Positions 1 through 20,000 of a stretch of 20,000 bases of DNA are shown one piece after another. This DNA is from an uncultured virus (IMG/VR IMGVR_UViG_3300032167_000098) (lineage: Duplodnaviria > Heunggongvirae > Uroviricota > Caudoviricetes): the IMG/VR virus record IMGVR_UViG_3300032167_000098, positions 53,196-73,195 of that record; one strand, given 5' to 3'. The notes beneath the pieces are model-generated. The model did no database searches. It was not told the DNA's origin and was given only the letters and a program-made list of their open reading frames with translations. Positions within the stretch are counted from its first letter, which is position 1. The number at the start of each line of letters is the position of its first letter. The position numbers were made by a program, and so were the translations under genes.

Positions 1-57
1 AGCAAATGCGATCCAGCCCGTCACATCTTTGTAAAATTTATAGACGAGTTCATTCAT
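1..57 (-). CDS. Hypothetical protein, 5' part only (MNELVYKFYKDVTGWIAFA...), runs off the window edge
   Basis: ATG at 57 overlaps the stop of the upstream gene; AAGGA RBS at about 65-69; frame is open to position 1. Confidence 0.55.
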   Translation of the reverse strand, partial: MNELVYKFYKDVTGWIAFA

Positions 58-427
58 TGTTGTGTTCCTTATCATCCTTGTCATCATGATGATCATTCAT
101 CAATTCATGTAATGCATTCAAGTCTATCTTTATAGACTGTATATGCATACCATTGGCATCTTGATCATGATCTTCACACAGATCCGAATCTGTATCTGTA
201 TCTGAATCGTCGTCAGATTCGATCTCTTTTTCGTATGCAAATAGTAATGCATTTGAAAAAGAATGCTGAATGTACATCAACGTGCGAGCCTTGAACTCTT
301 CAGGAGCACAGTTAACTAACGCGCTTGCTAAACTAGCAGCAATGTGTTCGGCATCTTGCATCAGCGTAGTCAAGCTACCTTTAACTTTACAACTTACAGA
401 TTCTTCAGTGGCGACTATTTCTATCAT
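50..427 (-). CDS. Hypothetical protein with acidic Asp/His-rich C-terminus
   Basis: 125-aa ORF, AAGGAG RBS upstream, closely packed with neighbours. Confidence 0.75.
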   Translation of the reverse strand: MIEIVATEESVSCKVKGSLTTLMQDAEHIAASLASALVNCAPEEFKARTLMYIQHSFSNALLFAYEKEIESDDDSDTDTDSDLCEDHDQDANGMHIQSIKIDLNALHELMNDHHDDKDDKEHNNE

Positions 428-428
428 C

Positions 429-605
429 TTAATCGATCTCCTTGTATTCAGATTTCATGTATACTGCGATTGCGTCTGCAGTAGACTGATTGTTTGATTT
501 TGGTATGTTGAGATGTTCACAAAGCTCAGATTCCGGAACTTCAAATATAGCATCTATCATGGAACCTATACTAAGTGTTGAAACAGCATGTTCAAACTGA
601 GTCAT
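429..605 (-). CDS. Small hypothetical protein (58 aa, MTQFEHAVSTLSIG...EYKEID), missing from the ORF track
   Basis: Translated by hand: GAGGTG RBS, ATG at 605, TAA at 429-431; exactly fills the gap between two genes. Confidence 0.7.
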   Translation of the reverse strand: MTQFEHAVSTLSIGSMIDAIFEVPESELCEHLNIPKSNNQSTADAIAVYMKSEYKEID

Positions 606-614
606 GATATCACC

Positions 615-842
615 TCACCAGATTCTAGACCCTTGAGTTTCAGCCATCGTTTGATAGGCTTTCAACTCTGCAAGAGTGATGTTGTGTATAACGATTGTAA
701 GTTCTCCGTCCCGCTTCACAATGTCGTAACGAACTGCTCTGCGTCCCTTACCTGGGCGCTTAAAAGCTGCCCGAGTTGCCTCAGTATAGATATGAGCGTA
801 TTGATTCGGATAATCGAATACAAACGGTTCTACAAGTTTCAT
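615..842 (-). CDS. Hypothetical protein
   Basis: 75-aa ORF with strong AAGGAGGT RBS. Confidence 0.75.
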   Translation of the reverse strand: MKLVEPFVFDYPNQYAHIYTEATRAAFKRPGKGRRAVRYDIVKRDGELTIVIHNITLAELKAYQTMAETQGSRIW

Positions 843-853
843 GTGTTACCTCC

Positions 854-1300
854 TTAATATTCGTAATCGTAGTAGTAATCAGCAATGCCGAAAGACACAT
901 TCATGCGATAGTACTTGCTCTGTTTGCCTTTTTCTTTGATTTTGTTTATGTCGTAGCCGTTGATGGCGAGATAGATCTGTTCCTCAGCAGTGAGTTCTTT
1001 GCTTACCATTTCGCGTGTTACAGTTGATACTGCATACCAATAATTGCCGCGCTTCACCATTTCTTTTGTAGGATTGTTTGTGTTGCTGACGAGCTTCCAT
1101 TCGTTGCTGTAAGGACCTCCAACGCACTTGTGATCGTATTCACGAACTACTACATGTTTCTGATCATAAACTTCGATGACCTCGTATGCGTGTCTATCGC
1201 TGTACAGATACTCTGTCATACCTGTACCAACTTTTATCTCTTCGGTGAACATGTGATTTTCTTCTAATCTGTTGTTAAGACTTCCGTACCATTTCTGCAT
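854..1300 (-). CDS. Hypothetical phage protein
   Basis: 148-aa ORF, AAGGAG RBS, first gene after an AT-rich intergenic region. Confidence 0.8.
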   Translation of the reverse strand: MQKWYGSLNNRLEENHMFTEEIKVGTGMTEYLYSDRHAYEVIEVYDQKHVVVREYDHKCVGGPYSNEWKLVSNTNNPTKEMVKRGNYWYAVSTVTREMVSKELTAEEQIYLAINGYDINKIKEKGKQSKYYRMNVSFGIADYYYDYEY

Positions 1301-1338
1301 CTCTGTGATCTCCTTGTTTTGATTTATTCTACAAGTAT

Positions 1339-1400
1339 ATTATAAGTCCATATGATTATATCAGTATTATATATTTATTAAATTTTTATAAATTTTAGAA
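1339..1400 (-). promoter_or_regulatory. AT-rich putative promoter region with TATAAT -10 boxes
   Basis: TATAAT on the minus strand at 1339-1344 and 1355-1360; no convincing TTGACA -35. Confidence 0.35.
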
Positions 1401-1410
1401 ATCAAAACAT

Positions 1411-1444
1411 AGAAAAAGCGTCTGATGCAAGAACATCAAACGCT
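1411..1444 (-). terminator. Rho-independent terminator downstream of the holin
   Basis: Minus-strand stem AGCGUUUGAUG/CAUCAGACGCU followed by UUUUCU. Confidence 0.75.
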
Positions 1445-1469
1445 CGAAAGAGAGGTATAATAATGAGAA

Positions 1470-1763
1470 TTAAATGCCGTCGTAGTGATCTGTATGATTT
1501 GCATCGGAAGCAATCTTCGTTACAGCTTGATGTGCTCCCGTAGCAGCAAGCCCAGACGCAATACCGCTTGCTATTGATGTCAGGAACGGAATTATTTCAA
1601 AAGTTTCCATTCCGAAGAAGTATACAATGATACCTAGAACAAATCCAATTATACCACACATGAGGGGTATCCATTTGGTGTTCCATTTTGTAAGTTTATA
1701 AAGCTGCCCACAGCCGAAAGCTATCGCTGTGATTGCAGGGATAGTTGCAATTCCAAGATTCAT
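1470..1763 (-). CDS. Phage holin (small, about 3 hydrophobic segments)
   Basis: IPAITAIAF...KWIPLMCGIIGFVLG...SGIASGLAATGAHQ pattern typical of Firmicute phage holins; GGAGGT RBS favours ATG at 1763 over 1778. Confidence 0.75.
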   Translation of the reverse strand: MNLGIATIPAITAIAFGCGQLYKLTKWNTKWIPLMCGIIGFVLGIIVYFFGMETFEIIPFLTSIASGIASGLAATGAHQAVTKIASDANHTDHYDGI

Positions 1764-1815
1764 AACACGTACCTCCAAGTTTATATTTATTCAATTATTA
1801 TATAAGGTCCTGCTC

Positions 1816-2292
1816 TTAGATGTATTCTTCTATTTCACCTTCATAGTCGAGCATTTTCTTTCTATTGTTTGGAATGGTTCGTATCTCTTTATAAGGGATA
1901 GTCCATTTAGCAATCTTCAGTATGTTAAGAGATTTGATACCTTGATCTTCAAGAGCTTTGATATCTTCTATATGAAAACAAAATGCACGTTTGTAGTATG
2001 TGAATAGAACAATGACCAAACCATACACATGCGCTATTTTCGACTTCTCAAGAAGTTTATCGTGCTGAGAGTCAGATATCATTGAAAAGTCAAACCGATC
2101 TTTTTCAGTTTCTTTACTCTCAATGTAGTACTCATTTGGACTTTTAAATACTTTGAAATCGGCAGGATTTCGGCTGACTTGATAATATCCTGACATCTGT
2201 GCGTACAGCCGGTCAGTTGAATATCCGTCTTGCGGACGATCTAACCATTTCCTTATTTGAGTTTCAGCATCTGTTCCTGTACGGTCATTCAT
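1816..2292 (-). CDS. recU: RecU-like Holliday junction resolvase (PD-(D/E)xK)
   Basis: PADF...YYIESKET...FDFSMISDSQHDKL matches the RecU D...E-x-K-x-T...Q motifs. Confidence 0.75.
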   Translation of the reverse strand: MNDRTGTDAETQIRKWLDRPQDGYSTDRLYAQMSGYYQVSRNPADFKVFKSPNEYYIESKETEKDRFDFSMISDSQHDKLLEKSKIAHVYGLVIVLFTYYKRAFCFHIEDIKALEDQGIKSLNILKIAKWTIPYKEIRTIPNNRKKMLDYEGEIEEYI

Positions 2293-2308
2293 TATAGTTA
2301 CTTATACC

Positions 2309-2572
2309 TCATCCAAGATATTCATAGTCACTGTATTCATCCTTTTCATAGAGTCTGCGAACTTGTTTGAGAAGACTCATTCGTGAAGCTTCTACATGTG
2401 ATGCTAGATCGTTACATATCTCGTCCATAGGATCTCTGTGATTGTAACCAGCGTTAAGATCATTTATCTCCTCATACAGAGCTTCAAGCTTTGCAGCTAT
2501 CTTATCAAGATCATAAAGTTCATCGGCAACTTCCTGATCCTCAGGCATTGATGCTTTAACATACTTTTTCAT
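2309..2572 (-). CDS. Small acidic hypothetical protein, putative internal virion protein
   Basis: 87-aa ORF beginning MKKYVKAS. Confidence 0.7.
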   Translation of the reverse strand: MKKYVKASMPEDQEVADELYDLDKIAAKLEALYEEINDLNAGYNHRDPMDEICNDLASHVEASRMSLLKQVRRLYEKDEYSDYEYLG

Positions 2573-2590
2573 ATTAACTTAAGTTCCTTT

Positions 2591-2902
2591 CTACATTCTT
2601 GAATCGCATTCGCTCATCAACTCATCTATGTAAGCTTCTGTATCTAGATCCATCTCGACCTCTTTTTTGTCTACTGCATCATATATGTAAAGATTGTCCA
2701 GAAATTTAAATGTGTTTTCAGGTCCGTCAAAAACTAGATTATCAAAAATAGCATCAGCTTGTCTTATACAGATTTCGTTTGCATTTATAAGTGAACGAGA
2801 TGCACCTCGTAGAACAGACTTACCTGTGTAAGGTGATATTGTTCTGATCTCATATCTATATTTATATGGACCATAATTTGCTGTTCTTACGTATTTTTTC
2901 AA
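2591..2902 (-). CDS. Hypothetical protein, putative internal virion protein
   Basis: 103-aa ORF, TTG start with GGAGG upstream, begins MKKYVRTA. Confidence 0.7.
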   Translation of the reverse strand: MKKYVRTANYGPYKYRYEIRTISPYTGKSVLRGASRSLINANEICIRQADAIFDNLVFDGPENTFKFLDNLYIYDAVDKKEVEMDLDTEAYIDELMSECDSRM

Positions 2903-2908
2903 TTAGGA

Positions 2909-3601
2909 TCAACCCTCCCAGCTATCATCCAATAACGATTCATCCTCATCTTCATCAAATCCGGTGTAAGAATCGAACCACTCCCACGCAGACTCTGCAC
3001 TGTCAGCAGTCCAATCTGCATAATCTTCATCCGGTGGATACAGATCAGGATCGCCAAACATGCAGATCCAAAGGTCTTCATCTTTCTTCTTATACATCGT
3101 GTAATCTGTCAAGAAGCCGTCTGCATCAGGAACTGTCTTATGCGCAACTTCTTCCCAATCATCGTAGTTAGATTCATGGACGTCTATTCCGTTCCAATCA
3201 TAAGCAGATTCAATAGTGTCGTCTTTTGTATTTCCGAATTCTTGTTTGAGATATCCGACTATATAATCAACGTCATCATCAATCGTATCAACGCTCTTAG
3301 ACAGATCTTTGAATGGAATATCGACAACGTGAACTTGTTCCTTATCGGGAACAGATACCGTTACGAAATCTTTGCGCTGTTCCCAACTGAAATCGTTCAT
3401 GAAATCCTTCACAGCAGCACTGACCTTTTTCTTCAGTTCACTGAAATAGTTATCGTCATTTGCGCTTGCTACAGGTTCAACTCCGATGTTAGCTGTGTTA
3501 GTTGCGGATTCAACAGCTTCATCAATTGTACCGCCGAGTTCTATTATCTTATTTTCAACAGCATCTTTGAACTGTTCAGGAGTTCCAAAATTCTTTTTCA
3601 T
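2909..3601 (-). CDS. Acidic hypothetical protein, putative virion protein
   Basis: 230-aa ORF, GAGG RBS, internal VESA/VASA/IESA motifs. Confidence 0.75.
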   Translation of the reverse strand: MKKNFGTPEQFKDAVENKIIELGGTIDEAVESATNTANIGVEPVASANDDNYFSELKKKVSAAVKDFMNDFSWEQRKDFVTVSVPDKEQVHVVDIPFKDLSKSVDTIDDDVDYIVGYLKQEFGNTKDDTIESAYDWNGIDVHESNYDDWEEVAHKTVPDADGFLTDYTMYKKKDEDLWICMFGDPDLYPPDEDYADWTADSAESAWEWFDSYTGFDEDEDESLLDDSWEG

Positions 3602-3614
3602 TATGAATTGTACC

Positions 3615-3845
3615 TCATTCCGTTATAACATTTGCAATTCTTTGCGTGAATTCATTCAGACCTGATCTGAGTTGCGCAATTATTTCTTCTGCGGCACTCT
3701 GAGATTCACTACCAAGTGTGCTCAGATGTTCAAGACCGGCAAGTATGTAAGAGAACGTATCATCAAGTTCTCCGATACCTTCTTTTATTCTTTCTTCTGC
3801 CGGAGTCTCTTCGGCAGCTTTGATTGGTTTCAATAATTTTTTCAT
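3615..3845 (-). CDS. Small helical hypothetical protein
   Basis: 76 aa, ATGA overlap with the upstream gene, GGAGG RBS, begins MKKLLKPIKAA. Confidence 0.75.
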   Translation of the reverse strand: MKKLLKPIKAAEETPAEERIKEGIGELDDTFSYILAGLEHLSTLGSESQSAAEEIIAQLRSGLNEFTQRIANVITE

Positions 3846-4657
3846 TCTGTTACCTCCGGAATATCAACTATATCAATTGGCTGTATTGGAACTAGATTTG
3901 ATTTCTTAACACGCTGAGAACTGCCCCAATCTTTCAGCCACTTTAAAATGTTTTCTGGACGCGTAGCATATGAGGCAGGTACAACTTTAACAATGTACTG
4001 TGCTGGAGTTTGTCCTACTATCTGGACATATATGCTACCACGATATCCAGAAGACTCAAAAGGCTGCACCCTAATAAGTTTAGGCTGTCCTATCAGGTCT
4101 TCTAACTCAGCTTCATTCAGCTCCGCTTCAAAGTCCTCACGTTCAGGCCTTGTCGGTAAATCTTTATAAAATGATTTGGCATCTGGCATCGGTTTGTTGA
4201 GCATTTCTGCCCAATCGATGCTGTTGAGATAGTCAAGAGCTTTAACTGTCTGCTGAAGTGATTCCATCTGTTCGGGAGTGGTAGCGGACAGCCCTGACCA
4301 AGATGATGTTTCGCGCATAGGCACATATTGACCATCATTGTTCTTTATGAGCGAAGCATTGTAGCTCCATGCAAGTGCTACATGGTCTTCAAATTTGCGA
4401 TTCTCATCACAAGATATGCGAACTTGTATACCTGGAGCCCCAAATCTACCTTCTTCAACTCTCACCTGAAACTGAAGAGCAGAGAATTTACCTAAGTTGT
4501 ACTCTAACTCGGTTTTTACAGGATCTGTAATAGCACCAACAGCATCTTGATATTGACTCCAACGAGCATTCATATCTTTATCATATGTCTCTCTTGCAGC
4601 TTCATACTCAGCTTTGCGCTTGAGTATTTCCTCTTTCCTATTTGCGGTTATTTTCAT
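3842..4657 (-). CDS. Hypothetical protein
   Basis: 271-aa ORF, GAGG RBS, begins MKITAN. Confidence 0.8.
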   Translation of the reverse strand: MKITANRKEEILKRKAEYEAARETYDKDMNARWSQYQDAVGAITDPVKTELEYNLGKFSALQFQVRVEEGRFGAPGIQVRISCDENRKFEDHVALAWSYNASLIKNNDGQYVPMRETSSWSGLSATTPEQMESLQQTVKALDYLNSIDWAEMLNKPMPDAKSFYKDLPTRPEREDFEAELNEAELEDLIGQPKLIRVQPFESSGYRGSIYVQIVGQTPAQYIVKVVPASYATRPENILKWLKDWGSSQRVKKSNLVPIQPIDIVDIPEVTE

Positions 4658-4668
4658 GTTACTACCTC

Positions 4669-6516
4669 TTAATATGTATATTTTTGATCGCTCAACAGCA
4701 GATCAAACAATTTAGGATTATTATATATATCTAGTTGACCATCTACAATGAACTGAGAAATTCCTTTCTTTGTGTAAAGAATCTCTTGTACACGTTCGTC
4801 AATTGTATCTTTTGTAACAAGTGTGTATATATTTAACGGTGCTGTAGACATTCCGATGCGATGCGCTCTATCTTCACCTTGTTCTTTATCTGAAGGTGTC
4901 CAGGGACAATCGTAGAAAATGACATTCTGTGCAGCTGTCAGCGTATGCGTTGTGCCCATTGCACCGATAGTACCAATCATAATAGTATACGCTGGATTTG
5001 TTTGAAAAACTTTCTTATGTCGTTCACGTTCTTCAAACGTCATAGTACCTGTAAAACAGCATACCTTGTATTGCTTAGATATGTACTTATATAAGGTTCT
5101 AAGAGGCTCAACCCAGTTAGAGTAGATTAGGACTTTTTCGCCTCTTTCATGTATTTCAACCAAGATCTCAAGCAACCGCGCTAATCGTGCATTCTTACTT
5201 AAATAATCTTTATCAACTTTCAAATCCGGATCAACTAATTCAGGAGCTTCGTTTACTTGACGAAGTCGTAGAAGTTGAGTCATAGGATTTAGTGAATGCA
5301 CAATTTCATCTTTATGTGCTACAACATCTTTAAGAACATTTTCATATAATCGTGCTTGATATGTTGTGTTCTCAACATACTCTACTATCTGTATTTTCGG
5401 AGGAAGTTTGAGAACATCAGATTTCAAACGTCGAATCATATTATGTTGCAGTATCACTTTGAGCTTAGGAACATTCTTATAGCCAATTACTTCATGATCA
5501 CCAAAACCACCATATATACAGTATTCTTTAGACCATGTGTAGTATGATGAAGTGTTTGAGCTGTTAGTTAGTTTGAGTGGCACAAATAGATCCAAAGGAG
5601 AGTTTGTAATCGGAGTTCCAGTCATCGGCAACCACATTGCGTTGTTACCGGTACGCTTCTTTATCTCAAGAAGCTGTTTACCTTGTTTAGAGGTTGGAGA
5701 TGCATTCTTATGGATTTCATCAATTATTATCATTTGAATCTGATTTCGTTGTATTCGATCTACAATTGCATCTGTAATAGCATAAGTACGATTTTCTTTG
5801 TAATGAAGTGCTTCTATGTTTAATATCAAGAAGTAAGGTAACTTTCCTTCTTTTCCGAACATTCTTCCTGTTCTAAGATCTTCCAGCTTTTCTCGACTGC
5901 CTCCGCTGTATCTGATTTTACCACCGCGTCCTTTTCGCATACCGAGTATGTACGGAGTCTCAGCACCATTAGTATGCTTGAAGATGTCAGCATACCAGTT
6001 CATTCTAGAACTATTAACACAACATATAACAAGACAATGTTTAAATCCATTGCGCTCTTTATTATACATTGCAAGATTCATAGATTCTAAAGTTTTACCT
6101 AAACCTTGTTCATCCGCAACAAGAAAACCATTCATGTTACCACTGCGTTGACGATGAATAGCAAATTTCATGAAATTTATCTGATGGGGCAGTACTTCAG
6201 ATCCTGCCTCTACATAGAGATGCGCATCTGAAATGTCTTCGTCAGGAATATGATCTGTAACATCTAATGAAGCATTTTGGCCAATCTGCTCATCTGATAT
6301 TATCTTGATGTGATTTTCATACCGAGTCCCTTTGAGTTCATTGACCAACCATCCAAGCCGATCTTTCGGAATAAGCCACATCTTTTGATTAGGTAACCAT
6401 TGTCGACCTGGAACTTGTTTGATAGCAGCAACAACTGCAGCATCATATTTGAATTGCACTTCATACACATCTCCGTTCTTTCGAACGTATATATCTGAAG
6501 TATTAAGTGTACTCAT
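4669..6516 (-). CDS. SNF2-family helicase/translocase with N-terminal HARP-like domain
   Basis: Motif I ADEQGLGKT, II DEIH, III TGTPITN, VI QGEDRAHRIG; N-terminal FKYDAAVVAAIKQVPGRQW...W is HARP-like. Confidence 0.9.
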   Translation of the reverse strand: MSTLNTSDIYVRKNGDVYEVQFKYDAAVVAAIKQVPGRQWLPNQKMWLIPKDRLGWLVNELKGTRYENHIKIISDEQIGQNASLDVTDHIPDEDISDAHLYVEAGSEVLPHQINFMKFAIHRQRSGNMNGFLVADEQGLGKTLESMNLAMYNKERNGFKHCLVICCVNSSRMNWYADIFKHTNGAETPYILGMRKGRGGKIRYSGGSREKLEDLRTGRMFGKEGKLPYFLILNIEALHYKENRTYAITDAIVDRIQRNQIQMIIIDEIHKNASPTSKQGKQLLEIKKRTGNNAMWLPMTGTPITNSPLDLFVPLKLTNSSNTSSYYTWSKEYCIYGGFGDHEVIGYKNVPKLKVILQHNMIRRLKSDVLKLPPKIQIVEYVENTTYQARLYENVLKDVVAHKDEIVHSLNPMTQLLRLRQVNEAPELVDPDLKVDKDYLSKNARLARLLEILVEIHERGEKVLIYSNWVEPLRTLYKYISKQYKVCCFTGTMTFEERERHKKVFQTNPAYTIMIGTIGAMGTTHTLTAAQNVIFYDCPWTPSDKEQGEDRAHRIGMSTAPLNIYTLVTKDTIDERVQEILYTKKGISQFIVDGQLDIYNNPKLFDLLLSDQKYTY

Positions 6517-6905
6517 TCTTTAGCTACCTTTTCAAATGTGTATCCGCTTCTCTTACGACCTGTTTTAATGCTATCGCTTACCTGTGCCGGATCAATATGT
6601 AATGCTTTTGCAGCCTGTGATTGTGTATCCCAGCACTGATCAGTTTCAATACAATGTATCACATATTTAACATCTTTACTTGTGCTAGATGATAACTCAT
6701 TGATCGCAGGCGCTGCTTGGCGCGTATCGTTAGTTTCGTTGCACATCTTAATAAGTGTAGCCAACGAAAGTATCTTTCCATCTACCTTAAACGCATAACC
6801 GGCTGCATCCATTATCTTTAAAGTTTCAACTTGATAAGGCACTGTGGCTGAAACAGCGCCAAACATACATTTGTTATCAGATTTACGCAGTACTTGAAAC
6901 ACCAT
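6513..6905 (-). CDS. Protein with C-terminal NUMOD1-like helix-turn-helix DNA-binding domain
   Basis: IHCIETDQCWDTQSQAAKALHIDPAQVSDSIKTGRKRSGYTF resembles NUMOD1; no nuclease motif seen. Confidence 0.6.
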   Translation of the reverse strand: MVFQVLRKSDNKCMFGAVSATVPYQVETLKIMDAAGYAFKVDGKILSLATLIKMCNETNDTRQAAPAINELSSSTSKDVKYVIHCIETDQCWDTQSQAAKALHIDPAQVSDSIKTGRKRSGYTFEKVAKE

Positions 6906-7688
6906 TTATTCATACCTCGCTTTTATTTTTGTATCGTAACTAAAATATGTCCTATCTATCTGCTTATATGCTTTATAACGATCTCCCCAGTCATGAAAAT
7001 CATCTGCTCTAAAAAATGTCACATACTGAGGAATTGTGATTCCATTTACCAATACATCGTTTACGGCATTTACACACGACTCTTGAGGCTCTTTAGATTT
7101 AACTTTAGGAGCAACTGAAAACTGATATGGTTCATATATAACATCATCTAATGACATATTATGAACGTACATGCGATTCAACACAACAGATGCTACTGCT
7201 TTTTGGCATTCATAAGATTCGGAACCTACTTCCAAAGTTACAAGAGCTGCAAGAAGTCTACATTCTTCATCTGATAATCCATATTGACTTTGTATGTAGG
7301 GAGCTGCATAACATTCTTCCACTGCGTCGGCTTGTACAATTGAAACCGGATATTCTAGGTTGTCCATATCAATCTCTGCTATTTCATATTCGGGAATCAA
7401 AATAGTTCTAAAATATGAATCGTTGCAGAAAGTATCGGCTTCTGTTAATTCATCAGAGTGTATATTGATATGAGGCTTTGCAGGCAGCTCGTCAATCACA
7501 GGTGCATATACTACTAGTACATCACTGCCCATTTTGATCTCAGCAGTACCTGTAGACTGTTCTAACAGCTTAAATTCTGAATGTTTAGCTCCTCTGATAA
7601 TTGCGATAATGATTACAGCTACTGTCAATACAACTAGTACAATATCTAAAACAGCTGCCCAAGATAATCGTCGAGGTTTATTTTTCAT
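6906..7688 (-). CDS. Membrane-anchored SleB/CwlJ-like cell wall hydrolase (Hydrolase_2)
   Basis: LLAALVTLEVGSESYECQKAVASVVLNR...VIYEPYQF motif; N-terminal basic-hydrophobic segment. Confidence 0.85.
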   Translation of the reverse strand: MKNKPRRLSWAAVLDIVLVVLTVAVIIIAIIRGAKHSEFKLLEQSTGTAEIKMGSDVLVVYAPVIDELPAKPHINIHSDELTEADTFCNDSYFRTILIPEYEIAEIDMDNLEYPVSIVQADAVEECYAAPYIQSQYGLSDEECRLLAALVTLEVGSESYECQKAVASVVLNRMYVHNMSLDDVIYEPYQFSVAPKVKSKEPQESCVNAVNDVLVNGITIPQYVTFFRADDFHDWGDRYKAYKQIDRTYFSYDTKIKARYE

Positions 7689-7719
7689 ATTATTTATTCT
7701 CCTACAAGTATATATGTTC

Positions 7720-7750
7720 TATAACGATTTATACATAAAGATAGAAGGTT
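7720..7750 (-). promoter_or_regulatory. Putative phage promoter motifs AACCTTCTAT (7741-7750) and AATCGTTATA (7720-7729)
   Basis: Recurrent intergenic motifs on the coding strand 30-60 nt upstream of the ATG. Confidence 0.6.
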
Positions 7751-7798
7751 ATGCAATTGCATAGCCTCCTACCAATGTTGAAAAAAGGATATAATGGC

Positions 7799-8446
7799 CT
7801 AACTTTGTTTAGCTTCTACAGTTCCTAAAAGGGCTGATATTTGCTGTCCGAGCTGTTGCATCTCTGCAATATCGTGTTTATCAAATTCATCGTCTTTTAT
7901 CATTTCAATGTATCCGATGTGTTTTCCTCTAGGAGTTTTCATTGCTACGCACAATGCTTGATGCTCATTTTGAGATTTCATCAGATCACACATTGCGCCA
8001 CCCATCGTTGTATTCGGATCATCTATGTTGAAAATACAGTAGTCATGATCATTCAGCTCTGCAAAAAATGCAGTGAATAGCGAGGTTGAGAGTTTATCTA
8101 TTCTGTGCCCTGTAGCTGAGGCACCTAACTTGTATACCTCATAAGTGCACGTCATATATTTAAATGGAAGATATGCAACAGACATTACAGAATTTGAAAA
8201 TTCTATTACATGAATTCTAGTCGCATCAGATTCTCTTAATTCATTTGTTATTAATCTTTGAATCTGCTTGTTTATCTCTGCTCGGATATCTAGCAGTTGA
8301 TCATGTTTCTTTGTAGACAGTTTGTTCTCTAACCATTTGAATCCGATACCTACAAGCTTAAATAACGCGTAGAGAACTATTATACAGATGACTATCATCA
8401 CACCATAGTCACCTATGAATTTTGCAAATGTTTGAATATCTCCCAT
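7799..8446 (-). CDS. Single-TM protein with GAF-like domain; T4 T-like holin candidate
   Basis: N-terminal TM, helical linker, then ATRIHVIEFSN...YMTCTYE...CVAMKTPRGKHIGYI alpha/beta pattern; adjacent to the cell-wall hydrolase. Confidence 0.5.
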   Translation of the reverse strand: MGDIQTFAKFIGDYGVMIVICIIVLYALFKLVGIGFKWLENKLSTKKHDQLLDIRAEINKQIQRLITNELRESDATRIHVIEFSNSVMSVAYLPFKYMTCTYEVYKLGASATGHRIDKLSTSLFTAFFAELNDHDYCIFNIDDPNTTMGGAMCDLMKSQNEHQALCVAMKTPRGKHIGYIEMIKDDEFDKHDIAEMQQLGQQISALLGTVEAKQS

Positions 8447-8484
8447 ATTTATAGACCTTTCTTGTAAAGAACTTTATCCACTAA

Positions 8485-8494
8485 TATATAAGGT
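8485..8494 (-). promoter_or_regulatory. Putative phage promoter motif ACCTTATATA
   Basis: Recurrent motif about 40 nt upstream of ATG 8446. Confidence 0.6.
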
Positions 8495-8503
8495 GGATTA
8501 TTA

Positions 8504-10027
8504 TTATGATTGTAATTTCAATAGGGAGTTTCCTATAATATCTTTCCAATCAGCTATCCATTTATCTATGAATTGTTGAATATTTGTATTGAAGTTACAC
8601 TGATACACTTCGAGACAATCAATTATTGAGCTAAATATCGACTGTAAGTAACTTCCGATGTTGTCACTTGTGTACTGAATGGATCCTGGAACTGTATTAG
8701 TACAGCATTCAAGATAAGTAAGAGGATTATCTACACTGTGTACTTGTTCAAAGCACAAACTACGCAGCTGATCGAGATGACTATCTATTTGGCACATGGA
8801 AGATTCTATCAAATATCTGTACTCAGTTATATCATCTCCCCACAGGTTGGATTGAATTGTAATTAAGTTAAACTTTGATACATAGTATACTGCAAACACT
8901 ATGTTGAAAATTTCTTTCAAATCAATTGTATCTATGTCAGACAGTACGGTAACATCCCAGTCCTCATTATCATCAACAAGAACTACTGTTGAATCATCTT
9001 TCAACTTATCCTGAACAGATGCATCATATAGTACGGTTTGTAGTGCGTCAACGATCTCTTCGGGTGTCACTTGAGCAGATGTTATTCTTTTCAATTTGTA
9101 TTGAATTTCGTTTTCGACAGGAGTTCTGTGCACAGATGCAATGATACCTTTACGTCCATTCAAACCTCTTGCAGACGGAATCTGACCTGTTTCCATATCA
9201 AGTGCATATTTGCCCCAAGAAAGGTCTTCTGTTTCAGGTTCTTCTGAATTTTCCGATTCACTTTCTGTTTGATTCTGTGATTGTTGATCTTCAGGTGCTT
9301 GACCTAATATCTGATCTAGTGCTTTTTTGAATGTCTCCTCAGCATCTTCTAACATATCAGACATCTTTGTACAATGTTGCAGTTTTTGGTTTGTTGTTTC
9401 TGCGTCTCTGAATGCTCTTTGAAACTGTTTAGAAAGATCTTCAGTATTATCTACAGCTTCGCGTTGTAAATCATCTATTGCATTTGAAAGTGAATTAGAT
9501 TCATCTATACTCTGAACTTTCTGCTTTGCCTGTGCACATTGCGTTTTTACATCTTGAATGAAATCTTTTGCTTGTTCTACTAACGCATCATGTTGAACTT
9601 TGATGCTCTCGGCATTTTTGTTATCTGCTGCATCCCAAGCTGCCATAGTAGATCTGATAACTTTCATTGCTTTATCTTCTGTTACATTTTCAGCTACAAA
9701 AGAATGATTGTTTAATCCGGAAACTGTTTTGATTTCTAGACTATATGTCGGAGGCTCGCCTTCACTTTGTATTGGATGAGGTTTGAGAGTTACTTCACAG
9801 AGATAACCTGATTGCCCTTTGGTCTTCTTGTATTCGTCGTTACCAACTTGCCATACCGTAGATGTCGGACCTTTAGATACACGACCGATATCATAACCAC
9901 TTTGCATCAATCCAGATGCAAGAGATCCTAAAGATCTTCCGAACTTTCCAAGACCTTTGATTATAGCATCAATCACACTGCTTGTTGAGCTAGATTGCGT
10001 ATCGCACAGAATTACAAACTTATCCAT
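8504..10027 (-). CDS. Large hypothetical protein with central coiled coil, probable virion protein
   Basis: 507-aa ORF, GAGG RBS, helical middle region, located in the structural gene region. Confidence 0.75.
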   Translation of the reverse strand: MDKFVILCDTQSSSTSSVIDAIIKGLGKFGRSLGSLASGLMQSGYDIGRVSKGPTSTVWQVGNDEYKKTKGQSGYLCEVTLKPHPIQSEGEPPTYSLEIKTVSGLNNHSFVAENVTEDKAMKVIRSTMAAWDAADNKNAESIKVQHDALVEQAKDFIQDVKTQCAQAKQKVQSIDESNSLSNAIDDLQREAVDNTEDLSKQFQRAFRDAETTNQKLQHCTKMSDMLEDAEETFKKALDQILGQAPEDQQSQNQTESESENSEEPETEDLSWGKYALDMETGQIPSARGLNGRKGIIASVHRTPVENEIQYKLKRITSAQVTPEEIVDALQTVLYDASVQDKLKDDSTVVLVDDNEDWDVTVLSDIDTIDLKEIFNIVFAVYYVSKFNLITIQSNLWGDDITEYRYLIESSMCQIDSHLDQLRSLCFEQVHSVDNPLTYLECCTNTVPGSIQYTSDNIGSYLQSIFSSIIDCLEVYQCNFNTNIQQFIDKWIADWKDIIGNSLLKLQS

Positions 10028-10073
10028 AAGTATTTATTACCTCATCATAATATATGTATGTGTATATATAAGA

Positions 10074-10101
10074 TTAACGGCTGCCGTTCCCGACCGCCGC
10101 C
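10074..10101 (-). terminator. GC-rich hairpin with GGAA tetraloop (terminator or stability element)
   Basis: GGCGGCGGUCG-GGAA-CGGCAGCCGUU on the minus strand; weak U tract. Confidence 0.45.
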
Positions 10102-10129
10102 ATCTTATTCAAGAGTGTAAGTATTGAAA

Positions 10130-10534
10130 TTATTTCTTTATTGTCGGATTCTTGCGCGCGATGACTTTCTTATCCGGAACTGCTTTTACAGACGCTTTTA
10201 CAGGTTTCCTAGAAGCTTCCACCGATTTCTTAGGGGTCTTTACGCAAGACTCTACAAATTCAACGTCTTCCTCAGGCTCTACGGTGAATTCATCTTCACC
10301 GACTGCAAATACAACTGTGTCTTCATCTGCCGTTACTTCAACAGGCATACCTGTCACTTCGGCAATGAGTTCCGCAACATCCTCAGTCTCGAACAGAAGC
10401 TCAGAAGCCTCAGGATCTACATCGACTTCAGGTTCGCCCTCTTCAAGCTCAGGAACTTCGTCAACAACCTCATCAACCACAGGCTCGTCGACTATTTCTT
10501 CATCAGCAACTATGCGTTTCTTTTGAATAAACAT
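10130..10534 (-). CDS. Highly acidic protein with basic tail, putative scaffold/internal head protein
   Basis: 134 aa, Glu/Asp/Val-rich, AAGGAG RBS, IVAD/VEAS/VKAS motifs. Confidence 0.7.
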   Translation of the reverse strand: MFIQKKRIVADEEIVDEPVVDEVVDEVPELEEGEPEVDVDPEASELLFETEDVAELIAEVTGMPVEVTADEDTVVFAVGEDEFTVEPEEDVEFVESCVKTPKKSVEASRKPVKASVKAVPDKKVIARKNPTIKK

Positions 10535-10567
10535 ATCAATTCTCCTTGTAAATTATATTGAATTTTA

Positions 10568-11278
10568 TCAGTTGAGAACAACTAATTTGTTTTTGTGAGC
10601 TTGTAATTCTGAGCGAATCGCTTCAAGTTCGGCATTTGCTTCGCTGAGTAACGCTTCACCGTTGAGAGATACATTAGAACCTTCGACAGTGTACTTACTG
10701 CGGCTATGCCCTTGTGCTAACTTCATGTTAGCTACACTCATTCTTACAAGATAATCTATCCAAGTATCTGAAACAATTTCAGAAACATCTTGAAGATCTG
10801 GCACATATCGAATTGTAACAGTAGCAGGACGCGGATCTCTATGAGCACAATAGATAACTTGATTTACAGTATCGAAGCGCCATTGAAAATCTGTTCCAAG
10901 TGTATTACGAACTTGTGCCATCGCCATCTCTGTCATTATCGGATCTATATTAAGTGAACTTGTATTACCGATAGCGCTGTATGTATTTACAGCGGCAGCT
11001 ACCTGGAACACATTTCCGCTATCAATAGAACTCATTGTTAATCCGATACGAGGTTGCGATGCTTGTACGTACAGAACCTTCTTAGTATGAATGTTTTGTC
11101 GGACTAGATCAATTCTTGTTGAATATGGGACTGTTTTTTCTACAGGAGTTTTCATGTATCGTTTTAGCTCACGAAATGCGATAAGAACTGCCTGTTCAGG
11201 AGATAGCCCTTCGATATTTGTGTTAGCAGGTTCGCCAAGTAAAAAGCAAACTTGGCTAACAATTTCAGCCATTTTCAT
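10568..11278 (-). CDS. Neck/head-tail adaptor protein (T4 gp13-like)
   Basis: C-terminal GHSRSKY...VSLNGEALLSEANAELEAIRSEL resembles the gp13-family C-terminus; structural context. Confidence 0.6.
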   Translation of the reverse strand: MKMAEIVSQVCFLLGEPANTNIEGLSPEQAVLIAFRELKRYMKTPVEKTVPYSTRIDLVRQNIHTKKVLYVQASQPRIGLTMSSIDSGNVFQVAAAVNTYSAIGNTSSLNIDPIMTEMAMAQVRNTLGTDFQWRFDTVNQVIYCAHRDPRPATVTIRYVPDLQDVSEIVSDTWIDYLVRMSVANMKLAQGHSRSKYTVEGSNVSLNGEALLSEANAELEAIRSELQAHKNKLVVLN

Positions 11279-11313
11279 ATCATTGAATCTCCTGTATCAA
11301 AAACTATGATATC

Positions 11314-11352
11314 AACGACGAATCGCTACATACTATATAACGATTCGTCGTT
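11314..11352. repeat. Inverted repeat containing the AATCGTTATA motif
   Basis: AACGACGAATCG (11314-11325) ... CGATTCGTCGTT (11341-11352); the inner part also pairs on the minus strand using G-U pairs. Confidence 0.8.
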
Positions 11353-11377
11353 TCATCTATCATCTCAAACGACTTTA

Positions 11378-11983
11378 TCAGCCGTTGCCGTCATCCTGAC
11401 CGTCATCTTGACCGTCATCTTGACCGTCATCTTGACCGTCGTCTTCGCCGTTAGACGCATCAGGATCTTCACCGTAAGTATTGGTGACGCCGAGTATCAT
11501 GATCGGGCTATTATCGCCATTAGCAGCGAACGTGGTGACAAATTCTGCAGCTATCATGAACTGAGCAACCTGTCTCCAATACAGCTCTTCCTGATAATCA
11601 GAGCCAATGTCGAACGATACACCTGCGTTGGTTGTACCAGCTGCTTCAGCATCAACAGCGGCCTTGATAGCAAGATCCCAAATAGCAACTCTCGTTGTAG
11701 TGCTATATGTGGGAAGCAGACCCTTGAGGAAGCCGAGACCATCAACATTAGTAGCGTAGATGGATTTTGCTTTATGTTGAGTGTCAACGGAACCGAGCGA
11801 ATCGCCGGTCAGAACATCCGGATTGAACGTGAAGGTTGTCGTGTTACCGTCAGTATATGCATCACTATCAACATAAGAATTCTGAGGAGCGAAGAATCTT
11901 GCGATCTGCATCGCGTCAGCAGGATTTCTCGGATAGGTAATGCCATCGGTATCGCCGACATACTTTATAGTAATTTTAGACAT
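11378..11983 (-). CDS. Hypothetical protein, probable structural protein, with (GQDD)n tail
   Basis: 201-aa ORF, AAGGAG RBS, own upstream promoter motif. Confidence 0.75.
   Translation of the reverse strand: MSKITIKYVGDTDGITYPRNPADAMQIARFFAPQNSYVDSDAYTDGNTTTFTFNPDVLTGDSLGSVDTQHKAKSIYATNVDGLGFLKGLLPTYSTTTRVAIWDLAIKAAVDAEAAGTTNAGVSFDIGSDYQEELYWRQVAQFMIAAEFVTTFAANGDNSPIMILGVTNTYGEDPDASNGEDDGQDDGQDDGQDDGQDDGNG
11388..11449 (-). repeat. 12-bp tandem repeat (about 5 copies) encoding GEDD-(GQDD)4
   Basis: ccgtcatcttga units seen directly. Confidence 0.9.
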
Positions 11984-12054
11984 ATATTTTTCTCCTTAAT
12001 ATTAAGTGTAAATAGTAAATTCTGCTCTCACCCTTTGTTTACTATTGTTGAAAT

Positions 12055-12065
12055 TATATAAGGTT
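12055..12065 (-). promoter_or_regulatory. Putative phage promoter motif AACCTTATATA
   Basis: Recurrent motif upstream of ATG 11983. Confidence 0.6.
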
Positions 12066-12088
12066 AAGAAATTTATATGATATTTAAA

Positions 12089-12880
12089 TCACCAATTTAC
12101 TGAAATTTTTCTTTGAGATTGATGTAAATAAAGTTGTTGAGGACTTGCAGTAACTGTCGGCAGCATCATCTTGCGCATAGCATATTCGCCATAAGCTTGC
12201 CAGGACGTACACGATATAACAAGATAATCTCTAACTTGCACAGTGTTGTATCTATCAGATACTACAAGTTTAGTAGGACGTGTAACTGTCCCTTTATGAC
12301 TATGTCCGACTACAACGCAATCAATACCATCAAGTATGTTGCCCCATCGTTCATTTCTGTTTACGGTAGCTCCTGTATAGATACCTCCACCAGATCCATG
12401 CGTAACAGCAAATGTATACGTTTGTTTTGAACCTACTCGACCTTCGCCTTTGTTGCGATTTCCTACACCTATACGTAAGAATGCCGCATTCTGTCTGAAC
12501 CTATCCTCAATATCAAGTTTACATGCAATATCATGTGCAGGGTCATCATCAGCATCTCTCAAGCTTCGTTGTTCATGATTGCCAGATACAATACAAAGTA
12601 TTTTATCTTTTATTGGTTTCAAGTACTCTGTCATCGCTATTTTCTGATCACGTGGACGAAGTATATCATCAAAAGGTGAACCCACAGAAGATCTAGTATT
12701 GTTGTTTATCAGATCTCCATTGAGTATGATATAAGAATCTTCCTCTTCAGAAAGTTTTTGAACAAACGCCTCCCATTCAGCCTTTTGATGATTTATTGCA
12801 CCATAGTGCATATCAGCTATAGGATATATGTATACTGGCTTATCAAATCTATAAGTGATTATCTCAAAATCTGACTTCAT
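12089..12880 (-). CDS. Calcineurin-like metallophosphoesterase
   Basis: ADMHYG, GDLINN, GNHE, THG and GHSH motifs; AGGAGG RBS favours ATG at 12880. Confidence 0.9.
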   Translation of the reverse strand: MKSDFEIITYRFDKPVYIYPIADMHYGAINHQKAEWEAFVQKLSEEEDSYIILNGDLINNNTRSSVGSPFDDILRPRDQKIAMTEYLKPIKDKILCIVSGNHEQRSLRDADDDPAHDIACKLDIEDRFRQNAAFLRIGVGNRNKGEGRVGSKQTYTFAVTHGSGGGIYTGATVNRNERWGNILDGIDCVVVGHSHKGTVTRPTKLVVSDRYNTVQVRDYLVISCTSWQAYGEYAMRKMMLPTVTASPQQLYLHQSQRKISVNW

Positions 12881-13013
12881 GTTACCTCCTATTATTCTCA
12901 ATCATAGAAACTCAGATTAGATAGAATAGTAACAGGTTGTAACTACTATCATTGATATAGAAGGTTGAACATAAAGATGACGAACTGATAATTTTTCTTA
13001 TCAATCTGCTATA

Positions 13014-14864
13014 TTATTTAGTATTATTCAATGTGGAAGCAGACCATACCCACTTAATGACTCCCGAATCGTACACACGGACAAATCCATGAGCCTCCAT
13101 TATTTCTTTTTCAGTTTGATGCTCAATATCAATAGAAGCATCGTTGAATAAACTAATCAGGTTGTGTTTTTGACACCGTACTCTATGATAATATTTATTA
13201 TCATCAATAGTTGTCCATACATAGCTGGGAGGTGTTTGATACATTCTACTAAATTGAAGTGTTTGATATAGATTACCTCTAGTATGCGCAACATCTGAAA
13301 ATGATATTACTTTGTCAGGCTGATAATGTTTTAAGAAGTATTTGAATAATTTGCTAGCACCTCCAACAACTGAACAGTTTATCAGATTGCAGAATCGAGA
13401 AAGCTCCCATGTATTTGTTTCAGTGTGAGTTGTTTTACCTATTGTGTTTCTCAAATGATTGAATGTCATAACAGAAACTAATTCATCTGTACTCTTTAAC
13501 TTGAGTCCTATGTAAACTTTAGAAGTAAGCGCACCTTGCCGATGATTACTGTTTAGAAACTCTTTTCCAACAGCAGCAGGTATCTCGAATACATAAGTTT
13601 CACGAGCTCCTATGCGACGTGCAGTACATCCTAATAAGTTTGCAATCATGGACTTAATGACATCTTTGTGAGCTTTCCATTCATATCCAAATATGTGAAA
13701 TAAGAATATACCTTGTTCTGCCGCTTTTTCTGACTTATATTGATGGTATCGATAGTGTTTTGGTTTATCACCCCAACTAGTTCCTATTGATGAGTTATGC
13801 GTAAATGCCGGATTGCATTCAAACGCTATCTGGTATTGAGGAAGATAGATGTCAAGTTCGTGTGGTGTTATCATAGATCTATCATTCTGAATGATCTCAA
13901 CATTAGGTGATATCTGTTTGATGTAATCTACTACCTCACACTCTAACTGACTATACTGATGCGATATAATATCATGACAATCATATTTAACTAAAATATC
14001 ATATATAGTAGTATCAGTTACACCTAGATCTGTCATCAGTTGAAGCATTGTAGGCTTTTCGGTATAGTGTGTCAGCACAAAGTCTCTTGGATCTGATTTG
14101 AATGCTGCGTACACATCTGCTTTTGACGGATCTGTCATGATATTGGCCAGTTCCGCTGCAGTGTATTTACGACCTTCTGGACCATAATGCTGACGATATG
14201 TATATGCTTTCTTAGCTTTGACTTCGTCATTCTGCATAGGGGATGGATGTCCGTATACAAGAGTACAAGTGAATCGACGTCCATTTAGATATCTGTCCGA
14301 TCTCATCACAGCAGAAAGTTTTCTTTTGATTTCAGGATGCTTAGCCGGATTGTCGACACCCATTCTTATTAAACACGTTTGTGCTCGCTTTTCTCGAACT
14401 TCAAGAGAGCTATTCTTCTTACTTATCTTATCTTTAACCTCTTGCAATTCGGAAACGTTGTCAACATTGTAACGTCCTCTAACTGTAGCAACATGCGCCG
14501 CATTGATACATTCTTGAGAGCAGTGCCGTGGCTTGTCTCTAGGCGAACATGTATATGATATTTCCTTTCCACAAACTTCACACAATGTTATGTGCGGACC
14601 TTTGCAGTACCTTTGCGAAGCTTGTACAGGTACAAACATCTTCCCGCACTCTTCACACTGACGCATCGGTTTTGACTGTTTAGATTGTGCAGCTAATTCA
14701 TATGCACATTCTTTCGAACAACATTTATGCGGTTCACTAGGTCGCTGATATGCAACAGGTTTTCCGCAAACAGGACATGGTCTAAAATGTGGACCTGGAC
14801 AGTACACACCATTTCCTACTCTATCAAATTCTTTACCGCAGAGTTTACAAATATATTTTGACAT
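13014..14864 (-). CDS. Hef-like free-standing endonuclease: Cys-rich Zn fingers + helical repeats + PD-(D/E)xK (DUF559/Vsr-like) nuclease + Mom-like GNAT C-terminal domain
   Basis: CxxC repeats; SQLE...ELDIYLP...IAFECN nuclease motif; FLNSNHRQG...LVSVMTF...WELSRFC...GGASKLFKYF...SFSD...GNLY. Confidence 0.75.
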   Translation of the reverse strand: MSKYICKLCGKEFDRVGNGVYCPGPHFRPCPVCGKPVAYQRPSEPHKCCSKECAYELAAQSKQSKPMRQCEECGKMFVPVQASQRYCKGPHITLCEVCGKEISYTCSPRDKPRHCSQECINAAHVATVRGRYNVDNVSELQEVKDKISKKNSSLEVREKRAQTCLIRMGVDNPAKHPEIKRKLSAVMRSDRYLNGRRFTCTLVYGHPSPMQNDEVKAKKAYTYRQHYGPEGRKYTAAELANIMTDPSKADVYAAFKSDPRDFVLTHYTEKPTMLQLMTDLGVTDTTIYDILVKYDCHDIISHQYSQLECEVVDYIKQISPNVEIIQNDRSMITPHELDIYLPQYQIAFECNPAFTHNSSIGTSWGDKPKHYRYHQYKSEKAAEQGIFLFHIFGYEWKAHKDVIKSMIANLLGCTARRIGARETYVFEIPAAVGKEFLNSNHRQGALTSKVYIGLKLKSTDELVSVMTFNHLRNTIGKTTHTETNTWELSRFCNLINCSVVGGASKLFKYFLKHYQPDKVISFSDVAHTRGNLYQTLQFSRMYQTPPSYVWTTIDDNKYYHRVRCQKHNLISLFNDASIDIEHQTEKEIMEAHGFVRVYDSGVIKWVWSASTLNNTK

Positions 14865-14885
14865 AAAAGTTGATCCTCCACATAC

Positions 14886-14912
14886 TATAACGATTCAACA
14901 TTATGAAAGGTT
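14886..14912 (-). promoter_or_regulatory. Putative phage promoter motifs AATCGTTATA (14886-14895) and AACCTTTCAT variant
   Basis: Recurrent motifs directly upstream of the GGAGG RBS. Confidence 0.55.
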
Positions 14913-14941
14913 ATATGGATAGGTGCATATCTTAAAATAGA

Positions 14942-14980
14942 CAAAAAATAAAAAAAGAAATCAGCCGATTTCTCGGCTGA
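14942..14980 (-). terminator. Rho-independent terminator of the tail tube gene
   Basis: UCAGCCGA-GAAA-UCGGCUGA followed by a long U tract. Confidence 0.9.
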
Positions 14981-14998
14981 CCCTTTGGTGTTTGTTGT

Positions 14999-15523
14999 TT
15001 AGGACCTGAAATCAGATGGTTTCATGTAGATCGCTCGGGATATTACAAACGGGACTGATACTTTGACAACAGATCCACCCTCCTGGTTGTGTTCGCCGTT
15101 ATCGAGAGCTCCTATCCAAGTTCCCGGACAGCGAATTACATCTCTTGGATTTCCAGCGCCATCATATTTGATGAAATAGACTTGTCTCATATACTGAGAA
15201 GGCAAACCCATCTTTTCAGTATCTGGATCAAAAACTTGACGCCTCCAAGCCCTTAGTGCTTCAAGCACATTTGGTTCGCAGAAGCAGTTGAGCGTCCATG
15301 TAACATCTTCAAATGCAACTTTGGACGGGAACTTAATGAGACCATTAGCGTAATGTACTGTGATGATGTCTTCAGACTCTGCGATAGCTCCAACAGTATC
15401 TGTACTCAATGTGAGCAGGTCAGCAAATTCTGTCGGAGTAGTTCCATCCATGTTGTATACTCTAACTTCAAAGTTGTTTGTTGTTAGCGGTACCCAGTTG
15501 TCGATACCTAACATATGGTTGGT
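14999..15523 (-). CDS. Tail tube protein (T4 gp19-like), exon 2 (174 aa)
   Basis: PLTTNNFEV...ITVHYANGLIKFPSKVAFEDVTWT...AWRRQVFDPDTEKMGLPSQYMRQ...YDGAG...GTWI pattern of gp19-like tubes; the track's TTG start at 15544 has no RBS and lies within intron structure. Confidence 0.8.
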   Translation of the reverse strand, partial: TNHMLGIDNWVPLTTNNFEVRVYNMDGTTPTEFADLLTLSTDTVGAIAESEDIITVHYANGLIKFPSKVAFEDVTWTLNCFCEPNVLEALRAWRRQVFDPDTEKMGLPSQYMRQVYFIKYDGAGNPRDVIRCPGTWIGALDNGEHNQEGGSVVKVSVPFVISRAIYMKPSDFRS

Positions 15524-15958
15524 CATTGTGATGTATTCGCACAAGTTCGCAACGCTTGCGCCGTCATGTAAGGTATCTGATTACATGACTGCTGAATCTT
15601 TCAATTCAGATTAGAACATATCTTCATCCGTTGTGTGAACGGAGCTGTATTTTTCTTCCACCGTAGGCGATTGTGGTTCTACTCTCCCGCAAGGAGATGT
15701 TCGTTGGACGTCTTTCATGTACACCTTTATTGGATTGTGTGTATGTAGAAAGTTCGCTGCTAAACATCCATTGTTCTAAATGTGACTGTTAGCACATCCG
15801 AAGATGCTTTTATTTCAGCATAAGTCATTCGTACACTTCTTTCTGCTTTCGCTCTATCACGCTCATCTTTTCAGATCACGTTGTAGCTGTACGACTTTAG
15901 GAATTCAAAGCAGTTAACACAGGGTCATCACCAGTTACCTGATAATGAGGGCCAATCA
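15524..15958 (-). ncRNA. Group I intron (subgroup IA2-like, ORF-less, about 435 nt) in the tail tube gene
   Basis: P AACUGCUUUGAA (15904-15915), Q UUUAGCAGC (about 15756-15764), R CCAACGAACAU (15697-15707), S AAGAUAUGUUCU (15613-15624); P3 CUGUGUU/AAUACAG; P7 GAACA/UGUUC; P2, P7.1, P7.2, P8, P9 (GAAA loop), P9.1 and P9.2 hairpins; ends in G. Confidence 0.9.
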
Positions 15959-15982
15959 CCCCATCTTTAATGGTGTAAACAT
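15959..15982 (-). CDS. Tail tube protein exon 1 (MFTPLKMG)
   Basis: Strong AGGAGG RBS, ATG at 15982, 8 codons then TGA at the intron start; joins exon 2 in frame to give 182 aa. Confidence 0.8.
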
Positions 15983-16027
15983 ATCTTTATTCTCCTCCTA
16001 TAAAATAAAATGATTGTTGTATGAAGA

Positions 16028-16095
16028 TATACAAGGTGTGCGACTGAGAATCATATCATACAATAAAATATATTTATTTACAATCACCTTATATA
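16028..16095. promoter_or_regulatory. Divergent promoter pair: ACCTTGTATA (minus, 16028-16037) and ACCTTATATA (plus, 16086-16095)
   Basis: Each copy is on the coding strand of its gene, about 40-46 nt from the ATG. Confidence 0.6.
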
Positions 16096-16135
16096 CATAA
16101 AAAAGAGGATGTAAGGGACAGGAGAATGATATCTT

Positions 16136-16780
16136 ATGAATACTAAACGAGTGTATACTGTACGAGCTAGATATAATGTAGACAATGTTGCACAACTTGC
16201 CGAAGTACAGAAGAAGAGAGTAGCAACATTTGCTGCAAAGCGCAGTATGATGTATTATGAAAAGCCTGCAATTGATCACATCATTGATGGTCATTCTCTC
16301 ACAGTATATAAGATTCACAAACGAATTGCAGATGATTGGCTGAATCGCTATCATCCATGTAAAGCTCCAAAAGGAAACATACTTTGTTTAGGATTGGTCA
16401 AAGGAGATCAGCTTCTTTGCTTGATGACTTTCAAGAAAGCTAGAAACAAAAAGTATGTAGCAGAGATGTCACGAATGTGGACACTCTCACATTACTATAT
16501 CATTGACGGATATGATATTCTTTCACGTGCTGCATCTGAATACGGATTGTATAACATTGTAGCGTATGTTGACCTCCTGTATGAAAACGAAGAGGACTAC
16601 AAACAAATTGGAATGAAGCGTACTGGTAGCATACAAAAAACGCGATGGTGGTGTTCACCTACAGATAAGATTACAGATGCATCTCGCAGACAAAAACATC
16701 TCTCAATAGAAAGCATGAGGGAGACTGGATATCTGCCGATGTATGACTGTGGTCAAGCTGTGTATGAGTTCAAACACTAA
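16136..16780 (+). CDS. Nuclease-less paralogue of the Hef-like proteins: one helical repeat + Mom-like GNAT domain
   Basis: TVRARYNVDNVAQLAEV vs TVRGRYNVDNVSELQEV in 13014..14864; WLNRYH...LLCLMTF...EMSRM...AYVD...YKQIGM...MYDCG aligns with the C-terminal domain; AGGAG RBS. Confidence 0.75.
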   Translation: MNTKRVYTVRARYNVDNVAQLAEVQKKRVATFAAKRSMMYYEKPAIDHIIDGHSLTVYKIHKRIADDWLNRYHPCKAPKGNILCLGLVKGDQLLCLMTFKKARNKKYVAEMSRMWTLSHYYIIDGYDILSRAASEYGLYNIVAYVDLLYENEEDYKQIGMKRTGSIQKTRWWCSPTDKITDASRRQKHLSIESMRETGYLPMYDCGQAVYEFKH

Positions 16781-16838
16781 CGCCCGTATTTATTCCAAAC
16801 TTGGTACCACTAAAGGTTGTACATGTTACATGATTCAA

Positions 16839-16878
16839 TAAAAAAGATTGCGATTTCTCGCAATCTTAATTTTTTTTA
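16839..16878. terminator. Bidirectional terminator between convergent genes
   Basis: AAGATTGCGA-TTTC-TCGCAATCTT flanked by A and T tracts. Confidence 0.85.
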
Positions 16879-16911
16879 TAATTGAAACAATATGATCTAA
16901 TCTCTCTACGA

Positions 16912-17397
16912 TCATAGTGTTACTAAATCATCAAGAGGTACAACAGGTATTCCTTCCTGTTCTGCATATTCAATAGCTACTGGATTATTTGTGTGAAATA
17001 CACATCTAGGACAAAATGAAAATGCAGAATGTGCTATCTTGATTACGCTATCTGGAATAGTAACATCTGAAAGTTGATTGCAGTTAGAAAATACGTTACC
17101 GCCGATCACACTAACAAAATTCGGTACATCTACATGCGTAAGCTGTCTACAATTATAGAATGCTTGAAATCCTATATGTGTTAGTGCCTCAGGCAATGTT
17201 ATTGATTTTAACTGCACGCAATTTTGAAATGCAAAATCACGTATATCAGTTACATCTGCATCTATGTTGACTTGCTCCAAGTTAACGCAATTGTAGAACG
17301 CGTATTCTCGAATCACTTCTGTATTAACTACACGCACTTCAGTAAGTTGCATGCGCTCTGCATTTGATAATATTTGATCGGAATATTCAACAAACAT
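16912..17397 (-). CDS. BspA-type leucine-rich repeat protein (LRR_5)
   Basis: Repeated IxxxAFxNCxxLxxIxLP units. Confidence 0.9.
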   Translation of the reverse strand: MFVEYSDQILSNAERMQLTEVRVVNTEVIREYAFYNCVNLEQVNIDADVTDIRDFAFQNCVQLKSITLPEALTHIGFQAFYNCRQLTHVDVPNFVSVIGGNVFSNCNQLSDVTIPDSVIKIAHSAFSFCPRCVFHTNNPVAIEYAEQEGIPVVPLDDLVTL

Positions 17398-17443
17398 ATT
17401 TGATACTATCCTTCATTATTCAACAGTAGATACTGTATTTACT

Positions 17444-17752
17444 TTACACTTCGTGCAGTGTTCCGCCAACGAACACATACCATTTGAATTTACCATCTCC
17501 TTTGATGTCTATCAGCCACTCTCCGTCTTCGTTCTCATCTGCATAAGCATATAGAGGAACGCCCACGCTATCAAGAACATAAGCAACATTTGCAGCAACA
17601 TCTGCTTTATTATCATAGTCAGGGCCTTCCATATCATATCGCTCCTCATCTGCCCTATTCCACGTGATTGTAGGATCACCATAAATAGCATTACGTCTTC
17701 GTTGCGTAGCCGCTCTAATAGTGTGTTTTGGATGTACTACGAATTTTTTCAT
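17444..17752 (-). CDS. Hypothetical protein with basic leader (MKKFVVHPKHTIRAA), putative virion protein
   Basis: ORF; GAAAGG upstream favours the ATG at 17752 (alternative 17767). Confidence 0.7.
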   Translation of the reverse strand: MKKFVVHPKHTIRAATQRRRNAIYGDPTITWNRADEERYDMEGPDYDNKADVAANVAYVLDSVGVPLYAYADENEDGEWLIDIKGDGKFKWYVFVGGTLHEV

Positions 17753-17787
17753 TTTTTTTCCTTTCATAATAAAATATGTTCAAAATA

Positions 17788-17825
17788 TATTTAAGGTTCA
17801 ATAGTATACATAGTTAATAACGATT
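17788..17825 (-). promoter_or_regulatory. Putative phage promoter motif variants AACCTTAAATA and AATCGTTATT
   Basis: Both recurrent motifs present in a short intergenic region. Confidence 0.5.
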
Positions 17826-17829
17826 CACA

Positions 17830-19785
17830 TCATGTGATGTATTCCCATAGTATTGTACCAGAATCAAAAACTTGAACAAATCCATGTTCTTCCATTATTT
17901 GTTTTTCTGATTTTGAGAGATCAACATCTTCATCATGCAAAAATTGTTTTATGTTTTGCTTCTGAGCACTATATCTATGATAGCTTATATCAGTACGAGC
18001 ATCGACCCAAACGTATCCGGGATCTGATTTTCTTATTTCTGTGAAGCCCAACAACTTGTAAACATTTCCACGAGTATGCGCTCTATCTGAAAATGATCTA
18101 ACGCGTGCGGGTTGATATGTTCTTACAAAGTGTTTGAATAGTTTATCTGCCCCTCCGACTACAGAAGTATTTAACTTGTTGCAGAATCTAACAAGTTCCC
18201 AACAATCAGATAGATCTGTATTGTCTGTACCAATGCTTGAGCGCATCTTACCGAAGGTCATTACAGATACTAATTCATCGTTATAGAACAGCCCCAGTCG
18301 AATCGGTGAATTAGCATTACCTTGTCTGTGATTTGCATTCAAGAAGGAAGCGCAGTCTGATGCAGATACCTCTTTAATTTGACATTGACGTGCATACAGC
18401 TTATGTGTATTCTTACCGAGCAGATTTCTCAACATTGATACGATGATTTCTCGGCTGTATGTCCACTCTGAGCCAAATATATGAAATAAGAAAATACCTT
18501 GTGATTCACACATCTCTGTTTTCTTTTGATGATAGTTGTATTTGATCGGAGGCTCATTCCTTCCGAATGTGTTCATAGATGAATTATGAGTTGATGTCGG
18601 ATTGCACTCAATTCCTATTTTGTATTCCGGCAGATACAGATCCAATTCATACGGCGTGATAACACGATGTGTATTTCGTTCAATGTTCAGATTAGGATCA
18701 ATACTCAGCAGCGCGTTATAAACTTCATTCTCCATATATGAATAGACGTATGCAACCGCGTCTCGCATGTTATTATCTTCAAGTATTTGAGCTGTGCTTC
18801 CTTCAAATATTCCAATAGATGCAGCAAGTTGCCTCAATGTAGGTTTGATTACAAACTCTTCCGAAATATACTTGTGCGGATCTTTTCTAAATCGAATCAA
18901 GTTATCAATTTTTGATGGATCTGTCATACGAAGTTGTTTCCATTGTGCACTTTGAGAAAACCATCTAACTCCATACTTCTCTTGAAACGCTTGTTCTGTA
19001 TTTGCAACCCCTAAGTCAGATTGAAGAAAACACGTATTGCCATATCGAGCTAAACATGTTGCTCGTGTCTTTTCTTTTATTGCTTCGGATTGCATCGGAT
19101 TCTCATATCCGTATTTCTCTAACCAAGAGGTTCTTGCCGATTGATATATTTCGTCACTCTGATATGGATAGTGGACACCATAATGTGCAAACAGAGTCTC
19201 TTTAGACATCGCCCGGACCTCAGGATTCGCAAATGGTTCTCTATATCCTGTTTTTGTCTCATAAGTATTGTGAGCTTTTTCTCGGATCTCAGGAACGGCT
19301 AATACACAACTTTTTCCATATTTTTCTAAATTAGTTTCTTCAATAGACGCAATAACTCGTTCTTTATATTCTGAGTCTGCCCATTTCTCTGACATCGCAC
19401 GACGACTCTCCTCAGTCTGTGTATGCCAATCGCAGCCATACTTTTCGCGATTAGTTGTCTTAGCTTGTTCGACAACATTAGCATTCTGCATTGGATGCTC
19501 GGTACCAAAGCGCTGCAAATTAGTAGCTACAATCTTTGCTTGCACTTCTGAAGAACATGCAGGGGCTACACCACCGTACACTTTCATATTAGTAGCTTTA
19601 CGAACAGCAGCTTCACACGTCTTAGAACATGTGCGCTTGCGATCTTTCTCAGTTAATCGTGACCTCGGAATCTCAAACAACTTTCCACAATTGATACACT
19701 TGTCAAAGTGCTGCCCATTACAGAAACGCTGACGTCCTGTATTTGTTTCAAACTCCTTACCGCACAATTCGCACACCTTAATCAT
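17830..19785 (-). CDS. Hef-like free-standing endonuclease: Zn fingers + about 9 helical repeats + PD-(D/E)xK nuclease + Mom-like GNAT domain
   Basis: CxxC motifs; repeated T..xYGxxxPxQ units; SYME...ELDLYLP...IGIECN; FLNANHRQG...LVSVMTF...WELVRFC...GGADKLFKHF; clear paralogue of 13014..14864. Confidence 0.75.
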   Translation of the reverse strand: MIKVCELCGKEFETNTGRQRFCNGQHFDKCINCGKLFEIPRSRLTEKDRKRTCSKTCEAAVRKATNMKVYGGVAPACSSEVQAKIVATNLQRFGTEHPMQNANVVEQAKTTNREKYGCDWHTQTEESRRAMSEKWADSEYKERVIASIEETNLEKYGKSCVLAVPEIREKAHNTYETKTGYREPFANPEVRAMSKETLFAHYGVHYPYQSDEIYQSARTSWLEKYGYENPMQSEAIKEKTRATCLARYGNTCFLQSDLGVANTEQAFQEKYGVRWFSQSAQWKQLRMTDPSKIDNLIRFRKDPHKYISEEFVIKPTLRQLAASIGIFEGSTAQILEDNNMRDAVAYVYSYMENEVYNALLSIDPNLNIERNTHRVITPYELDLYLPEYKIGIECNPTSTHNSSMNTFGRNEPPIKYNYHQKKTEMCESQGIFLFHIFGSEWTYSREIIVSMLRNLLGKNTHKLYARQCQIKEVSASDCASFLNANHRQGNANSPIRLGLFYNDELVSVMTFGKMRSSIGTDNTDLSDCWELVRFCNKLNTSVVGGADKLFKHFVRTYQPARVRSFSDRAHTRGNVYKLLGFTEIRKSDPGYVWVDARTDISYHRYSAQKQNIKQFLHDEDVDLSKSEKQIMEEHGFVQVFDSGTILWEYIT

Positions 19786-19825
19786 AAGGTAACCTCCTTC
19801 ATTATATGTAATGTGTACATATACA

Positions 19826-19860
19826 TATAAGGTTAGAAATATCCATATTCTATAACGATT
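19826..19860 (-). promoter_or_regulatory. Putative phage promoter motifs AACCTTATA (19826-19834) and AATCGTTATA (19851-19860)
   Basis: Recurrent motifs upstream of the AAGGAGG RBS. Confidence 0.6.
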
Positions 19861-19863
19861 CTA

Positions 19864-19908
19864 CAAAAAAAAATAAAAAAAAGAAAAGCTCGCATTTTGT
19901 TGCGAGCT
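19864..19908 (-). terminator. Rho-independent terminator
   Basis: AGCUCGCA-ACAAAA-UGCGAGCU followed by a long U tract. Confidence 0.85.
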
Positions 19909-19966
19909 GAATTTTCTTTTACAATGTAACAAGAGGGTGAGAGATTCTTGTTTCTTTGTTGTGAGA

Positions 19967-20000
19967 TCAGAACGTGCCGAGGATCTTGCCAGATACGACC
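19967..20000 (-). CDS. 3' end of an upstream gene (...VVSGKILGTF*), possibly the major capsid protein
   Basis: Short open frame ending in TGA at 19967, followed by a strong terminator; the product is a guess from context only. Confidence 0.35.
   Translation of the reverse strand, partial: VVSGKILGTF

Follow-up and report, generated by a model that had tools for sequence, protein, structure and literature searches.

A tail-tube-like gene of an uncultured phage is interrupted by a group I intron, and its coding sequence places the end of the 5' exon at a G, one base before the U of the conserved U-G wobble pair. We assign a probability of roughly 0.8 to the reading that this segment, positions 15958 to 15524 on the minus strand of the window (the whole stretch of 20,000 nucleotides that was analysed), is an IA2-type group I intron, predicted to be self-splicing, which belongs to the ribozyme lineage of the IStrons and cuts one base pair upstream of the wobble. 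In the proposed pathway, the 5' exon would end in a G, pairing with the CCC of the guide GCCC, and the wobble U would be intron base 1. Guanosine would attack between G15959 and U15958 in the first step; in the second, omega-G15524 would enter the G site and the exon-1 G would be joined to A15523. The outcome would be ...AUG GGG|ACC AAC..., encoding MFTPLKMG-TNHMLG.... That this RNA is cut at G|U is probable, judging from the coding constraints and from the experiment on the BcISt1 ribozyme set out below. The non-canonical site is very probably genuine; it characterizes a ribozyme lineage that is already known, and neither a new class of splice site nor a switch or an error is needed to account for it.

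The interrupted gene and its intron

The tail-tube-like gene lies on the minus strand. Translation from the ATG at 15982-15980 yields MFTPLKMG and stops at the TGA at 15958-15956, which directly follows the ATG GGG (15964-15959) at the end of exon 1 and is itself followed by TTGGCCCTCAT (15955-15945). The spliced product would be a tail-tube-like protein of 182 amino acids; in a profile search it matched phrog_4542, tail tube protein (E 3e-11, residues 12-158), and no Pfam family. A large protein collection held 762 homologues of this product at E <= 0.001, one of which is labelled 'baseplate wedge protein' by one source. Comparison of exon 2 with cultured phages by tblastn gave only two distant matches (22.6% and 23.5% identity), neither with an annotated join. 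The features of the gene and of the intron are as follows.

About 15991-15997, minus strand: ribosome-binding site GGAGGAG, just upstream of exon 1
15959-15982, minus strand: exon 1, ATG to GGG, 8 codons encoding MFTPLKMG, which fits the N-terminus MF[ST]P[LI]xMG of the uninterrupted 181-amino-acid homologues
15524-15958, minus strand: group I intron of 435 nt without an ORF, between the codons for Gly8 and Thr9; first base U15958, last base G15524 (omega-G)
15948-15962, minus strand: P1 hairpin in the conserved register, with pairs G15962-U15948, G15961-C15949, G15960-C15950, G15959-C15951 and U15958-G15952 and loop GAUUG at 15957-15953
15952-15955, minus strand: P10 guide bases UUGG, able to pair with exon-2 CCAA (15522-15519), A15523 being unpaired
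15925-15948, minus strand: P2 hairpin of up to 10 bp (15948-15939 with 15934-15925), with GUAA loop at 15938-15935
15592-15609, minus strand: P9 hairpin CUGAAUUGAAAGAUUCAG, at the end of the Rfam alignment
15563-15589, minus strand: putative P9.1-like hairpin read from the sequence, GUCAUGUAA, a 9-nt loop and UUACAUGAC
15538-15560, minus strand: P9.2-like hairpin whose stem is CGCAAG/CUUG(U)GCG and whose 9-nt loop, CGUUGCGAA (15554-15546), is conserved
15524-15537, minus strand: single-stranded 3' tail AAUACAUCACAAUG, ending in omega-G15524
14999-15523, minus strand: exon 2, starting at ACC 15523, 174 codons encoding TNHMLGIDNW...DFRS, and a stop codon that ends at 14999

Intron boundaries were set from intronless alleles of the gene together with 22 intron-bearing alleles. 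The Rfam model RF00028 matched 15592-15967 on the minus strand (model positions 1-253) with 33.3 bits and an E-value of 1.3e-6, a score that does not reach the model's gathering score of 50; a scan of the whole window with Rfam at the gathering threshold returned no match. An RF00028 search of the whole 73-kb virus record gave the same single match (E 4.2e-6). On our reading of the Rfam alignment, U15958 falls on the conserved splice-site U of the model. No minus-strand ORF of at least 60 amino acids was found inside 15545-15958. As expected of a group I intron, the segment ends in a G, G15524, and a G occupies the homologous place in 22 of 22 distinct alleles. The 5' exon does not terminate in the U of the P1 U-G pair, as such exons do; the pair itself exists (U15958-G15952), but the coding sequence puts the exon end at G15959. 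Other alleles have a GNRA-capped hairpin, equivalent to P2, directly after the guide GCCC (sequences read by eye). The stems of the P9.2-like hairpin covary among alleles and its loop, YNUUGCGA(A), is kept, the IStron ribozymes L084 and L334 included. A hairpin with this type of loop lies near the 3' end of every intron of the lineage (15538-15560 on the minus strand of the window, L334:1893-1914), the terminase branch having the form GUUGCG.

The preliminary description of this DNA had allowed for a sequence variant or error at the splice site, the GGG codon standing for GGT. Six of nine intronless alleles do carry GGT as their Gly codon (GGG, GGA and GGC occur once each). However, Logan contigs from four DNA runs (X2-X5, all distinct from the run that is probably the source) span 15945-15964 and agree with the window at every letter, the GGG at 15959-15961 included, and IMG/VR loci L001 and L002/L192, on contigs from other samples, are identical to the window across the same positions. 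Moreover, GGT would bring no gain, since ATGGGT followed by TGA...G|ACC lacks a base relative to the family pattern. The sequence GGGG-TGA is real, an assembly error is excluded, and the probability that GGT was misread is negligible. All four DNA runs also hold contigs that share only the 30-base piece 15857-15886, with unrelated flanks on both sides, and in runs X2 and X3 contigs stop at 15957 and resume at 15929 or 15937. The shared piece and the contig breaks suggest that the same samples contain more related introns with these words.

Coding constraints on the splice junction

Proteins and alleles without the interruption define the join. Twenty-two homologues were fetched, and 16 of them, mostly of 181 amino acids, have an N-terminus that spans the join; these read MF[STKA]P[LI]x[ML]G-TNHMLG, all with G-T-N-H. 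The other six, which include the window's own product, begin inside or after the interruption. At the DNA level, nine intronless IMG/VR alleles read (A/C)T(G/A)GGN|ACN AAY, encoding MG|TNH or LG|TNH. As the uninterrupted homologues read MF[ST]P[LI]xMG|TNHMLG, the junction is therefore G15959|U15958 ... G15524|A15523, which is the sole join in the window that gives MG|TNH together with an intron-terminal G. The preliminary description had put forward this junction, AUGGGG|U...AUG|ACC; it is supported by the comparative evidence and by an experimental precedent in homologous ribozymes, as given in the passages cited of PMC4227781.

Joins that keep U15958 in the exon fare less well. A cut after U15958 joined to the base after G15524 causes a +1 frameshift, while the same cut joined after A15523 preserves the frame, calls for an intron that ends in A and encodes MGSNH. 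The preliminary description had recognized that the canonical U-G register exists and that it brings either a frameshift or a terminal A, and this part of its account stands; it had missed, however, a 3' site after G15550 (UUG|CGAAC) which, combined with a cut after U15958, obeys the canonical rules at either end, keeps the reading frame open in the window, L009 and L011, and adds 7-9 residues. This site was rejected, as in L155/L189, L152 and L222/L205 the corresponding join loses the frame or runs into a stop; UUGCGAA, in addition, forms the loop of a hairpin with covarying stems. Other Gs, whether upstream or downstream, were likewise discarded as the 3' site. In L222 the intron frame contains a TAA as its last codon but one, which leaves no room for such a site, and the TNHM codons vary synonymously and are therefore coding.

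The shifted arrangement recurs across the intron-bearing alleles of the gene. The allele set was drawn from two pattern scans, based on the conserved 3' hairpin loop and the first exon-2 codons, and from a protein-based scan, and comprised 27 loci with an intron at this site and 22 distinct 3' ends; a 14-mer scan gave mostly chance matches, with blastn similarity to introns at 26 of 120 loci. All 17 loci that include exon 1 read TGGG|T (TGGGG|T in the window), then a short loop, then G[C/T]CC, and the GGGU/G[C/U]CC helix with its U-G pair is present in each of them. At the 3' end, the 21 non-window alleles all read G[T/C]|ACN (C in two), while the window type ends G|ACC; the base after the invariant G, being U or C, is consistent with the third base of a Gly codon. 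Cutting after the U and after the invariant G would leave one surplus base in every allele, whereas excision of U...G restores the intronless sequence. In 19 of the 21 other alleles, which have U on both sides, G|U...G|U and U|...GU| give the same product, and G|U is preferred there because a terminal G is needed. The 22 distinct tail-tube alleles, and likewise the capsid-like and terminase genes described below, all require the 5' exon to end in G, and in most of them the intron would then begin with U.

It is also conceivable that the first step is canonical, after U15958, and that the 3' site lies one base past the conserved G, the intron then ending in A15523 (in U or C elsewhere) and the product reading MFTPLKMG-S-NHMLG. 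Because this pathway differs from the preferred one by a shift of each end by one base, it maintains the frame in all alleles; it would also preserve the rule that an exon ends in the wobble U, but at the price of reversing the requirement of the group I G-binding site for a G. The intron would have A, U or C as its final base, and the G just ahead of that base is invariant in 22 of 22 alleles. Thr would become Ser, although all 16 join-spanning proteins have T, and in the capsid-like gene Ala would become Val despite intact GCA and GCT codons at the joins, the intronless L250 having the same GCT GCT there. Furthermore, L045 has no U after the exon G, and the passages cited of PMC4227781 report loss of the U from the ligated exons of BcISt1. 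We consider this pathway quite unlikely.

A further alternative is that both steps are canonical, after U15958 and after G15524, as a textbook would lead one to expect from the conserved U-G pair and the terminal G. The extra U would then stay in the mRNA, and the gene would be either broken or read with a +1 translational shift. Such an outcome would affect all 22 alleles and the capsid-like gene, which are structural genes of phages found in many samples, and no stop, rare-codon or slippery signal was seen at the joins. With the relative BcISt1 also removing its U (PMC4227781, in the passages cited), retention of the U appears very improbable, and excision from U15958 to G15524 is the reading adopted in what follows.

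P1 and P10 at the proposed cut

The minimum-free-energy fold of 15972-15921 (-17.6 kcal/mol) consists of a P1 of GGGGU/GCCCU with loop GAUUG, followed by a P2 of 9-10 bp with a GUAA loop. In this conserved register exon G15959 faces C15951, and the U-G wobble is kept, as U15958-G15952, one base pair inside the intron. The preliminary description had taken the wobble to be replaced by a G-C pair, which the 17 of 17 alleles that retain it contradict. It had also drawn P1 in a slipped register, AUGGGG/CCUCAU, in which G15959 faces another C, C15950. That register is disfavoured: it has -11.3 versus -17.6 kcal/mol, opens 4 bp of the 10-bp P2, and is absent from the 14 other alleles examined. The observation that the intron guide pairs with the ligated exons at 10 of 11 positions, the exon G opposite a C, was nevertheless correct; the ligated-exon 11-mer pairs with 15955-15945 at 10 of 11, one of these being G-U, with A15523 opposite C15951. 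A pairing of 10 of 11 was also reached by 261 of 20,000 mononucleotide shuffles of the first 40 intron bases.

Elsewhere in the family, exon 2 starts with U or C, a base that can replace the intron U on the guide G, with P10 continuing from there, so that the guide and the ligated exons would make up a single unbroken duplex. When exon-2 base +1 is placed opposite the guide G, P10 pairs at 9 of 9 positions in L232, at 8 of 9 in L220 and L221, and at 7 of 9 in L149, L231 and L233. The window intron follows GGGG (codon phase 0), while other family members follow GGG|U (phase 2), and its P10 (CCAA/UUGG) is for that reason one base out of register with P1. In register, the window P10 has the pattern x|x|x| (x, mismatch); after a one-base slip it has the pattern ||||x|, CCAA pairing with UUGG and A15523 remaining unpaired. 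The CCAA/UUGG pairing given in the preliminary description is therefore real, but it is displaced by one base from the conserved P1 in this allele. Given so poor an in-register P10, either P1 or P10 must slip in the window. In the window allele the intron may have slid naturally by one base within the G-run, uncoupling P1 from P10.

P1 might instead alternate between GGGGU/GCCCU and AUGGGG/CCUCAU, the second of which forms at a cost to P2. Splicing could require both registers, the conserved one for step 1 and the slipped one to bring P10 into line for step 2, or the alternation could be a regulatory switch. Both the 10 of 11 complementarity of the slipped register, with the shuffle frequency given above, and a window P10 that pairs only when slipped are consistent with such an alternation. 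The slipped register is, on the other hand, 6.3 kcal/mol worse in isolation and unavailable in the 14 other alleles, no signal or switch partner was found, and the switch envisaged in the preliminary description thus found nothing in its support. We regard alternation as unlikely and favour a G|U cut within the single conserved P1 register.

The lineage in other genes and in IStrons

An intron of the same lineage interrupts a capsid-like gene (L020), which reads CGT TGG G|T...GTG|CA TAT. Intronless capsid-like relatives (L247, L250, L251 and L252) have W|A/S with no extra residue, and the U belongs to the intron in this gene too because intronless L250 has C, not T, after GGG. In the gene for the terminase large subunit, 80 loci were compared; nearly all that lack an interruption have ERNGG[FY]G, and interrupted ones read ERNG followed by V, A or E, most stopping within about 30 codons. 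In all ten interrupted terminase loci with both ends present, only a G-ending exon yields a terminal G throughout. The first intron base is U in nine of these loci and A in one, and the junction is ambiguous by one G in five. P1 of the terminase branch covaries (GAG/CUC, GUG/CAC and GCG/CGC, pairs read by eye), and the base opposite the intron's first base is G, U or C, the wobble often being absent (also read by eye); in variants without it, the U stands opposite U or C, or is itself replaced by C or A.

Endonuclease-like ORFs were seen by eye in some introns of the lineage (L249:1-800, L028 and L097). The intron of L249 has a long one that contains GRYWHDKERDKRRDYF, and the intron of L028 contains an ORF resembling an HNH endonuclease. 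The lineage therefore occurs in three forms: without an ORF, with a homing-endonuclease gene, and with IS607.

Among deposited phages, the best match to the intron was Clostridium phage c-st (64.1% over 309 nt, E 1e-13, blastn), where the matching segment is followed by IS transposase OrfA and OrfB, the arrangement of an IStron. A second IStron-like copy, L084 on an IMG/VR contig, begins CATTGGG|TAAC... and has, as read by eye, an ORF resembling the N-terminus of OrfA (IS607) after P9.2. A five-way intron alignment showed a mean column identity of 67%, and extended blocks of its core were invariant. A tree built from 25 introns placed the ribozymes of the two IStrons, L084 and c-st, inside the tail-tube/capsid clade, which was split from the terminase clade at 100/100, and the window intron grouped weakly (84/88) with other tail-tube introns. 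At the c-st IStron locus (L334:1420-1432), TTGGG is followed by A and not by the U reported for group B IStrons, which counts against the proposed reading; the remaining 5' end is as in L084.

Group B IStrons comprise BcISt1 of Bacillus cereus, C. botulinum elements, and those of phages c-st and D-1873 (Tourasse et al. 2014, PMC4227781). According to the passages cited of that study, their points of insertion follow AGGG, TGGG or GAGG; the base that closes the 5' exon is G, where elsewhere it is 'virtually always a U (or exceptionally a C)'; and the junction U is the element's first base, the U-G pair being shifted by one bp. Sequencing of BcISt1 RT-PCR products found the U missing from the ligated exons and present in the full-length circle, which confirmed splicing after G, and the same passages, from 2014, leave open how these ribozymes cut one base ahead of the wobble (PMC4227781). 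For the C. botulinum IStron CboIStron, the portion cited of PMC10690162 gives 5'-TGGG-3' as the target and places the splice sites at the element ends. A literature search of openly accessible main texts found a one-base-shifted site described only in PMC4227781 and none described for stand-alone phage introns.

The window intron and the group B IStrons (BcISt1, CbISt1-4, CboIStron/CseIStron) share a homologous IA2-type core, a TGGG-type G-run site with an exon-final G and an intron-initial U, a U-G pair shifted by one bp with the P1 loop (GAUUG in the window) immediately after it, and a P9.2 hairpin with loop UGUUGCGA. Unlike them, the window intron is without an IS607 component (no ORF A or B, no omega-RNA and no long AU-rich inverted-repeat stem), whereas L334 and L084 have ORFs after P9.2; it ends in ...AAUG (CACAATG) rather than CGG; and it sits in an essential phage structural gene, after GGGG, with P1 and P10 one base off. 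As far as can be read from its sequence, it has all the ribozyme-side traits of group B IStrons and none of the transposon-side ones. The proposal of an atypical splice-site class in the preliminary description is thus supported, with the correction that this class belongs to an already known ribozyme lineage.

The window intron also resembles T4 td and other classical IA2 phage introns, in which P1 (GGGU/GCC(U/C)) is directly followed by a GNRA-capped P2, P10 is short and the host is a phage protein gene. In td, however, the exon closes with the wobble U (the Gly codon GGU in ...LG|LPF...), whereas in the window that U would leave with the intron. Twort introns have the canonical U-G site. 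Twort orf142 encodes a tail tube protein and shows exon skipping, according to the part cited of PMC11878797. Both it and the window gene are thus phage tail tube genes with group I introns, and several alleles of the window family are likewise multiply interrupted; the sequence comparison covered the intron core, whose match to Twortvirinae is weak (70.5% over about 129 nt, blastn).

There is perhaps an even chance that the shifted site is a trait of the whole lineage, common as ordinary introns (ORF-less or with a homing endonuclease) in genes for tail-tube, capsid and terminase proteins of uncultured phages from the gut and the rumen, and not a peculiarity of IStrons; wobble-less terminase sites would then be chosen by the G-C pair and helix geometry, to which the window allele would add a slide that uncouples P1 from P10. 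New here are the small stand-alone introns in three phage genes, the wobble-less natural variants and the putative one-base slide in the window allele. Natural ribozymes of 370-446 nt would behave like IStron ribozymes without the transposon part. The natural variant set (22 alleles of one gene, and two other genes), together with the uncoupled window allele, provides material for testing cleavage-site choice. Annotation pipelines that assume an exon-terminal U would put the exon joins of these genes one base off.

The interrupted gene is accompanied on its two sides by three paralogous genes, at 13014-14864 (minus strand), 17830-19785 (minus strand) and 16136-16780 (plus strand). Their products, of 616, 651 and 214 amino acids, match homing-endonuclease and HNH families (phrog_3339, E 3e-91 and 2e-114; phrog_559). 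It is possible that these endonuclease-like genes move the ORF-less intron, by collaborative homing. A tie between the gene for the 616-amino-acid protein and the presence of the intron was considered, and no clear link emerged, relatives of this gene adjoining both intron-bearing and intronless alleles.

Several alleles show additional breaks. The tail-tube-like gene of L012 reads MFSPLKMGTN and then TAA, with exon 1 at 576 and homology picking up at query residue 18; its 5' site appears canonical, with GAAU pairing with GUUC and U as the final exon base. In L220, L239 and L242, the reading frame of exon 2 is interrupted after 12-16 residues. Going by these reading frames, the tail-tube-like gene is interrupted at further sites in some phages (L012, L220, L239 and L242). 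In the window, the stop codon of the tail-tube-like gene is immediately followed by an inverted repeat rich in G+C, UCAGCCGA GAAA UCGGCUGA, and then by a U run (about 14950-14985, minus strand), which together look, by eye, like an intrinsic terminator.
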